The notes below the pieces were generated by a model. The model saw only the letters and a list, made by a program, of their open reading frames with translations, had not been told where the DNA came from and ran no database searches. From NCBI GenBank assembly GCA_965223265.1, contig OZ244999.1:7360001-7424000 (forward strand): a stretch of DNA of 64,000 bases, read 5' to 3'. Positions 1-64,000 of this stretch are shown one piece after another. The position numbers and the translations under genes were made by a program. The number at the start of each line of letters is the position of its first letter. Position 1 is the first letter of the stretch. This DNA comes from Planctomycetota bacterium (GTDB taxonomy: Bacteria > Planctomycetota > UBA8108 > SXIK01).

Positions 1-59
1 GGAACCTAACTGAGTATCTACTCAGCATCAGCGAGACAAGTCAGCACTCTCGAGGCTTC

Positions 60-533
60 ATGGTCCATTCGACGCTTCCCGGTCAAAGGCTGTTCACTCT
101 AGACGAAGCGAACCGAACCTTACCGCTCGTCTCGCGCATTCTCACCGATATCGTTCGTACGTACGGGGAGATCGAGGCGAAGCAAACAGAGGTTCTGCAG
201 TCCCAGGCAGACGGAGCGATCGAACCCGACGGCGAGAGCGCGGCGGCAGACACCGTTCCCGGTCCCGTGCGCGACAAGATCGCGGAGCTGCAGACATACC
301 TCAAGGAGTTGTCGAACATTGGCTGCGAGTGCAAGGACTTCGCCGCTGGGCTCGTCGACTTTCCCGCGCGCCTGGAAGAGCGCGTGGTTCTCCTCTGCTG
401 GAAGCTCGGCGAGCCGCACATCGACCATTGGCACGAGCTCGACGCCGGCTTTGCGGGGCGTCAACCAGTTGCCGATTTGTTCCGCACGGCGAGCGTTTCT
501 GATCCGAACTCAGGGTCGGACCGCAGCGACTGA
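60..533 (+). CDS. DUF2203 family protein
   Basis: FTLDEANRTLPLV N-terminus and GLVDFPA...LCWKLGEPHIDHWHELDAGFAGRQP C-terminal motif typical of DUF2203. Confidence 0.85.
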   Translation: MVHSTLPGQRLFTLDEANRTLPLVSRILTDIVRTYGEIEAKQTEVLQSQADGAIEPDGESAAADTVPGPVRDKIAELQTYLKELSNIGCECKDFAAGLVDFPARLEERVVLLCWKLGEPHIDHWHELDAGFAGRQPVADLFRTASVSDPNSGSDRSD

Positions 534-1607
534 CGCTTCGCCGCCTCGACTCGAGAATCCATCGCGCCCGCGCGGATGGGAATCGCCGCCGGGATGGGAA
601 TGAGCGCCCGGATCGGCGTCGTCACCGCGATCCCCTTCGGGCTCGTCGTCATGCTCGGAGTTGCCGGCCGGTGTGGACAGCTCGGCACATTGAAGTACGA
701 GGCGAGCTCGCGATCCGAACTGGCTCAGCCCGTTCGCAGCTGCTGAGCGAAAAGCCCGCCGAGCGCGAGCTCGGTCGCCAAGCTCGAGATAAAAGTAGCC
801 GAGCGTCCAGAAAAGCTGCTCCCGCCGCGCGCCCTCCGGCAACGCCTTAGCGCATTCAGCCTCGAGACGGGCCGCGGCCGCCTCAGTCTGGCCTTGTCGG
901 CGGAGCGTCCGCGCGTGATCAAGGGAGATCGCGATCGCCGTGTCGCGCTCCCCATCGGCTCCGATCGCCTCACGAGCCTGCGTCAGGAGTCGGTCTGCGT
1001 TCAGGTCGCGACCACTCTCGATGGCATGACGACCGAGGAGCTGGAGGGCGTGAGCACGCCGCGGTGCGAGAGAAGTCCCAGTCAACGAGTCGCCACGAGA
1101 TACGAACCGCCGGAGCGCCGCGCCCGCCTTGAAATACTCGCCTCGTTGGTGATGCAAACGGCCGAGCCAGTAGTTCGTCTTCGGCGCGCCAAGCTCGCTG
1201 GAGTTCTCTGCAGCTTGAAGAACCCCGCGCAGCGTCGCTGCAGTCTGCTGCAGCTCGGCGTCGAGGTGAAAACGCCCCACCTCCTCGCCTGACGCACGCA
1301 GCACGACGCACGTTGGCAGGCGCCTGAGGGAGAAACGCTGGCGCAGCGACGGCGACGCATCGACCGAGAGGCAAACCGTCTTCGCCGCTCTGGTTGCTGC
1401 AGCCCAAGCATCACTGCGAAGACAACGCTCGAGCGACATCGATTCAGCGCGGTCAGATCCAGTGAACCAGAGACACAGATAGGGCTCCGGGCCCAGAGTG
1501 CCGAGCGCGTCGACGACCGGATCCGCGCGCGCCGTCGAGCTGCAAAACGTCGACACTACGGCGGCGAGCGCAGCGGTGCGCAGGGTGGCGAAGGCTTCTT
1601 CTCTCAT
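510..1607 (-). CDS. Exported thioredoxin-like fold plus TPR-repeat protein (no CxxC)
   Basis: Signal-like N-terminus ending ARA-D; LWFTGS...LRQRFSLRRLPTCVVLRASGEEVGRF resembles a thioredoxin fold; TPR-like helices (YWLGRLHHQRGEY, WTLGYFYLELGD). Start placed at ATG 1607. Confidence 0.6.
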   Translation of the reverse strand: MREEAFATLRTAALAAVVSTFCSSTARADPVVDALGTLGPEPYLCLWFTGSDRAESMSLERCLRSDAWAAATRAAKTVCLSVDASPSLRQRFSLRRLPTCVVLRASGEEVGRFHLDAELQQTAATLRGVLQAAENSSELGAPKTNYWLGRLHHQRGEYFKAGAALRRFVSRGDSLTGTSLAPRRAHALQLLGRHAIESGRDLNADRLLTQAREAIGADGERDTAIAISLDHARTLRRQGQTEAAAARLEAECAKALPEGARREQLFWTLGYFYLELGDRARARRAFRSAAANGLSQFGSRARLVLQCAELSTPAGNSEHDDEPEGDRGDDADPGAHSHPGGDSHPRGRDGFSSRGGEASVAAVRP

Positions 1608-1876
1608 CGCCAAAAAATACACGAAAGGCCCACATCCGTCGACTTCTCGCGTCCACCCCCAAGCCCGCGCAAGCTCCTAACAAGTTCGCCTGGAAGGACT
1701 TCGACGAATCAGGCTAGCCACCGCCCAACCGACCCCGGCGCTTCGCACCTGCCAACCGCACCGGGTCACGTTACCGTCTTCCGTCTCGTTCCCTCGCTCT
1801 TTTCGCGGTCTTCTTCTCGTCTTCTTCTTCTTTTCTAAGGGGCGTCGGACGACGCGCTCGCGGCAGGCTAAGCTAA

Positions 1877-2053
1877 CAGCCCGCCTGAAAAAATCATTCG
1901 GCCGAGAAACCGGCCTCTTCGCGCCCAGCTCGACCGCGTCAATACTCGCCGTATACCTTATAGAAGAGGGCTCGGAGATTACCTGCGTTTGCCGCGGCCG
2001 ATCTGGACGCGAAGAGACCAGTTTTCGGCTCGAAGCACTTTTCAGGCAGGCTG
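1877..2053. mobile_element. Fold-back MITE-like element, copy 1 of 3
   Basis: Terminal inverted repeats CAGCCCGCCTGAAAA / TTTTCAGGCAGGCTG; CTAA on both sides (1873-1876, 2054-2057); similar copies at 42317 and 49338. Confidence 0.85.
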
Positions 2054-2057
2054 CTAA

Positions 2058-2310
2058 CTCGAGTTTGGCCATTTCGCGTCGAGCCTGCCAGCGCCAGGAG
2101 CGTCGAGGCCAAGGAGCGACGACAACGCGATCCCGCTCGGGTCGTGGCGGAGGACGGGCGCAGGCATCGGCGCTCCTGGCGTTCCCCGAAGGGCCGGACA
2201 GGAGTTTTTGAACATGCACAAGGGTTCTCAGGGTACTAAAAAGTCGAAAGGGCCTTTGAATTCCCGCGAAACTCGTCCGGCCAGGCCGGCGCGAAATGGC
2301 CAAACTCGAG
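2058..2310. mobile_element. Second non-autonomous element with perfect 21-bp terminal inverted repeats
   Basis: CTCGAGTTTGGCCATTTCGCG (2058-2078) is the exact reverse complement of 2290-2310; internal inverted repeat GCGCCAGGAGCG / CGCTCCTGGCG; CTAA on the left and GCTAAG on the right. Confidence 0.6.
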
Positions 2311-2447
2311 GCTAAGTATGTTCAACGAATGACCAACAAAGGCAGGAACTTTTCCGCCTGCCGTCATTCGACAGTCAGCGGTAGCTTTGCCTACCACCCT
2401 CCTCCGTGTAGGGCACGTCGTACAAACGACGTACAAAGCGAGCGCGA

Positions 2448-2477
2448 ACTATACCGCCACCGTGCGGAGAGCGTCAA
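2448..2477 (-). promoter_or_regulatory. sigma70-like promoter TTGACG-N18-TATAGT
   Basis: Both hexamers match the consensus at 5 of 6 positions, in an intergenic region of a GC-rich genome. Confidence 0.55.
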
Positions 2478-2508
2478 TCGAATCCTCGCATAAGAAATCC
2501 TTATCGCC

Positions 2509-3441
2509 TCATGCGCTCGGCTCTTGGTACTCCTTCGGCGTGACCCCGCGCTCGCTCATCTGCTTGAGCAGAAGCAGCGTCGCGGCCCAGTAGATCAAGC
2601 GCTGCTCGCGCCGCACCGACGGCAGCAGCCGCGTGCGATCGTGGATGGTGACGCGAACTGCGTCATCACACTCGAGAAGGGTCCACTCGACCTCGCCATC
2701 GCCACCGTCTTGCCAGATCCAATCGTGGACCAACCGACTTTCGGACACCGAAGCGACGATCCGGCTCGGCCCGAACGCCCGCGCGCCCTCGGCGCCAAAA
2801 CGGAAACCGCCATGAGCATCCGCTTCAGCGTCGTCCGACCACCAGCGCCGTAGCTGATCCGTCTCCGTCAACTTGCTCCAGATCACCCACGGAAATGTCG
2901 TCACATCGACTTCAAGCTTCAAAGCCGTGCTGTCGACGATCTGCCCGTCGAGGAGCAGTGCAGGGCGACCGGTCTCGAGATAAGTTCTCAGATTCGGGAG
3001 TGCGACCCACCACCAGTTCGGTGCGTCCGAGTCACTGAACAACCCATGAGGTCGTTCTTGAGCGGTTTGTGTCACCAGTAGCTCGGTCTGCTCCATCACT
3101 GTCGAAATCTCGTAGGACACCTCGGTGTCGACGCCGTCGACGAACCATGCGAATCGCAGTCTCTGGCCTTCTTGGCACTCTATGATTTCGAAATCTTGCC
3201 TGCGTGACTCTCTCTCCGGCGACTCCGCTGAGCGCCGGAGTACCGCCGGTGGAGCAAAGCGGTAGCACCCCCCTTGGCGGAGATCGACCTCGGCCTTCGA
3301 ACTCCACCACCGGCAGAGTTCTTCCGGAACAGTGAGCGCCTTCCAAACGCGCTGCGGCTGAATCGGAACAATCTCTTTGCGCTGCACGCTCCACGGTGCT
3401 CGTGGAGCACCGAATCGTGTCAGCTGAACAAAGTTCTCCAC
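2509..3441 (-). CDS. Tandem SRPBCC (AHSA1/START-like) domain protein
   Basis: Two repeats of the VWKALTxPEELxRWW motif (VWKALTVPEELCRWW; IWSKLTETDQLRRWW); GTG start at 3441, 5 nt after the pus10 stop. Confidence 0.8.
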   Translation of the reverse strand: MENFVQLTRFGAPRAPWSVQRKEIVPIQPQRVWKALTVPEELCRWWSSKAEVDLRQGGCYRFAPPAVLRRSAESPERESRRQDFEIIECQEGQRLRFAWFVDGVDTEVSYEISTVMEQTELLVTQTAQERPHGLFSDSDAPNWWWVALPNLRTYLETGRPALLLDGQIVDSTALKLEVDVTTFPWVIWSKLTETDQLRRWWSDDAEADAHGGFRFGAEGARAFGPSRIVASVSESRLVHDWIWQDGGDGEVEWTLLECDDAVRVTIHDRTRLLPSVRREQRLIYWAATLLLLKQMSERGVTPKEYQEPSA

Positions 3442-3445
3442 GTCG

Positions 3446-4501
3446 TTACTCCCAAGGCGGCTGCCACTGAACAGCCAAGACGTCGAGGGCGACACAATCG
3501 CACGGAATCTCAAGCGCAGTGCTGACTGAAGGGCTCGTGCGTCCGCGATCGCCGCTGATAAGTTCTTTGATGTACATTCCAGACTCGACACCAACTTCCC
3601 AGATGCCCTCGTACGGCGTGTTGCCGAGCCACCTCGACAGCTCGATGCGTCGTCGCCTTTCAACGTTTTCGCCTCGGCGCTTCATCACGCGCGCCGGCGA
3701 CAGCTGACGCACGCACGCGGAGGTGAGAGACTCAACCCGCCGCGCAGCGTCCGTCGGCGGGGAAGCGCCGAATCGAATCCATGCCCGGTACCGTTTGACG
3801 GCACGGGCTTCTTTGAGCGCACGAACCACCTGACGCCTCACCGGCACAAGTCCGAAGATTTCCGCCGTGCCGTGTGCCGCCGCGTTCACCGCGCGAGTCA
3901 ACGCATCGAGATCGAGTGTGCGCCGGTGGGGATCACGCACCTCCACGACAAACGGACGCCCATCTCCAAGCATTCGCACGTCCGTGTCCTCACGACCGAG
4001 AGCGTGAAAAAACAGTTCGCTGCCGGAAACCGCAGCGAGGAGCTGATCGCGCAGCAGCTCTTCGACGCTCGGGCCGCAGATCGTCCCCGTGTGACCGCAG
4101 CTCTCACAGCCGCGACCACGACAAAAGTGATGGACCCAGCGGCTCGCCGAAAGCCGACGAGACATCTTGCGATAGCGTCCGGCGATGAAGATCGGCGCTC
4201 GCGTCACTTCGATCCGCATGTCGTCATCGAGGTCGATGCGGACATCAGGTGTGCGGAAATCGACCACGAGACCGGGCCGCCGCGCCTCGATGAGTCGACC
4301 GAGAAGGATCTTGAGATCGCGGTACTTCGATTCGTGTTCCTCCCGAGTCGGTGCGCTCAGACGCCGAAACCCGAGGACAAAGCTGCGACACTGCGAACCT
4401 CGGAGAGCGTCGAGGATTCTTTCAGCCACGGACGCGACGTCAACGTCGTGCATCGCATCCTTGCCGTCGATTCTCTTCGCTGCATCGAGATCTTCACTCA
4501 T
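3446..4501 (-). CDS. pus10: tRNA pseudouridine synthase Pus10 family (archaeal type)
   Basis: IFIAGRYRK, CRGRGCESC, SVEELL, FHALGREDTDVRMLGDGRPFVVE (catalytic Asp), KRYRA, GMYIKELISGDRGRTSPSVS and LDVL, collinear with archaeal Pus10. Confidence 0.92.
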   Translation of the reverse strand: MSEDLDAAKRIDGKDAMHDVDVASVAERILDALRGSQCRSFVLGFRRLSAPTREEHESKYRDLKILLGRLIEARRPGLVVDFRTPDVRIDLDDDMRIEVTRAPIFIAGRYRKMSRRLSASRWVHHFCRGRGCESCGHTGTICGPSVEELLRDQLLAAVSGSELFFHALGREDTDVRMLGDGRPFVVEVRDPHRRTLDLDALTRAVNAAAHGTAEIFGLVPVRRQVVRALKEARAVKRYRAWIRFGASPPTDAARRVESLTSACVRQLSPARVMKRRGENVERRRRIELSRWLGNTPYEGIWEVGVESGMYIKELISGDRGRTSPSVSTALEIPCDCVALDVLAVQWQPPWE

Positions 4502-4689
4502 GTTTGACCTCGAGACCGTTTTTTGCCGTACGGAAACTATAGTTCACGGGAACGCTCGAACACGTCGTCGATTCACATGACACCGACATAGATTTCAACG
4601 GCGCTTCATGGTATCACTGCCAGCCGGTGGGTGCGCGAAGGGAAGTGCTTTTCTCAATCATTCCAGACAAAGAAGTGTGAGAGGATGCC

Positions 4690-5655
4690 ATGGGTCGCAT
4701 GTCTCTTCCCATCGAAACTCCGATGGGTGTTGCCGCTGGAGAATTGACTCTCAAGAATCGCCACCTCGAACTGACGATTCGTCCGGATCTTGGGTGTCAC
4801 TGGTCGCAGTTGAAGGTGTCGGCGAAGGGCCAGTGGCACGAGCTGCTCGTGCCCGCGGAACCGACGTCAAAAGGGGGCCTACGCTACGGCTCTTTTGTGA
4901 TGGCGCCCTGGTCGAATCGTATCGAGCGCGCCAGGTTTCAGTTTGCCGGCGAGTCATATCGTCTGCGTGCCAATCGTGACGACAGCACAGCAATTCACGG
5001 CGACGTCCGCTCGCGACCCTGGGAGGTCGAGAACTTCGATGGGCAGACGTTTGTCGCGACGCTCGACTCAGCTGGATTTGAAGACTTCAACTTCCCCTTC
5101 AGCGTCTCTTTCCGCTATGAACTCGAGCTGGCGCGCGAATGCATTCGCACGCGATTCACGATGGAAAACCGAGACGAGAGGGCCATACCGCTCGGTTGCG
5201 GTTTCCATCCATTCTTCCGTCGTCGTCTCTCGTCGCGTGACCGCGACGTCATCGTCGTGCTGCCGGCGCGGCGCGTCTACCCCCTCCGCAACTGCTTGCC
5301 GACCGGCGCCGCTGTCGAAGTGAGCGACCAGCGGGACCTCAGCAGCCTTGCTCCCCTCGGGAATCGAGACCTCGACGACTGTTTCACCGACTTTGAGACC
5401 GGGACTTTCCGACTCTTCTACCCGGGCACTGGGCTTGAGGTGCGCCTCGACGTCGATCCGGCGTTCGGCCATGCCGTGGTCTACGCACCACCCCACTCGA
5501 CGACCGGTTCGGGATTCGTTGCCGTCGAGCCGGTCAGTCACGTGACCAACGGCGTCAATCTGCTCGCCTCCGGCTGGAAAGACACCGGTGTTGCCGTCAT
5601 CGATCCCGGCGCCACCTGGAGCGGCAGTTGGGCTCTCTCTGTCGGCGACATATAA
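4690..5655 (+). CDS. Aldose 1-epimerase (GalM-like) family protein
   Basis: APWSNRI, AIHG, GFHPFF, LDDCF and FVAVEPVS motifs. Confidence 0.88.
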   Translation: MGRMSLPIETPMGVAAGELTLKNRHLELTIRPDLGCHWSQLKVSAKGQWHELLVPAEPTSKGGLRYGSFVMAPWSNRIERARFQFAGESYRLRANRDDSTAIHGDVRSRPWEVENFDGQTFVATLDSAGFEDFNFPFSVSFRYELELARECIRTRFTMENRDERAIPLGCGFHPFFRRRLSSRDRDVIVVLPARRVYPLRNCLPTGAAVEVSDQRDLSSLAPLGNRDLDDCFTDFETGTFRLFYPGTGLEVRLDVDPAFGHAVVYAPPHSTTGSGFVAVEPVSHVTNGVNLLASGWKDTGVAVIDPGATWSGSWALSVGDI

Positions 5656-5822
5656 CGACATGCAGAAGGCACACGCGGCTTGACAGCCTGTTGAGTTGAG
5701 TCCGGCCACATTCGGCGTTGTCGGAAGGAGTCAGAGCTGGAAGCTCCGGGCACTCCGTGGCGAAGCCGCCGCTTGGACGTTTCGGAAAACTCAAAAGAAG
5801 TCCGAAAAAGTCGATTTCTTGC

Positions 5823-5850
5823 TCAAGGGCTGGCGCGAACCAGTCGATAA
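5823..5850 (+). promoter_or_regulatory. sigma28 (FliA/WhiG)-like promoter TCAAG-N15-GTCGATAA
   Basis: Close to the TAAA/TCAAG-N15-GCCGATAA consensus, with correct spacing and an A-rich upstream tract. Confidence 0.55.
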
Positions 5851-5856
5851 CACCAA

Positions 5857-5988
5857 CGCGAAGCCCAAAACTGAGGAGTGAGGGCCTCGCTCGAAAGCCT
5901 TTAGAGCAGAAGTGATGAGACACGCCGGGCGGGTCGTCCGGCGGCAGAAGAGCGAAGCCCGCGGCAAAACGTCGCGGGCGTCTCTCTT
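5857..5988 (+). ncRNA. Candidate sigma28-dependent small RNA
   Basis: Follows the sigma28-like promoter; three hairpins, the last a 9-bp GC stem (5957-5979) with a pyrimidine tail; no credible plus-strand gene. Confidence 0.35.
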
Positions 5989-6101
5989 GAACGCGAGAGA
6001 CGCAGGGGGTTGCAGCCGCCGCGATGGCTGTGCTCTTGGTGCGACAGCTCCGTCCACGCCGCCGACTAGCCAGAGGCGCCCACCCCAGAGGCTGCTCGCC
6101 G

Positions 6102-6362
6102 TTAGGAGGGGTCGACCGCACCGTCCCACGCGAGCGGAAAGCGCATGAGCTCCTTCCACTCGATCGTCGCGCGACCGACAAGCTCCAGCTTGCCGACAAG
6201 GCTGCGCCCCGTCACTGGGTGGAAGAGAGCGTTGATCTTCTCCCAGCGGGCGTCGGTCGGGCGCAGGGGAAGTGGCTCATCAAAGCCATGGTCCGAGCCG
6301 TCGAGGTAGGGCCGAAAGTCGGCGATTTGTCCATCTGGGGTTTCGTAGATATAGAGTTCCAT
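6102..6362 (-). CDS. Small hypothetical protein (86 aa)
   Basis: ATG start and globular-looking composition, unlike the Arg/Ala-rich shadow ORFs; no family recognised. Confidence 0.5.
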   Translation of the reverse strand: MELYIYETPDGQIADFRPYLDGSDHGFDEPLPLRPTDARWEKINALFHPVTGRSLVGKLELVGRATIEWKELMRFPLAWDGAVDPS

Positions 6363-6568
6363 CGCTGTTCGCTCTTGCGGGCGTCGTGGTTAGACGGATC
6401 ACGGCACGCGGCGGCGGCCGTAGGTCGAGGCGAAATCCTACCTCAATGTCGCCCAAAAATGGCGCGCAAAAAACGCTGCTGCGCGCATCGACTGACGCGC
6501 CGACATGCTGGCGACGGGGCAGACGCGATCGGACTCGGTGCCCGGGCAGCCGGGCCGCTTCTCGCAGA

Positions 6569-6841
6569 CTAACGCCGCTGACGCACCACGCGCCGCCCAT
6601 TGCGGCCAAGCCGTTCCCGGCGTGCCGGTGCGGCGCGAGCCTGTGGAGTTCTTTCGGCCGGCGCCACAGTTGGCGGACGCGTCGTGTGCGCGCGAGGCTC
6701 CGACTGAGCGTACGCCGGCGCATCCCCGCCGCCGATCATGCCCAGCGCCAAGCACGAGAAAAGAAAGAGCGCCAGAGCGTTCACCATGCTGAACGTCACC
6801 ACCCGATGGGCGAGAGTCCAGTCGCGAAGTTTCGAAAACAT
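6569..6841 (-). CDS. Small single-pass membrane or secreted hypothetical protein
   Basis: GAGGAGG ribosome-binding site before ATG 6841; hydrophobic segment VVTFSMVNALALFLFSCLALGMIG and a Pro/Arg-rich tail. Confidence 0.6.
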   Translation of the reverse strand: MFSKLRDWTLAHRVVTFSMVNALALFLFSCLALGMIGGGDAPAYAQSEPRAHTTRPPTVAPAERTPQARAAPARRERLGRNGRRVVRQRR

Positions 6842-7442
6842 TCGAGAGCCCTCCTCTTCCCCCTGAGCGGTTCGGTTTCTCCGCCGAGCGACTGCCTCGA
6901 CAGGCCGCTGCAGGGCCAGAAAAGTATAGGAGGGAGAAGCCCGGCCGACAAACTCGGCCCTGTCAGAGAGTCGGCCTCGAATCACAACCCCTTGCGTCCC
7001 AAAGTGTTGCGCTTGTGGCGCACTGGCGTTGTAGCGTTGTCCACACCTGGGACACTCTGGTCACGTGACCAGTCATGACGAACACGGTTCGGACCACCCA
7101 CAGGTCCGACCACGCAGTCCCGTCGGGCGGGTGCCCTGGAGGAGCGTGTGGTGAGCCTTTGGAGAACCGAGACGCAGGGCTCACGCGTCGCTCTCTTCTC
7201 TTTTCGCGGCGCTCCGCACTGCCGCGGTCTCTGCGCCGGCCCGGGCCTCGGCCCCTCCGGATTCCGTTCCGTCTCACGGGACAAGCCGCTGCCGCACCGA
7301 ACGCCTTGCCGACACTGGCGCCGCCCCCACAAAACAGCGACACTGGTAGGATTCCTCCAAAATGCAAACACGCGCCCGTAGCCAGCGGCCGCGTCGAGGC
7401 GAACGGGCAAGAAAGGGCCCGCAGACCCAAACCCACCGACAC

Positions 7443-8123
7443 ATGCGACGTCAGCGTCCAGCGCCAGAACTACAGCGCGAGCGGAGAATCCTGGAGCGCG
7501 AGCTTCTCGATGAACTCGCCGCGCTGCGCAGCCAACTTCTCGCAGAATCGAAACGATTCCAGCGCGGGACGCGGTGGCGCGCGAAGTTCGCTCACCGGTG
7601 CTGCCAGCGGCCTCGCAACCAGATGCGTATTTCGCCACTCGAAGCTCGAGCGATCGAAATCGCGTTCCACACGGACGCCCAGCTGCGCCCGCACCTGCCG
7701 GACGTTTTGGCCCGCCTTGAGACGGAACTTCCACGCCTGCACGACAGCGAGGAACGCCAGAGTTTCGACTGCCCATTGCTCGACGGAAAACAGTGTCTCG
7801 TGCACGCGCGGGCCAAGCCGATCGGGTGCCTGGCGTGGCACGACGGCCGCGACTACACCAAGCTCGGCTGGGAAGCTTTTGCGCGCCGCGACGAACTTAA
7901 CGACCGGCTGCACGGCCGGTCATGGCGCCTACGTGTCATTCCGCTCTGGCTGAAGCGGGTGTTTCGCGGCCGCCGCCGCAGCTCTGCACCGCGGCGCGAA
8001 ACTCCGCCGAAAAGTGACGATCGCGGGCGCGCCGCAGCAGCCACGCGGCGGCCTTCACGCCGTCGCAGACCTGATCAAACCTCAGGCACCTCCGCGCGGA
8101 CGCGCCGCAGCAGCCGCGGCTAG
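7443..8123 (+). CDS. YkgJ-like (CxxCxxCC) cysteine-cluster protein, degenerate
   Basis: HRCC...ISPLEARAI...CPLLDGKQCLVHARAKPIGC; the first two Cys of CxxCxxCC are missing. Confidence 0.65.
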   Translation: MRRQRPAPELQRERRILERELLDELAALRSQLLAESKRFQRGTRWRAKFAHRCCQRPRNQMRISPLEARAIEIAFHTDAQLRPHLPDVLARLETELPRLHDSEERQSFDCPLLDGKQCLVHARAKPIGCLAWHDGRDYTKLGWEAFARRDELNDRLHGRSWRLRVIPLWLKRVFRGRRRSSAPRRETPPKSDDRGRAAAATRRPSRRRRPDQTSGTSARTRRSSRG

Positions 8124-8130
8124 CCTCGAT

Positions 8131-9351
8131 TCAACACCACGGTTGGATCCGCACGCTCGTCACCTGAAGATAACGCTCGCTCGGTTCGCAGACTGCCGTG
8201 GGGTAGTCGACGGGTAAACCACCAGTGCTGAGCACCGCGCATGACCGCGCGTCGCCGGCGAACGCAGCGTCGAGATGTTTCGTCAGCCGTGGTCCGCTAC
8301 GCGAGTTCATCGCCAGCCACAGGATGCCGCCGCGCTCGGCAGGAAGGAGGTCGGCAGCGAGACGCATCAACTTCGGATAATCGCTCTTCGCACTCCAGCG
8401 CGACGGTTTCGCCTGAGAAAAGGAGGGTGGATCGATGAGGATCAGATCGAAGCGAGTTTCGTCGGCGCGCGCACGCTCGAGAAAGCGAATCACGTCCGAT
8501 GTCACGAACTCGAAGGCTCCCTCGGCTCCCCCGGAACCAGAGTCGACGTCCACGCCAGCGAGCCGAAAGTTCTTCTGCGCCCAGGCATGTACACCGGCCG
8601 CGAGGTCAACGCTCGTCACACTCGTCGCACCACCGAGCGCCGCCACCAAGGACAGGCTACCAGTGTAGCTAAAGAGGTTGAGCACGCGTTGACCGCGGCT
8701 GCATGCGCGCAGCGCCAGGCGATGCTCACGCATGTCTGTGAACAGCCCCACGTTCAAGCCGCCGAGCGGGTGGATCACGTAGCGAACGCCGCTCTCGAGC
8801 ACCTCAAGCTCTTGTGGCGGCTGTGCGCCGATCACTTCCTGCTCCAATTTACCCGCCTTCGGAACCGCCCGCGGTCTCACTTTGATCACAACGCCGCGTA
8901 GCGCTTCGTCGTCGATGAGAGCGGCGGCGAGTTCACGCCCAAGCGCTTTCAGACCGCGCGACGCGACGTAGAGAACCGCGAACTCTGAAAAGACATCGAC
9001 CGCGAACCCTGGCAGCTCGTCGCCCGCGCCGTGAACGAGACGGTAGGCGGTTGTGGCGGCGGAAGGCACCCCAAGTCGCTCGCGCCAGGCGCGCGCACGC
9101 CGCGCGCGCGCGTGAAAGAAACGTACGTCGAATCGCTCCTCGTACTCTCGAGAGAGGATGCGCAGCACACCGTTTTCCGCGTCGACGACCGCCATGCCGA
9201 CGGTCTCGGAGTGGCGGTCGAGAAGCTGCAGCGGCCGCCCCGCATCGAGCGTCGGACCGGCGCTCGTCAGCTCGTCGAGTCGCACCACACTATGACCGTC
9301 TCGAACGCGCGCGGCAGCGCGATCAGGCAGATGCAGGGCGCGGGGAGGCAT
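8131..9351 (-). CDS. Class I SAM-dependent rRNA methyltransferase (RlmI/RlmK-like)
   Basis: AYRLVHGAGDELPGFAVD, GLFTDMREHR, VLNLFSYTGSLS and FDLILIDPPSF. Confidence 0.88.
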   Translation of the reverse strand: MPPRALHLPDRAAARVRDGHSVVRLDELTSAGPTLDAGRPLQLLDRHSETVGMAVVDAENGVLRILSREYEERFDVRFFHARARRARAWRERLGVPSAATTAYRLVHGAGDELPGFAVDVFSEFAVLYVASRGLKALGRELAAALIDDEALRGVVIKVRPRAVPKAGKLEQEVIGAQPPQELEVLESGVRYVIHPLGGLNVGLFTDMREHRLALRACSRGQRVLNLFSYTGSLSLVAALGGATSVTSVDLAAGVHAWAQKNFRLAGVDVDSGSGGAEGAFEFVTSDVIRFLERARADETRFDLILIDPPSFSQAKPSRWSAKSDYPKLMRLAADLLPAERGGILWLAMNSRSGPRLTKHLDAAFAGDARSCAVLSTGGLPVDYPTAVCEPSERYLQVTSVRIQPWC

Positions 9352-9746
9352 CGCGCGGACTCTCCCAGAAGGCTGTCTCAGATGACGACAGAGGACCGGC
9401 CTCCGAGTCAAAACCCGAGTTGTGGAGCCCGATCAGGCAGCAGGGATCGCTTGCGGCGTGCCGCGACGTGATCGCGCGGCACATTCGTGCATTGCCCGCA
9501 ACCGGGTGGGCGGCGGCTAGTGTTTCTTGCCCCAAGCTCGGTCGCGGCCACGCGAACCGCGGCGGCCGTGATTGGCCTTCTTGCTACGCCACTTGAACTT
9601 AAAGATTCTGCGCTTCCGTGCCATGGAAAGTCCTTTTCGAGAGATGACCGAAGCTCCTCTTCTACCCGATGGCGGTGAAGCTTGGCAAGGTTCTCGTTGG
9701 ATCGTCTCCTGGCGCGCTCACCGCGTCGCGGCAGGCGACCACCACT

Positions 9747-10667
9747 TCAGCCGGCCACATCGGCGCCGTCGGCGGGCCTTGCGGCATCGGTATCCCCAAT
9801 CAGCGAGTCGAGAAACTGTCGCGCGGTGCGCGTCAGCGTCTGACGCCGCCGATGGATGATCCCCACCGGTCGCCGCAGATCGAGGTCCGCCACGGGCACC
9901 GTTGCCAGCGTGCCGCGCTGGAGCTCCCGCTCGATCGAGGGTGCCGGCAAGATCGTCACCGCTTGAGAGACCTCGACCGCCTGTTTGATCGTCTCGACGT
10001 TGTCGAACTCGCTCAGAACGCTGACGCGCACGTGCTGGGCACGAAAGGCCTGATCAATCTTTCGTCGAATCGGCAAGTCCGGGTCGAACGCGACGAAGCG
10101 CTCACCGTCGAGGTCCTTGAGCCTCATCATTCGCCGCGCCGCCAGGCGATGTTCAGGCGGGCACGCGAAAACCATCGCCTCTTCCACCCACGGTCGAACG
10201 ACAAGGTCGCGGTTCGCGTGGGGGTAGGAAGTGACGCCCAAGTCGACCTCACCGTCGAGAACCGCCGCATTGACCTTGCTGGGATGGCAGTACTCGAGCC
10301 GTACGGTCGCCCCAGCGTAGCGACTCATGAATGCCTGGATCGAACCTGACAGCGTGTGCAGACCCACTGAGTAGATCGCTGCGACCCGCACCGCCTCGGT
10401 CCGTTCGGCGGCGCCGCGGCGAACCTCGTCGAGAAGACGCCGGTGGCGGTAGACGAGATCTTGGCATCCCTCATAGTAGCGTTCGCCTTCCGGCGTCGTC
10501 GTCAGAGGCCGCCGCCCTCGATCGATGAGGCGAAAACCGATCTCCCGCTCGAGGTGGGCGATCAACTGGCTCGCCGCCGGCTGTGAAATCTCGAGCGCTC
10601 GCGCGGCACGCGAAAAACTCTGTCGCCTAACGATCTCACAGAAGAGCTCTAACGTCTGTAGATTCAA
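9747..10667 (-). CDS. LysR family transcriptional regulator, divergent from gltBD
   Basis: SFSRAARALEISQPAASQLIAHLE helix-turn-helix; EFDNVETIKQAVE substrate-binding domain. Confidence 0.93.
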   Translation of the reverse strand: MNLQTLELFCEIVRRQSFSRAARALEISQPAASQLIAHLEREIGFRLIDRGRRPLTTTPEGERYYEGCQDLVYRHRRLLDEVRRGAAERTEAVRVAAIYSVGLHTLSGSIQAFMSRYAGATVRLEYCHPSKVNAAVLDGEVDLGVTSYPHANRDLVVRPWVEEAMVFACPPEHRLAARRMMRLKDLDGERFVAFDPDLPIRRKIDQAFRAQHVRVSVLSEFDNVETIKQAVEVSQAVTILPAPSIERELQRGTLATVPVADLDLRRPVGIIHRRRQTLTRTARQFLDSLIGDTDAARPADGADVAG

Positions 10668-10711
10668 TGCAAGCTTCCCTCGCGCGGTGGACCGCCGTCC
10701 CGCTCGACAAT

Positions 10712-10726
10712 ATAAGCTTATCTTAT
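10712..10726. promoter_or_regulatory. LysR-type binding box ATAAG-N5-CTTAT (T-N11-A)
   Basis: Dyad with the T-N11-A core in an AT-rich patch 45 bp upstream of the LysR start, between lysR and gltB. Confidence 0.65.
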
Positions 10727-11097
10727 TCTGTGCTGAATGTACGATTCAATTGATTTATTCTGGCGCTTGTGGCATGGTGGGAAGACTCAGCCCATCACAG
10801 TGACACCCTCCGGAGCCGAGCCCCCTCGGGAGCAGCTCGGTCACGGCCGATCGTAGAAATCGAGCTTGGGAGTGATGCTGCGCCGTTTTCGGCCAGACTT
10901 GGTTGGTCAGCCGGCTGCGGGTTGGGGAGATGTTTCGGATCGCGATGGGATCGCCGGTCGCGCGCGCCACAACAGCGGGCAGCGACCAGGAAGGTCGCCA
11001 TCGGGATCCCGGGGGATTGCATGCAGAGGGTCAACGAATCAAGCCGACGCCGGGCCGGCTCGCACCGCGGCGTCGCGATGGACGGAAAGTGAATGCG

Positions 11098-14000
11098 ATG
11101 AACGTGAACGCCAGGAACGACGCAGCGACACCACGACGGGGAGTGCCGCGGGCCCAGGGGCTCTATGACCCGCGCAATGAAAAGGACAGCTGCGGCGTCG
11201 GCTTCGTCGCCCACATCAAGGGCGAGCGGAGTCACCAGATCATTCTCGACGCGAATGAAGTGCTCCTCAACATGACGCACCGCGGTGCGTGTGGTTGCGA
11301 AGAGAATACCGGCGACGGCGCTGGATTCCTGACGGCACTACCGCACGAGTTCCTCGCTAAAGTCGCGAGAAGCGACCTACGGGTCGAGTTGCCTGCTGCG
11401 GGAGAGTTCGCCGCGGGTCTCGTGTTCCTACCGACCGATGCCAAAGAACGAGACCGAGCGAAGGCAGAGGTCGAGAGAATCGTCGCGGCCGAGGGTCAGA
11501 AGACTCTCGGTTGGCGTCGCGTGCCGACGCGCCCCAAGGAAGCAGACATCGGCCCCTCGGCGCTGGCGAGCGAACCCGTGATCGAGCAGTTGTTCGTCGC
11601 CGCCGGCGGTGGGCTTGCCGGGGATGCCTTTGAACGCCGACTTTATTCCGTGCGCAAGCAAGCGACGCGGCTCATTCGCGGCTCCCAGCATCCGCAGGCG
11701 AAGATGTTCTATGTCTGTAGCCTGTCGACGAAGGTGATCATCTACAAGGGCCAGCTCATGCCCGAACAGGTGATCCCCTACTTTCCCGACCTCGCCGACG
11801 CCGACTTCACCACGCATTTGGCGATGGTGCACTCACGATTTTCGACCAACACCTTTCCGTCGTGGGACCGAGCACAGCCCAACCGATTCATGAGTCACAA
11901 CGGCGAGATCAACACCCTGCGCGGCAACATGAATTGGATGCATGCCCGCGAAGGCGTTCTCAAGTCCGATCTCTTCGGCGCCCACCTGCCGAAGTTGTTT
12001 CCCATTGTCGAACCCGACTGTTCCGACTCGGGAACTTTCGACAATGCGCTCGAGTTCCTCCTCATGACGGGTCGAACGCTGCAGGAAGCCGTCATGATGA
12101 TGATTCCGGAAGCGTGGCAAAACCACGCCTCCATGTCGATCGAGAAGTCGGCGTTCTACGAGTATCACTCGTGCTTGATGGAACCGTGGGATGGGCCTGC
12201 GTCCATCGCATTCACCGACGGTCACTACATCGGTGCCGTCCTGGATCGCAATGGTCTGCGACCAAGCCGATTCTACGTCACCCACGACGACCGCGTCATC
12301 ATGGCGTCGGAAGTGGGCGTCCTGAAGGTCGATCCGGCGAACGTCAAATACAAGGGGCGCCTACAGCCCGGAAAGATGTTCCTGGTCGACTTCGAGCAGG
12401 GCCGCATCGTCGCCGACGAAGAGGTCAAGTCTGACATCAGCACGCGTCGGCCGTATCGCGACTGGCTCAAAGACCAGCGGATCGAGCTGAGTGAGCTCCC
12501 AAGTGGCGACGACGTGCCGCAGCGCGATCCAGATACGCTTTTGCCACGCATGAGGGCGTTCGGCTACACCGTTGAGACGCTGCAGTTCATGCTCGCGCCG
12601 CTCATCGAGCAGAAGCGAGATCCGGTTGGCTCGATGGGAAACGACTCAGCCCTCGCGTGTCTGTCGGATGAACCGCGACTGCTGTACGACTACTTCAAGC
12701 AGCTCTTCGCGCAGGTCACGAACCCGGCGATCGATTCCATTCGGGAAGAGATCATCATGTCGCTGTCGTGCTACATCGGACCGGAAGGGAACCTCCTCGA
12801 GACGACGGAGGCCCATGCCCACCGCCTCCTGATCCCGCACCCGATTCTCACCAACCCCGAGCTCGCCGCGCTCAAACGCATCGACTACCGTGGCTGGCGT
12901 GCGAAGACGATCGACATCACCCATCCGCGCTCCGAAGGCGAAGAGGAGATGCTTGCGGCGCTCGACCGCGTCTGTGCCGAAGCGGAGTCCGCGATCGATG
13001 ACGGTTACAGCCTAGTCGTACTGTCAGACCGCCAAGTGGGTCCGGACCGCGTTCCCCTCAGCGCCCTTCTCGCATGTGGGGCCGTGCACCACCATCTGAT
13101 CAGACAGACTAAGCGCACCCGCATCGGTATCGTGGTCGAGACGGGCGAGGCGCGTGAGGTGCATCACCACTGCCTTTTGACGGGTTACGGAGCCGATGCG
13201 ATCAATCCCTACTTGGCGTTTGAAGCGCTTTGGCAGGCGCGCGCCGACGGCGTTCTTGGCCATGAGTTCAACAACGACGAGGCCGTCGTTGTCGCCTATC
13301 GCAAAGGCGTCGCGAAAGGCATGCTCAAGGTCATGGGCAAGATGGGCATCTCGACCCTCCAGAGCTACAAGGGCGCGCAAATCTTCGAAGCGGTCGGGCT
13401 CACGGACGCTGTCGTCGACCGTTGTTTCGCGGGCACTGCGAGTCGCGTTCAGGGCTGCAGCTTCGACATCCTCGCGGCTGAGTCGCTACGCCGTCACGCG
13501 CTGGGGTATCCTCAGCGCGCCGAAGATCTGCCACTGCCGGTCTTGCCCAACCCGGGCGAGTTTCATTGGCGTAGTGGCGGCGAACGTCACATGTGGAGCC
13601 CAGAGGCGATAGCAGATCTCCAAGTCGCAGCACGCGCGAAAAACTCCGATGCGTACAAACGCTTTGCGACGGCGATCAACGATGACGCACGCAATCGATG
13701 CACCCTGCGCGGCCTTCTCAAGCTGAAGCGCGGCGCGGGCGGTCCTCCGTTGCCACTCGACGAAGTGGAACCGGCGAGCAAAATCGTGACGCGATTCTGC
13801 ACCGGTGCGATGAGCTTCGGGTCGATCTCAGCAGAGTCGCACGAGACCCTCGCCGTGGCGATGAACCGCCTCGGTGGCAAGTCCAACACGGGTGAAGGCG
13901 GCGAGGATCCCGAGCGCTTCAAGCCGCTGGCGAACGGCGATTCAAAGCGCTCCGCCATCAAACAAGTCGCATCGGGACGCTTCGGCGTCACGATCTGGTA

Positions 14001-15693
14001 TCTGACCAACGCCGACGAGCTGCAGATCAAGATCGCGCAGGGCGCGAAGCCGGGCGAAGGCGGCGAGCTCCCTGGCCATAAAGTCGACAAGAACATTGCT
14101 AGAATCCGCTACTCAACGCCGGGAGTCGGCCTGATTAGCCCACCACCGCATCACGATATCTATTCGATCGAGGATTTGGCGCAGCTGATTCACGATCTAA
14201 AGAACTCGAACCCATCGGCACGCGTCAGCGTCAAGCTCGTCTCGGAGGTCGGTGTCGGCACCATCGCCGCCGGCGTTGCCAAGGGGCACGCCGACCATAT
14301 TCTGATCTCCGGGCACGACGGCGGGACCGGTGCGTCGCCGCTGACCAGCATCAAGCACGCGGGATTGCCGTTCGAGCTCGGCATCGCGGAGACGCACCAA
14401 ACTCTCGTGCTCAACGACCTTCGTTCGCGTGTCGTACTGCAAACGGACGGTCAACTCAAGACCGGTCGCGACGTCGTCGTTGCCGCATTGCTCGGTGCCG
14501 AGGAGTACGGTTTTTCGACCGCTCCCCTCATCGCCCTCGGCTGCATCATGATGCGAAAGTGTCATCTCAACACTTGCCCTGTGGGCATCGCGACGCAGGA
14601 TCCAAAGTTGCGCGAAAAATTCGCCGGTGAAGCGGACCACGTCGTCGACTACCTCTTCATGGTCGCTGAGGAAGCTCGCAGCTACATGGCGGAGATGGGA
14701 TTCCGCACGATCGACGAGATGATCGGTCGGGTTGACGCGCTCGAAATCAACGACGCGATCCGCCACTGGAAATCCGACGGGCTCGATCTCACACCGATCC
14801 TCGCTCCGATAGAGAAGCCGCACGCCGATGTCGACGTCTACTGCACGACCAAGCAAAACCACGGCCTCGAAAAGGCGCTCGATGGCGAGCTCATTCGCCT
14901 GGCTGCTCCGGCGCTCGAACGCGGCGAGAAAGTCTCGATCGATTTGCCGATCATCAACACCAATCGCACGGTCGGCACGATTCTCAGCCACACCGTGGCG
15001 AAGGCATACGGCGAGAAGTGCCTGCCCGACGACACGATCCACATCAAGCTCAAGGGCTCCGCCGGGCAAAGCGTTGGTGCCTGGCTGGCGCGCGGCGTCA
15101 CGATCGAGCTCGAAGGAGACGCCAACGACTACGTCGGCAAAGGGCTCTCCGGCGGGCGCCTGATCATCTACCCGCCGCACGAGTCGACCTTCCGCCCAGA
15201 AGAAAACATCATCGTCGGCAACGTCGTCCTCTACGGCGCCACGGGCGGCGAAGCGTTTTTTCGCGGGCGTGCTGCTGAGCGGTTCTGCGTCCGCAACTCG
15301 GGCGCTCGCACGGTCATTGAAGGCGTCGGAGATCATGGCTGCGAATATATGACCGGTGGGCGCGTCGTGATCTTGGGTCCGACGGGACGCAACTTCGCGG
15401 CGGGTATGAGTGGTGGGATCGCCTACATTTGGGATCCGAAGGGCGAGTTCATCACCAACTGCAACTTGGGCATGGTCGAACTCGAGGAAGTCGTGACCTC
15501 CGAGGATTCGAATGAGTTGCGTACACTGATTGAGAAACACCGAGACGTGACGGGCTCGACCGTTGCTGCAGAGATTCTCGAGGACTGGGAGTCGTCTATG
15601 ACGCAGTTCGTCAAGGTGATGCCGACCGATTACAAGCGAGTTCTCGAAGAGGAAAAGAAAGAGCGAGGCGAGTCGCGGGCGAACGTCGCCTGA
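11098..15693 (+). CDS. gltB: Glutamate synthase large subunit
   Basis: [11 protein letters not shown] Ntn-amidotransferase start, [42 protein letters not shown] and GXGXG repeats; start probably 11089 or 11098. Confidence 0.98.
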
Positions 15694-15806
15694 GGCCCAG
15701 CAAGACGCCGCCCCAACGCTCCCGCGGCGGCGACGACTGAACGCGCCCAAGTGACTCAGTCGCGCCTCGCATTGAAAGACAAACCGACCATCAAGGAGAT
15801 CCGCTC

Positions 15807-17270
15807 GTGGGCAAGCCGACCGGCTTCATGGAGCACGACCGAAGCGCCATTCCCTACCGCGACCCGCTGGAGCGTGTCGCCGATTTCGACGAGTTTCTCG
15901 TCAACGTTCCGGAAGAGCACCTGAAAAAGCAGGGCTCTCGCTGCATGGACTGCGGCGTTCCATTCTGCCAGTCCGCGACCGGTTGTCCGATCAACAACCT
16001 CATTCCAGAGTGGAACGACCTCGTCTTCCGCGGCCGCTGGCGCGAGGCCCTTGATCGTCTGCACAAGACCAACAACTTCCCTGAATTCACCGGTCGCGTC
16101 TGTCCGGCGCCGTGCGAAGGCGCTTGCGTCCTCGGCATCACCGACCCAGCCGTCACCATCAAAAATATCGAAAACGCCATCATCGACCGAGGTTTCGAAT
16201 CGGGTTGGGTGAAGGCGAAGCCGCCACGCGGGCGAACGGGAAAGTCCGTCGCGATCATCGGTTCCGGCCCGGCCGGACTGGCAGCGGCAGCTCAACTCAA
16301 TTCGGTGGGCCATCGCGTCACCGTCTACGAGCGAGACGATCGTATCGGTGGCCTTCTCATGTATGGAATCCCCAACATGAAGCTCGACAAGAAGATCGTC
16401 GAGCGGCGTGTGGATCTTCTGCGCGAAGAGGGGGTCGAGTTTGAGGTCAACGCCCATGTCGGCAAGAACGTCGATGTGAACGAGCTGAGGTCCGCAAACG
16501 ATGCCCTTCTGCTCGCATGCGGCGCGACTACACCGCGCGATCTCCCCATCCCCGGGCGCGAGCTCAAGGGAATCCACTTCGCCATGGAGTACCTGCTCAA
16601 GAACACGAAGAGTCTCCTCGACTCAGGCCTCAACGACGGCAACTACATATCCGCGAAGGACAAAAACGTTGTCGTCATCGGCGGCGGCGATACCGGGACT
16701 GACTGCATCGGCACGTCAATGCGGCACGGCTGCAAAAGCTTGGTCAATTTCGAGCTCCTACCAGAGCCGCCGGAGCATCGCGCGCCCGGAAACCCGTGGC
16801 CCGAATGGCCGAGGATTTTCCGCGTCGACTATGGCCATGCGGAAGTCAAAGCGAAGTTCGGTGCCGATCCGCGCCAGTACTGCGTTTTGTCCAAAGAGTT
16901 CGTCGACAACGGCGACGGCGGCGTCGCAGCGATTCGCACGGTGCGGGTCGACTGGAAGAAGGACGACAGCGGTCGATTTCAGATGGAGGAGCGGCCCGGC
17001 TCTGAGGAAGAGTTCAAGGCCGACCTCGTCTTTCTCGCCATGGGTTTTCTTGGCCCCGAACAAACCCTCGTACCCGCTCTCGGTCTCGAGACTGATGACC
17101 GATCGAACTTCCGCGCCGAGTACGGCCGCTATGCGACCAGTGTCGAAGGCGTGTTCGCAGCGGGAGATTGCCGCCGCGGTCAGTCCTTAGTCGTCTGGGC
17201 GATCAACGAAGGACGCGAAGCCGCGCGCGAAATCGACCGCTACCTCGTCGGCTCGACCACGTTGCCGTAG
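15807..17270 (+). CDS. gltD: Glutamate synthase small subunit
   Basis: [38 protein letters not shown] and GQSLVVWAI. Confidence 0.98.
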
Positions 17271-17458
17271 GCGGGCAAAGCCATCGGCGACCACGCGCGG
17301 TAGCGGTGAACTCGCGTACCGCACGGGGTTCACTCCCGGCCCGGCGCACGGACCGGGAAGCCGGGACACGAAAGTCGTGAAGAATCGGGCCTCGCGAGAC
17401 GTCAAAGGATCAGCGATGGTCGAAAGCACGACATCGTCGGGTGAGCGCCAAGAAGGCT

Positions 17459-17490
17459 GAACGAAGGAGTGGGAGGCCCCTCCTTCGTTC
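17459..17490. other. Perfect 11-bp stem hairpin downstream of gltD
   Basis: GAACGAAGGAG-N10-CTCCTTCGTTC; no U-tract. Confidence 0.5.
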
Positions 17491-17612
17491 CGAAAGGGTC
17501 AGAAGGCACCTCCGACAGCGATTGATTCCCGGAATGTCGGCCGCTTCCGCCTTCTCATCGTACTCTTTGAAGACTGAAGAACTCTGATGCGGCCCGCCGC
17601 GAAAACGACGCT

Positions 17613-18257
17613 ATGGTTCAGGTCAGCAAACAGTTTCTACGACATCACGCCCAGATTCCCGAAGTAGCGAGATACGTCCTTGCGGGCGTTCCACCGCTCG
17701 TCGTCGCCGTTGGGTTTCTTTTCTTGCTACGTGCCGAGCTGAGTGGGACGGCGACCGAGCTTCCCGCGCTGCCGTTTCTGTACGGCTGGTTTCTCCTCGA
17801 GCTGATCGCGCTGTGGTGTATGCCCCTGATCTACCTCGGATACAAAAAAGGGGGAGCAAGATGGGGCGCCGTAGCCAATGTGACCATCGCTGTGACGGCG
17901 ATCGGGCTACTGATCGCAGGGGCGACGACGGGCTTTCCCGCGCTGGCGGCGATGGCGTACGGATCCGTCCTGATTCTGAACAAGTGCCTCACCCTCGGCC
18001 TCGCCGGTCGCGCGCGTGAGCTGCGCGAAGCCTTCATGCTGCGGATCTTGATCAGCAGCGCGACGTGGTTTTTCTCGGTGGTCGCGGCCGCACTCGTGCT
18101 CCTCGTGGCAGCTCGCTTCCGCGGTATCGAGATTTGGGAAGAGCGCAACCTCGTTAAGTGCTGTCTGCTCCTCTCGGGCACGATCTACTTCGCGATGATC
18201 GCGGCGCTGGAGTTCTTCCTCGCCATTCCGTCGCGGCTGCGGGACTCGACGACGTAG
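17613..18257 (+). CDS. Multi-pass membrane hypothetical protein
   Basis: About six hydrophobic segments in 214 aa. Confidence 0.7.
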   Translation: MVQVSKQFLRHHAQIPEVARYVLAGVPPLVVAVGFLFLLRAELSGTATELPALPFLYGWFLLELIALWCMPLIYLGYKKGGARWGAVANVTIAVTAIGLLIAGATTGFPALAAMAYGSVLILNKCLTLGLAGRARELREAFMLRILISSATWFFSVVAAALVLLVAARFRGIEIWEERNLVKCCLLLSGTIYFAMIAALEFFLAIPSRLRDSTT

Positions 18258-18342
18258 TCCGCGGGTAGACGGTCAGTCAGCGCGACCCCTGCAGCAAACC
18301 GAGCTCGGTCGGACGCGACCACGCAACGAGATCCCGCGCGGA

Positions 18343-18975
18343 CTACGCATTCAGTTTTTCTAGGAGTCCGCCGACGCTCAACCCGTCCGAGCTGCCGGCT
18401 CGAACCAAATACGCGAGCCGGCCGCCGGCGTCATCACACCGAGACATCGAGAAACCACCGCGACCATAAACTCGATCGAGAATCGACTCGAGTGCGCCTC
18501 GCAGCTGAGATTCAGCCTCATCGGCGCCAGAGAAAAGGACCCGGTCGTTGATCGTTACCTGCAACTCGCCACAGTTCGGTTGCGCGGCGCCCTGCATCTC
18601 CGGCTCAGCGAGAAGACGCTGGGCCTTCTCCAGCAGCAGCTGGAGCGCCTGAGCGAAACGCTCGTCGTGACTACCCTGAAGACGTCGTCGTGTCGAAAGC
18701 AGGACTCCTGGTCGTCCTGCGGCCCAGTCGACGCTCAAAACCCACCGTTTACTTACCAAAACGATCCCCGGACCATCCGGAACGTGGGCGTAGTCCTGCA
18801 AATCGATGATCTCCTCGCCCTCCTCGCCGCGCCAGCGGCTGAAGACGGCAAGCAGGCGATCGCTCACCGCATCTCGATCGTGGCTCGTCGTGAGAAAGAG
18901 CTTCAGATCAAACTTCTGGAGACCGGCCCCGACGATCACTTCAGTCGGGGACTTGCCGTCGTGACTCTGAGACAT
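18343..18975 (-). CDS. Hypothetical protein downstream of the nitrite/sulfite reductase
   Basis: AAGGA ribosome-binding site; motif-like IIDLQDYAHVPDGPGIVL and INDRV; co-oriented with the reductase. Confidence 0.7.
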   Translation of the reverse strand: MSQSHDGKSPTEVIVGAGLQKFDLKLFLTTSHDRDAVSDRLLAVFSRWRGEEGEEIIDLQDYAHVPDGPGIVLVSKRWVLSVDWAAGRPGVLLSTRRRLQGSHDERFAQALQLLLEKAQRLLAEPEMQGAAQPNCGELQVTINDRVLFSGADEAESQLRGALESILDRVYGRGGFSMSRCDDAGGRLAYLVRAGSSDGLSVGGLLEKLNA

Positions 18976-19073
18976 GAGAATCTTTCCTTGGGACGAGCGT
19001 CAGGGGAAGGCGACGATCACCGCTTTCTTTCAGGCAACCGAGCCCCGCACGCCGCTGCCGCTCGCTGACTATC

Positions 19074-21227
19074 TTACTTAAACACCGCGCCGGCCATACG
19101 TCCGTACGCGACGTGGCTTTCTTCAGTGAACAGGTTCGCTTCTTCGACGAGCTTGCGCACACGGTCGGTACTGGCACCGCCGAAATCCTCCTGCGCCGCA
19201 CGCAGGTAGTACTCCGCGACACCGGGTACGAAACGCCCGGCTTCAAAGAAACGCTGACGGAACTCCCCGACCCGGTCGTAGTCGTCCGTCAGAAAGAGAC
19301 CTTCTGCAGTGAGCAGACCGTCGGCGGCCTTGTCCATCGCCTCTCGGGCCGCTCGCGCCGCCTCGGCATCGCGTCCTGACTCCAGCGCCAACGTCGCCTC
19401 AAAGACAAGCCGCTCCGCCTCCTCGAGAAGAAACTCCGACTGCGTGACCATCTCACCGGCGCACTCGCCTTGGCCGACGTCCTTGACGTACAACCACGGT
19501 TGCCGGTTGTCGTAGTAGAAGGAGTCGTCTTCGCCGATTTCCGCGAACGGGGCCAGCTCCTCGTGAATGCGAGCCTTGCCGAGACGCTGCATGCACGCCT
19601 GGAAGGTCTCGCCGTTCTGCTTCTGACTGTCGTAAAGGCCCGTCAGCTTGCGAACAACGTCAGGAGCCTTCGACGCCGGCACCTTGGCGACGCCGAGGCC
19701 GTAGGCGTCGGCATTGTTCTCGGTAGTGCCTCCGATGATGACTTGAAAGAGCGGCGCCACCTTGCCGCTCTTTCTCTTGGAAGTGCCGAAGAAGCCGATG
19801 TTGGCGATATGATGCTGGCCGCAAGAATTGAAGCAGCCACTCATCTTGATCGAGATATCGGTCCGCGGGGCACCGTCGCCGTCGCTGATGCCGTTGCCGC
19901 GTTGCAGATCGCGGAGGAATTCACGATGGAGAACGCCAGCCAGTCCACGCGACGAAGCGATACCGAGCTTGCAGGAGTCGGTTCCGGGGCATGCCGTCAT
20001 GTCCGCCATGCTGTTGGCGAGCGGCTGCGCGAGGTGAATCGCCTTGAGGTCGGCGTAGAACTCCGGCAGATCCGAACTGGAAACCCACCTCACGACGAGG
20101 TTCTGCGTCACCGTCGCGCGGACTTGACCGTGCGTATATTTGCGAAGAATCGTTGCGAGTCCTCGTAGCTGAGCAGAAGTCAGATCTCCGAGAGGCAAAA
20201 AGACCGTGACGATCGAGTAACCGGCCTGCTTTTGCAGTTCCACATTGGTGCGGCGCCACGCCTTGAAGCCGGCGCTGTGGCTCGGATCATCTTCGTTCAG
20301 CTCTGACGGTCCCTTGAGAGGTTCATCCTTGTAACGCTGAAGCTCGTCTTCATAGCTAGACCACTGATCTTGGCGGGGGATTCTCGACATTTCATCGAGC
20401 ACCAATTTGCGGAACTCGTCGATCCCCAAGCGATCCACCAGAAATTTCATGCGAGCTCGAGCGCGGTTTTTCTTCTCGCCTTGGGCTGCGAACACTCGCG
20501 CTACTGCCTGAGCCAGCGGCAACATATCGGCAGCCGGTAAGAATTCGCTAAAGAGTTTCGCCTGATGCGGCACCGCGCCAAGTCCTCCGCCGACGTAGAC
20601 CTCGAATCCGCGCTCGACCTTGCCGTCGATCTTACGCTCGGCAGCAATCGCGCCGATGTCATGAATTCGCGCCAAGCCGCAGTGCTTGTCTGGGCAGCCG
20701 GAGTACGCGATCTTGAACTTGCGCCCAAAATTCTGGGCGTCCGGATGCCTCAGAAGAAAATAGGCCATGGCGCGGGCGTACGGGGTGACATCGAACACCT
20801 CATCGCGGCAGGCGCCGGCATACGGGCATGCTGTGACATTTCGCACGGTATTGCCGCAAGCTTCCGTCGTCGTGATCCCGACGTCCGCCAAACGGCGAAA
20901 CATGTTCGGCGTGTCGAGGATGTCGACATAGTGCATCTGGATGTCCTGACGCGTGGTCACATGCGCGATACCAACCGAGTACTCCTCCGCGACCTCGGCC
21001 AGAACGTCAAGTTGATCCGCGTTCATGAGTCCGAGAGGAATCTTGATCCGCTGCATTTGGACGTCCGCCTGGCGCTGCCCATAGACACCGTGACGTAGTC
21101 GGAATTCGAGAAACACTTTCTCGGGCATCTTCCCGTCCAGGAATCTACCGAGTTCGGTCTCGAAGGTATTGATCTCAGTCTGCACCTCGTCTGGGAGGTG
21201 CGCCCAGCGGGCCAAAACGTTACTCAT
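19074..21227 (-). CDS. Siroheme nitrite/sulfite reductase (NirA/Sir type) with C-terminal extension
   Basis: RLRHGVYGQRQ, HVTTRQDIQ, GNTVRNVTAC, RKFKIAYSGC; siroheme/4Fe-4S ligands TACPGTDSC and SGCFNSC; substrate cannot be determined. Confidence 0.93.
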   Translation of the reverse strand: MSNVLARWAHLPDEVQTEINTFETELGRFLDGKMPEKVFLEFRLRHGVYGQRQADVQMQRIKIPLGLMNADQLDVLAEVAEEYSVGIAHVTTRQDIQMHYVDILDTPNMFRRLADVGITTTEACGNTVRNVTACPYAGACRDEVFDVTPYARAMAYFLLRHPDAQNFGRKFKIAYSGCPDKHCGLARIHDIGAIAAERKIDGKVERGFEVYVGGGLGAVPHQAKLFSEFLPAADMLPLAQAVARVFAAQGEKKNRARARMKFLVDRLGIDEFRKLVLDEMSRIPRQDQWSSYEDELQRYKDEPLKGPSELNEDDPSHSAGFKAWRRTNVELQKQAGYSIVTVFLPLGDLTSAQLRGLATILRKYTHGQVRATVTQNLVVRWVSSSDLPEFYADLKAIHLAQPLANSMADMTACPGTDSCKLGIASSRGLAGVLHREFLRDLQRGNGISDGDGAPRTDISIKMSGCFNSCGQHHIANIGFFGTSKRKSGKVAPLFQVIIGGTTENNADAYGLGVAKVPASKAPDVVRKLTGLYDSQKQNGETFQACMQRLGKARIHEELAPFAEIGEDDSFYYDNRQPWLYVKDVGQGECAGEMVTQSEFLLEEAERLVFEATLALESGRDAEAARAAREAMDKAADGLLTAEGLFLTDDYDRVGEFRQRFFEAGRFVPGVAEYYLRAAQEDFGGASTDRVRKLVEEANLFTEESHVAYGRMAGAVFK

Positions 21228-21535
21228 CGCTAATTCCTCATGGAATCGTTCAGTTTTCGGATTTGCCGTTGCGACGGGTCAGGTATGCGCTCACGGCCTT
21301 TGAATTCGCAGGCTCGACGAGCGCTCTCTAGGGCCGCACGCGAAGGTTGCCGCGTCAGCCGCGAAAAGCTGCTGACACTGCCTGGAACGCGCCAGCGTGC
21401 CCAGAATCTCAATCGCCATCCACACTACACCGTCCGACAACGACAACAAAGGCTGTCGAAAACACGCGCGATGATCGCGCCGAAGTATGTCGGACGGTAA
21501 GTCTGGCTTTTCATGGACTGCAGTGAGATGGTCAG

Positions 21536-21552
21536 TGCGGGGGGCGTGCCAA
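21536..21552 (-). promoter_or_regulatory. Candidate sigma54 promoter TTGGCACG-CCCC-CCGCA pointing to the reductase
   Basis: Perfect -24 element and exact GG-N10-GC spacing; the -12 element has CC instead of TT. Confidence 0.45.
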
Positions 21553-21756
21553 GTCTTGAGATCGAAGGAGCTTCAAGCCCTCCCGCCGGCCGCGCTGGGG
21601 CTCCCGCAAAGGCACTTCGGGTTGGCGAAGAACGCCTCCAGCTACGGTAAGAACGAGCTTTTGTTGTACAACGTTAGGCTGCGAAAGTCCAGACGCCGGA
21701 CCACCCGCAGCGATCGCCGCATTGCGCCGTTTACACACACGCGGTACGATCGACCC

Positions 21757-22053
21757 ATGCGTGACGATTGGGAAAGCTTAAAGGGAACCAAACACTTCGA
21801 AGACTTACTCGAGTTTCCCTGCGGATTTTCGATCAAGATTATCTGTCGCGCCGGTGGTTGGGTTCGAGAGGCCGTCGAGCAGCAGCTGGCGACCGTGCCT
21901 CCGGACCCGGGCGCCGAGATCGTCACCGAGCGACTCAGCCGGGGTGGGAAATACGTCGCGCTCACCGTGCGACTGCGAGTCGTCTCCGGCGGTCACCTGC
22001 GCCGGTGCTACACCGTTCTCAAGGACCTCGACAGCGTGCGGCTCGTCCTGTGA
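21757..22053 (+). CDS. DUF493 (YbeD-like) protein
   Basis: LLEFPCGFSIKI...SRGGKYVALTV...YTVLKDLDSVRLVL; start at ATG 21757. Confidence 0.85.
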   Translation: MRDDWESLKGTKHFEDLLEFPCGFSIKIICRAGGWVREAVEQQLATVPPDPGAEIVTERLSRGGKYVALTVRLRVVSGGHLRRCYTVLKDLDSVRLVL

Positions 22054-22243
22054 CGGACGCTGGCGGCGACGAATCGCGGCCAAACGGACAGGGGAATTTC
22101 GCAGCCTGCTTCCGCAGCATGCGGTACGATTTAGGGCTGTAGAGGTTGGGTAAAACGGGACCGGGAATCGGCACGACCGCTCGCCAGATGTGTGTGCTGC
22201 GAGCCGATCGAACCGCGTGGTCGCAGCGAGCTATAGACGAACA

Positions 22244-25200
22244 ATGAAGTCGACGAATCGCGCTTGGTTTTGGTTCCTGTTTCTGTCTCTCACTGCTTCG
22301 GCGACGATCGAAGCACAGCCCGTGATCACCGAGCTCGTGGCCAACAACGGCGGCAGCCTCCTCGACGAGTACCTCGAGCCGAGCGACTGGATCGAGATCT
22401 ACGCTGGTGAGACGGCCGTCGACCTCACAGATTGGTACCTCTCTGACGATCCAAGCGAGCTCACGAAGTGGAGATTCCCCCCTACGAATCTCGACGCCGG
22501 TGGCTATCTCATATTGTTTGCGTCTGGCAAGGATCGCGTCGGCGGCGAGTATCTCCACACAAATTTTCGACTGAACCGCGGTGGGGAATCGATCCTCCTG
22601 GTGCAGCCCGATGGCACCACGGTAGCCTCTTCGTTCGAGTTCCCCGCCCAGGTCGACTACGCATCATTTGGCGCGCGCATGCCCGCAAGCTCTGACGCCT
22701 TGATCGAAGACGGCACGACTGCAACCTTCTTCGTACCACAGAACGACGAGCTTGCATTGACGTGGACGCAGAACGACTTCGATGATTCGAGTTGGCTGAG
22801 CGGGCCACTGCCGCTCGGATATGACCAAAGCTCAACGCCCGCATATAACGACGTTCCTCTCTTCGATGTCAGTGAACAGATGCGCGGTGTCAACTCGAGT
22901 GCCTACTTGCGTATCGAGTTTGACGTTGCCGACCCAGACGTAGTCGACGCGTTTCTCGTCTCGCTCAGGTACGACGATGGACTCGCCCTTTATCTCAACG
23001 GCGAGGAAGTGCTGCGGCGCAACGCACCGAGCGATCTGAGGTGGAATTCACGCGCCACTCGCAGCCGCGCCGCGAGCGACGCACTGCGACCCGATTTCGT
23101 CAACATGAGTAGCTCCGTCAATCTTCTGCGGCCCGGGACCAATGTGCTCGCTTGCCACCTGCTCAACTTCTCCCAGAACCACCGCAACGTCCTTTTTTGG
23201 CCGCATATAGAATCCCGCACCCTCGAGTCCGTCGACGTTGACGAGCCGAACTACTTCGATGAGCCGACCCCGGGGTGGCTGAACGGAGTTGGCTTTCCTG
23301 GAGTTGCGTCGAGCATTGAGTTTTCACTGCCAACGACGCTGTCAGCAGAACCGCAGCAGGTCACACTTTCGTTCGCCCCCGGTAACGAAGTTCACTACAC
23401 CACCAACGGTCAGTCCCCGACCCTTGAGGCACCGCTCTACACCGGCTCGATAACTGTCGACAACACGATGCGTGTCCAAGCCCGCGCTTTCCAGGAGGGT
23501 CTCCTACCCGGGCCGATTGCTCGTGAGGAATACGTGCTTATCGATCCGCTGCTCCTGCAAGAGACGTCGGATGTGCCGCTCGTCGTCGTGGCGACGTTCG
23601 GCCGGGGCGTCAGCGGTTCGTTCGCAACGCCGGGCTCACTGTTCGTTTTCGACCGCGGCGACGACGGTCGAGCCGCGCTCACAAAGAACGTCGACTATGC
23701 GGGCGATGCGGCGTTCAAAGTGCGCGGCTCAAGCACAGGCTCACGAGCAAAATTCAGCCTCTCGGTCGAACTACGGGACAACGAGGGCGACGATTTTGAT
23801 GCTGAGATTCTTGGGATGCCGCCTGAGTCCGACTGGGTGCTCTACGGCGCCTTCAACTTTGACCGCGCGCTGATGCGAAACGCCTTCATCTATGAGCTGA
23901 GTAATCGCATCGGACGCTACGCGACGCGAACGAGATTCTGCGAGGTTTACGTACTGCAGAGCTCTCAGAAGCTAACGAGCGGAAACTATTTCGGCGTCTA
24001 TTCGTTCTGCGAGAAGATCAAGCGCGGTCCGGATCGCGTCGACGTCGAAGCCCTTGAACCGACCGACGTCACCGAACCGAACATCACCGGCGGTTACATC
24101 TTCAAAATCGATCGCCTCGATCCTGGGGACACTGGCTTCAGCGCCGGCGGCCAGACCATGGGCCACGTCTACCCGAAGGAGTCGATCATCGAACAGACGC
24201 CGGAGCAGCAGGAGTGGCTCAAGGACTTTGTCAACCGCTTCGCCGCGTCCCTGCGCAGCCCCGATTTCGACAACCCGGAGACCGGCTACGCATCGTTCAT
24301 CGATGTCGACGGTTGGATTGACCACCATTTGCTCAACGTCCTGGCGCTGAACGTCGACGCCCTACGGCTGAGCACGTACATGCATAAGTACCGCAGTGGC
24401 AAGTTCATCATGGGTCCTATCTGGGACTTCGATCGCTCAATGGGATCGACCGACGGACGGGACGCCAACCCAATCGGTTGGAGCGGAACCGGCGACGCGA
24501 CACCGTTCTTCACATATCCGTGGTGGCGGGATCTGTTTCGCGATCCGGCATTCTGGGAGCGCTACATGGAGCGCTGGTTCGAGTTACGGCAGGGAGAGTT
24601 CAGCACTGGCAATATCCACAACTTGATCGATGGCATGGCTCTGGAGATCGCGGAATCTAGTGTGCGGAACTACGCTAGATGGCGCAGTGCCGCACCGCCG
24701 TCGCTCGAGTTCGCGGTCGATCGACTCAAAACATGGCTCGCGAGGCGCGTGGATTGGATCGACTCACAATTCATCGACGTGCCGGAGTTCGTGGGACCGA
24801 CAGGCGAAGTCCCATCGGGATCGCTCGTCGACATGCGAACCACCGAAGGCAAAGTCATCTACACGATCAACGGGCCCGACCCAAGACCGTTCGGCGAAGA
24901 TGTGAGTCCGGAGGCTGTCGAATACGATGGTCAGCCGCTGGTCATCGTCAGCAATCAAAGAATTAGGGCGCGAACCTTCGTCGAAAACAAAGGATGGAGC
25001 GATCTGGTCACCGAGTTCTTTATTACGGACCCGTTGCCTCTTGTCATCACGGAAATCATGTACAACCCGCCTCGAGGCGAGACGACTCGTACCGTCGACT
25101 TCGAGTATCTTGAGCTCTTCAACAGAAGTGACCGACCGATCGAACTCGCCGGTGCAGGATTCTCCACCATACCGCTTTTCCAATTCGACCCCGAGACCTC

Positions 25201-25819
25201 GATGACTCTCGGGCCAAACGAGTACATCGTGCTACCCGCCAACAATACATTTTTCGCCGAAAGATACGGTGAGGACGGCATCCGCATCGGCGGCACGCTC
25301 GGTCGCGGAGCACTCCGTAACACGGGTCAAAGGATCGAACTGCTCGGACCGCTGGGAGAAACGATTGCCGATTTTGTGTATGACGACGATTGGTTCCCTG
25401 AAACCGACGGCGAGGGTTACTCGCTCGTTCTTCGCGACCCGACAACGCCGGCGACAGAGTGGAGTTCGCCCGCGAGCTGGCGGGCCAGTTTCGAGCGGCT
25501 CGGTTCCCCGGGACGGGAAGATCTCCCGGCGTCGGACGGCCGCCAGCTACCAGGAGACTTCACTCAAGACCGCAAATTGAACATCGCTGATGCGATCGGC
25601 GTCCTGCGACACTTATTCGCGGGGGTCTCGGTCCTACCATGCGATTCCGAGGTCGCGAACCAGACGCTTCTCGACGTCAACGGTGACAACAAGCTTGATG
25701 GCTCAGACGCTCTCTACACTCTGCGCTATCTCTTCTCCGCAGCGTCCCCTGCGGCAGTCCTTGGCACCGAATGCGTGTCGATCCCCGAGTGTCCGTCAGC
25801 CTGTTTCGGGCAGCCATAG
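22244..25819 (+). CDS. Secreted CotH kinase family protein with lamin-tail domains and a C-terminal dockerin-like domain
   Basis: Signal peptide; VITELVANN...DWIEIY lamin-tail domain; KVRGSST, DWVL, ALMRN, GPIWDFDRSMG CotH motifs; second lamin-tail domain LVITEIMYNP; GDFTQDRKLNIADAI / DVNGDNKLDGSD. Confidence 0.9.
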   Translation: MKSTNRAWFWFLFLSLTASATIEAQPVITELVANNGGSLLDEYLEPSDWIEIYAGETAVDLTDWYLSDDPSELTKWRFPPTNLDAGGYLILFASGKDRVGGEYLHTNFRLNRGGESILLVQPDGTTVASSFEFPAQVDYASFGARMPASSDALIEDGTTATFFVPQNDELALTWTQNDFDDSSWLSGPLPLGYDQSSTPAYNDVPLFDVSEQMRGVNSSAYLRIEFDVADPDVVDAFLVSLRYDDGLALYLNGEEVLRRNAPSDLRWNSRATRSRAASDALRPDFVNMSSSVNLLRPGTNVLACHLLNFSQNHRNVLFWPHIESRTLESVDVDEPNYFDEPTPGWLNGVGFPGVASSIEFSLPTTLSAEPQQVTLSFAPGNEVHYTTNGQSPTLEAPLYTGSITVDNTMRVQARAFQEGLLPGPIAREEYVLIDPLLLQETSDVPLVVVATFGRGVSGSFATPGSLFVFDRGDDGRAALTKNVDYAGDAAFKVRGSSTGSRAKFSLSVELRDNEGDDFDAEILGMPPESDWVLYGAFNFDRALMRNAFIYELSNRIGRYATRTRFCEVYVLQSSQKLTSGNYFGVYSFCEKIKRGPDRVDVEALEPTDVTEPNITGGYIFKIDRLDPGDTGFSAGGQTMGHVYPKESIIEQTPEQQEWLKDFVNRFAASLRSPDFDNPETGYASFIDVDGWIDHHLLNVLALNVDALRLSTYMHKYRSGKFIMGPIWDFDRSMGSTDGRDANPIGWSGTGDATPFFTYPWWRDLFRDPAFWERYMERWFELRQGEFSTGNIHNLIDGMALEIAESSVRNYARWRSAAPPSLEFAVDRLKTWLARRVDWIDSQFIDVPEFVGPTGEVPSGSLVDMRTTEGKVIYTINGPDPRPFGEDVSPEAVEYDGQPLVIVSNQRIRARTFVENKGWSDLVTEFFITDPLPLVITEIMYNPPRGETTRTVDFEYLELFNRSDRPIELAGAGFSTIPLFQFDPETSMTLGPNEYIVLPANNTFFAERYGEDGIRIGGTLGRGALRNTGQRIELLGPLGETIADFVYDDDWFPETDGEGYSLVLRDPTTPATEWSSPASWRASFERLGSPGREDLPASDGRQLPGDFTQDRKLNIADAIGVLRHLFAGVSVLPCDSEVANQTLLDVNGDNKLDGSDALYTLRYLFSAASPAAVLGTECVSIPECPSACFGQP

Positions 25820-25887
25820 ACGCAGATTCGCGGCACCAATCGCGATCGAAGCGTTGAACCGCGGTCGACGCAGCGAAAAGAGACCGA

Positions 25888-28800
25888 ATGAGAACGCACC
25901 GCTCGGAAATCTCTCAACCCAAGAATGTCACATGTGGTCACGGCGCTCAGTACGCCGGGCGACCCACGCTGTTGCCGTCACTTGTCCGCGGAGTTGCGAC
26001 TGTCTGCATTCTCATGGCCTCGGCGGCCGTCAATGCTGACGTCGTCATCACCGAGTTCATGGCGAGCAATTTCGACGCCCTGCAAGATGACGACTGCGAA
26101 TACTCAGATTGGATCGAGCTGTTCAACTTCGGATCGAGTGCGACAGATCTCAACGGCTGGTCCTTAACCGACGACCCATCGGATCTGACAAAATGGGTCT
26201 TCCCGGACGTCGTCCTTCTCGAGGGGGAACACATGGTCCTCTTCGCGTCAGGGAAGGATCGTCGCGATCCCGAGAAAGCACTTCACACAAACTTCAAGTT
26301 GAGCGCCGCCGGTGAGTTTCTTGCACTCGTCGATCCGAGCGGGGCGCTACGCTCCACGTTCGCCCCCGAGTACCCGCCCCAGACCTACTTCGCGACCTAT
26401 GGCGCCAGTATAGAAACCCAGCGCACCGAGTTGATCACCCCCGATCATGTCGCGCGCTACCATGTTCCGACCATCGATGATGCTCCACTGGAGACTTCCT
26501 GGGCAGAGCTTGACTTCGACGACAGCGGGTGGGCTGAAGCTCCACTGCCGTTTGGATTCGACGTCAGGTCGCAGCCGGTGTTCGATGAGTTTTTCACTAC
26601 CGACCTCGCCGACGTGATGCACGCGAAGGGTGCGTCGATCTGGGTCAGGATCCGATTCGACATCAATGACGTCGCGGCGGTTCACTCTCTCCTGCTCCGA
26701 ATGCGATTCGACGACGGCTTCATCGCGTTCGTCAATGGCGCTCGCCTGGGGAGCAGTGCAGCACCCGAAGCGGTGAAGTGGAATTCAACGGCGACGGCCG
26801 CACGCCGCAGCGAAGACTCCACAGAGTTTGACGATTTCCCACTTCTCGGGTTTAAGCGACACCTTCGTGACGGCTCCAACGTGCTGGCCATTCAGGGCCT
26901 CAACATCGCGCGCCAAAGCAATGACTTCCTTCTTGATCCGACGCTCGAGTCAGCCACCGTACTTTCGATCGATGCCGAGACGCGGGTCTTCCTTGAGCCG
27001 ATCACTCCTGGCTCTGTCAATCCATCCGGGAAGGAGCTGATCGCAAGCCGCCCTGAATTCTCACACCCGAGAGGCCTCTTCGCCGCGCCGTTCGATCTCG
27101 AGCTGACGCACGAATCTCCCGACACGACGATTCGCTATACTCTGGACGGTGAAGAGCCCACATTGGAATCGCCGATCTACGATGGCCCGATCCCAATCGA
27201 GACATCGACGAAGGTCACGGCGCGCTCCTACAGGCCTGGCACCATCCCGAGCGACGCCGTTCGCCAAACCTATCTCGCGCTCGACCCAAACCTATTCGAT
27301 TTTTCTTCCGACTTGCCGATCGTCGTCGTGACGACGTTCGACAGAGACATCGGCGCGGGCGCCTTCGCCGACGCCGACATCGTCGTGCTCGACCGCGGCT
27401 CCGATGGGCGTGCGATGCTTCTCGACGAGCCTGTCTTGTCGTCGCTCGCAGGCGTCAAACTGCGTGGCTCCAGCACACAGAGCCGGCCTAAACGAGCCTA
27501 CAGCGTCGAAATCCGTGACCTGAAGGATGCCGATCGCGATGTTGAATTCCTCGGCATGCCGGCGGAGTCAGACTGGATTCTTTACGCCGCGTTCAACTTC
27601 GATCGAGCTCTCATGCGCAACGCGTTCATCTACGAGATCAGCAATCAGATGGGTGTTTACGCACCGCGAACGAGATTTTGCGAAGTCTTCGTCGCTGCCA
27701 GAGGCCAGCCCGTCTCGATGTCCCACTACGTCGGGGTCTATTCGGTCATCGAGAAAATCAAGCGCGGCGAAGACCGCGTCGATATCGACCGGCTCCGCCC
27801 GGGGGACGTCACAGAACCCGCGATCTCCGGGGGGTACATCGTCAAGATCGACCGTCTCGATCCCGGCGATCGCGGCTTCAATGCTGGCGGGCGAACCCTC
27901 GCCTACGTTGAACCGAAGGAATCGGATGTTTTGAAAGTCCCGGCGCAGGTCGAGTGGATCGCCGGCTTTTTCGATGCGTTCAAAGCCACACTCGATTCGC
28001 CGGAATTCGCTGATCCCGTCGGCGGCTACCATCAATTCATCGACGTCGACGAGTGGATCGATCATCATCTCCTCAATGCGTTTACCAAGAACCCCGACGG
28101 TCTGGCACTGAGCACATACCTCCATCTGCCTCGAGAGGGCAAGCTCGCGATGGGGCCGATCTGGGACTTCGATCGCGCCATGGGGCCGGACGACGATGGG
28201 CGGGCACTGAGTCCCGCCGGCTGGACGCACTATTTTTCCATTCTGTGGTGGAATCGGCTCTTTCAGGACCCCGCCTTTGAGGATCGTTGGTGGACCCGCT
28301 GGTTCGAGCTCCGCGATAGCTTCTTCACCGTCACGAACATGCACGGAGTCATCGATCGTTTCGCCGCCGAGATCGCCGAAGCCCAGGTGCGAAACTTTCA
28401 GCGTTGGCCGGGCCTGGTGGCAGAGGACGGAGGCTGGGAATCCGAAGTAGAACAGCTGCGGGTCTGGGTCGCCGAGCGTCTCTTGTGGATCGACAGCCAG
28501 TTTTTCGACAGCGTGAGCGGACCGCCGGGCGGCGTCGTCGACGTTGGCACCAAAATCGTCCTGAGCAGCACCAGCGACGAGATCTTCTACACGCTGACTG
28601 GTGGTGAGCCTCGCGAGCACGACGGTACCGTATCCGCGGGCGCAGTCCTCTACGATGAACCTCCGGTCGTCACGACGAATGTCCGTATTCGCGCCCGAGC
28701 GCGTTTCGATTCTCGCTGGTGGGGACCGGCGTTTGATCAGATCTACATCACTGAGCCGATTCGTTTGGTGATCACCGAGGTCAACTACGCGCCGCGCGAC

Positions 28801-29535
28801 CCTTTCACGAGACGACCGCGAACGCAGGAGCAGTTTATCGAAGTGCAGAACGTCGGCGATCAAGACATAGAGCTGGCAGGCATCTCACTTGTCGGGTCAC
28901 CGCGTTTCAGCTTCGGGGGGGCGAGCGTGCAGACACTGCGCCCGGGAGAGTTTGGCGTGCTCGTGCGCGATCAGGAGGAGTTCGCGGCGCGCTACGACAC
29001 CAGCGAGATCAACATCCTCGGTGAATTTGCCGGCCAAATCACCCCCGCCGGACAGGCATTCACGATCGTCGGGCCGCTTGGGGAAGTCGTACAACAGTTC
29101 TCGTTCGATGGAACTTGGTACGAAGAGGGCAGTGCGAACGGCCACTCGATCGTCATCGTCGACGCAGAGGGCGAAGCGGATGCTTGGAATCAGATGGCCG
29201 GCTGGCGCCCTAGTCACGCGCGCGGTGGTTCCCCGGGTCGTCCAGACGCCCCAGTGGAGCCCGGCGAACGACTCCCCGGTGACTTCAATCGTGACCAACG
29301 ACTGAACGTGACCGACGCGGTCACCCTCTTGAGAGGACTCTTCAACGGCTCGTCGTTTCCACCCTGCGAGACTTCTACAGGCACGACCCGACTTCTCGAC
29401 GCAAACGGTGATGCGCTGCTCGATCTCGCCGATGCCGTGCATCTTCTGCGCTACCTCTTCGCCAGCGGAGCGCCGCCCCACCTCGGAAACACCTGCGTGA
29501 CCATCCCCGGCTGCTCGACAAGCTGCGACGGATAA
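25888..29535 (+). CDS. Tandem paralog: CotH kinase, lamin-tail and dockerin-like protein
   Basis: Same architecture; shared blocks such as AFNFDRALMRNAFIYE, EKIKRG and GPIWDFDRAMG. Confidence 0.9.
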   Translation: MRTHRSEISQPKNVTCGHGAQYAGRPTLLPSLVRGVATVCILMASAAVNADVVITEFMASNFDALQDDDCEYSDWIELFNFGSSATDLNGWSLTDDPSDLTKWVFPDVVLLEGEHMVLFASGKDRRDPEKALHTNFKLSAAGEFLALVDPSGALRSTFAPEYPPQTYFATYGASIETQRTELITPDHVARYHVPTIDDAPLETSWAELDFDDSGWAEAPLPFGFDVRSQPVFDEFFTTDLADVMHAKGASIWVRIRFDINDVAAVHSLLLRMRFDDGFIAFVNGARLGSSAAPEAVKWNSTATAARRSEDSTEFDDFPLLGFKRHLRDGSNVLAIQGLNIARQSNDFLLDPTLESATVLSIDAETRVFLEPITPGSVNPSGKELIASRPEFSHPRGLFAAPFDLELTHESPDTTIRYTLDGEEPTLESPIYDGPIPIETSTKVTARSYRPGTIPSDAVRQTYLALDPNLFDFSSDLPIVVVTTFDRDIGAGAFADADIVVLDRGSDGRAMLLDEPVLSSLAGVKLRGSSTQSRPKRAYSVEIRDLKDADRDVEFLGMPAESDWILYAAFNFDRALMRNAFIYEISNQMGVYAPRTRFCEVFVAARGQPVSMSHYVGVYSVIEKIKRGEDRVDIDRLRPGDVTEPAISGGYIVKIDRLDPGDRGFNAGGRTLAYVEPKESDVLKVPAQVEWIAGFFDAFKATLDSPEFADPVGGYHQFIDVDEWIDHHLLNAFTKNPDGLALSTYLHLPREGKLAMGPIWDFDRAMGPDDDGRALSPAGWTHYFSILWWNRLFQDPAFEDRWWTRWFELRDSFFTVTNMHGVIDRFAAEIAEAQVRNFQRWPGLVAEDGGWESEVEQLRVWVAERLLWIDSQFFDSVSGPPGGVVDVGTKIVLSSTSDEIFYTLTGGEPREHDGTVSAGAVLYDEPPVVTTNVRIRARARFDSRWWGPAFDQIYITEPIRLVITEVNYAPRDPFTRRPRTQEQFIEVQNVGDQDIELAGISLVGSPRFSFGGASVQTLRPGEFGVLVRDQEEFAARYDTSEINILGEFAGQITPAGQAFTIVGPLGEVVQQFSFDGTWYEEGSANGHSIVIVDAEGEADAWNQMAGWRPSHARGGSPGRPDAPVEPGERLPGDFNRDQRLNVTDAVTLLRGLFNGSSFPPCETSTGTTRLLDANGDALLDLADAVHLLRYLFASGAPPHLGNTCVTIPGCSTSCDG

Positions 29536-29558
29536 CAGCCGACACGGAGCGAGACGGT

Positions 29559-29720
29559 TTTGCGTTTGCGTTTGCGTTTGCGTTTGCGTTTGCGAGTGCG
29601 TTTGCGAGTGCGTGGGCGAGGGCGTTCGCGAGGGCGAGGGAGCACTCTGCTTCTGAATCTGTCTCCGCCTCTGCCTCCGTATCTGTATCTGCTTCTGTAT
29701 CTGTCTCCGCCTCTGCCTCC
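29559..29720. repeat. Degenerate hexamer tandem-repeat tract
   Basis: (TTTGCG)x6, then NNNGCG variants to about 29642, then GNNTCY hexamers to 29720. Confidence 0.9.
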
Positions 29721-29768
29721 AGTGCCCGCGCGGCGTCGGGGGTCGAGTACCGCCGCCCGGACTTGGCG

Positions 29769-31295
29769 TTAGGTCACGAGCTCGAACAGACGATGTGTCA
29801 ACGACCGCAGTCCGGGATAGAGATCGCGGTAGATCTCGAAAAGTTCATCGTAACGGCGAGCGTGCTCCGGGCGCGGCTCAAGGATCGTTTCGATCTGCGT
29901 CGCGCTCTGGACGATTCGCTGCACTTCCGCCTCAGAGGCTACGTCACCGCGAGCGTGTGCGCCCATCAGCGCAGCCCCAAGCGCTGCGCCCTCCGTCACC
30001 GAAGCGATGGCGATGGGGCGATTCAATATGTCGGCGGCGATTTGCATCCAGACGGGCGACTTGGCGGCGCCGCCGATCGCTTTGTAGCAACTGATCTCGA
30101 CTCCGGCCTCCGCGAGTAGCTCGCTGTTGAGCCGAATCTCGTACACGATTCCCTCCAGGATCGCCTTGACGAGTTCCTTGCGCGTCGTCGTCAGACGGAG
30201 GCCCATCACAGCGCCCATAGCGTGAGGGTCGAGCCAAGGCGTGCCGGTGGTGGTGAAATGAGGCAGCACGACCAAACCGGACGGCGCTTCGGGTAGATCC
30301 GATGTGATCACCTCGTATGGATCGACCCCGCGCTCACGCGCGAGGCCGAGCTCGCCGCCAGCGAGCTGGTCACGGTACCACTTCAGCAAAGAGCCGCCGG
30401 TGAAGTTCCAAGCGATCGAGATCATCTGCCCATCCCCGAACGTCGGGTAATAGCACAGGTTGTTCTCCGCCATCACCTCGGCGGCGGGGATTCGCTTCAG
30501 CCGCACGCCGAGGCAGATCACCGTCCCGGTCGCCAGCATCGATTCGCCGGGCTCGATTCCTGCACCAAGAATCCCAGCCGGCTGATCGTGCAGCCCCCCA
30601 CCGAAAACGGTTCCGCGAGGCAGTCCGAACTCATCAGCCGCCGAAGCACCGAGCTCGCCGACGAGGCCGCCCGGCGCGATCGGCTCAGGCAGCAGGCTGC
30701 GGTCAAGATCTGCCGCAGACAAGATCGTATTGGACCAATCCAGCCGGTGTATATCGAACGCCAGCGTGCGCGCCGCGATGGGGTAGTCCATGCGCGGCTC
30801 GAGCCCCATGCTGGCAGCGACGAAGTCGCCGAAACATAAGAACTTCTTGGCACGCCGAAACTCATCAGGCGCGTGGTCGCGACGCCACAGAATCTTGAAG
30901 AGCGTATGGTACGAGTTGATCCCGTGCCCTGTGATGTCAAACACCTGTTGGTTTGTCAGGCGCGCACGAAACGCCTCCATCTCTCGGTCGCCGCGAGCGT
31001 CGAACCCGACGATCGCGTTCCCGACGGGTTGGTGCGTCGCATCCACCGGCGTCGCGGCCTCGCCGAGTGTCGAGGTGCCGACGCTGCGGATCGGATCACT
31101 CGCGGTGGCGGAGCCCACCTCGCGAGTCACAGCGCGCACGGCGCGGAGCACGTCGTGCGGGTCGAGCTCCAGGTGCCCGGGCTTGGGGCTCTTCAGATCA
31201 TATTCGCGATACGCGGAGGCGAGTAATCGACCGTCTTCACGAAAGGCGACCGCCTTGACGCCGGTGGTCCCTACATCGAGTCCGAGCATGCTCAT
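29769..31295 (-). CDS. FGGY family carbohydrate kinase (xylulokinase-like)
   Basis: LGLDVGTTGVKA, GGLHDQPAG, KAILEGI and GGAAKSPVWMQIAADIL; start at ATG 31295. Confidence 0.9.
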   Translation of the reverse strand: MSMLGLDVGTTGVKAVAFREDGRLLASAYREYDLKSPKPGHLELDPHDVLRAVRAVTREVGSATASDPIRSVGTSTLGEAATPVDATHQPVGNAIVGFDARGDREMEAFRARLTNQQVFDITGHGINSYHTLFKILWRRDHAPDEFRRAKKFLCFGDFVAASMGLEPRMDYPIAARTLAFDIHRLDWSNTILSAADLDRSLLPEPIAPGGLVGELGASAADEFGLPRGTVFGGGLHDQPAGILGAGIEPGESMLATGTVICLGVRLKRIPAAEVMAENNLCYYPTFGDGQMISIAWNFTGGSLLKWYRDQLAGGELGLARERGVDPYEVITSDLPEAPSGLVVLPHFTTTGTPWLDPHAMGAVMGLRLTTTRKELVKAILEGIVYEIRLNSELLAEAGVEISCYKAIGGAAKSPVWMQIAADILNRPIAIASVTEGAALGAALMGAHARGDVASEAEVQRIVQSATQIETILEPRPEHARRYDELFEIYRDLYPGLRSLTHRLFELVT

Positions 31296-31747
31296 GGCGA
31301 GAATCCTGTAAAAAGTAAGAGATTCGATGGGTCGATGATCGCGAAACGCTGTGAAAAAACAACGCCATCGAAGGGCCAGAAGCAGCTTCGCATGATCTGT
31401 ACGTCGGACGGAGCACATGTCTTCCGCCTTCGAAGCCTACTTTCGGTGCACTCACTCTCCCACCGGCTGTTCGTCTCAGCAGGCTTGCCTCGCTGATTCT
31501 CCGCCTTGTAAGATGGGTAGGTTACGAGGAATTGAGGTAGGCTGCGAATGTAGCTCCGATGCCTGCGAAGAATCCCGAGCAAGAACTGATGCGTTCTTCG
31601 CTTCTCCAGTGGGCTTTGGGGTTGGGCAGATCCGGACCTATCGCACCGTTACCCCAGCACCTGCAGAAAGGTGACAAGCCGGAGGCGTTCTTGCCGTCAC
31701 TCTTCGCCGCCGTTGGGGTTTGACGCCGCCGAAAAGCGAGAGGCGCT

Positions 31748-34700
31748 ATGCGAACCAGCCGGACGCCGTCCGCAACGTCTGACAACAACGCCTGCGAGAA
31801 ATCGCTAGCCGCAAGAGTGAGCGCGGCGGAATCGATTTCGGCCGCGGTGTCGATTCGACGTCGATGTCTCTTTTCGCTCGCGGGGCTGTTGGTCGCGATT
31901 GCAATCGTCGGGATTCCTACGTACGGTGCGGACCCGAATCCGCAGGGATTCATCCGCACGTGCGGCTACAACCTCCTTTTTCCACTCATCAATTCGTTCG
32001 GCTGCGATGGCGGCGGCATCCCGAACATGGAGCGGAACTGGGTTGCGCCGCACGACTTCGCCACAGAGAGCGCCGCGATCGGCGAACTCTGGGACGACAT
32101 CGACTACGGCCGCAGCGCCGCAGCAACCGGCCATGGCGCGCACGACCTCAGCCAGCTGTTCTTCGGCAGCGATGCCGCAGCATGGTACAGCTTACCGTCG
32201 ATCGATCCCGATCTCGCCGACCAGCTCGATACCGATGGCGTCGACTTCGCAAGCATCATCGATTTCTTCGCGGACACCTTCGCCGGCACTGAGACGAGTC
32301 CTCTGTCGCGCGTCAATGTCGTGGGTGCCGCCCAAACTTATGTCGAAAACGAAGGGAATAGCTCCGTTTGCGCCTGGTTAAACACCACGGCCAGCGGCGC
32401 GATTCAAGTCTGGGTCAACGAGCAAATCGTTCTCAGCCATAGCGACTGCGGGAATGATCCCGACCGCGTCGCCATTCAGCTCGAGCCGGGAATCAACCGC
32501 ATCACCGTGTTGTCGTGGCAGGGCGATGGGGCGTGGGACTTCACGGTCAGCTTGACCGATTTGGACGACGACAACCTGTTTCTCGCCAACTTCAATACGG
32601 CTGAAACCGGCATCGCCTTTCTTGGGGCAGAACCCACAGCGCCGCCCGTCGCGAACCTCCTGCGGGTCGCTCGTGATATCGAAGGTTCGGATTCGTGCTC
32701 GAGTGGCACCCTCACGGTTAGCCTAAAGGGGAACGGCCTCGGCGGCGGGACGACTACGCTCGCCGAGGTGTTTGACGTCAGTTCAGACCTCAACTTCTCG
32801 ATCTCGAACGTTTCCTCTGGCGGTCAAGCGCAATCGTTCCCGGTTGGCGGCAGGGTCACGTGGGTCATCTCGTGGGGAGAACTCGATGTCGCGGACATCA
32901 ACTCCAGCGGCGTCAGCTACCAGGTCTCGCTTCAGCGGGGCTCGATCGTCGAACCGCTCGGCTTCGTCAACGGCTGTTACCCGATCGTCGGGCTTCGGCG
33001 GCTGTCACGCGTCGACGTTCAGACAGGCCCGATCGGGATCTTCGACACCTCTCACGACATCGGTAGCTCTTCCGGTCTCGCGCTTGGGAGCGGAGAGTTC
33101 TCGTCGACCCTCGGCAACGACGGCATGCCCGGCACACTCGACGACGTCTACACGATTGACGCAGCGGGATCCGGCATCGGTGCGACCGGGGATGCATTTC
33201 ACTTCGCCTATCAGCGCCGCAGCGGTGAGTTCTCGCTGCGAACTCGCACCACGAGCTTGAGCTTCCCCCCCCTCGGCGGTTCGCGTGCCCGCTACGGCCT
33301 CATGGCGCGTCGCGACTGCAACCCGGACGCGCAATTCTCGATGGTGCACGCGAACCTTGAGACACTCGCCGGAGGCTTCCCCGGAGGCGATGGGGTGTAC
33401 TGGCTCTTTCGCCACGAAGACCAGATTGCCGCGAGCGTCGATGAACGTCAGAGCGTTCAGTTCCCGAAAGTGGGTGAACAACTAGAAAATCACCCCGAGT
33501 GGTTCCGTCTCGACCGCCGCGGCAACACTTTCTTTGGCTATGCCTCCAATGATGGCCTCGATTGGACGTTGGTGGGATCTAACACGTGGTACGGGCTCGA
33601 AGATAGCGATGAAGTGCTCATCGGCTTCGCGCTGACGCGCGAGTCTTCGTCAGCCCCAGGCCAGGTGATGTTCACCGAAGCCGCTCTCGGCGCGCCGCTA
33701 CCGGCAGAGATTTTCGACAACGAGATCGGCAACCCCGGCTTCGTCGTCCGCAGCGAATCCTTTGACTCGACGCCGGACGGCTCACTTCCCGCTGGCATGG
33801 TTCGGAGCTGCGCACCCAACGACTGCGAGGATACGAGTCAGCCGCCGCGAGTGGTGGACAAGCGATTACTCCTGATCTCTCAAGATGGTTTTAGCACCGC
33901 CAGTTCTGTCTTCTTCAGCGACCCCGTACCCATTCGTAGTGGGCAGCTGATCATCGAGTACACGCTGCGCCTGCAGCACACCGGCATCGTTGACGGCAAA
34001 GTCATCGGCGACCCTAATCCCGGCCATGGGATGACGATGACGGTGATCGCGGGTACGGACCCGACTCGAGTCGGCAGTGCTGCCGACGGGCTCGGCTATG
34101 CTGGAATCGGCGCTCCGAGCGTTGCCATCGAGGCGGACGCTTTCAGGTCCAAAGACGACGTCAACGAGGGGCTCGGTTCGCCGACGGACGACGGACTGTG
34201 GCATCTCGGCATCAACACGGGTGGAAACGCCCACTCGATCACCATCAGTAGCATAGCCCTGCCAGACCTTTTCGCCGCTGCAGGCGTGAGACACCGCGTC
34301 ATCCTGAACTCCGAAGGATTCGTGCAGGTGTTCGTCGCGCCCGGGGCAAACGGCGCGGGCGGCGGAGTCGAAGAAGATTTCATGCTCGCCGCAGAAGGCA
34401 ACACGGAGCCGCTAGCGACGGACGCAGAATCACTCGGAGTCGTAGGCTTCACTGGCAGCACGGCCGAGGACTCGTCGACCACCGGTGAAGTCGATGATGT
34501 TGTCATCACGTTCGTGCCATGCGACGACACACCTGAAATCGCAGCGATCGAAGAAATCAGTCGAGACGGCAACACGTTCACTCTCTCTGCGGCGGCGTCG
34601 AGCGCCGGTCAAAACGATGCGGCCGAGCCGCTCTCCTTTGCCTGGGATGTTTCGGGAACCGGCACGATCAACGGCGCTCGCAACGGAGAGACGGTGCAGC

Positions 34701-35101
34701 TCGTCGTCGGCGACGGGGAAGTTTTCCTCACCCTTACGGTCGACGATGGGCGCTGCACAAACCCAGCGGAGGCCGTGTTCGGCACAGCCACGCTGCTCCC
34801 AGGAGACGTGAATCAGGATTCCGATCTCGACATCTCAGACCCTGTGTCGCAGCTGAACTTCCTCTTCAGTTCAGGCGAATTGACCGATTGCTTCGTCGTG
34901 CCGAATTCTGTCCCGCCGCAGCTGACCAGTCTCGGCGTGACGGTCCTCGACTTCAATGGCGACGGGGAGAACGACATTTCGGATCCGGTCTCGAGCCTCA
35001 ACTACCTCTTTGCGGGACAAGGATTCCCGCCGCATGCACTTGGCGCCGACTGCGTCCGCATTCTGGGAAGCGGAGGGTGCGCGAACAACTGCGCACCGTG
35101 A
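31748..35101 (+). CDS. Large secreted acidic multidomain protein (lectin/ConA-like and PKD-like domains, C-terminal dockerin-like)
   Basis: Hydrophobic signal segment; DAFHFAYQ...WFRLDRRGNTFFGYASNDG beta-sandwich; GLGYAG...VAIEAD...GFTGST legume-lectin-like; GDVNQDSDLDISDPV / DFNGDGENDISDPV. Confidence 0.75.
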   Translation: MRTSRTPSATSDNNACEKSLAARVSAAESISAAVSIRRRCLFSLAGLLVAIAIVGIPTYGADPNPQGFIRTCGYNLLFPLINSFGCDGGGIPNMERNWVAPHDFATESAAIGELWDDIDYGRSAAATGHGAHDLSQLFFGSDAAAWYSLPSIDPDLADQLDTDGVDFASIIDFFADTFAGTETSPLSRVNVVGAAQTYVENEGNSSVCAWLNTTASGAIQVWVNEQIVLSHSDCGNDPDRVAIQLEPGINRITVLSWQGDGAWDFTVSLTDLDDDNLFLANFNTAETGIAFLGAEPTAPPVANLLRVARDIEGSDSCSSGTLTVSLKGNGLGGGTTTLAEVFDVSSDLNFSISNVSSGGQAQSFPVGGRVTWVISWGELDVADINSSGVSYQVSLQRGSIVEPLGFVNGCYPIVGLRRLSRVDVQTGPIGIFDTSHDIGSSSGLALGSGEFSSTLGNDGMPGTLDDVYTIDAAGSGIGATGDAFHFAYQRRSGEFSLRTRTTSLSFPPLGGSRARYGLMARRDCNPDAQFSMVHANLETLAGGFPGGDGVYWLFRHEDQIAASVDERQSVQFPKVGEQLENHPEWFRLDRRGNTFFGYASNDGLDWTLVGSNTWYGLEDSDEVLIGFALTRESSSAPGQVMFTEAALGAPLPAEIFDNEIGNPGFVVRSESFDSTPDGSLPAGMVRSCAPNDCEDTSQPPRVVDKRLLLISQDGFSTASSVFFSDPVPIRSGQLIIEYTLRLQHTGIVDGKVIGDPNPGHGMTMTVIAGTDPTRVGSAADGLGYAGIGAPSVAIEADAFRSKDDVNEGLGSPTDDGLWHLGINTGGNAHSITISSIALPDLFAAAGVRHRVILNSEGFVQVFVAPGANGAGGGVEEDFMLAAEGNTEPLATDAESLGVVGFTGSTAEDSSTTGEVDDVVITFVPCDDTPEIAAIEEISRDGNTFTLSAAASSAGQNDAAEPLSFAWDVSGTGTINGARNGETVQLVVGDGEVFLTLTVDDGRCTNPAEAVFGTATLLPGDVNQDSDLDISDPVSQLNFLFSSGELTDCFVVPNSVPPQLTSLGVTVLDFNGDGENDISDPVSSLNYLFAGQGFPPHALGADCVRILGSGGCANNCAP

Positions 35102-35114
35102 AGTCCGGCAGCGC

Positions 35115-37673
35115 TCACACGTTCGCTGGCTCGCGGCTGTAGAGGCGGAACCCGATAACGGAAGCTGAGCGTTCCGCCAAATAACCCAAACGACTCGCGG
35201 CACGAAAGTGCCCCGAAGTGACGATGCTCCACGAACCGCCGCGGATGACTCGCGTGCCGACGCGCTCGTCGAACCACGTTTGTGTCCACTCGCGGACGGA
35301 CCCAGCCAAATCTCGCACTCCGTACGGGGAAGTATCACCGACAAACGACCCGACTGGTTCAGGCTGCGCACTCTCCTGACGCGAAAGCCCGCCCTTGACG
35401 AAGACCCAGTCGAAGTCGTCGCCCCAAGGATGGTACCGACCGTCGACGCCACGCGCCGCTTTCTCCCAGGCATCCTCCGGTGGTAACTCGTAGGGCCGCG
35501 AATCGAGTTCTGAACGCCACTGTGCGTAGGCCCGGGCCGACTCCCACGTCACCCCGAATACCGGACAGTTGATCTCAAAGCCAGGCGGGTAGAGTCGACG
35601 AATGTCGCCGGCAACCAGAGTGTCCACAGGTCGATGCGCGCCCTTCGAGAATTCGACGAACACCTCGTCGCCTTGGCGTGGAGTGTGGGCCTTAACATCC
35701 TCACCGTGCGCCGTCAGCGCATCGAGAAAAGCACAGTACTCATGCATTGTGACCGGAAATCGAGAGATGAAGAAATCACCGAGGAAAAGCCGCTCTTTCG
35801 GCGTCGACCCTGGAGCGTCGGCGTCGCCACCGGAGAAGAATTCGCCGCCTGGGATGTAAACGAAGCCGTCACCGATCTCCGAAGCCGTTCGCAGGCGGAC
35901 GCTACCGTGGTGCTCTTCGGAGCGGTCGATGAACACGGGATAGTCAACGTCGCGGTAGCCGTCCTTTTGGAGCACGACGAGGTACGATCCCATCGGCAGT
36001 TCGGCATTCAGCGGTGTTCGTTTCGAAAAGAGTGGCTCGCCCGTGACGAGTTGTCGGCCATCGCGTTCGTAGCGGTAGAGTGTCGCGTTCGCGTCCGGTG
36101 GATCGACCTCGAGAATCAGCCTGCCATCGCCCTTGAGTCGGTCGGCGTAGCGGCCGTCATCGTAGGCGAGAATCAAGTCGTGATAGAAGGTAGCCTCCTC
36201 ACTCCGCCGCTCCGACTCTGCCTTGAGGAATCGTTTCCAGTAGAGATCGGTCAACGCCGCGCGCGCCTCCTTCGACTTCGGATTCGTCTGCACGGCGGCA
36301 TTGAGAGTCGCGATCGCCCTAGACAGCGCGTTCGCGCCGTCGCTTTTGAGAGCTTCGATGCGATCCTCCGTGTCCCAGAGTGCACGCTTCTTTTCAACCG
36401 AATCGAACGGCGCAACCTGCTGTGCCTGTCGTCGCGCCTCGGCCTGCATCTCCGCTTGCTGCTCCTCAAGACGGTTGAATCGCGAGACATACCGCCGTCC
36501 TTCTCGGACTAGTTTGAGCGCCCCTTGTCGCCGGCGTTCATGGTCCCTGGTGCCTTCGATAAAACTCTGGAGGTCTTCCTGAAACTCACGTGCACTCGAA
36601 TGCCGCGACTCCGGATCGAACGAAAGCGCCTTCATGCAAATGGATTCAAGATCTGCTGGAATTCTCGTTCCCGGAGGAGCGACCTCGCTCGGAGCGCCGA
36701 TCTTTCCACCCCGCGCTGACGTAAGGATTTCTTGGACGTTTCGACCCGCATGCGGAGGCCGAAACGAAAGGCACTCGTACAGGACAGAGCCAAGACCAAA
36801 GACGTCAGTACGCTCGTCGATGCTCGCGGCGTCGCCGCGAGCCTGCTCGGGCGACAGGTACGCCGGAGTTCCCTGGACGACACCATCGATCGTCATAAGC
36901 CCGCTTTGACTTCTTGCGGTCTCCACCGGATCTTCACCGTAGAGCTCCCGGCTGTCGCTGTCGGCCGTGACGATCTTGGCGAGTCCCCAATCCATGACGA
37001 GCACTTCGCCGTAATCCCCCACCATGATGTTCTCTGGTTTGAGATCGCGATGGATCACGCCACGGACGTTGGCGTAATGCACACCCATGGCTGCTTGTTG
37101 CACGATCTGAGCCACACGGATCGGTGTGAACTCACGGCGAACCTCTGGGCGACCGATCGAAAGATGCTGCGCGACTTCCCGCAGCGTCCGCCCTTTCACT
37201 AACTTCATCGTGAAAAAGACGCGTCCCTGCTCATCGATTCCCATCTCATGAACCGGCGGGATATTGGGATGCTCGAGCTGGCCACAGACCTGCGCCTCCT
37301 CGACAAAGCGACTGAGGCGATCCGAGTCACTGCCCGATCCACGGCGGATGACTTTCATCGCCACCCAACGGTGGAGATCCGTGTCGTACGCCTTGAGCAC
37401 CTGTCCCATGCCGCCGCGCCCAATCTCGGATGCGACGCTGTACTTACGGTCTGGCTGTCCCGGACTTGGCGGCGCGTCGGCAGGCGGCGGCGGCGTGTCG
37501 AGCGAAACAGAACCGAGGGCATTCTGAACGAGGCTCAGGACGCTATAGGTACCGATCGTCGGCGCCGTCCCCTCCGGTGTCTCTTCAGCCGCGGCATCGG
37601 CACGAGCGGATCCGGCATCGAACGAATCGTCATCTCCCGAATTGTCGCGTTTCGGCGGTTTGGAATCCGTCAT
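35115..37673 (-). CDS. Ser/Thr protein kinase fused to an FGE-sulfatase (SUMF1) domain
   Basis: IGRGGMGQV, VAMK, HRDLKPEN, DWGLAK, GTPAYLSPEQ; C-terminal WEKAARG...PWG...SPYGVRDLAGSVREW...IRGGSW...IGFRL. Confidence 0.92.
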   Translation of the reverse strand: MTDSKPPKRDNSGDDDSFDAGSARADAAAEETPEGTAPTIGTYSVLSLVQNALGSVSLDTPPPPADAPPSPGQPDRKYSVASEIGRGGMGQVLKAYDTDLHRWVAMKVIRRGSGSDSDRLSRFVEEAQVCGQLEHPNIPPVHEMGIDEQGRVFFTMKLVKGRTLREVAQHLSIGRPEVRREFTPIRVAQIVQQAAMGVHYANVRGVIHRDLKPENIMVGDYGEVLVMDWGLAKIVTADSDSRELYGEDPVETARSQSGLMTIDGVVQGTPAYLSPEQARGDAASIDERTDVFGLGSVLYECLSFRPPHAGRNVQEILTSARGGKIGAPSEVAPPGTRIPADLESICMKALSFDPESRHSSAREFQEDLQSFIEGTRDHERRRQGALKLVREGRRYVSRFNRLEEQQAEMQAEARRQAQQVAPFDSVEKKRALWDTEDRIEALKSDGANALSRAIATLNAAVQTNPKSKEARAALTDLYWKRFLKAESERRSEEATFYHDLILAYDDGRYADRLKGDGRLILEVDPPDANATLYRYERDGRQLVTGEPLFSKRTPLNAELPMGSYLVVLQKDGYRDVDYPVFIDRSEEHHGSVRLRTASEIGDGFVYIPGGEFFSGGDADAPGSTPKERLFLGDFFISRFPVTMHEYCAFLDALTAHGEDVKAHTPRQGDEVFVEFSKGAHRPVDTLVAGDIRRLYPPGFEINCPVFGVTWESARAYAQWRSELDSRPYELPPEDAWEKAARGVDGRYHPWGDDFDWVFVKGGLSRQESAQPEPVGSFVGDTSPYGVRDLAGSVREWTQTWFDERVGTRVIRGGSWSIVTSGHFRAASRLGYLAERSASVIGFRLYSREPANV

Positions 37674-37897
37674 ACGCCAGACCTTGCCTCCGTCCGCACT
37701 TCGCGCCGGGACCGCCGGCGTCTCGAAGCGAGACGCATGAGGAACCGATGAAGCGAAAGACAGGATGTCACAAAGCGGGGTGCACCGGCAAGCTCCGAGA
37801 GAGGCACGACCAGCTCACGACACCGCGATATCGAGACTGCTCAACAGGTAGGTTGGGATGTCGTATCGTCGCTGTTTTGTAGCTGTTCGCGGCGACT

Positions 37898-38485
37898 TCA
37901 GGCCTGGCGTAGAACCGCTTTGAGCTTTCGGGCCGCCCGTGATTCACGCATTCGGACTGCAGTTGCGGTGATGCCGAGTTCGGCTGCGATCTCAGGCGAC
38001 TTCTTGCCGGCAAAACGAAGCTCGATCACAAGGCGCTGCTCTTCCGGCAGCTGCGCGATCGCGTCCCGCAGGCGCTGTTTCATCTCGTCACGGACTACCT
38101 CTTCGACTGCAGGAGCTGCATCATCGACAGCACGCTCGGCAGCGTCGTTCATGCCGATCTGCGGCTTCTTGCGGCGCACAGCTCGCCCGATCTTGCGGCG
38201 CAGAATCGTTCGCAGCCACTGAAAAAACTCGGCCTCGGACTCGCCGCGAAACTGGGAGGCATCAAGCCAACCGCTTCGTAGCGCGCTTTGCATGACGTCC
38301 ATGCTGTCGACGAAATCACGGGCACGATCGTTTCGGGGCAAGAGTCGCCGAGCTAGAGCCATGAGCTCGGCACCTTCCTTCTCTTGATTAGCCAGGCGGG
38401 AAAAAATCTCTTGCCAGGCGTCCGATTCACCCGCGCGAGCATGCTGCAGCAAAGCCTTGAAGGACGATCGGCGAGGAGCGTTCAT
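37898..38485 (-). CDS. ECF RNA polymerase sigma factor
   Basis: DSMDVMQS...FRGESEAEFFQWLRTI region 2 and QLPEEQRLVIELR...EIAAELG region 4. Confidence 0.9.
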   Translation of the reverse strand: MNAPRRSSFKALLQHARAGESDAWQEIFSRLANQEKEGAELMALARRLLPRNDRARDFVDSMDVMQSALRSGWLDASQFRGESEAEFFQWLRTILRRKIGRAVRRKKPQIGMNDAAERAVDDAAPAVEEVVRDEMKQRLRDAIAQLPEEQRLVIELRFAGKKSPEIAAELGITATAVRMRESRAARKLKAVLRQA

Positions 38486-38534
38486 GAGAGACTCACGCGC
38501 AGAACGATGGAATGCGAATTAGCCAAACTCCAGT

Positions 38535-39530
38535 TCAGCCTCCAATCTGCGACATGGAGCGCGATGCTCGCACGAATTCGGGAGAGTTGATCTGGTGCCC
38601 CGGCTCCTTGTCCCAAACCGCGCGGCGCAAGACCTCGGCGATTTGCTTGTCAGTCGCGTCGCTCCGCACGAGACTGACAAGATCCGTCTCCTTGACCGAA
38701 AAAAGGCACGTTCGCAGTTTCCCGTCCGCGGTGAGTCGAATGCGGTTGCATTGTTCGCAGAACGGCTCGGTCACCGAGTTGATGAAACCGACTTTTCCAC
38801 CCACGCCATCGCCAAACACGTAGTCCCGTGCTGGAGCCGTCGACGACTGCGCTGGATCGGGGCGAAGAGGGTATGCGGCGTGAATGCGTTCTCGGATCTC
38901 CTTGCCGCTCATCATGACGTCTCGGCTCCAGGCGTTTTGCGCATCAAGCGGCATGAACTCGATGAAACGCACCTCGAACGAACGATTCCGCGCGAGCTCC
39001 GCGAAACGCAGAAGTTCATGATCGTTGACTGAGCGTAGGATCACCGCATTCACCTTGATCGGCCCCTCAAACCAACGCGCTGCGGCATCGAGCCCGCGGA
39101 GGACTTGCTCGAGTCCATCTCTCTTGGCCAGGCGCATGAAATTCTGACGAAGCAGCGAGTCAAGACTGACATTGATTCGCTTGAGGCCGGCAGCCGAGAG
39201 CTTCTCCGCACTTTGCTCGAGGAGTAGGCCGTTCGTTGTCAGCGAGATGTCGTCGACTCCATCGAGGCGCTCAAGGAGCGCGACCAGTCGATGAAGATCA
39301 CGCCGCAGAAGTGGTTCCCCACCGGTCAGCCGAATCCGGCGCACACCGAGTCCAGCGGCGATGCGTACAAGGCGGACGATCTCCTCGAACGTCAGCAGAC
39401 TGTCGCGCGGCAGCCACTCGAGCCCCTCTTCGGGCATGCAGTAGGTGCAGCGGAAGTTGCAACGATCCGTGACGGAGATCCGCAGGTTGTCGATCACCCG
39501 TCCATGTCGGTCTTGCAGCATTGGACTCAA
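38535..39530 (-). CDS. moaA: GTP 3',8-cyclase MoaA
   Basis: LRISVTDRCNFRCTYCM, LTGGEP, FCEQCNRIRLTADGKLRTCL and C-terminal MSQIGG. Confidence 0.97.
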   Translation of the reverse strand: MSPMLQDRHGRVIDNLRISVTDRCNFRCTYCMPEEGLEWLPRDSLLTFEEIVRLVRIAAGLGVRRIRLTGGEPLLRRDLHRLVALLERLDGVDDISLTTNGLLLEQSAEKLSAAGLKRINVSLDSLLRQNFMRLAKRDGLEQVLRGLDAAARWFEGPIKVNAVILRSVNDHELLRFAELARNRSFEVRFIEFMPLDAQNAWSRDVMMSGKEIRERIHAAYPLRPDPAQSSTAPARDYVFGDGVGGKVGFINSVTEPFCEQCNRIRLTADGKLRTCLFSVKETDLVSLVRSDATDKQIAEVLRRAVWDKEPGHQINSPEFVRASRSMSQIGG

Positions 39531-39701
39531 CGATTCGCGTTATCGGTTCGCCGTTGACCGCCGGGCGCACCGGCGGCTGAGATTTCAAGCGCTGGGGCGC
39601 CTGTCCCAGCGAGGCCCGTCATTGTAGCACGACCGGGCGGCGAACAGCGACAGGGGGAGAGGCTGGGCACGGGTGACATCCTATGTGCGAGCTGCTACTA
39701 T

Positions 39702-39718
39702 TGTGCAGTCAGTGCACA
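39702..39718. promoter_or_regulatory. Dyad TGTGCA-N5-TGCACA, candidate autoregulatory enhancer box
   Basis: Perfect 6-bp inverted repeat about 50 bp before the probable start of the enhancer-binding protein; related box at 42016-42032. Confidence 0.5.
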
Positions 39719-39766
39719 CATCCGCGGCAGTCGCCGCGACGCTCTTCTCCAAGCGAGAACCCTCTC

Positions 39767-41908
39767 GTGACTCCAAAAGGTACACCGGTCAACGAGGCCG
39801 CCGCGAACAACCCGCCCGAGATCCAGCTCGATAGCCGTTTGGCGATTCTGCAGGACATCAGCCTCGCCCTCAACTCGACGCTCGACCCCGACAAGCTGAC
39901 GGAGGTCATCTTGGACTCGTGCATTCGCTACACGGGGGCGACGACAGGCTCTCTCATTCTCACCGATGACAGCGACCTCCTGCGCATCGTCGCGGCCCGT
40001 GGACTAGGGGCCGACGTCGGCGAGGAAGTGACCCTGCGCATTGGTGAAGGCATCACGGGCTGGGTCGCCAAACATGCCAAGGCGATCAACGTGCCGGACG
40101 TTCGCCAGGACCGCCGCTACGTCATGGTGAAGGAGCACATTCGCAGCGAAGTCGCGGTGCCGATGGTGCTGAACAAGCGTGTCATTGGAGTTATCAGCGT
40201 CGATAGCACGCGGCCAGAAAACTTCGCCGAGGAAGACGTCAAGCTTCTCGTCATCGTTGCGACCCAGGCAGCCCAGATCCTCGAGAATGCGCGAGCGTAT
40301 GAGGATCTGCGGCGCCGCACGCGGCAGGACGAAACCATGCTCGAAATCAGCCAAGTGCTCGGCTCGGCGCTCGATTTCGAGGAGCTCTTTCAGCAGGTGA
40401 TGGCGATCCTCTCGCGGCGCTCTGGCATGACCCGAGGCCTGCTTGTTCTCTCACAGCCGGAGTCGCGCGAGCTCGCCATCGAAGTTGCGTTCGGGCTCAC
40501 GTCCGAGGAGATCGCCAAGGGGCGCTACCAAGAAGGAGAGGGCATCATCGGTCGCGTATTTCGCACCGGAAAGCCCGTCGGCGTCAGGGACATCCGTCGC
40601 GAACCGGCTTTCCTGGGCCGCACTGGAGCCATTGTGCCGCGAGACGAGCCGCTCTCGTTTCTTGCCTGCCCTATCGTTCTCGACGGGACGCCCGCCGGCG
40701 TCTTCGGCGTCGAGAAGGTTTTCACCGGCGACGATGAGCTCAATGAAGACCTCGGATTCCTAGAGATCGTCGTGAGCACCCTCTCTCAGGCCGTCAAAAT
40801 CTACCGTGAGGTCGCCAGACAAAAAGAAAAGTTGATTCAAGAGAACGAGCTGCTGCGCGAGGAACTCGGCTGGCGCTACCAGTTCGACAACATGGTCGGC
40901 AACAGCCCGGCAATACAAAAAGTCTTCTCCTTGGTCAGCAGCGTCGCGAGGACCCGTTCGACCGTGCTCATTCTGGGCGAGAGCGGCACTGGCAAGGAGC
41001 TGATCGCCCACGCGATTCACTACAACAGCCCTCGCGCCGAGAGACCTTTCGTGCGCGTCAACTGTGCAGCAATTCCTGAAAACCTCCTCGAACCTGAACT
41101 CTTCGGGCACGTCAAAGGCGCGTTTACCGGAGCGACCGCGAACCGTAAAGGAAAGTTCGTCATGGCAGACGGTGGGACGATCTTTCTCGACGAGATCGGA
41201 GACATGAGCCCACTTCTGCAGGCCAAGATTCTGCGCGTCCTTCAGGAACGCGAAGTCGAGGTGATTGGCAGTGAAGAGACCGTCAAAGTCGACGTCCGCG
41301 TGATCGCAGCGACTCATCAAAACCTGGAAGATCTGATCGCGGCGGGTCAGTTTCGCGAGGATCTTTACTATCGCCTCAACGTCGTGCAGATCGTCCTACC
41401 TCCGCTGCGCGAGCGCCCTGAGGACATTCGACTATTGATCGAACACTTCCTCGAAAAGTTCCGCCGCGAGCATGACCTTCCCGAGCTCGAGCTCACCAGC
41501 GAGTCCATGCGCTACCTCTTGCGCCACGACTGGCCAGGGAATGTCCGTGAGCTCGAAAACGTTGTCGAGCGTGCGGCAGTCGTCAGCCAAGCGGGGCTGA
41601 TCCGCGCCGAAGATCTTCCAGAACTGTCGCGCCTCGCGGCGCGGCCGGCAGGCGGCGGCTACGCCAGCTCGCAGCCGACTTCCCTCGAGGAAGCCCTGCG
41701 AGCGTTCCTTGGCGGTCGCTTCGGCAGCCGGCCGCAGAACGGGACGGTCTGGGACGAAACCATGCGCCGGGTCGAGGGCCAGCTGCTCAAGTTCGCCCTC
41801 GAGCAATCGGGCGGAGTGCAGCTCAAGGCCGCCGACCTGCTCGGCATCCACCGCAACACGCTGCGCAAGAAGTTGACCAGCGCCAACGACGAGCCTGCCG
41901 AGCGCTAA
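39767..41908 (+). CDS. sigma54-dependent enhancer-binding protein (GAF-GAF-AAA+-Fis HTH, NifA-like)
   Basis: Two GAF repeats (GEGITGWV, GEGIIGRV), GESGTGKE, GAFTGA, IFLDEIG, FREDLYYRL, WPGNVREL, AADLLGIHRNTLRKKL; start uncertain (GTG 39767 or ATG 39683). Confidence 0.93.
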   Translation: MTPKGTPVNEAAANNPPEIQLDSRLAILQDISLALNSTLDPDKLTEVILDSCIRYTGATTGSLILTDDSDLLRIVAARGLGADVGEEVTLRIGEGITGWVAKHAKAINVPDVRQDRRYVMVKEHIRSEVAVPMVLNKRVIGVISVDSTRPENFAEEDVKLLVIVATQAAQILENARAYEDLRRRTRQDETMLEISQVLGSALDFEELFQQVMAILSRRSGMTRGLLVLSQPESRELAIEVAFGLTSEEIAKGRYQEGEGIIGRVFRTGKPVGVRDIRREPAFLGRTGAIVPRDEPLSFLACPIVLDGTPAGVFGVEKVFTGDDELNEDLGFLEIVVSTLSQAVKIYREVARQKEKLIQENELLREELGWRYQFDNMVGNSPAIQKVFSLVSSVARTRSTVLILGESGTGKELIAHAIHYNSPRAERPFVRVNCAAIPENLLEPELFGHVKGAFTGATANRKGKFVMADGGTIFLDEIGDMSPLLQAKILRVLQEREVEVIGSEETVKVDVRVIAATHQNLEDLIAAGQFREDLYYRLNVVQIVLPPLRERPEDIRLLIEHFLEKFRREHDLPELELTSESMRYLLRHDWPGNVRELENVVERAAVVSQAGLIRAEDLPELSRLAARPAGGGYASSQPTSLEEALRAFLGGRFGSRPQNGTVWDETMRRVEGQLLKFALEQSGGVQLKAADLLGIHRNTLRKKLTSANDEPAER

Positions 41909-42015
41909 CAGCCCGCTCGTGGCGCTGGCCGGCAGCGGTGGTGCGCCAAGGCGTGCGAAGACGCGTGGCCAGAAGCGATCGCTCTGCCTCTTTTTTATGC
42001 AGAGAGACCTATCCG

Positions 42016-42032
42016 AGTGCATTTTCCGCACA
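42016..42032. promoter_or_regulatory. Candidate enhancer box AGTGCA-N5-CGCACA
   Basis: 10 of 12 arm positions match the 39702 dyad; lies about 150-165 bp upstream of the predicted sigma54 start. Confidence 0.5.
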
Positions 42033-42154
42033 CTTATTGAGCGCCCACGGGCGCTCCGGCGAGAGCGTCCGTCAACTGCACCAACGTTGTAAGCCGTTGC
42101 CAGGCAATGCAGAACAGCCCTGACGAAACGTCTTCCTGGGGGCCCGGTAGCGCG

Positions 42155-42170
42155 TGGCCCCCACTTTGCT
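42155..42170 (+). promoter_or_regulatory. sigma54 -24/-12 promoter TGGCCCC-CACT-TTGCT
   Basis: TGGC...TTGCT with exact GG-N10-GC spacing; IHF-like CAA-N4-TTA on the minus strand at 42090-42099. Confidence 0.65.
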
Positions 42171-42180
42171 ATATCGAGCC

Positions 42181-42282
42181 CCAACGTCTTAGTGCAGGGA
42201 ATCGTCAGCAAGGACCCCACCAGTTTTGACGGTCCCTTTGGAAGCTCTCCCCGAACTCTGTGCGCAGGGTGCGGGGTTTTTT
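42181..42282 (+). ncRNA. Candidate sigma54-dependent small RNA (~100 nt)
   Basis: Bounded by the sigma54 promoter and a strong terminator; internal stem AGGGAATCGTCAG / TTGACGGTCCCT with loop CAAGGACCCCACCAGTT. Confidence 0.55.
42249..42282 (+). terminator. Intrinsic terminator
   Basis: CCCCGAACTCTG-TGCG-CAGGGTGCGGGG stem (one mismatch) followed by TTTTTTATT. Confidence 0.85.
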
Positions 42283-42316
42283 ATTGGATCCCGAAGGCGC
42301 TGCCGTGTTCGCAGTG

Positions 42317-42495
42317 CTGCCCGCCTGAAAAAGTCATTCGGCTGAGAAACCGGCCTCTTCACGCCCAGATCGGCCGCGGCGAGCCTCGCCGTGTATATCT
42401 TATAGAAGAGGGCTCGGAGATTACCTACGTTCGCCGCGACCGATCTGGACGCGAAGCGACCAGTTTTCAGCTCGAGCACTTTTTCGGGCGGGCTG
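42317..42495. mobile_element. Fold-back MITE-like element, copy 2 of 3
   Basis: Similar to 1877-2053 and 49338-49515; the right-flank CTAA contains the TAG stop of the convergent LysM gene. Confidence 0.85.
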
Positions 42496-43416
42496 CTAAG
42501 CCGGGAGGAGGCCGAGTCTTTGCCCAATCAGGTACATGCCGAGCATGTGAGGCAAAAGAACGGCCAGCGCCAGAATCGGAAACGCCTGCGACGACCGAAT
42601 CCCCAGCACCTGGGGATAGAAGCGCAGACTGAGCACCGAGTAGACGAGCAGAACAGCCAAAGCACTGATGAGCATGCCTGGCTTCGTTCTGACGTAGGAT
42701 TCAAAAGCAGGGAAGAGTTCGTCGCTCGCCGCCAGTGATTCCGCCGGGCTGCCCAGATAGACCATGAAGAGCGCCATGGCTCCGAGCGTCAGCAGCGTCG
42801 AAAAGGTCAACGTCTCGGTCAAAAAGACGGCTTTCACCGACTTGCGAAACGAGGTCTCTTTCACGAAGGTGAAAATCGTTGCCAGCCAGACCAGGATGCT
42901 CTGCACAAACGAGTGTGACAACAGACCGAGGAAAGCCACCAGCACGACGCGGGGAACCGGCAGCCCGAAGAGGCTCTTGGTCGTGACTTGGTGAACAACG
43001 TTGGACCAGGCGTTCGGCAGGTTACCGAACGTGTTTTCGCCACTGGCTCCCTGCTCTTCCAATGGTCGCGGCTCTGGGGGCTCCTCCGGGACGAATTTTA
43101 AGTTGCCCGGATTGAGATGCTCCGCCCGGTCCATCGTGCCCTGTTCCCAGGCGTCACGCCCGAGCGGCGGGAGGTAGATCGTCTCACCGTAATGCAGCTG
43201 ATGGCTCGACGGCAGCCATGGGTTGTGGCGCCGGATTTCGGGCCACAGCAGACCGTTGCCGTACTCGCGCTCAGCGATCGAGAACAGAGTGTCGCCGTGC
43301 TGCACTTGATAATTGCGCCCGCTCGCCCTTGCACCCACCGACGAAGGGCCTGGCTCGCAGGCAACGAGAAAGAGGGTTGAAAGGAAGCTCAAAGTGAGGA
43401 GTCGCATTTCGTTCAT
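42496..43416 (-). CDS. LysM-domain lipoprotein with C-terminal membrane domain
   Basis: Lipobox LVAC; YQVQHGDTLFSIAEREYGNGLLWPEIRRHN LysM domain; about four C-terminal hydrophobic helices. Confidence 0.8.
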   Translation of the reverse strand: MNEMRLLTLSFLSTLFLVACEPGPSSVGARASGRNYQVQHGDTLFSIAEREYGNGLLWPEIRRHNPWLPSSHQLHYGETIYLPPLGRDAWEQGTMDRAEHLNPGNLKFVPEEPPEPRPLEEQGASGENTFGNLPNAWSNVVHQVTTKSLFGLPVPRVVLVAFLGLLSHSFVQSILVWLATIFTFVKETSFRKSVKAVFLTETLTFSTLLTLGAMALFMVYLGSPAESLAASDELFPAFESYVRTKPGMLISALAVLLVYSVLSLRFYPQVLGIRSSQAFPILALAVLLPHMLGMYLIGQRLGLLPA

Positions 43417-43658
43417 GTCCGTTGACAGATCGGCGGTTCACCCTTCGAATCGGAAGATGCTGACCGATAATTGAGCCAAAACCGAAAGATTGACCTGCAG
43501 GGCGCCGCCGGAAGCATTACCGGAAACATTCTCGCCGCTTGCGGCGCCGGCCCCGGGAATCTTTGACGAAGACTCGCGCCGCTGGAGGTAGCGTGGTACC
43601 TTCGCGGCCGCGGAATATCGCCACCACTGCTTCAAAGAGCGTAGAACCTGTAGACGCT

Positions 43659-44198
43659 ATGAATCGACCTGCACGCGTCCTGCTGGCAGCGGGAGCCGAT
43701 CGGCCTGGAATCGTCGACCGAATCTCCGGCGTCGTCTTCGATCAGGGCTGCAATCTGGAGGACTCCCGCATGTCGCTGCTGGGCGGCGAATTCGCGCTCA
43801 TGATGCTCATCACCGGCAGCGAGGCACAACTCGACGCGGTCAAGCGAGGAGTCGGCGAGATCGCGGCAGAAATCCAACTAACGACACAGTGGAAATCAAC
43901 GCACACCGAAGGTGATCGTGATCGCCTCCGTGGCGTGCCGTACACGGTGCACGCAATCGCGATGGATCACCCAGGAATCGTGCATAAGATCGTCCATGAG
44001 CTCGCGAAGGACGGCGGCAACGTGCTGCGGCTCGACACATCGCTGGTCCCGGCGCCGACAACCGGCACGCCAATGTTCTCGCTGCGGTTGGACGTCGAGC
44101 TGCCGACCGACGTCGCCTTGGCTTCTGTGAGAAACCAACTCGAGCAACTTGGAGCGCAGGAGAATATCGACATCGAATTGCGTGTCGCCGACGCTTAG
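43659..44198 (+). CDS. GcvR-like tandem ACT domain protein
   Basis: GADRPGIV...GCNLEDSRMSLLGGEFA and MDHPGIV; start at ATG 43659. Confidence 0.88.
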   Translation: MNRPARVLLAAGADRPGIVDRISGVVFDQGCNLEDSRMSLLGGEFALMMLITGSEAQLDAVKRGVGEIAAEIQLTTQWKSTHTEGDRDRLRGVPYTVHAIAMDHPGIVHKIVHELAKDGGNVLRLDTSLVPAPTTGTPMFSLRLDVELPTDVALASVRNQLEQLGAQENIDIELRVADA

Positions 44199-44308
44199 CC
44201 TTGTCGCGAGATCAGTAGCGATCTCACCTCAGGTCGACCGATCGAGCGCACCGTCGTTCATGTCCTCGGCGTGCTCTCCCCCAAGGAAACCCTCTCTGTG
44301 ACCTGCGA

Positions 44309-44761
44309 TTGATGGAAGTTTGGAATTTCCTCAAACAAATCGAGCCCCGCTTCTATCAAGAACGCCATCTCGGACTGGATCTCTATCAAAGCGGCATCGG
44401 CGGTTGTGTCGTCGCCGTGTTGGCTGTCGCTTCGATCGTGGTCTTTCTTCTCGCTATCTTTCACGTGATCCCGGTAAAGAAACACGTTGTGGTACTTCTC
44501 GTCAGCCTGGGGAGCGTTTCAATGCTGATCGGCGCACTCGCGACGTACTGGCATGCGACACACTTGGACGCGCTTCTCGTCAGGCTAGCTCAACTGCCAG
44601 GGAGCGAACCCACGACCAACGGACACCACGCCGCTCTGGCCGCCCTACCGCTGGTTGTGGGTGGCGCGACGTTGCTTGCGGATATCTGTGGCTGCCTCTA
44701 CATGGCGGCATTCTGGGGCAGCAACGTTCTGCAGAAACAGCAGCGGCGCGCACGTCGGTGA
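44309..44761 (+). CDS. Small membrane hypothetical protein
   Basis: Three hydrophobic segments. Confidence 0.6.
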   Translation: MMEVWNFLKQIEPRFYQERHLGLDLYQSGIGGCVVAVLAVASIVVFLLAIFHVIPVKKHVVVLLVSLGSVSMLIGALATYWHATHLDALLVRLAQLPGSEPTTNGHHAALAALPLVVGGATLLADICGCLYMAAFWGSNVLQKQQRRARR

Positions 44762-44821
44762 CGATGGCACAAGGTGTCAAGGAGATCGAACCGTGACGCC
44801 GCCCCGCGTCCTGCAGCAGGC

Positions 44822-45301
44822 CTACTGACCCGCACCGCCGAGCTGGCGAGCTTCGATCTGCTGGATTCGCGCGAGCCGGCGTGCGTATCGAGTCTCTTGC
44901 GAGAACTCAGCCGCAACGAACCGTTCCACCACCTCACGGGCGAGCTCACTGCCGATGATCCGGCTGCCTAGACAGAGGATATTCAGATCGTCGTGCTCGA
45001 CCCCTTGGTGCGCCGAGTAAGTATCGTGACACGCCGATGCACGCGCGCCGACGACCTTGTTCGCCGCAACGCTCATTCCAACCGCGCTGCCGCAGACCAA
45101 AATGCCGCGGGCCACGCCCCCAGCTGCGATATCCGCAACGACGCCGTTCGCGACGCGCTCGGCAAAACCGGGATAGTCACAAGGAGTCTCTGCGTCTTTG
45201 GTGCCGTGATCCTCCACTTCGTGACCGAGCTCGGACAAACGCTGCTTTAACGACTGCTTCAAATAGAATCCGGCGTGATCTGCGCCCAGGTGGATTTTCA
45301 C
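44822..45301 (-). CDS. rpiB: Ribose 5-phosphate isomerase B
   Basis: GADHAG, DYP, GILVCGSAVGMSVAANK and EHDDLNILCLGSRIIG; GTG start at 45301. Confidence 0.92.
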   Translation of the reverse strand: MKIHLGADHAGFYLKQSLKQRLSELGHEVEDHGTKDAETPCDYPGFAERVANGVVADIAAGGVARGILVCGSAVGMSVAANKVVGARASACHDTYSAHQGVEHDDLNILCLGSRIIGSELAREVVERFVAAEFSQETRYARRLARIQQIEARQLGGAGQ

Positions 45302-45620
45302 GTCTGGTTCCCCTGATCCTCGGTCGGTGGCTCGCGAGTGGTCGCTATCTGACTCAGCGCTCGGGGGCGCGATGGTGAAGACAGGGTGGATAGCATAACG
45401 GTTTCCAAGGGAGGGACAACCCGGCTCCGTCGCCAAGGATCGCACGCTGTCGGCCCGAGTTGCCGCGGCGAACGAACCGCGCGACGCGAGGGTCTCAGCC
45501 GCCTGCGCAGCGTGCCCCCCAGGCAGCGCGGTTTCTGGCTGGTGCGCGCTGCGTCAAACCCCTAAAATGCTGCGTTTGCAGTCTCCTCGCTGGAACTCTT
45601 TTCTCACAAGGGCCGAAGCC

Positions 45621-46418
45621 ATGCACATTGTTCGATTCCTCGACCGTACCGGCAACGAGCGCTACGGAGAGCGCGTCGACGCAAACTCCGCCAAGGTGAT
45701 CGAAGGCGACCTCTATGGCAGCTATCGCGTCACCGACGAGACGTCAACCATCGAGAAACTCTTGGCACCGGTCGTGCCGCGCATCATTCTTTGCATCGGC
45801 CTCAACTACAGACAACATGCCGAAGAGGGGGGCGCCGCGATTCCCGAGTATCCCGTTCTTTTCATCAAGAATCCAGCAGCGCTGCAAAACCCGGGGGACG
45901 AGGTCGTCGTGCCCAAGATCGAGCCCGTCGAAGTCGATTATGAGTGTGAGCTCGCTGTGGTCATCGGTAAGGCGGCCAAAAATGTCGCCAAGAGCGATGC
46001 TCTCTCTCACGTCTTGGGCTACACGTGTGCCAACGACGTCTCCGGACGCAATTGGCAGTCGAAAAAGGGCGGCGGCCAGTGGTGCCGCGGGAAATCGTTC
46101 GACACGTTCTTTCCGCTCGGCCCGGACCTTGTGACGCCAGACGAAATCACGAATCCGAATGATCTCAAGATCAAGACTGTCCTCAACGGCGAGACGATGC
46201 AGGACTGGACGACTTCGGACATGATTTTTGACGTGCCGACTCTGATCAGCTTCCTCAGCCAGGGAACGACCCTGCTGCCTGGCACCGTGATCTCGACCGG
46301 CACTCCTCAGGGCGTCGGCTTCGCGCGCAAACCTCCAGTGTTCCTCAAAGGCGGCGATACCGTCTCCATCGAGATCGACCGAATCGGGACACTCACCAAT
46401 CCGGTCGTCGCTGAGTGA
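45621..46418 (+). CDS. Fumarylacetoacetate hydrolase family protein
   Basis: CIGLNYRQHA, DYECELAVVIG, NDVSGR, GKSFDTF and STGTPQGVG. Confidence 0.95.
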   Translation: MHIVRFLDRTGNERYGERVDANSAKVIEGDLYGSYRVTDETSTIEKLLAPVVPRIILCIGLNYRQHAEEGGAAIPEYPVLFIKNPAALQNPGDEVVVPKIEPVEVDYECELAVVIGKAAKNVAKSDALSHVLGYTCANDVSGRNWQSKKGGGQWCRGKSFDTFFPLGPDLVTPDEITNPNDLKIKTVLNGETMQDWTTSDMIFDVPTLISFLSQGTTLLPGTVISTGTPQGVGFARKPPVFLKGGDTVSIEIDRIGTLTNPVVAE

Positions 46419-46589
46419 CACGACGGAAAGGCTGACGCCGATTTCGCAGCGGGCGATTCGCCTGGGAACGCCGAAATCGATTTGGCTGACCGGCGCTTTT
46501 GCGCTACCGTGACACATCGGTGTGAACCGGAATCTTCGTGTTCCCACCGCCTGAAACAGGCACCTAACAAAACTCCACGGGAGGAATCC

Positions 46590-47900
46590 ATGAGCGAGGT
46601 CAGTCGCAGATCATTTATCAAGACGTCGGCGGCGGTCGGTGCTGCCGCGGGAATCGGCGTCGCTGGCGTCGGCAAGAGCTACGCTGCCAACGAGACAATT
46701 CGTGCCGGCGTAATCGGGATTCGCGGCCGAGGCAGGTCACACATCGGCGGCTTCAACGGCCTCCCGGGTGTCGACGTCGTCGCGATTTGTGATGTCGACC
46801 GACGCGAGCTCAGCCGCAGAGTCAAAGAGCTCGACGAGAAGGGGCAGAAGACGCCTGAAACCTTCGTCGACATGCGAGAGCTCTTCGAGCGCAAGGACGT
46901 TGACGTCGTCGGCATCGCGACGCCGAACCACTGGCACTCCCTTTGTGGCATTTGGGCGATGCAATCGGGCAAGGACATTTACGTCGAGAAACCCTGCTCG
47001 CACAATGTCTTCGAAGGTCGGCAGCTCGTGCATGCCGCTCGCAAGTACCAGCGCGTCTGCCAGCACGGAACCCAGATCCGCAGCTCGCCCGCGGTGCAAG
47101 AAGGCATTCAACTTCTTCGCGACGGCGTCATCGGAGAGGTCTACATGGCGAAGGGTCTCTGCTACAAATGGCGTAACACCATCCAGAAGACCCCGGAGCA
47201 GCCGGCGCCGAGCGAGGTCAACTACGATCTGTGGCTCGGACCCGCTCCGACACGTCCGTACAGTCGCAACCGTTTCCACTACAACTGGCACTGGCACTGG
47301 GACTACGGCAACGGAGACATCGGCAACCAAGGCGTGCACCAAATGGATGTTGCCCGCTGGGGCCTGGGCGTTGGGTTGCCGAAAAAGGCGCAGGCTATGG
47401 GCGGCCACTTCATGTTCGACGATGACCAAGAAACGCCCAACACGATCCTCGCGTCGTTCGAGTATCCCGAAGAACAGAAGATGCTCGTCTTCGAGACGCG
47501 CCACTGGATCACCAACAACGAGAACGTTGGCGGCAGGCCCAACGGCGCCATCGGCAACGTCTTCTACGGCTCGGAAGGCATCATGATCATGCCGAACTAC
47601 TCGACCTACAAGGTCTTCATCGGCCGCGATCACGAGCCTGGTCCAACGCGCAGCGAGAGCGGCAGCCACTTCGGCAACTTCATCGACGCAGTGCGGGCGC
47701 GCGATCCGCAGCAATTGAGCGCAGACGTCGAAGAAGGGCACAAATCGTCCGCCCTTTGCCACCTGGCCAACGTCGCTTACCGCATGGGGCGAACGATCAG
47801 TTTTGATCCCGAAAGCGAGCAGGTGGTTGGTGACATGGAAGCCAACGCGCTTCTGACGCGCAACTATCGCTCACCGTTCGTGGTTCCCGAGATCTCGTAG
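46590..47900 (+). CDS. Tat-exported Gfo/Idh/MocA oxidoreductase
   Basis: GGAGG ribosome-binding site; SRRSFIK twin-arginine motif; IATPNHWH, GKDIYVEKP and GVHQMD. Confidence 0.93.
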   Translation: MSEVSRRSFIKTSAAVGAAAGIGVAGVGKSYAANETIRAGVIGIRGRGRSHIGGFNGLPGVDVVAICDVDRRELSRRVKELDEKGQKTPETFVDMRELFERKDVDVVGIATPNHWHSLCGIWAMQSGKDIYVEKPCSHNVFEGRQLVHAARKYQRVCQHGTQIRSSPAVQEGIQLLRDGVIGEVYMAKGLCYKWRNTIQKTPEQPAPSEVNYDLWLGPAPTRPYSRNRFHYNWHWHWDYGNGDIGNQGVHQMDVARWGLGVGLPKKAQAMGGHFMFDDDQETPNTILASFEYPEEQKMLVFETRHWITNNENVGGRPNGAIGNVFYGSEGIMIMPNYSTYKVFIGRDHEPGPTRSESGSHFGNFIDAVRARDPQQLSADVEEGHKSSALCHLANVAYRMGRTISFDPESEQVVGDMEANALLTRNYRSPFVVPEIS

Positions 47901-47935
47901 ACGATCTCGACCTTCGAACCAAAGAGTTTGGTGCT

Positions 47936-47978
47936 GGGTGTTCGACGGTTCGCCGCCAGTGGCAATCGCCGAACACCC
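47936..47978. terminator. Long hairpin between convergent genes
   Basis: GGGTGTTCG...CGAACACCC outer stem with an inner imperfect stem; no U-tract. Confidence 0.4.
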
Positions 47979-48058
47979 ACCTCCTCCGACTCTTCTCCGG
48001 TTGACAGACTGCGATCGACGCACCGCTGCTCGCTCGGCAAGGCTGTCAAACTGAGACC

Positions 48059-49279
48059 CTAGGAGGACAGCGTTCGCACAGCTTCCGCCGGGACAAAGCC
48101 GTCTGCGGACCCAGCCGTCGCAGCGGCGAAACGCTCGTAGTCCTCGCGCTGCGGCGCTGGGACACCGGCGCGCGGAAAGCGCTCGGCGTAATTGAAAGCG
48201 AACTCAAACTCGAGCTCAGCGTTCGTCGGCGCCGCGCCGAAGACGCGCTTCCAGACGTCCGGCGGCTCCATGCACAGGTAGATCACGGGACGCTGCGGCG
48301 CCGGCCGCAGGCGCGTGCCCAGCTGCTCGACGACGTGGCGGTACATTGCGACGCGCATCGGCCGCAAGTAGTGGAACTTGCCGTCAGCGGCACGAGTGAA
48401 CTCTCCGGAGCGCAGCGTGGAGCGGGGAAAACGCGCCGCCATCGTTGCTTTCATCTCAGGCGGAAATCGGAGCGTCCCCAGGCTGATCCAGGCGATCCGC
48501 TGCGACGGAACCGCCGCCAACAACCTCTCGACGAGATCACGATACGCCTCTTCCCAGCCGTCGAAGTAGATCATAGGGTCGAGGTGAAAACCGATCGGGT
48601 ATCCACTCTCGGCGAGGCGCCGAGCGGCCTCAAGTCGCGCCTCAAGGGGTGCGGTTTTGAACTCTTCTCGACGCACGATCTCTGGCGGATTGAGCGACCA
48701 CGAGACCACCGTGCTCTCCCCAGCATCCATGTCCAAAAGGTGATCGATATTGTCAGTTTTCGTCTTCAACTCGAGGACGCCATTCTCGAGCCCGCGAAAA
48801 AACGGCACCATGTGACGCGTCGATTCTCCGAGCGGATCGAGAAGCAAGCTGTCGGCGAGCTCACCGGTGCCTATGCGAAAGAGCCGCGCCGGCGCCGTCG
48901 CTACCGTCGCCGCGATCTCCGCCTGCAAATCCTCGACGTTCCCGAAGAGTGTCAGGTGTGGGCTGTTCATGTAGAACTGCAGGATGCAGTATGTGCACTC
49001 CATCGCACAGTTGTTCGCCTCAGCAAGCGTGTGGAGATTGCAGCAGGCGTAGCTCGACTTCCACCCCTGACAGAGCTTCATGGCGCGGCCTTGGTAGCGA
49101 CGCAGCAAGAGGAGACGTTTGCCCTCGGTCAGCGGCAGCTGGCGCGTTGAGGCAGCAAGGCTCTCTGTCGCTTCAACGCTGACGGGAATGCCGCCCGCGT
49201 TGCGGCGTACGTTCGCCGCTAGCCTGGTGTGCTCCACTTGCGGATCGATCACGATGCGTGATAGGGATGGTTCAATCAT
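48059..49279 (-). CDS. Spore photoproduct lyase (SplB)-like radical SAM protein
   Basis: NCAMECTYCILQ (CxxxCxxC), RIGTGELADSL, LELKTK, VVSWSLNP, GFHLDP and YLCME. Confidence 0.85.
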   Translation of the reverse strand: MIEPSLSRIVIDPQVEHTRLAANVRRNAGGIPVSVEATESLAASTRQLPLTEGKRLLLLRRYQGRAMKLCQGWKSSYACCNLHTLAEANNCAMECTYCILQFYMNSPHLTLFGNVEDLQAEIAATVATAPARLFRIGTGELADSLLLDPLGESTRHMVPFFRGLENGVLELKTKTDNIDHLLDMDAGESTVVSWSLNPPEIVRREEFKTAPLEARLEAARRLAESGYPIGFHLDPMIYFDGWEEAYRDLVERLLAAVPSQRIAWISLGTLRFPPEMKATMAARFPRSTLRSGEFTRAADGKFHYLRPMRVAMYRHVVEQLGTRLRPAPQRPVIYLCMEPPDVWKRVFGAAPTNAELEFEFAFNYAERFPRAGVPAPQREDYERFAAATAGSADGFVPAEAVRTLSS

Positions 49280-49337
49280 TGGCAGCAGAAAAAAAAGAGT
49301 GACCTGCGGACAGCGTCGCCGGACGGCCCTGACCTGA

Positions 49338-49515
49338 CAGCCCGCCTGAAAAAGTCATTAGGCCGAGAAACTGGCCTCTTCACGCCCAGATCGGCCGCGG
49401 CGAGCCTCGCCGTGTATATCTTATAGAAGAGGGCTCGGAGATTACCTACGTTCGCCGCGGCCGATCTGGACGCGAAGCGATCAGTTTTCGACTCGAAGCA
49501 CTTTTCAACGGGCTG
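49338..49515. mobile_element. Fold-back MITE-like element, copy 3 of 3
   Basis: CAGCCCGCCTGAAAAAG...CTTTTCAACGGGCTG flanked by CTGA and CTAA. Confidence 0.85.
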
Positions 49516-49540
49516 CTAAGCTAAGGGACGAGAAGCGCTA

Positions 49541-50506
49541 CTATAGCAGGTCATAGAAACCTTTGAAGAACTCTTCGTTTCGAGCCAGCTCTTCTCGAAA
49601 TCGGGACATGCTGTCGGCGTCCTCGAGATCCGCGATGAGTCGGACACCAGGCCGCTCGAGGGTGGGATCCCACTCCACACGCACCGGCACATCAAAACGA
49701 AGGCCAGCGCTGAGCTCGGCGAGCCGTCCACGATAGCGCGTCAGTTCAGGGTAGCGCCGCTCGCGCAGCGCCGCGAGAACCGCGTTGCCCGCCTCCGGGC
49801 TGTCGCCGCCGCAATCGTCGGCGCGACAAGCTGCGGCGAGCACTGCCTCAGGGGAAACACTCTCGCTATGCGCGATTTCGTCCAGGAGCTCGGCAGCCTC
49901 GGCGACCTCGTTCAGCGTCCAGCCGTATCGGCGCGCGGCCGAGATGAACCCGTGTGCTGCACCAGCAGGGAGACGAAAAAAACTTCGAGCGCGGCGCAGT
50001 GACAGCCCGCGTTCCTCGACGTATGCCTGAACCTCCACAGGCAGGTCTAGGAGCTTCAAGTGGGATTGGTAAAGCTCCTTCGATCGCCGGAGTCCTAGCA
50101 AGCGAAGCTTTTCGGTGATGATTCGTTCAGCGTCGAGCTGGGCATCGGAAAGCAATTGCCGAATGACACGCGCAATCTCGATCACTCCCCAGCGCTCGTT
50201 GTCCTCAAGAAACAGGTCCCAAAGCTCCTCACGTGTCGCGGCGCCGCGGAGTACGAAACAGGGGAGTCGTTCCTGCGTCGGTGGCGCGAGCCGGTAGCGC
50301 CCCCAGCCTGAAAGCAGATGGAACACGCCTGCGGCCGTCGGATCTTCACGCACGAACAGCGGGCTCGACACTCCGCGGCGCGCGATCGAATCCGCAAGCT
50401 CCCGAGGATAGTCTTCGCGCACCCGAAAGGATGAATCTGAAGTCGAGAGCTCGGAGCGCAGCAGCCAAATGCACTCCGGCGTTTCATTCAAGCGTTGATG
50501 CATCAT
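49541..50506 (-). CDS. ParB/Srx-like N-terminal domain protein upstream of the SplB-like gene
   Basis: LADSIARRGVSSPLFV...HLLSGWGRY resembles the ParB N-terminal domain, followed by a helical region; start 50506 or 50503. Confidence 0.65.
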   Translation of the reverse strand: MMHQRLNETPECIWLLRSELSTSDSSFRVREDYPRELADSIARRGVSSPLFVREDPTAAGVFHLLSGWGRYRLAPPTQERLPCFVLRGAATREELWDLFLEDNERWGVIEIARVIRQLLSDAQLDAERIITEKLRLLGLRRSKELYQSHLKLLDLPVEVQAYVEERGLSLRRARSFFRLPAGAAHGFISAARRYGWTLNEVAEAAELLDEIAHSESVSPEAVLAAACRADDCGGDSPEAGNAVLAALRERRYPELTRYRGRLAELSAGLRFDVPVRVEWDPTLERPGVRLIADLEDADSMSRFREELARNEEFFKGFYDLL

Positions 50507-50528
50507 TCTGGCTAAGATAACCGAGAAC

Positions 50529-51428
50529 ATGAGCACTCAAGACCACCATGATTTCAAAAACCACGCCATCGTCATCGGCTGCGGCTACCTCGGAGTGCGG
50601 GTCGCGCGCGTCCTCCAAGCTCGGGGACACAAGGTCGACGGGACGTCCCGGCGACAGGCACGCTTCGAAGAGTTCGAGCGGCAAGGCATTCGAGGACTGC
50701 AAGTCGATTTCGCGACCGGAAACGACGGTGCGCTCTTCGAGCACCCCTACGGACCAGCGATTTACGCTGTCGCGCCGGGCGCCGACGGCGACGACACACT
50801 AGTTTTTCGCGACACCGTTCTGCGCCTCATCGACCGCTGGCACGCCGCCCCACCGGCACGGTTCCTACTCATCTCGTCGACCGGTGTCTACTCCCAAAAC
50901 AGCGGCGAATGGGTCGACGAAACCAGTACGTGTGACCCGGAGTCCGAACGCTACCGAAGAATCCTTGAAGGCGAAACGGCGGTGCTCTCGGCAGCTCGGC
51001 AGGGCTTTCCCGGCATGGTCCTGCGACTTGGGGGGATCTACGGTCCGAATCGTTCTCCGGTCGACTGGGTTCGAGACGACGCCTGGCGGCGACGACTCGA
51101 GGGCGGCGCCGCGAACGCCTTCATGAATTGGATTCACGTTGACGATGCTGCAGCCGCGATCGCCCTGGCCGCGGAACGAGGTGCTGCCGGCGCAATCTAT
51201 CTCATCGTGGACGATGAGCCTGTGCGCCGATGCCATTTCTACGCCGAGGCATGTCGTCTCGCAGGCGTCCCAGGGCTCTCCCTCACAGACGATCCGCGAC
51301 GCCTGTCGAAACGATGCTCGAACCGCCGAACGCGTGAGGAGCTCGGTTTTCAGCCGCAGTTCGCAAATTACCGCGAGGGACTCGCAGCGCTCGCGAGCCA
51401 AGACTCGTCACCGGTTGACCGCCATTGA
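50529..51428 (+). CDS. NAD-dependent epimerase/dehydratase (YeeZ-like atypical SDR)
   Basis: IGCGYLG, ISSTGVY, LRLGGIYGP and NWIHVDDAA. Confidence 0.9.
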   Translation: MSTQDHHDFKNHAIVIGCGYLGVRVARVLQARGHKVDGTSRRQARFEEFERQGIRGLQVDFATGNDGALFEHPYGPAIYAVAPGADGDDTLVFRDTVLRLIDRWHAAPPARFLLISSTGVYSQNSGEWVDETSTCDPESERYRRILEGETAVLSAARQGFPGMVLRLGGIYGPNRSPVDWVRDDAWRRRLEGGAANAFMNWIHVDDAAAAIALAAERGAAGAIYLIVDDEPVRRCHFYAEACRLAGVPGLSLTDDPRRLSKRCSNRRTREELGFQPQFANYREGLAALASQDSSPVDRH

Positions 51429-52621
51429 ATACGAACGACTCTACGCGAGACAGAGACTCGGCTCTCGACTACTTTGCCGCCCGCGCCGATGATCTGTGCG
51501 ATCTCGTGAGCGAGCTCGCACACTTCGACACCCCGTCTCACGACGCCGACCAAATCAGCCGTTTCGTCGATTGCCTTGCGGCGCACCTGTCGGCAGCCGG
51601 CCTCTCCTGCGAGATCATCGCGGATCGTGGTGGTCCGCATCTCTACGCGCGTAAAGCTCCACTTCAGGTTGCCGAGGCGGCGCGGGACCGTCCCGCGGTA
51701 GTGCTCATCGGACACTCCGACACCGTTTGGCCGCGGGGTGAAGCCGAACGGCGGCCACCCACGGTGCGCAGCGGACACCTCTTCGGACCCGGTGTCTACG
51801 ACATGCGCGCCGGCCTCGCTCTGATCGTTGCCGTCGCGCGTTACCTGCGCGATGCGGCGGTAGAGCTGTCGTCCCCGCTGGACGTCTTTATCGGCGCCGA
51901 CGAAGAACTTGGAAGCCCTACAGCGAAACCGCACATGAAGAGACTCTGTGCGCAACAGTCTACGGCGCTAGTTCTCGAGCCTCCGACCGCCGCGGGCGAT
52001 CTCAAAGCAACGCGCAAGGGCGTCGGGCTCTACACGCTCGAGGTGATCGGCCTCGAGGCCCATGCGGGCGCAGAGCCGGAGAAAGGCGCCAGCGCGATAC
52101 ATGAACTTGTCAGCCACATCGCTGACCTTTCCCGATTGGCAGATCCGTCCCGAGGGATCACCGTCAACGTTGGCAAGATCGCGGGTGGGACCGCCTCGAA
52201 CGTCGTCGCTGGTCGAGCAGTTTGCGGCGTCGATTTTCGCTTTGACCATGAAGAGGATGGCGATGCAATTGACGCCAAAATGCGTACGCTCGCTGCACGC
52301 GACGCGCGCTGCCGTATCGAAGTTCGCGGCGAGATCATCTTTCCTCCGCTCGAGGCAACTCCACGCAATCAACGCGCAGCGCAGCGGGCTCTCGACGTCG
52401 CCCGTCGACTTGGATTGGTGCTGGGTGTCGGACACTCGGGCGGCGGCAGCGACGGATCGTATCTGTCGCAGATCGGGCTGGCAGTCGTCGACGGTCTCGG
52501 TGTGGATGGCGGTGGAGCCCACGCGCAGAACGAACATATCGTGCTCGAGCGTTTACCGATTCGTGCTGCACACTTGGCTGAACTCGTCATAGCTCTCTCG
52601 GAAGATCCCGTGGTAACATGA
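51425..52621 (+). CDS. M20 metallopeptidase (carboxypeptidase G2-like)
   Basis: GHSDTV, GPGVYDMRAG, DEELGS, AHAG, GGGSDG and GAHAQNE. Confidence 0.92.
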   Translation: MNTNDSTRDRDSALDYFAARADDLCDLVSELAHFDTPSHDADQISRFVDCLAAHLSAAGLSCEIIADRGGPHLYARKAPLQVAEAARDRPAVVLIGHSDTVWPRGEAERRPPTVRSGHLFGPGVYDMRAGLALIVAVARYLRDAAVELSSPLDVFIGADEELGSPTAKPHMKRLCAQQSTALVLEPPTAAGDLKATRKGVGLYTLEVIGLEAHAGAEPEKGASAIHELVSHIADLSRLADPSRGITVNVGKIAGGTASNVVAGRAVCGVDFRFDHEEDGDAIDAKMRTLAARDARCRIEVRGEIIFPPLEATPRNQRAAQRALDVARRLGLVLGVGHSGGGSDGSYLSQIGLAVVDGLGVDGGGAHAQNEHIVLERLPIRAAHLAELVIALSEDPVVT

Positions 52622-52905
52622 TCGACATCGAGCCAACGCGGCCAAGTGAGGAAGAGAGTATGGGGATCTTTCGTCGCGGCCAGATCACACCACCGCGCCG
52701 TTTTCGCATCAAAGTTGTGACCAGCGACGGAACCGAACTCTATTGGCACAAAAACGGTCGACTCCACACCGTCGAAGAGGACGTCGCCGACATCTTCGTA
52801 GCGAAGTTCAACCCGGCTCTGTTTGAAATACTGCCGGACGGCAGTATGACGTCTCCGGGCCCAGACTCGATGCGGATCGATCGCTTGAGTAAGGAGCCGG
52901 TCTGA
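52618..52905 (+). CDS. Small hypothetical protein
   Basis: Start and stop codons overlap both neighbours (ATGA, TGATG), suggesting translational coupling. Confidence 0.6.
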   Translation: MIDIEPTRPSEEESMGIFRRGQITPPRRFRIKVVTSDGTELYWHKNGRLHTVEEDVADIFVAKFNPALFEILPDGSMTSPGPDSMRIDRLSKEPV

Positions 52906-54671
52906 TGCCGAGGGATCGCACCCGGGGGTCGGCGACCGCGACCTCTGAAGTGGTGTCGAATTCGCGCATCGCAGGCGTTCTCTTCGAGCTCGCTGACGTC
53001 CTCGAAGTCAGTGGCGTCGACAGTTTTCGCGTGCGAGCCTATCGTTCGGCGGCCCGTCAAATCGAGAACTACGGCCAGCCGGTGTGCGAGCTCGCAGCCG
53101 GAGAAGGCATTCCTGCGCTGAAGAAAATCCCGTCGATCGGGGACAGCATGGCGAAAAAGATCCTGGAGATTTGCCGCACCGGGACGCTTGAGGCGCTCAC
53201 GCAGGCACGGCAGGAAACGCCCTACGAATTGACCGACCTACTTGGCATCGAGGGTCTCGGACCGAAGAAACTGCATATCCTCCACGCGCAGCTTGGCGTT
53301 CAAAACCTGGACGACCTGGAGCGGAGACTGCAGCAAGGGGAGGTTGCAGCTTTAGCCGGCTTCGGCAAGAAAACCGAAGCGAAGCTCCTGCACTCGATCG
53401 AGTTTTTTCGTCGTCGACTCGGCCGATGTCGTCGCGCGGACATCGAACCTATCGCCCTCGCGCTGCGCGACTCGTTGGCGCAGCTGAAGACGATCGAACG
53501 TGTCGAGATCGCAGGCAGCTTTCGGCGTGGGAAGGACACCATCGGCGACCTCGACATCCTCTGCGCAACAAGGGACCCGGCGGCGGTGATGACGTCGATT
53601 ACGGCGTTCCCCGAGCTGGCCGAGGTCATCGTCAGTGGCCCGACGAAGACATCGGTACGTCTCGACAACGGACTGCAGGTCGACGTGCGAGCGGTCGAGC
53701 CTGCCGCATTCGGCGCCGCGCTTCACTACTTCACGGGGTCGAAGGAGCACAACGTTGTGGTTCGCTCGATCGCGAAAGATGCGGGACTCAAGGTCAACGA
53801 GTACGGAGTGTTCCGCGGCGACGAGAGGATCGCCGGCGCAACCGAAGAGGAGATCTTTGGTGCCTTGGACCTCGAGTACGTTCGACCCGAGCTGCGCGAA
53901 GATCGGGGCGAATTCGAGGCGGCACGAAGTTCCACGCTGCCCGAGGCGCTCGAAGTCGAGGACATCCTTGGAGATCTCCAGATGCACTCGACGGCCAGTG
54001 ATGGCAAGAACAGCGTTGAGGAGATGGCGCGCGCCGCCAAAGAAGTCGGGCGCACCTACATCGCGATCACGGATCATTCGAAAGCAGTCACCGTAGCGAA
54101 TGGACTCGACGACGAGCGCATGCGTGCACACGCCGACGCGATTCGGCGCGTCAAGGTGCCTGGCATTCGAGTACTCGCCTCGGTCGAGGTCGACATCATG
54201 AAGGATGGTACACTCGATCTTGAGTCGACAACGCTGCGCGACCTCGACCTTGTGGTGGCGAGCGTTCACAGCCACATGAGCCTGCCCGCCGCCGAGCAGA
54301 CTTCGCGCATCCTTCGAGCCGTTGAGAGCGGACTGATTCACATTCTCGCACACCCCACGGGACGACTCTTGCAGCAGCGAGAACCGTTCCCGTTCGACGT
54401 GCAGGCGGTCATCAAAGCGTGTGTTCGGCATCGCGTCGCGCTCGAAATCAATGCCCATCCCGCACGACTCGATCTTGACGACGTCAACGCGCGCATGGCG
54501 CGCGACCTTGGCGCGCAGCTTGTGATTTCAACTGACGCGCATCGCGCCGAAGATCTCGCACTGATGCGCTTTGGTGTCACCGTGGCACGCCGCGCATGGC
54601 TGACGCGCGAGCACGTCCTCAACACGCGTCCGGTGGAAGAGTTCCTGGAGTGGTTTCGAGTTGACGACTGA
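52905..54671 (+). CDS. polX: DNA polymerase X / PHP 3'-5' exonuclease
   Basis: RVRAYR, AGSFRRGKDTIGDLDIL, YFTGSKEHN; PHP motifs MHSTASDG, ITDH, AHPTGR and STDAH. Confidence 0.96.
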   Translation: MPRDRTRGSATATSEVVSNSRIAGVLFELADVLEVSGVDSFRVRAYRSAARQIENYGQPVCELAAGEGIPALKKIPSIGDSMAKKILEICRTGTLEALTQARQETPYELTDLLGIEGLGPKKLHILHAQLGVQNLDDLERRLQQGEVAALAGFGKKTEAKLLHSIEFFRRRLGRCRRADIEPIALALRDSLAQLKTIERVEIAGSFRRGKDTIGDLDILCATRDPAAVMTSITAFPELAEVIVSGPTKTSVRLDNGLQVDVRAVEPAAFGAALHYFTGSKEHNVVVRSIAKDAGLKVNEYGVFRGDERIAGATEEEIFGALDLEYVRPELREDRGEFEAARSSTLPEALEVEDILGDLQMHSTASDGKNSVEEMARAAKEVGRTYIAITDHSKAVTVANGLDDERMRAHADAIRRVKVPGIRVLASVEVDIMKDGTLDLESTTLRDLDLVVASVHSHMSLPAAEQTSRILRAVESGLIHILAHPTGRLLQQREPFPFDVQAVIKACVRHRVALEINAHPARLDLDDVNARMARDLGAQLVISTDAHRAEDLALMRFGVTVARRAWLTREHVLNTRPVEEFLEWFRVDD

Positions 54672-54818
54672 TTCGACCGTTGAGGCCTCCCATCGTTCAT
54701 CGACTTCGTGTCCGCAGCGGACGGAAGCTGCCCCGCGCGGATCGCAGTGGCGAACCTAGTGCAACCGCGTCATACTGAATTCGGTCCGATTGATTCGAAT
54801 TCGCGTGGAGGCTCTCCT

Positions 54819-55352
54819 GTGCCAACGACCCGTGGCACCACAACCGAACGACGCTCGAGCTTGCTCGTCGCCGCAACGGTGGTCGTCGCTCTCGGCGCCC
54901 TCGGGGTGTCGCTCGTGCGCATGAAGCGACAAGCTGCAAACACACCCGCTGCGACCTCACCGCTCGGCGCAATCCCAGCCGCCACCGCACACCCCGGCGC
55001 ATCGCTGCCGGATATGAGTCAGCTGCAAAGCGTTGCCCACCGCGTCGTGGCTGCGTGGCGAGAGTCGGGTGAGGCGCCCACGCACCTGAGCGGTCTGCCA
55101 CCCGATCGTGAGAGCGAGCTCGCGCCACCCGGTTCCCCAGCTACTCTCGACCCGCCGCTCGATCCATGGGGCCGCGAATACATCTTGCACCGCCACCAAA
55201 GCGGCGACCGCACCGTTCTTTCTCTGATCACTCTGGGCGCGGACGGCGTTCCAGATGGCCAGGATCGAAACCGCGATCTATGGATCGAGATCGACCTCGA
55301 CTCGTACAACGCTGGAGACGACGGTCGCGAGCCGCCATCTGCGCACGAATGA
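54819..55352 (+). CDS. GspG-like C-terminal domain protein with N-terminal membrane anchor
   Basis: LDPWGREYI...LITLGADGVPDG..D motif; hydrophobic N-terminal helix without GFTLIE; start uncertain (54708-54819). Confidence 0.6.
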   Translation: MPTTRGTTTERRSSLLVAATVVVALGALGVSLVRMKRQAANTPAATSPLGAIPAATAHPGASLPDMSQLQSVAHRVVAAWRESGEAPTHLSGLPPDRESELAPPGSPATLDPPLDPWGREYILHRHQSGDRTVLSLITLGADGVPDGQDRNRDLWIEIDLDSYNAGDDGREPPSAHE

Positions 55353-55402
55353 GTAGGACAGCGGCCTGATTTCCTGCATCCGAAGATCACGAGGTCACGA
55401 GC

Positions 55403-57133
55403 TCATGAGTCGTCCTGTGGCGCCGCGCCATGATGACTCGCTTCTTCACCGGCGGCAGTCGGCTCGAAGATCAGAATGTGCTGGTGCGGCAGAAAAGTCT
55501 TCGTCTCCAGCCATCGGAACCCTAGAGCTTCCAGTTCGGCGATCGCTTGCAGCTGGGTCATGCGGTGCAGCGGTTTGATGCGTACGGTCGGGTCCTCACC
55601 ACGATACTCGACAAGGACCAAGCGCCCGGGGCAATCACTACTGCGACCCGGCCGGAGTGCCTGCCGCACCTTAGGCATCACACTGCCAGGATCCGACAGC
55701 TCGTGATAGACGTCGACCATGAGCACGAGGTGAACGCCGAAACTCGGGAGCTGCGGATCCTCTTCGCGCGCCAGAATCGGCACAATGTTCTCGACCCCGT
55801 CTCTTCGGGCCCGCTGCTTCAGGCGATCCAACATCTCCTTCTGGATATCAACTGCGAGAACCTTTCCCGTCGGCCCGACGTGTTTCGCCAGCCGCAGTGA
55901 AAAGTAGCCGACCCCGGCACCGAGGTCGACGACGGTGGCTCCGGTCGGGATAGCAAGAGCTTCGATCACCTTGTCGGGCTGCTCCTCGGCTTCACGTTCG
56001 TCCCGCACAAGCCAATCGGCGCCGTGAAAGCTCATGAACCGGGCGACTTGGCGGCCGCGGAAAAACCCAGCTGCCGGCGCAACACCACTCACCAAACCGG
56101 TGTCTCCTGGACCGAGATGTGCCGCGGCAACAGGCCAACGCGGCGGCAGCTCAACGCTGATCGCGTCCATCGACGTCGGGTGATTGCCGAACTGCACGGC
56201 GCGCGCGACGATCACGTCGAGCAGCGAGGTCGCGTCCGATTCGTCGGACGACCCAACGTCGACATGCGACGCGTCCGCCGAACGCGCGAGCGACGACGAC
56301 CGGGCAGCGAGCTCGAGTGCTAACACGGTGACGCGGCCGCGACCACGCGGCGACGTCCACAGCGCCGGCGGCCTGAGTGCCGGCGAGAGCGCGATAGGGT
56401 GTGATCCCGACGAGCTGGATCCCGCAGCATCAGAATCGAGAGAGTTGGGCTCCAGGCCGACCGCAAGCACACGACCGCGTCCGAGCGCCACCGATCGGGT
56501 CGCCGTCAGGCGAGCGCCGTCTGCCAAGAAATGCGTGATGCATTGCGTCACCGGATGCGTCTGGTCGAGCACCGCGACGGCAACCGCACCCGGCCGCGCC
56601 GCGGGCTTCCATTTCACCGGCTGATCGCTGCGCCCGATCAATCGCGAGTACGCCGCCAGCTCGGGGAAGGCGCTGGCCGCGCCGCCGACCGCCAGCAGGT
56701 GCCCACCGGCGCTGACGTAACCGCTGAGTGTTGCGACGAACTCTTCAGCATTGGCAGCGAACGCGCGACAGTCCTCACCGCCGACCAAAAGTGCGTCGAT
56801 GCGGTCGGCGGCCGGCTCGAGCGTTTGACGGTACCCCGACAGGACACGGGTGCGGCCTGCCAGCGTAGCTGCCGTCAGCTCAACCACTCGACCGGCGAGC
56901 CGCTGCGTCGCACGGTCGGTCGACGAGAAGTGAGCCACGACGAGCGCTCGCAAGCCAGCTCGTTCGGCCGGCGGGTTGACGGCATGAGCGCTACCTACGG
57001 GCGCGATCGTCAGCAGCCAGATGAGCCCTAATAGCCGCGGCGGTCGGGAAGCCGACCACAAGAGCTTCGCCGTGCTCCGCAGGCCCGAAAGGCGGCGATC
57101 GCAATCGTTCAAGGGAACACCGAACGTGAGCAT
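55403..57133 (-). CDS. Fusion of a ThuA/glutamine-amidotransferase-like domain and a class I SAM methyltransferase
   Basis: YVSAGGHLLAVG, HPVTQ, GRGRVTVLAL; then GADWLVRDEREAEE, VVDLGAGVGY, LMVDVYHE and LPHQH. Confidence 0.75.
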   Translation of the reverse strand: MLTFGVPLNDCDRRLSGLRSTAKLLWSASRPPRLLGLIWLLTIAPVGSAHAVNPPAERAGLRALVVAHFSSTDRATQRLAGRVVELTAATLAGRTRVLSGYRQTLEPAADRIDALLVGGEDCRAFAANAEEFVATLSGYVSAGGHLLAVGGAASAFPELAAYSRLIGRSDQPVKWKPAARPGAVAVAVLDQTHPVTQCITHFLADGARLTATRSVALGRGRVLAVGLEPNSLDSDAAGSSSSGSHPIALSPALRPPALWTSPRGRGRVTVLALELAARSSSLARSADASHVDVGSSDESDATSLLDVIVARAVQFGNHPTSMDAISVELPPRWPVAAAHLGPGDTGLVSGVAPAAGFFRGRQVARFMSFHGADWLVRDEREAEEQPDKVIEALAIPTGATVVDLGAGVGYFSLRLAKHVGPTGKVLAVDIQKEMLDRLKQRARRDGVENIVPILAREEDPQLPSFGVHLVLMVDVYHELSDPGSVMPKVRQALRPGRSSDCPGRLVLVEYRGEDPTVRIKPLHRMTQLQAIAELEALGFRWLETKTFLPHQHILIFEPTAAGEEASHHGAAPQDDS

Positions 57134-57220
57134 TGCCGACGAAGCTCAAACTTCGCTGATTGCAGGCGGCGCACGCGGCTAACTCGCCCCTCGGCGCGCA
57201 GCACTACGGATGTTGGATCT

Positions 57221-57616
57221 CTATTCGGACGAAGATCCGTTCCAGTCCGGCGAGGATTGCGGTTGCCCTTCCCACCAATCGCGCCAGGTGCCCGCATAGT
57301 TCTTCACCCAATCTGCGGCCGCGGCTTCAGAACCGATATCGCGGCCGCACTCCTTGCTGAGGAAATACTTGTGTTTCTCGATTTCCCGCAGCTGATGCTC
57401 TGTGTCCCACTGCATCTTCTTGCGTCGCCACGCCTGAGCCACGCCGGACTCCCAGCTCTCGAGAGTCTCTTCGACACTCACCTCACGTTTAAGCTCGAGC
57501 GCGAGGTAAAAACGATGCTCCTGGATCGCACGCCGTTCGGAGAGCCAAAACCCATGAAGTAAGCGATGCGAGAGAAATTCGTCGTCCACTTGTTGATTGA
57601 CAGCGCGGGTAGTCAA
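57221..57616 (-). CDS. DUF4032-like tandem repeat protein
   Basis: Two repeats: IQEHRFYLALELKREVSVEETLESW and IEKHKYFLSKECGRDIGSEAAAADW. Confidence 0.7.
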   Translation of the reverse strand: MTTRAVNQQVDDEFLSHRLLHGFWLSERRAIQEHRFYLALELKREVSVEETLESWESGVAQAWRRKKMQWDTEHQLREIEKHKYFLSKECGRDIGSEAAAADWVKNYAGTWRDWWEGQPQSSPDWNGSSSE

Positions 57617-58037
57617 ACCGGGGAAACAGCTCGTGTTGTGACGGTCGGTCGAAACCGAAAGTTGCCGGAGGAGACGAACTCAACCTTCACTCTGCTTTCG
57701 AGAGAAACGACCGTGAAACTTGAGAACAAGGTTCTTCTCCAAAAGGACATGCCGATTCCTGGGAGGTGAACTCAACGCGATTTGCCGCTCCTGGCCGGCG
57801 TCCAACAGCCAACGGAAACCGTTTCGACTGACGGTCGCAGCTCCTCTCGAGCGCCCGAGAACGTGCTGCACTCAGCGCTACGGAGGTGACGCTTCGGCAC
57901 CAGCGAAGAAAACCGAACCGGCAAAGGTATTGTAACAGGAAACGTTTGAAGTCGACACCGCTTCCGGTTTTTTTCGGCGCGTGTTATCGGGCGGTCATGG
58001 GTGCAAGCCAATGCGAACGGCGGGCTCCGGCGCCCTG

Positions 58038-58835
58038 TCAGTCTGTCGACGAACCCCGAGGCGTGAACGTCTCGGTGAGTGGTGGCAATCGCGGGTTCGC
58101 CTGAGCGAAAAGCGTCAGGCTCGGCGCGGTGTCCACGTCCATGGTCGCGAGATCGCGCGTTCCCCACGACGGCTCGCAGCTGACCACCGCCCCCGCCTCC
58201 GCGGCGATGAGCACTCCTGCCGCGATGTCCCACGGATGCGCGCGGCAATAGCAGGCGACGAACGTCCCTTTGGCCAAATATGCCAGATTGACGATGAGGC
58301 TTCCCAAAATCCGCTGCTTCGCTGGAGTGTCGACGAAGTAGTGACGGTTGCAGCTCGACGTCGTCGCGATCGTCGTGAGCGACGAGTATTCCACCGCATC
58401 TGAGGTGCGGATCGAGACGCCATTGAGCGTCGCACCACTGTCGCGTTTGGCGTGGAACATCTCATCCAGCACGGGAAAGTAGATCCAGCCTTCTGCCACT
58501 CCGCGCGCATCACAGCGAGCCAGCGTCGGACCCCAGTAGGCAACCCCCTGAGTGAAATTCGTTGTACCGTCAATCGGGTCCAGAAGCCAATAGCGGCCAG
58601 ACGACCGCTTGACGTTTCCGTGTTCCTCGCCCAGAAAGCTGTCGTCCGGATAGTGCTCGGAGAGATACTTGAAGATCCGTGCCTCGCTCTCGACATCGTA
58701 CTTCGTGACAACGGTGCGCCCGTATCCGGCGTCGGCCTTGACGTCGATCTCGGAGTCACGCAGACTTTCGTATCCTTCGAGTTGGAAGCGTCCAACCTCT
58801 CTGAGCAGCTCAGCTATGGAGTCCGCTCTTTCCAT
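58038..58835 (-). CDS. Inositol monophosphatase family protein
   Basis: FLGEE, WLLDPIDGTTNF and PWDIAAG; start probably ATG 58835. Confidence 0.93.
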   Translation of the reverse strand: MERADSIAELLREVGRFQLEGYESLRDSEIDVKADAGYGRTVVTKYDVESEARIFKYLSEHYPDDSFLGEEHGNVKRSSGRYWLLDPIDGTTNFTQGVAYWGPTLARCDARGVAEGWIYFPVLDEMFHAKRDSGATLNGVSIRTSDAVEYSSLTTIATTSSCNRHYFVDTPAKQRILGSLIVNLAYLAKGTFVACYCRAHPWDIAAGVLIAAEAGAVVSCEPSWGTRDLATMDVDTAPSLTLFAQANPRLPPLTETFTPRGSSTD

Positions 58836-58930
58836 GTGCACCTCGTTGAGTTGATCATAAGACGCCGGGACACTACCGCCTGAGAAACGCACTGGCTTCT
58901 CTCGCGTGCCCGATCCAGGGCATCCCATTC

Positions 58931-60763
58931 CTACTTTCGGTACTGCAGCTCGTAGAGTCGCGCGTAGATCCCACCTCGAGCCATGAGATCGGCATGTCGA
59001 CCGGACTCACGGATCTCGCCCTTGTGGAGTACAACGATACGATCGGCCCTTCGGATGGTCGACAATCGGTGCGCAATGACGATCGCCGTACGGTTTTCGA
59101 GAACTTTCTCGAGCGCGTCCTGGATCAACACTTCCGTTTCAGTGTCGACGTTCGCAGTGGCTTCGTCCAATACGAGAAAATCAGGTCCGTGCGCCAGTAC
59201 ACGCGCGAACGAAAGCAGCTGCTTTTCTCCTACCGAAAGCTCGCCTCCACGCTCGGCGAGCACATGCTCATATCCCGCCGGTAGCCTCTCGATGAATCGC
59301 TGCGCGTTGACGTGAACAGCGGCGCTCTCGATGTCCGCGTCGGTGATTGCTTCGTTGCCCAACCGGATGTTGTCGCGCACCGAGCGGGAGAACAGGAATA
59401 CGTCTTGAAGAACGATGCCGATTCTGCGCCGAAGATCACGCTTGGAGTAGGCTCGCACATCGAAGCCGTCGAGCGAAATGCTCCCTCGCTGCACGTCGTA
59501 AAGCCGGGTCAGCAGATTCACGATGGTGCTCTTACCGGCGCCGGTGGCACCAACGATGGCCACGACCTCCCCTGGCGCGACGTCAAAGCTGATGTCGCGG
59601 AGGACGAAGTCGTCGTCGCGGTACGCAAACCATACGTTTTCAAAACGCACACGACCGCTCAGTTTCTTCGGTAACGCATCGTCGCTCGGCGAACGTTTCA
59701 TTCCCGGCTGCGTGTCCAAGATCCCGAAAACCCTCTCGGCGGCGGCCATGGCCGATTGCAAAATGTTGTAGCGTTCCGCCATGTCGCGGATCGGCTGAAA
59801 GAAGCGCCCGAGGAAAACCCAGAAGAGGTAGAACTCGCCCCAACTAAGAGAACCGGCGTCAATCATTCCGCCGCCCATCCAAATGATCGCGACGAGCGTG
59901 AGCGTGCTGAGCAGCTCAACAGACGGAAAGTACAAGGCATATGCGTTCACCGTGCGTAGGAACGTCGTCAGATAGCGTTGGTTGATGTCACTGTATCGCT
60001 GCGCGGCTGCCTCCTGTCGATCAAAGAGCTGGATCACATTCATACCTTGAATCGACTCTTGGGTGTAGGCGTTCAGCTGCGAGAGGTGACGCCGCTGATC
60101 GCGATAGTAATCGCGTGCTTTGCTGCGGAATATGAACGTCGCCAAGAGCAGAAACGGCACGACCGCAAGTGTGACCAACGCCAGCTGGACGTTCTTCATG
60201 ACGAGCGCAACTGCGATGCCGATCAAGATCAACACGTCCGCAACAAACGTCACCACGCCGCTGGCCAGCAGCTCATTGAGCGCTTCGATGTCGCTCGTAA
60301 TCCGCGTCACGAGTCGTCCCACTGGGTTGCGGTCGTAGAAGGAAAGCGGTAGGCGTTGGAGATGGCGAAAAAGCTCCATACGCAGGTCAAGCATGACCAG
60401 CTGTCCGATCTTCGCCATCGAGTAGGCCTGTATGAACCGAAAGACGATGAGGGCGACTGAAGTGGCGACAAAAACGCCGCCGAGGAAGAGGAGCTGGCGA
60501 AAGTTCGCAGCCGATTCTTCAGGCGTCGAAGCCTCTGCACGGATGCTTGTCGCGAGCGGACCATCGATCGCGATCTGGCCGATGAATGGTCCGACGATGC
60601 TGAGGGCAGTGACGACCAGGATCAGCGCGAGCGTGCCCAAGATGCGCAGTTTGTAGGGTGCAGCGTAGCGCAAGAGCCTCGCCATGAGGTGGCGATCGAA
60701 GGCTTTGCCAACATGCACGTCGTCGTGCAGGAAGTCATCTGAACTGGAAGAGTGCTGGCTCAT
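58931..60763 (-). CDS. ABC exporter permease/ATPase, subunit B of a heterodimer
   Basis: Transmembrane domain plus GATGAGKST, degenerate signature LSVGEKQL and canonical LVLDE. Confidence 0.95.
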   Translation of the reverse strand: MSQHSSSSDDFLHDDVHVGKAFDRHLMARLLRYAAPYKLRILGTLALILVVTALSIVGPFIGQIAIDGPLATSIRAEASTPEESAANFRQLLFLGGVFVATSVALIVFRFIQAYSMAKIGQLVMLDLRMELFRHLQRLPLSFYDRNPVGRLVTRITSDIEALNELLASGVVTFVADVLILIGIAVALVMKNVQLALVTLAVVPFLLLATFIFRSKARDYYRDQRRHLSQLNAYTQESIQGMNVIQLFDRQEAAAQRYSDINQRYLTTFLRTVNAYALYFPSVELLSTLTLVAIIWMGGGMIDAGSLSWGEFYLFWVFLGRFFQPIRDMAERYNILQSAMAAAERVFGILDTQPGMKRSPSDDALPKKLSGRVRFENVWFAYRDDDFVLRDISFDVAPGEVVAIVGATGAGKSTIVNLLTRLYDVQRGSISLDGFDVRAYSKRDLRRRIGIVLQDVFLFSRSVRDNIRLGNEAITDADIESAAVHVNAQRFIERLPAGYEHVLAERGGELSVGEKQLLSFARVLAHGPDFLVLDEATANVDTETEVLIQDALEKVLENRTAIVIAHRLSTIRRADRIVVLHKGEIRESGRHADLMARGGIYARLYELQYRK

Positions 60764-60768
60764 CGCTG

Positions 60769-62514
60769 CTACATGCTCTCCAGTTCGTCTGAGATCAGCT
60801 GCAAGCGGTACATTTCGGCGTAGATGCCATCCAGCCGCACAAGCTCTTCGTGATCGCCCTGCTCGGCGATGCGCCCGTCGTCGAGCACGTAGATGCGATC
60901 GGCGCTGCGGATACTGGAGATCCGGTGCGACACGACGAGCGTCGTGAGCCCCTCGGTGTAGCGCCGCAAGTTCTGGAGGATTTCCTCCTCGGTCTCGGTG
61001 TCAACGGCCGAGAGAGCGTCGTCGAGAATCAGGATCCGGGGCTGAATGATGAGAGCGCGCGCCAACGCCGCACGTTGCCGTTGGCCTCCGGAAAGCGTCA
61101 CCCCCCGCTCCCCGACGCGCTCTTCGAAGCGGCTCGGAAAGCCGTCGATATCTACGGCGAGTCGGGTCAGTTCCGCAGCGGCCCTCACCCTGTCCATGTC
61201 GACCTCGTCACACCCGAACGCGATGTTGCGGCTGATCGTCTGGGAGAAGAGGAAACTCTCTTGCGGCACGAATCCGATGGCTCGGCGCAGATCAGAGAGC
61301 GGCAGATCGTTGACGTCACGCCCGTCGACGCGAACGGCCCCAACCGGCACGGGGTAGATGCGGGGAATCATGCTCAGGAGCGTTGATTTCCCTGAGCCTG
61401 TGCGGCCGATGATGGCGACGCTCTCGCCGCTCTGCACGTCGAGATCGATGCCGTGAAGGACTTCCTTCTGCCCGTACGAGAACGAAAGGTTTCTGATCGA
61501 GATCGCGCCGTCGACGTCCTGCTTCACGAGAGGCCCGGCGGAAGCGCCGTCGACGACGCGCGGTTTGTGCGCAAGCAGGCTGCGCAAGCGATCAACGCTC
61601 GCACTGCCGCGCTGGTACTGGTTCACGACCCAGCCAATCGACAGCATTGGCCAGAGCAGCGATAGCAAATAGCCGGTGAACTTGACGAGGTCATCAAGGT
61701 TCAGCGTGCCGTTCAGGATCATGACGCCGCCAACAAGAAGGATAAAAATCTGCCCCAGGTCGCCGACACCGCCGATGATCGGGTGCATCCAGGCGGAATA
61801 CATCGCGGCGCGGAGATTCTCAGAGTAGTACTTGCGCGCCGCGCGCCCGAATCGTTCGGTCTCTTTGTGTTCGAGTCCGAACGACTTAACGACACGCACG
61901 CCCGCGAAATCCTCCTGAGCGTGCGAACTCAGTTGCGATAGCGTCTCCTGCGCCTTGAGCATCTGAGCATGAACTCGAGGGCCGATGAGGCGCACCGAGA
62001 TCGTGAGCAGACTGAGCGGCAGCAGGACCACCAGCGTCAGCACCCAGCTGAGCGACACCATGAGCGGTATGGCCACGAGGAGCATGAAGAACGTGCTCAC
62101 GGAGTACATCACCACCGGCCCGATGATGACGCGTGTACGATCGACGTCGGATGACATGCGCGCCATGAGATCGCCCGTATGGGTCGTCTTGAAAAACAGC
62201 GCGTCGAGCCCCTGAACATGCCGAAAAATGTGGTTGCGCAGATCAAACTCGGCCCGCCGCGACGCACCGATCGTCAGTGAGCGCGTCGCGTAGAGCGTCA
62301 CCGCACGCACCACAGCGCAGACAAGAACCCAGCTGACGATCGTCTTGAGCTCGCCGGTAACGCGCCCTTGCTCTTGAAGGCTACCGACAGCCTCCCCCGT
62401 AAAATAGGGAATCCCGAGGTGCGCGACGATCGACACAGGCTGCAGGAGAATCCCCGCTGTGTAGTGTGGCCAGTACGGGTGGCAGTAGGGATACAGAAAG
62501 CGGAGTGCCTGCAT
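60769..62514 (-). CDS. ABC exporter permease/ATPase, subunit A of a heterodimer
   Basis: GRTGSGKST, LSGGQRQR and degenerate Walker B ILILDD; start probably ATG 62514. Confidence 0.95.
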   Translation of the reverse strand: MQALRFLYPYCHPYWPHYTAGILLQPVSIVAHLGIPYFTGEAVGSLQEQGRVTGELKTIVSWVLVCAVVRAVTLYATRSLTIGASRRAEFDLRNHIFRHVQGLDALFFKTTHTGDLMARMSSDVDRTRVIIGPVVMYSVSTFFMLLVAIPLMVSLSWVLTLVVLLPLSLLTISVRLIGPRVHAQMLKAQETLSQLSSHAQEDFAGVRVVKSFGLEHKETERFGRAARKYYSENLRAAMYSAWMHPIIGGVGDLGQIFILLVGGVMILNGTLNLDDLVKFTGYLLSLLWPMLSIGWVVNQYQRGSASVDRLRSLLAHKPRVVDGASAGPLVKQDVDGAISIRNLSFSYGQKEVLHGIDLDVQSGESVAIIGRTGSGKSTLLSMIPRIYPVPVGAVRVDGRDVNDLPLSDLRRAIGFVPQESFLFSQTISRNIAFGCDEVDMDRVRAAAELTRLAVDIDGFPSRFEERVGERGVTLSGGQRQRAALARALIIQPRILILDDALSAVDTETEEEILQNLRRYTEGLTTLVVSHRISSIRSADRIYVLDDGRIAEQGDHEELVRLDGIYAEMYRLQLISDELESM

Positions 62515-62744
62515 GCGAACGGCGGGTCTTTCGGTTACGAGTGGAGACGAAGGCGTCGTGCAAGGCCTCGATCGTGTATCGAAACGACGGATTCTAAGAG
62601 AGTAAGTAGCCGCAAGCAAACGACATTAGTCAGGCTCGAACAGGATCTCCGGCACAGGTCCTGTCCTTTCAAGCGCATGCGAGATTCGTTAGAATGCTGC
62701 GCTGACTGCGCCGAGTCATCCCATCCCCGCCAAGGAGCGAACGC

Positions 62745-64000
62745 ATGTCCCTGAGCCTGCGCATTCGACTGTCCATCATGATGTTCCTGCAGTACTTCAT
62801 CTGGGGAGCATGGTTCGTCACCATGGGCACGTACATGCTGGACTCCGAATCCGGCCTGGCCTTCGAGCTTGGTCACGTCGGTCGCGCCTACAATGCGGCC
62901 CCCGTCGCAGCGATCATTTCGCCATTCATTGTCGGCCTGATCGCAGATCGCTTTTTTGCCACACAGTGGATTCTCGGTTTTCTGCATCTCGCCGGTGGCG
63001 CCTTCATGTTTTGGCTTTCGACTCTCACACAAGGCACGGCGTTTGGCATGTTTTGGCTGGTGCTCATGGGGCACACGCTCGTCTACATGCCGACGCTGGC
63101 TCTGACGAACTCGCTATCGTTTCGTCAGATGACAGACCCTTCACGTGAGTTTCCGCCGATACGGGTTCTCGGCACTCTCGGTTGGATCGCGTCGAGCGGC
63201 TTGGCCGGCATACTGATCGTGACGGCCTCCGGCGGCATAACACTCGACATCCCATGGCTCTTCGGAGACGTCAGCGGTCAGAGTGGGGAACGAACGAGTT
63301 ATCCGATGAAGATCGCGGCGATCTCCAGCATTGTCATGGGACTCTACTGCTTCTCACTTCCCCACACTCCCCCTGCACGGCGTGAGGGCAAGGTTTCTCT
63401 AAGAGAAATCGTTGGCTGGGACGCACTGAAAATGATGAAGGACGCTCCTTTCGCCGTCTTTGTCATCGGCTCATTTCTGATCTGTTGGCCGCTGCAGTTC
63501 TACTATGCCGGAGCAAACGCCTTCCTGAATAGCTTTGGAGGCGCTGGCATGGAGCAGTTGCCGCCTTTCGAAAACGCCGCGACAAAGCAGACTTTGGGAC
63601 AGTGGTCCGAACTCGTCTTCATGCTGATCATGCCATGGTTTTTCGTCCGCCTTGGTGTCAAGAAGATGCTCCTTTTCGGCATGTTGGCGTGGGTGATCCG
63701 ATACGTCCTTTTCGCTTACGGTGATTCGACGCCGTCGAAGGTGTGGATGCTCTATGGCGGGATCCTTCTTCACGGCATCTGTTACGACTTCTTCTTCGTC
63801 ACGGGACAAATCTATGTCGATAAGAAAGCCCCGGACCACATTCGCGCTTCTGCTCAGGGATTCATAACGTTTGTCACGATCGGTCTCGGGCTTTTCATAG
63901 GATCTGAAATCTTTGCTGCCCTGGGTTCAGGAGTTCAAGCGCTTGATGTAGCCAAGCGGTGGTATTGGATATGGATCATTCCGGCAGCACACGCTTTCGT
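62745..64000 (+). CDS. Nucleoside:H+ symporter family MFS permease (NupG/XapB-like), truncated by the window end
   Basis: AAGGAG ribosome-binding site; translated by hand as MSLSLRIRLSIMMFLQYFIWGAWFVT...GLIADRFF...LHGICYDFFFVTGQIYVD; not in the ORF track because there is no stop in the window. Confidence 0.9.
   Translation, partial: MSLSLRIRLSIMMFLQYFIWGAWFVTMGTYMLDSESGLAFELGHVGRAYNAAPVAAIISPFIVGLIADRFFATQWILGFLHLAGGAFMFWLSTLTQGTAFGMFWLVLMGHTLVYMPTLALTNSLSFRQMTDPSREFPPIRVLGTLGWIASSGLAGILIVTASGGITLDIPWLFGDVSGQSGERTSYPMKIAAISSIVMGLYCFSLPHTPPARREGKVSLREIVGWDALKMMKDAPFAVFVIGSFLICWPLQFYYAGANAFLNSFGGAGMEQLPPFENAATKQTLGQWSELVFMLIMPWFFVRLGVKKMLLFGMLAWVIRYVLFAYGDSTPSKVWMLYGGILLHGICYDFFFVTGQIYVDKKAPDHIRASAQGFITFVTIGLGLFIGSEIFAALGSGVQALDVAKRWYWIWIIPAAHAF

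Follow-up and report, generated by a model that had tools for sequence, protein, structure and literature searches.

Introduction

Passages of PMC6380271 and PMC7912444 confine the tRNA pseudouridine synthase Pus10 to Archaea and Eukarya and hold it to be absent from bacteria, as a first-pass annotation of the locus described here had also stated. The same passages give Psi54 as absent from bacteria. The roles of the Pus10 active-site residues are described, from the M. jannaschii enzyme (MjPus10), in the section of PMC3753934 used here. According to that section, formation of Psi54 by MjPus10 needs two forefinger segments, ffl1 (C227-R231) and ffl2 (C238-V249), together with Tyr339 and Leu440, and depends less on thumb His376-Arg377. 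Deletion of ffl1 or ffl2 abolishes or nearly abolishes Psi54 and not Psi55. The section also reports that human PUS10 has no ffl2. For the Pyrococcus arrangement, Pus10 is described as making Psi55 only (passages of PMC7912444 and PMC3753934). Full-text literature searches turned up no account of a planctomycetal Pus10 or of displacement of TruB, and the lone text matching both Pus10 and Planctomycet was unrelated.

Here, a Pus10 gene of a Planctomycetota bacterium is described and compared with these systems. It lies in a 64,000-nucleotide stretch of the host chromosome (contig OZ244999.1, positions 7,360,001 to 7,424,000), referred to below as the window; feature coordinates are those of the window. 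The main new result is the complementarity, across the phylum, of Pus10 and TruB, the usual Psi55 synthase of bacteria.

Results

The Pus10 gene (3446..4501, minus strand) was an intact, ATG-started open reading frame of 351 codons plus a TAA stop, free of internal stops. Its ATG is at 4501 and, by inspection of the sequence, is preceded by a GAGG 9-12 nt upstream. The translated frame matched the Pfam model Pus10_C (PF21238) over residues 105-344 (E 2.6e-53, 181.4 bits, threshold 27) and the NCBIfam equivalog TIGR01213 'tRNA pseudouridine(54/55) synthase Pus10' with 263.1 bits (cut-off 200). Neither TruB_N nor any other TruB model matched it in the Pfam and NCBIfam family searches. The first-pass annotation had read a full Pus10 catalytic domain in a bacterial chromosome from short motifs and had allowed that the best hits might instead be to TruB; the best matches were to Pus10, and all the quoted motifs were present in the translation. 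The open reading frame at 3446-4501 is a genuine Pus10 in a bacterial chromosome.

Sequences of the PDB were searched with the same frame at E<=0.01 and the sole match was human PUS10 (2v9k, E 1.3e-25). An AlphaFold2 model made with 31 homologues as input had a mean pLDDT of 91.2 and a pTM of 0.84. Its best structural match was again 2v9k (Foldseek E 9.2e-29, TM 0.78). With VIA-align, model residues 1..351 were superposed on residues 31..526 of the 2v9k chain with a Z of 28.7 and an rmsd of 3.3, 331 of the 351 residues being aligned. After 2v9k, the top structural match dropped to Z 14.6, and structures of Cbf5, TruB and TruA (Z 12-15) matched residues 101-351 only. Aligned to 2v9k, the model contained both an N-terminal THUMP-like domain and a catalytic domain.

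The THUMP-like accessory domain was placed by this structural alignment at residues ~20-101 (4199..4444, minus strand). Pfam Pus10_THUMP_arc matched residues 26-91 with 13.5 bits, below its cut-off of 28. The catalytic domain (residues 102-351; 3449..4198, minus strand) was delimited by PF21238 and by the structural matches to Cbf5, TruB and TruA. Conservation was analysed in an alignment of 23 sequences (A1). Archaeal rows of A1 had an early CxxC and a second pair later; the protein of the window and 12 other short-clade rows had neither and thus lack the zinc-ribbon Cys pairs found at the archaeal N-terminus. These pairs are a variable accessory part, outside the catalytic definition of Pus10.

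The forefinger loop with its zinc knuckle (H124-V146; 4064..4132, minus strand) was located by its spacing relative to M. jannaschii Pus10. It reads H124-x2-C127-x4-C132-x2-C135, against C-x2-C-x4-C-x2-C in the aligned archaeal proteins. Histidine is able to bind zinc. The H variant was common to 11 of the 12 other rows in the subclade of 13 that holds this protein; Cys was kept by one locus of the same order (L006) and by Planctomycetota rows outside the subclade. In length and in distance from the catalytic Asp, the loop would equal ffl1 and ffl2 of MjPus10, with H124-R128 and C135-V146 predicted to lie at the exact ffl1 and ffl2 offsets from that residue.

The catalytic motif GREDTDVRMLG (residues 169-179; 3965..3997, minus strand) was recognized by its invariant columns in A1. 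G169, R170, E171 and D172 were invariant in 23/23 sequences, as were Y238, K312 and L339, and D174 was conserved in at least 90%. From knowledge of the family, we take R170, D172 (the catalytic Asp) and D174 to be the catalytic-motif residues. The thumb loop K274-R275-R276 (3674..3682, minus strand) has K-R-R at the site where archaeal proteins read H-R-R, and contains one extra residue relative to archaeal Pus10. The motif YIKELISGDRGRTSPS (residues 310-325; 3527..3574, minus strand), also defined in A1, carries the active-site Ile-Lys pair (I311-K312), and its Y310, K312, E313 and D318 were invariant in the 23 sequences. In the numbering of the PMC3753934 section, the spacing of R170, D172, D174, Y238, I311-K312 and L339 equals that of MjPus10 residues 273, 275, 277, 339, 412-413 and 440. 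The catalytic and loop residues appear intact. The shortened N-terminus without Cys pairs, the HxxC-x4-CxxC forefinger and the KRR thumb noted in the first-pass annotation were all found again in A1.

The host genome consists of one contig of 9,179,496 bases (9.18 Mb). GC was 0.610 and 0.600 in the two 2-kb bins holding Pus10, for a window range of 0.569-0.659 and a genome mean of 60.8%, and the neighbours are ordinary bacterial genes (DUF2203, TPR, AHSA1/SRPBCC, aldose 1-epimerase, PUA-SAM methyltransferase, LysR); the initial description of bacterial surroundings of similar base composition was therefore accurate. Assembly integrity, about which caution had been voiced, was checked with four public runs. 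Each had one contig of 9.2-9.6 kb over window positions 2288-7000 with 0 differences, and these independent contigs bridge Pus10 and both neighbours; the four runs come from two samples of a single study, from which the assembly itself may derive. A search for RNA evidence listed no RNA run.

Pus10 is divergent from an aldose 1-epimerase gene (4690..5655, plus strand; PF01263, E 6.6e-31), and the 188-bp intergenic region between them (4502..4689) is the presumed site of the Pus10 promoter. No sigma-70-like site was found in 4502..4689, the nearest match (4443-4416) lying inside the Pus10 gene, and a promoter and terminator scan of the locus gave nothing helpful above shuffle expectation. Downstream lies the gene for a protein with two AHSA1/SRPBCC domains (2509..3441, minus strand; PF08327, E 7.6e-20, two stretches). 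Because its in-frame GTG at 3441 is only 4 nt past the Pus10 stop, the two genes are probably co-transcribed. When Planctomycetota Pus10 loci were compared by tblastn, the epimerase was found beside Pus10 in 1 of 56 (L009, in the family-level relative G002) and an AHSA1 gene adjoined it in 0 of 56 other loci. A conserved Pus10 gene neighbourhood was rejected, as only the epimerase recurs across the 56 loci, and in one.

Homologues were collected from 5.8 billion proteins by scoring the 8000 candidates that shared most words with the query; at least 672 of these were homologues of the protein of the window. About 30 clusters were set apart at 45-56% identity. They contain proteins of 314-398 aa with the catalytic Pfam domain only, and these closest relatives were all from Planctomycetota. 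Below them is a gap to ~41% identity, where longer proteins with an archaeal THUMP start. Similar proteins are already named Pus10 in databases (JGI names). The nearest Pus10 loci among named genomes came from Planctomycetia and Planctomycetota MAGs. Pus10 was over cut-off in 49 of 301 Planctomycetota genomes sampled across the phylum, in 30 of the 191 high-quality ones, and in 14 of 41 genomes of the host's own class.

A quick tree of 99 rows combined 57 Planctomycetota loci with 33 of 75 usable named loci and 9 database proteins. A starred branch had all 41 archaeal and other rows on one side, and grouping among the Planctomycetota rows followed the host family codes. In a careful tree of 65 rows, 34 Planctomycetota rows and P0039 were split from the 30 others with an ultrafast bootstrap of 100 and an SH-aLRT of 98, and the split was present in all 200 bootstrap trees. 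Both trees are unrooted and without eukaryotes, Methanococci and Thermococci, and their archaeal rows are biased to Bathyarchaeia, Thermoplasmatota and Methanobacteriota, with two Asgard rows; on this sampling, the Planctomycetota group was not nested in any archaeal lineage. Since the trees are unrooted and the bacterial group lies outside the sampled archaeal lineages, neither a donor nor a direction of transfer was identified. Planctomycetota Pus10 is one old, vertically inherited bacterial group, and the protein of the window is a member of a distinct, shortened bacterial lineage. Of the old transfer from archaea suggested at first, the age was upheld by this phylum-wide group clustering by host family.

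Within the trees, a subclade of 15 rows is without the entire N-terminal domain. Among the forms that keep this domain, the protein of the window had the lowest TIGR01213 score (about 262-263 bits), and its end branch was long (0.75 in the quick tree). One Bipolaricaulota protein and one Acidobacteriota-labelled MAG contig were placed within the archaeal part of the tree and have the full archaeal architecture; they are separate cases, probably recent or mis-binned.

TruB was searched across the phylum with TIGR00431 at E<=1e-20 and was detected in 145 of 301 genomes (101 of 191 in the high-quality set), weaker copies being excluded only in the 41 class relatives (E<=0.001) and in 10 genomes checked by hand. 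Pus10 and TruB were cross-tabulated by hand from the genome lists, with counts by family code and no species-tree correction; related genomes are non-independent samples in these counts. Over the 301 genomes, both enzymes were present in 3 (the host G000, G081 and G107), Pus10 only in 46, TruB only in 142 and neither in 110. The corresponding numbers for the 191 high-quality genomes were 1, 29, 100 and 61. For the 41 genomes of the host's class (TruB at E<=0.001) they were 4 (G000, G012, G014 and G016), 10, 27 and 0. TruB was thus found in 3 of 49 genomes with Pus10 versus 142 of 252 without it. Sixteen of the 18 host families with Pus10 had no TruB in any sampled genome, and five well-assembled Pus10 genomes, one being a single contig, had no TruB_N at E<=0.01.

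The Pus10/TruB state flips between genera within two families. In f1, the family of the host, TruB occurs alone in G001, Pus10 alone in G002 and the two together in G000. In f2, the genomes of genus g5 (10/10) carry TruB without Pus10, those of g9 and g10 carry both enzymes and g11 carries Pus10 without TruB. Another family, f78, has Pus10 and TrmFO and no TruB. Over 57 Planctomycetota rows, the forefinger, catalytic, thumb and YIKEL motifs showed no difference between Pus10 from genomes with and without TruB. The repeated sorting of the two genes fits two enzymes serving one need, and this is the main argument that the Pus10 clade makes Psi55. Pus10 is probably a functional alternative to TruB in most Planctomycetota lineages carrying it.

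The host TruB gene was intact (G000:C1:8435883-8436953; 247 bits, TruB_N and TruB_C_2 domains, GTLDP motif), so Psi55 in the host does not require Pus10. The proposal that Pus10 replaces TruB accordingly failed for the host and held for the phylum, where only 3/49 Pus10 genomes have TruB. In a TruB tree of 30 rows, the host enzyme was inside an order-level group (support 100, 14 rows), which fits vertical descent, and its end branch was the longest of the 30 (0.87). A nusA-infB-type operon was not seen around the gene. It is adjoined by DUF1501 and DUF1549/DUF1553 genes, which we take to be typical of planctomycetes and which thus fit a Planctomycetota host.

The genomes without both enzymes include a complete 4.0-Mb genome (G071). 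In five that were checked, neither TruB_N nor Pus10_C was over cut-off. RluA/RsuA-type genes numbered 3-5 in three such genomes and 8 in the host genome, and no substitute candidate was named. A hidden Psi55 substitute in these lineages thus gained no candidate from the TruB_N/Pus10_C searches (5 genomes) or the RluA/RsuA-type searches (3 genomes). Because 110/301 genomes have neither enzyme, a known Psi55 synthase can be missing without Pus10 in this phylum, and complementarity alone is no proof of equal function. In the neither-enzyme lineages, a known Psi55 synthase is dispensable or is replaced by something else.

Enzymes acting on position 54 were searched in the host genome. The best TrmFO match had 52 bits for a cut-off of 429 and lay in a 620-aa frame, presumably an MnmG-like paralogue. 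TrmA or RumA-type m5U methylases reached 21-23 bits, under cut-off, and TrmY (PF04013) gave no match. Of the four genes named for a check in the first-pass annotation, truB is therefore present and trmFO, trmA and trmY are absent. As TrmFO and TrmA/RumA-type enzymes are absent, U54 in the host has no known competing enzyme. A simple T-arm heuristic applied to the 60 predicted host tRNA genes placed U54 in 59 and U55 in 60. The protein of the window keeps Y238 and L339, the Tyr and Leu needed for Psi54, as well as K274-R275, and Psi54 formation may be compatible with its sequence.

The distribution of m5U54 enzymes was then set against that of Pus10. In the host's class, TrmFO was over cut-off in 0/41 genomes and PF05958 in 2/41, regardless of Pus10; absent m5U54 enzymes do not predict Pus10, because the class lacks them with or without it. 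Over the phylum, TrmFO was over cut-off in 10/301 genomes and PF05958 in 77/301. An anticorrelation of Pus10 with these enzymes was rejected, since PF05958 was commoner with Pus10 (23/49) than without it (54/252) and TrmFO occurred together with Pus10 in G173 and G312. The phyletic pattern lends the Psi54 idea no support, and the clade-wide pattern points to Psi55.

Discussion

With a probability of about 0.7, the open reading frame would encode a stand-alone, active pseudouridine synthase of the Pus10 type, whose target is the tRNA T-loop and which is an alternative to TruB in most of the lineages that carry it. Its most likely product would be Psi55, possibly with Psi54 in addition. The tRNA would be held at its acceptor end by the N-terminal THUMP-like domain, its T-arm would be pinched by the forefinger and thumb loops of the catalytic domain, and Asp172 would isomerise U55 and probably U54 as well. 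The host, which keeps both Pus10 and TruB, would then have overlapping enzymes or enzymes that share the work. Both the positions modified and any division of tasks with TruB are inferred from the comparisons above.

One form of such a division would leave Psi55 in the host to TruB and limit Pus10 to Psi54, in all tRNAs or in a selection of them. The outcome would be an archaeal-style Psi54-Psi55 T-loop, as with human PUS10 beside TRUB1. We consider this possible and clearly less probable than a Psi55 synthase. The host TruB is present and intact, no TrmFO, TrmA or RumA-type enzyme competes for U54, the forefinger is of full length with the ffl1/ffl2 spacing, the Tyr and Leu for Psi54 are kept, and a passage of PMC7912444 provides the human precedent. 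However, Pus10 does not avoid m5U enzymes in the phylum, as the PF05958 counts and the TrmFO of G173 and G312 indicate, and the near absence of TrmFO and PF05958 from the class holds irrespective of Pus10. The clade-wide Pus10 pattern favours Psi55, Lys stands in place of the thumb His, and the host has no TrmY. It is unlikely that this Pus10 has shifted to another substrate (rRNA, tmRNA or mRNA) or is mainly an RNA chaperone, its link with TruB being indirect. The 110/301 genomes that live without both enzymes would suit such a shift, as would the loss of the presumed tRNA-binding N-terminal domain from the 15-row subclade and the missing N-terminal zinc ribbon of the protein of the window. 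Yet all catalytic and RNA-pinching elements are conserved, and every one of the 41 own-class genomes has Pus10 or TruB, which is hard to explain unless there is one shared need; moreover, U54 and U55 of the tRNA T-loop are the substrates named for Pus10 in passages of PMC7912444, PMC3753934 and PMC6380271.

Redundancy was also considered. Covered by TruB, Pus10 might be under relaxed constraint and en route to loss; its TIGR01213 score, the lowest among forms bearing the N-terminal domain, its 0.75 end branch, the H to K change in the thumb and the 0.87 end branch of the host TruB could all be read in this way. The frame is nevertheless open with all invariant residues kept, the model is confident, three other genomes of the order keep Pus10 and TruB, and long branches may merely reflect missing close relatives in the sample. 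Gene decay is thus improbable. Recent horizontal transfer, contamination or a chimeric assembly, for which the reported absence of Pus10 from bacteria in the passages cited above might speak, is hardly credible. The genome is a single contig, contigs of four runs bridge the gene and its neighbours with 0 differences, local GC matches the surroundings, the closest relatives are all Planctomycetota, the divergent epimerase is shared with G002 and the tree follows host families; on these grounds, this origin was rejected. The preferred reading, a T-loop synthase that alternates with TruB, can be extended tentatively: a phylum-deep bacterial Pus10, sister to the sampled archaeal Pus10, may have repeatedly displaced TruB, its carriers, including the host, may have a Psi54-Psi55 T-loop, and the host may represent an intermediate state. 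This extended version is more doubtful than not.

The interest of these results is less in this single gene than in the phylum-wide alternation of Pus10 and TruB, a clear natural case of enzyme-family replacement for a highly conserved tRNA modification. If the Psi54 reading were true, it would mark the first case of Psi54 in a bacterial tRNA. Planctomycetota offer organisms in which bacterial Psi54 can be tested, as well as the interchangeability of TruB and Pus10, including the proposed chaperone role of TruB, and the natural truncations of Pus10 allow tests of what the THUMP and zinc modules do. TruB is used as a bacterial marker gene and, to our knowledge, is treated as universal in bacteria. 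As the searches did not find it in roughly half of the Planctomycetota genomes sampled, completeness estimates of these genomes would fall.

Compared with archaeal Pus10 (e.g. M. jannaschii, TIGR01213), the protein of the window shares the GREDxD domain, the core of Tyr, Ile-Lys and Leu, a full-length zinc-knuckle forefinger, an Arg-rich thumb and a THUMP-like domain in front, and it passes the equivalog score. It differs in being ~60-90 residues shorter (351 versus 405-470 aa) and in having no N-terminal zinc ribbon; the first forefinger zinc ligand is His rather than Cys, the thumb is K-R-R with one extra residue, the THUMP is under the archaeal Pfam threshold, and the protein occurs in a bacterium, alongside TruB. 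With human PUS10 (2v9k), it shares a structural match over the whole chain (Z 28.7, 331 residues) and, according to a passage of PMC7912444, coexistence with a TruB-family Psi55 synthase. Identity between the two is 21-25%, and the human protein is ~180 residues longer and is without the 12-residue zinc-knuckle part of the forefinger (PDB alignment). Bacterial TruB shares with it the probable product, Psi55, and the superfamily fold (catalytic domain Z 13-14), and the two are alternatives across Planctomycetota genomes. TruB nevertheless belongs to a separate family, with a PUA-type C-terminal domain in place of the N-terminal THUMP-like domain of Pus10 and no sequence-level relationship to it in family searches. 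Finally, Pus10 of Pyrococcus furiosus, which makes Psi55 only beside a RumA-type m5U54 methylase, is a model for family f78, where Pus10 occurs with TrmFO. The P. furiosus enzyme is described in the PMC3753934 section as having neither ffl1 nor ffl2 and an Asn-Ser thumb, whereas the Pus10 of the window has both segments and K-R.

Pus10 rows of Planctomycetota and of other bacterial labels

Fifteen Planctomycetota rows of the Pus10 tree (99 rows, unrooted) were recovered as one subclade with support of 100. They comprise the loci L120, L123-L135 and L138, from the host families f48, f85, f78 and f10. Their match to the alignment profile was confined to positions ~95-348, and the frames measured ~260-300 aa where the start was clear. 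The encoded proteins consist of the Pus10 catalytic domain only, without the THUMP-like domain. TruB was absent from the host genomes of this subclade in the search of the phylum sample. Two Pus10 sequences under bacterial labels, locus L064 (on an Acidobacteriota-labelled MAG contig) and database protein P0065 (Bipolaricaulota-labelled), were full-length and archaeal-type. In the tree both nested among the archaeal rows, where L064 had Bathyarchaeia as neighbours, and each is either a recent transfer or a binning error.

Genomic surroundings and tRNA genes

A gene on the minus strand (window 8131-9411), at 3.6 kb from Pus10, encodes a PUA-domain SAM-dependent methyltransferase (Methyltrans_SAM and PUA_3), which would be RlmI-like judging by its domain make-up. 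The segment at window 1868-2317 is a dispersed repeat with a high copy number in the same genome, against which blastn gave 437 HSPs. Cover was ~210-296 copies over 1868-2067 and ~57-89 over 2068-2317. Short-read contigs end at this repeat, and depth peaks there at hundreds or thousands. The 208-aa ORF at window 1677-2303 is probably not a real gene. Outside the window, ten closely packed tRNA genes form an array on the same contig (G000:C1:5388119-5389466), with the isotypes Glu, Glu, Leu, Leu, Ser, Ser, Arg, Gln and Trp, among others. Its isoacceptors are also encoded elsewhere in the genome, the array copies being duplicates. A possible reading of the array is a tRNA island that is mobile or derives from a phage.

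T-loop enzymes across Planctomycetota

Tallying of the two profile searches showed that TruB and Pus10 were both absent from 110 of the 301 sampled Planctomycetota genomes. These include G071, G066, G052, G054 and G046, and a complete 4.0-Mb single-contig genome is among them. In three such genomes that were checked, only 3-5 RluA/RsuA-type pseudouridine synthase genes each were found. TrmFO exceeded the cut-off in none of the 41 class-level genomes (G000-G040) and in 10/301 of the phylum sample; PF05958 (TrmA/RumA-type) was matched in 2/41 and 77/301, respectively. U54 methylases of known type are rare in Planctomycetota. Because of this rarity, U54 may in most members of the phylum be unmethylated, or be served by an enzyme outside the known methylases.

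Follow-up and report, generated by a model that had tools for sequence, protein, structure and literature searches.

A conserved small RNA gene in a planctomycete order, predicted to depend on sigma-54 and a GAF-GAF activator

Background

The small RNA (sRNA) GlmY of Enterobacteria is transcribed with sigma-54 under the enhancer-binding protein GlrR, and in Vibrio the Qrr sRNAs depend on Hfq. One account describes the Qrr RNAs too as sigma-54 sRNAs under an enhancer-binding protein, in this case LuxO (PMC10162802). LuxO and GlrR are both response regulators.

In Pseudomonas and Azotobacter the sRNA gene crcZ lies directly downstream of cbrB, which encodes an enhancer-binding protein of the two-component response regulator type, and an RpoN-dependent promoter and activator sites lie between the two genes. 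Read-through is possible, and in Azotobacter a cbrB-crcZ co-transcript is processed to functional CrcZ beside the sigma-54 transcript; CrcZ is tied to relief of Hfq-Crc repression (PMC6292655). In Myxococcus xanthus and other myxobacteria the corresponding pair is the response regulator Nla19 and the sRNA Pxr, which gates development and has a predicted sigma-54 promoter with enhancer, several stem-loops and a position that is kept across genera (PMC5568312). The sigma-54 regulome of Desulfovibrio vulgaris includes four non-coding RNAs, among them one downstream of DVU0653, one downstream of DVU0679 and one for the single-component regulator DVU2359 (PMC4641369).

We describe here a conserved sRNA gene from a planctomycete that is predicted to depend on sigma-54 and on a GAF-GAF activator encoded beside it. 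The design of an enhancer-binding protein with a neighbouring sigma-54 sRNA is thus already known in other bacteria, and it is the RNA family that is new. An initial annotation of this DNA had suggested that the design was undescribed in planctomycetes, and our literature search agrees, as we found no description of a sigma-54 (RpoN)-dependent sRNA in that group. We think it likely that the locus is a two-gene module, in which the activator drives a trans-acting sRNA of about 100 nt. The genome is of 9.18 Mb on a single contig, 91.65% complete by marker genes, and "the window" is the whole 64,000-nt stretch of it that was analysed. Features are listed in Table 1.

Table 1. Predicted features of the activator-sRNA locus, numbered from the first base of the window
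Feature	Position	Strand	Remarks
Sigma-70-like promoter of activator gene (predicted)	39673..39701	+	GTGACA, 17-nt spacer, TACTAT, with TG before TACTAT; consensus match only
Sigma-54 enhancer-binding protein gene	39683..41908	+	Architecture GAF-GAF-AAA+-HTH_8 (Pfam); longest ORF, from ATG 39683
Dyad TGTGCAGTCAGTGCACA (TGTGC-N7-GCACA)	39702..39718	.	Candidate activator site at the activator's own promoter; read from the sequence
Dyad AGTGCATTTTCCGCACA, putative upstream activating sequence of sRNA promoter	42016..42032	.	Starts 139 bp 5' of the -24 element
Sigma-54 -24/-12 promoter (predicted) TGGCCCCCACTTTGCT	42155..42170	+	TGGC-N7-TTGC = GG-N10-GC; core TGGCCCCCACTTTGC at 42155-42169
Small RNA gene (predicted), about 102 nt	42181..42282	+	Start inferred from promoter geometry; 3' end is the T run
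Central hairpin	42196..42237	+	5' arm GGGAAUCGUCA pairs with UGACGGUCCC; centroid fold
Conserved apical loop AAGGACCCC	42210..42218	+	The 11 other copies have CAGGACCCC; suggested seed
Intrinsic terminator (predicted)	42249..42282	+	G+C-rich hairpin (42253-42279), then UUUUUU
Gene for predicted lipoprotein with LysM domain and hydrophobic C-terminal half resembling a membrane span	42496..43416	-	Converges on sRNA gene; signal peptide, lipobox and membrane segments read by eye

Results

The activator gene

The activator product has, in Pfam, two GAF stretches, Sigma54_activat (PF00158; residues 404-570, E = 7e-73), AAA_lid_14 and the C-terminal Fis-type HTH domain HTH_8 (residues 694-731, E = 2.2e-11), with Walker A GESGTGK at residue 432 and GAFTGA at residue 479. 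The genome carries rpoN, as the sigma-54 reading requires, in two copies (Sigma54_DBD 198.8 and 191.6 bits, in ORFs of 496 and 487 aa). An AAA+ domain with Walker A and GAFTGA, a C-terminal HTH and rpoN in the genome are the marks of a bacterial enhancer-binding protein, and the naming of the gene as a GAF-GAF sigma-54 activator is well founded. Pfam finds no receiver domain, which makes the protein one of the one-component type. Residues 217-722 match the NCBIfam nifA model (TIGR01817) with 559.3 bits, against a cut-off of 528.85.

With regard to the start of the gene, ATG 39683 falls within the predicted sigma-70-like promoter and alignments of orthologs start at query residues 27-50; the in-frame GTG at 39767 (codon 29) is the more likely start codon. 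The sigma-70-like promoter is the only match of its type in 39400-42700 (shuffle mean 0.5), and it ends one base 5' of the dyad at 39702-39718.

The dyads and the sRNA promoter

Both dyads reported earlier, the enhancer-like one at 42016-42032 and a related one 5' of the activator coding region, are present as claimed. Such sequences are rare: there are 24 relaxed dyads ([AT]GTGC-N7-GCAC[AT]) in the 9.18-Mb genome, two of which flank the activator gene, and six perfect TGTGC-N7-GCACA dyads, one of them that at 39702-39718. Only three of the 24 relaxed dyads have a TGG-N9-TGC element 40-220 nt away, and of the other two that are paired with a promoter in this way one sits within a kinase-like ORF.

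The -24/-12 promoter is also there, with GG and GC 10 nt apart in TGGC...TTGC, and this is kept in the homologous loci. Taken by itself the promoter motif is about as common as chance predicts, with three occurrences of TGGC-N7-TTGC in the window against 2.36 expected and 630 of TGG[CT]-N7-TTGC in the genome. It is because the promoter and the RNA are conserved in all 12 homologous loci and the dyads are rare in the genome that the locus carries an above-chance signal. In each of the 12, [CT]GG-N9-TGC is found 5-30 nt before the start of the RNA-model match, and the consensus over the copies is TGGCC-N6-TTTGC. Transcripts from sigma-54 promoters are expected to start about 12 nt after the promoter GC, and on this geometry the activator stop (41908) lies 272 nt before the RNA start.

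Half-sites (TGTGC or GCACA) are present upstream of the sRNA promoter in 12/12 loci, most of them at 80-150 bp. There are 33 in the 3109 nt upstream of the 12 promoters, against 5.7 +/- 2.3 (maximum 14) in 1000 dinucleotide shuffles, a 5.8-fold excess that strengthens the reading of the dyads as enhancers. The region upstream of the activator orthologs (nine genera) has 20 against 5.4 +/- 2.2 in shuffles (3.7-fold), which fits autoregulation. The enhancer of the source genome has one perfect half-site only (GCACA), plus AGTGC. Half-site spacing is N3 in four loci, N7 in the source genome and N8 and N9 elsewhere, and since it varies between genomes no single operator geometry can be defined.

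In the case of integration host factor (IHF) the picture is different. Sites for IHF are frequent at sigma-54 promoters but not obligatory, and the genome has two genes of the HU/IHF family. The IHF-like site that had been proposed at 42090-42099 is not supported: over the 100 nt that precede the promoter, WATCAANNNNTTR is matched at best with two mismatches, equalled by 17% of shuffles, and in none of the 12 loci is an IHF site between enhancer and promoter convincingly above that locus's own shuffles. Of the six elements that the initial annotation had listed at this locus, five were found in their places, and only this site did not stand out from chance.

The RNA

The RNA consists of a small 5' hairpin that is missing from some copies, a central hairpin that covaries, and the terminator. 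The loop core AGGACCCC is identical in 12/12 copies, the full display being (C/A)AGGACCCC, and the 5' arm and loop are conserved far beyond what pairing demands. As had been noted, a U-tailed terminator lies about 100 nt after the predicted start, with a terminator-like hairpin at 42253-42279 and a T run. A terminator hairpin with U tract follows 10 of the 12 homologs, and in G002 and G003 the tails are short and interrupted.

Over the 12 sequences 89.7% of the pair cells hold a pair, a share that falls to 39-47% with the partners slid, and 10 pairs are changed on both sides. The covariation score of 0.314 (shuffles 0.139) was reached in 0/500 shuffles; these counts come from model-fitted alignments of related sequences, both of which inflate the contrast with shuffles. 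The terminator helices covary too in the 12-sequence pair counts. The folding energy of the source-genome RNA is unremarkable against shuffles (z = -0.81), and its covariance-model score is 81.4 bits (R1) or 63.1 bits (R2).

A comparison with Rfam, which the earlier work had called for, matched the RNA to no described family: the 4227 models of Rfam 15 gave no match at gathering thresholds in the window. With the limit relaxed to E <= 10, anti-hemB and BjrC80 overlap the RNA best, scoring 13.8 bits each (gathering thresholds 49.5 and 80), and the anti-hemB overlap rests mostly on the terminator.

Distribution and linkage to the activator

The covariance model finds the RNA in 10 of the 21 genomes of the order, in single copy each, and in 0/38 other genomes of the class and 0/149 further genomes of the phylum. 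It is also on two metagenome contigs (L137 and L126), out of 28 metagenome stretches hit by the search pattern. The 12 copies discussed throughout are those of the 10 genomes, the source genome included, and the two contigs. The conservation at orthologous loci that had been proposed as a check is thus found, as the RNA, GG-N10-GC and the terminator recur in all of these.

An activator ortholog lies inside the locus for eight of the 12 RNAs and within 1.7 kb for a ninth (G005). Between the activator stop and the promoter we found nothing resembling a terminator, so that read-through from the activator is possible. The whole RNA could then be a mere 3' untranslated end of the activator mRNA, with the terminator the activator's own and the -24/-12 match fortuitous; alternatively the co-transcript and sigma-54 routes may coexist here, as for CrcZ in Azotobacter. 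However the GG-N10-GC promoter holds a fixed place in 12/12 loci, including G014, G017 and contig L137, which have no adjoining activator ortholog, and G007 and G016, in which RNA and activator are encoded on opposite strands and the RNA retains its own sigma-54 promoter. Two copies oriented in this way show that the RNA is more than an activator 3' end, and these two loci and the three with no adjoining activator exclude activator read-through as its sole origin. We thus regard the 3'-end explanation as very unlikely and treat the RNA as a gene with a predicted promoter of its own.

No RNA was found in the activator-carrying genomes of genus g5 (all 10) or in G012, nor any sigma-54 promoter with half-sites in 10 activator loci lacking the RNA. 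As these genomes keep the activator without the RNA, the activator need not be dedicated to it, and the description of the module as "self-contained" was too strong. G017 has the RNA and no clear activator ortholog (best E = 2.5e-86; assembly 80% complete).

Coding potential and the neighbouring gene

The transcript might encode a small protein, either a micropeptide or the 146-aa product of an ORF (42192-42632, plus strand, GTG start) that appears in a mechanical listing. However this ORF crosses the terminator, a multicopy repeat element and the 3' end of the convergent gene, and in other genomes no more than 15-95 nt separate the RNA from the aligned coding end of that gene. The 12 RNAs share no conserved reading frame, as indels of one or two bases shift the frame and there are stops in all three frames of most copies. 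A coding function is extremely improbable, and the earlier statement that no credible plus-strand gene follows is upheld. With a predicted promoter of its own, a terminator and no downstream gene in the unit, the RNA has the form of a free-standing sRNA gene.

The next gene is a real one and convergent, as had been said. The LysM match of its product is weak (E = 5e-4 in Pfam, 5.3e-05 in NCBIfam). A convergent gene follows the RNA in the source genome, G001, G002, G003, G009, G005, L137, L126 and G014, and a same-strand gene only in G017, about 190 nt past the terminator.

A homolog of the LysM-protein gene adjoins the RNA in nine of the 12 loci, converging on it in eight, and its aligned coding end is 15-95 nt from the terminator in the seven convergent loci other than the source genome, where the distance is 214 nt. 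There is no T run on the opposite strand of the terminator hairpin, which would allow the membrane-protein mRNA to extend into the RNA gene. All this would suit a transcript that works in cis on that gene, by 3'-end antisense or transcriptional collision, rather than on targets in trans. However in G007 the gene shares the strand of the RNA and lies upstream of it, and the 3.1-kb loci of G014, G016 and G017 yielded no copy of it. In the source genome the two genes are separated by an inserted 131-nt repeat element with many copies genome-wide. The strong terminator restricts any overlap of the RNA with the convergent gene, and an invariant loop is superfluous for collision or perfect antisense pairing. 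We think action in cis quite unlikely, and prefer a trans-acting sRNA.

Targets and RNA-binding proteins

Hfq (PF17209) has no match in the source genome, although control genomes match, so that the RNA does not qualify as an Hfq-dependent trans-acting sRNA. CsrA (PF02599) also has none, and is found in two of the 21 genomes of the order, both among the 10 RNA carriers.

For mRNA targets, pairing of the loop was not above chance in the 5' region of either neighbour, be it the membrane-protein gene (eight loci) or the activator gene (six loci). There is no enrichment of GGGGTCCT before start codons (2.1% against 1.1-3.5% in 25 permuted controls), and conservation was looked for and absent in the best single candidate.

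These target searches are what one would expect if the RNA did not pair with mRNA and instead served as a sponge or decoy that sequesters, or is recognised by, an RNA-binding protein. The high conservation of the 5' arm and loop and the two A(N)GGA-like motifs there (CAGGGA and CAGGAC, one of them in the apical loop) would fit such a role. On the other hand known sponges have many motif copies and this RNA holds just two or three GGA motifs, which with the lack of a CsrA match rules against a CsrA/RsmA-sequestering sRNA. Hfq was not found in the source genome either, just two of the order's 10 RNA carriers have a CsrA match, and the analysis turned up no other candidate protein. We consider a sponge quite unlikely, and keep to pairing with mRNA as the working model.

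Discussion

The mechanism that we propose has the activator bind the TGTGC/GCACA sites, which lie some 80-150 bp 5' of the -24/-12 promoter; once its GAF domains receive a signal, it would drive sigma-54 RNA polymerase. The product would be a non-coding RNA, 42181-42282, ending at the intrinsic terminator. It may then act in trans, with the C-rich loop and the hairpin's conserved 5' arm pairing with G-rich mRNA sites, and would do so with neither Hfq nor CsrA. We infer transcription, activator binding, the signal, the mode of pairing and the targets from the sequences compared. The activator would also bind the dyad abutting its own sigma-70-like promoter, and is probably autoregulated through it; the position of the dyad next to that promoter suggests that autoregulation would be negative.

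A further and more tentative suggestion, which we see as possible but on balance doubtful, is that the double-GAF NifA-like protein is a dedicated sensor. Its only direct targets would be the sRNA gene and its own gene, and the sRNA would be the sole output, reprogramming expression without Hfq or CsrA through the invariant C-rich loop. The persistent position of the RNA beside the LysM-domain protein gene would make a link to the cell envelope possible. If all this were so, Planctomycetota would have their first defined signal-to-sRNA pathway, and it would be a case of a NifA-type activator re-used purely for RNA-based control.

The promoter type, probable regulator, binding motif and RNA loop can all be named from sequence, which opens a way into a little-charted group. 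A one-component GAF sensor with no detectable Hfq or CsrA may offer a clean system for chaperone-free target finding, and as the genome is on a single contig genetics may be feasible.

Comparison with known systems

In upstream activating sequences for NifA the motif is TGT-N10-ACA. The activator resembles NifA in having the second GAF, AAA+ and HTH above the TIGR01817 cut-off and candidate sites with TGT...ACA dyad character, and differs in its extra N-terminal GAF. Both dyads are 17 bp, TGT-N11-ACA, and other genomes have TGTGC-N3-, -N8- and -N9-GCACA. The genome, on a single contig and 91.65% complete, gave for nifH (TIGR01287) a best match of 24.5 bits against a cut-off of 394.35, and nifH is taken as not found. 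In contrast to NifA, the only promoter that we found with TGTGC/GCACA sites drives an sRNA.

The likeness to LuxO-Qrr and GlrR-GlmY lies in a sigma-54 sRNA predicted to be under an enhancer-binding protein; unlike LuxO and GlrR, our activator is not a response regulator, and its RNA matches no Rfam family.

CbrB-CrcZ, as described in PMC6292655, shares with our locus the sRNA gene directly downstream of the activator gene, the RpoN-type promoter and sites between the two, and the possibility of read-through. It differs in that CbrB is a two-component regulator and our activator lacks a receiver and carries two GAF domains, in that CrcZ is tied to relief of Hfq-Crc repression and no Hfq was found here, and in the RNA, which in our case belongs to no Rfam family. 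Nla19-Pxr is similar in the predicted sigma-54 promoter with enhancer, the stem-loops and the conserved position, and its distances, as given in PMC5568312, are similar to the 272 nt from stop to inferred start and the RNA of about 102 nt here. The lineage differs, Nla19 is described as a response regulator, Pxr has a known phenotype, unlike our RNA, and no sequence or structure relation of our RNA to any Rfam family was detected. The Desulfovibrio cases DVU0653, DVU0679 and DVU2359, compared by their description in PMC4641369, have the same design of one activator and one neighbouring non-coding RNA, in another phylum and with another RNA. Our locus thus adds one more lineage to a design that recurs in Pseudomonas, myxobacteria and Desulfovibrio.

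The sRNA locus and its surroundings

The features around the sRNA gene are listed in the table below. The dyad, the -24/-12 promoter, the terminator and the convergent next gene that the initial annotation described are all present after the activator stop, and in the order claimed. At the IHF-like site the match has two mismatches and is equalled by 17% of shuffles.

Features around the activator and sRNA genes, with positions in the window
Feature	Position	Strand	Remarks
moaA	38535-39530	opposite to activator	upstream of activator
ECF sigma factor gene		opposite to activator	upstream of activator
Sigma-70-like promoter match	39673-39701	+	the only one of the region; encloses first ATG (39683)
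Activator ORF	39683-41908	+	741 aa; two GAF stretches, sigma-54 interaction AAA+ domain (404-570), AAA lid, Fis-type HTH (694-731)
Dyad AGTGCATTTTCCGCACA	42016-42032		after activator stop
Sigma-54 promoter TGGCCCCCACTTTGCT	42155-42170	+	downstream of dyad
sRNA	42181-42282	+	102 nt, after promoter; start predicted; hairpin and T run at its end (42249-42282)
Repeat element	42340-42470		131 nt, between sRNA terminator and convergent gene
Convergent gene (3' end towards the repeat element)	42496-43416	-	product read as LysM lipoprotein, hydrophobic C-terminal half

Taken alone, the sRNA locus in this genome is not above chance, the dyads apart. TGGC-N7-TTGC is found 3 times in the window with 2.36 expected, there are 630 matches to TGG[CT]-N7-TTGC in the genome, and the folding energy of the sRNA is no better than that of shuffles (z = -0.81). 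The 9.18-Mb genome has only 24 dyads of the form [AT]GTGC-N7-GCAC[AT], two of which stand on either side of the activator gene. A minus-strand TGGC-N7-TTGC match (TGGCCGTTCTTTTGC) at 42552-42566, within the last codons of the convergent membrane-protein gene, is oriented towards the repeat and the sRNA's antisense strand, and is probably due to chance.

Distribution of the sRNA

A promoter-like motif and a common sequence were seen downstream of the activator orthologs in three other genomes of the order (G001, G002 and G009), and in two more (G007 and G016) the motif and the sRNA sequence are present on the opposite strand. These five sequences and that of this genome were used for a first covariance model, and ten sequences for a second. 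By covariance model there is exactly one copy in each of 10 of the 21 genomes of the order, representing 10 of its 11 genera, and none in the ten genomes of genus g5, in G012, or in 38 other genomes of the class. A further 149 genomes of the phylum, five of which overlap the class-level search, also gave no copy. A pattern scan of metagenomes gave 28 stretches, of which two pass the covariance model (contigs L137 with 56.5 bits and L126 with 38.7 bits); the other 26 fail it and are chance matches. The conservation in orthologous loci that the initial annotation called for is thus found, with the sRNA and its promoter in the 10 genomes and the 2 metagenome contigs. No Rfam family matches the sRNA.

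Shared anatomy of the 12 copies

In every one of the 12 copies the start of the model match is preceded, at 5-30 nt, by [CT]GG-N9-TGC (consensus TGGCC-N6-TTTGC). The 3109 nt upstream of these promoters contain 33 TGTGC/GCACA half-sites, against 5.7 +/- 2.3 in dinucleotide shuffles (maximum 14 in 1000), and most are 80-150 bp upstream of the -24 element. Their arrangement varies: four loci have the 13-bp palindrome TGTGC-N3-GCACA (mismatched in one case), the spacing is N7 in this genome, and others have N8, N9 or scattered half-sites.

The sRNA itself has a small 5' hairpin, weak here and missing from G007, then a central hairpin, a linker and the terminator hairpin. The 5' arm of the central hairpin (GGGAUCGUC) and its apical loop (CAGGACCCC, in this genome AAGGACCCC) are strongly conserved across copies, and the 3' arm tracks the 5' arm by G-U pairs and compensatory changes. 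Ten of the 12 copies have the terminator hairpin and U tract; in G002 and G003 the tail is short and interrupted. Across the 12 sequences, pairing is seen in 89.7% of pair cells, falling to 39-47% when partners are slid; double changes occur in 10 of 22 pairs, and the covariation score of 0.314 (0.139 in shuffles) is matched by 0 of 500 shuffles. All of these counts are biased towards structure, since the model shaped the alignment and the sequences are related. One- and two-base indels among the copies, together with stop codons in every reading frame, speak against coding. A search of sequencing runs found the stretch in four, all of a single study, with no RNA run among them.

Linkage to the activator and other neighbours

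The sRNA is downstream of the activator and on the same strand in this genome, G001, G002, G003 (where the contig covers no more of the activator than its last 33 residues), G009 and contig L126, and in G005 it is about 1.65 kb downstream, also on the same strand. In G007 and G016 it is on the opposite strand and converges on the activator, and in G014 (where the two are on separate contigs), G017 and L137 it is without an adjacent activator. The membrane-protein gene adjoins the sRNA in 9 of the 12 loci. The ESM Atlas labels its product only as a 'hypothetical protein'; 24% of the cluster members have LysM, and the commonest phylum is Planctomycetota, which is the only support found here for the planctomycete lineage given by the initial annotation. 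In G014 the sRNA is flanked by a DUF3450 gene and an FGE-sulfatase gene, the latter convergent, and in G017 the sRNA terminator is followed, after about 190 nt, by a glycosidase-like gene.

The initial annotation had allowed that the terminator might serve only read-through of the activator mRNA. This is not upheld, as the sRNA promoter persists where the locus is inverted or moved, so that the sRNA is an independent gene and more than the 3' end of the activator gene. Read-through from the activator into the sRNA is nonetheless possible, since no terminator was found between the activator and the sRNA promoter, and the cbrB-crcZ co-transcript (PMC6292655) would be a parallel.

The activator gene and protein

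The GAFTGA motif is at residue 479 and Walker A at residue 432. Residues 217-722 exceed the NCBIfam cut-off for nifA (559.3 against 528.85 bits). As nifH was not found in this genome and there is an extra N-terminal GAF domain, we regard the activator as resembling NifA in architecture but do not class it as a nif regulator. A more likely start than the ATG at 39683, which is inside the predicted promoter, appears to be the in-frame GTG at 39767; ortholog alignments begin only at residues 27-50.

Of the 20 other genomes of the order, 19 have an activator ortholog, full-length or cut by a contig end, with 58-71% identity. The exception is G017, an assembly that is 80% complete, in which the best match has E = 2.5e-86. 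Outside the order the best matches begin near residue 200 and so are without the first GAF domain. A search of genome contigs with the whole activator, which is dominated by the generic AAA+ pattern, listed 80 loci, all unrelated sigma-54 activators with no ortholog among them. A distant homolog in a Brevinematales MAG (L045) aligns over residues 52-732 with 43% identity, so the double-GAF architecture exists outside the order also. There are two full-length rpoN genes, at C1:7158881-7159357 (+) and C1:5073831-5074307 (-), with open frames of 496 and 487 aa, and one of them is about 200 kb before the window.

Probable autoregulation and loci without the sRNA

In the 300 nt before the activator genes there are 20 TGTGC/GCACA half-sites, against 5.4 +/- 2.2 in shuffles (maximum 13 in 1000). 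This count covers 9 loci, one per genus, and leaves out six other g5 loci, L019, the truncated-activator loci L020-L022 and L026, and the distant homologs L023-L025. A conserved dyad, TGTGC-N16/17-GCACA, precedes the activator orthologs of loci L008-L011, L013, L017, L018 (g5), L014, L016 and L019; in g5 it is embedded in TTGTGC...GCACAAT, and this dyad could double as a sigma-70-type promoter. In this genome the upstream dyad starts one base after the predicted -10 hexamer of the activator promoter, which suggests that the activator would repress its own gene.

The activator and its upstream dyad are retained in the ten g5 genomes and in G012, where no sRNA is detectable. A search of 10 activator loci, of g5 and others without the sRNA, found no sigma-54 promoter accompanied by half-sites. 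Either the activator has other targets in these genomes, or a diverged sRNA was missed by the model.

Other sites and repeats in the genome

A promoter scan of the genome gave only 5 promoter-like sites with at least 3 upstream half-sites. Several of these were rejected as regulon members because they fall within a palindromic repeat family and are not dyads of the activator type. The family, based on GTAGCAGGCACAC...GTGTGCCTGCTAC, accounts for the top false positives of the scan; its 13-nt word occurs 252 times with both strands counted (examples at C1:8871492, 4206349, 1590097 and 5012524), and the palindrome holds GCACA/TGTGC in the reverse order to the activator dyads. There are two other coincidences of dyad and promoter in the genome, one of which is inside a kinase-like ORF.

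The long hairpin after the sRNA is one member of a family of palindromic repeats, each about 131 nt long, for which there are several hundred BLAST hits in the genome, including 13 other copies at least 96% identical over 128-132 nt. Two more copies are in the window, near 1900-2026 and 49361-49489. Its insertion accounts for the 214-nt spacer between the sRNA and the convergent gene, which is 15-95 nt elsewhere. A match of the repeat to MIR5534 in a relaxed Rfam search is spurious (33.8 bits, with a gathering score of 79).

Possible targets and mode of action

We suggest that the GAF domains would sense a ligand, that the activator would then bind the half-sites and the sigma-54 promoter open, and that the resulting sRNA of about 100 nt would work through its invariant loop. 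Neither Hfq nor CsrA was found in this genome, so we favour chaperone-independent pairing, in which the C-rich loop would pair with G-rich mRNA sites; a role as a CsrA sponge was rejected on the same CsrA result. In Firmicutes RsaE and RoxS have a C-rich loop that pairs with G-rich mRNA sites without a chaperone, and the mode of the sRNA may be likened to theirs.

The target searches gave no convincing partner. Against the 5' ends of the membrane-protein gene in 8 loci and of the activator gene in 6, the loop did not pair above the level of shuffles, and the complementary 8-mer GGGGTCCT is not enriched before start codons. The sole well-placed candidate, a 339-aa ORF with no Pfam family, was rejected: it has orthologs in 21 of 21 genomes and the motif is absent from those examined. 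For the complement of the common 5' arm there were 1-3 extra hits per genome in G009, G007, G016 and G014, all within coding regions. The 16 nt at C1:6699691-6699706 (-) are a perfect complement to UCGUCAGCAAGGACCC of the sRNA and fall within a 551-aa ORF with cadherin-like repeats, in its C-terminal hydrophobic segment; a second 16-mer complement is on a strand without a covering ORF. Our own estimate of the chance expectation for such 16-mers is about 0.15 genome-wide, and both are probably chance matches. There is also a 14-nt complement to GGGAAUCGUCAGCA of the sRNA at C1:1737647-1737661 (+), apparently overlapping a GTG that may start a 482-aa ORF; the N-terminal sequence of this ORF (...SRRSFLRIGSLAMGG...) looks like a twin-arginine signal.

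Comparison with known systems

The comparative data argue that this is a real, conserved sRNA gene, predicted to depend on sigma-54 and the neighbouring activator. Our literature search found no description of a sigma-54 (RpoN)-dependent sRNA in planctomycetes. The kind of system, an activator beside a sigma-54 sRNA, is one already known. There are documented sigma-54 sRNAs encoded beside their activators: Pxr is 262 nt downstream of nla19 (PMC5568312), CrcZ is downstream of cbrB (PMC6292655), and the D. vulgaris regulome includes four ncRNAs, several being the listed target of the adjacent activator, in one case a single-component one (PMC4641369). What is new here is the setting without detected Hfq or CsrA, the double-GAF NifA-like activator, the lineage and the sRNA family itself.
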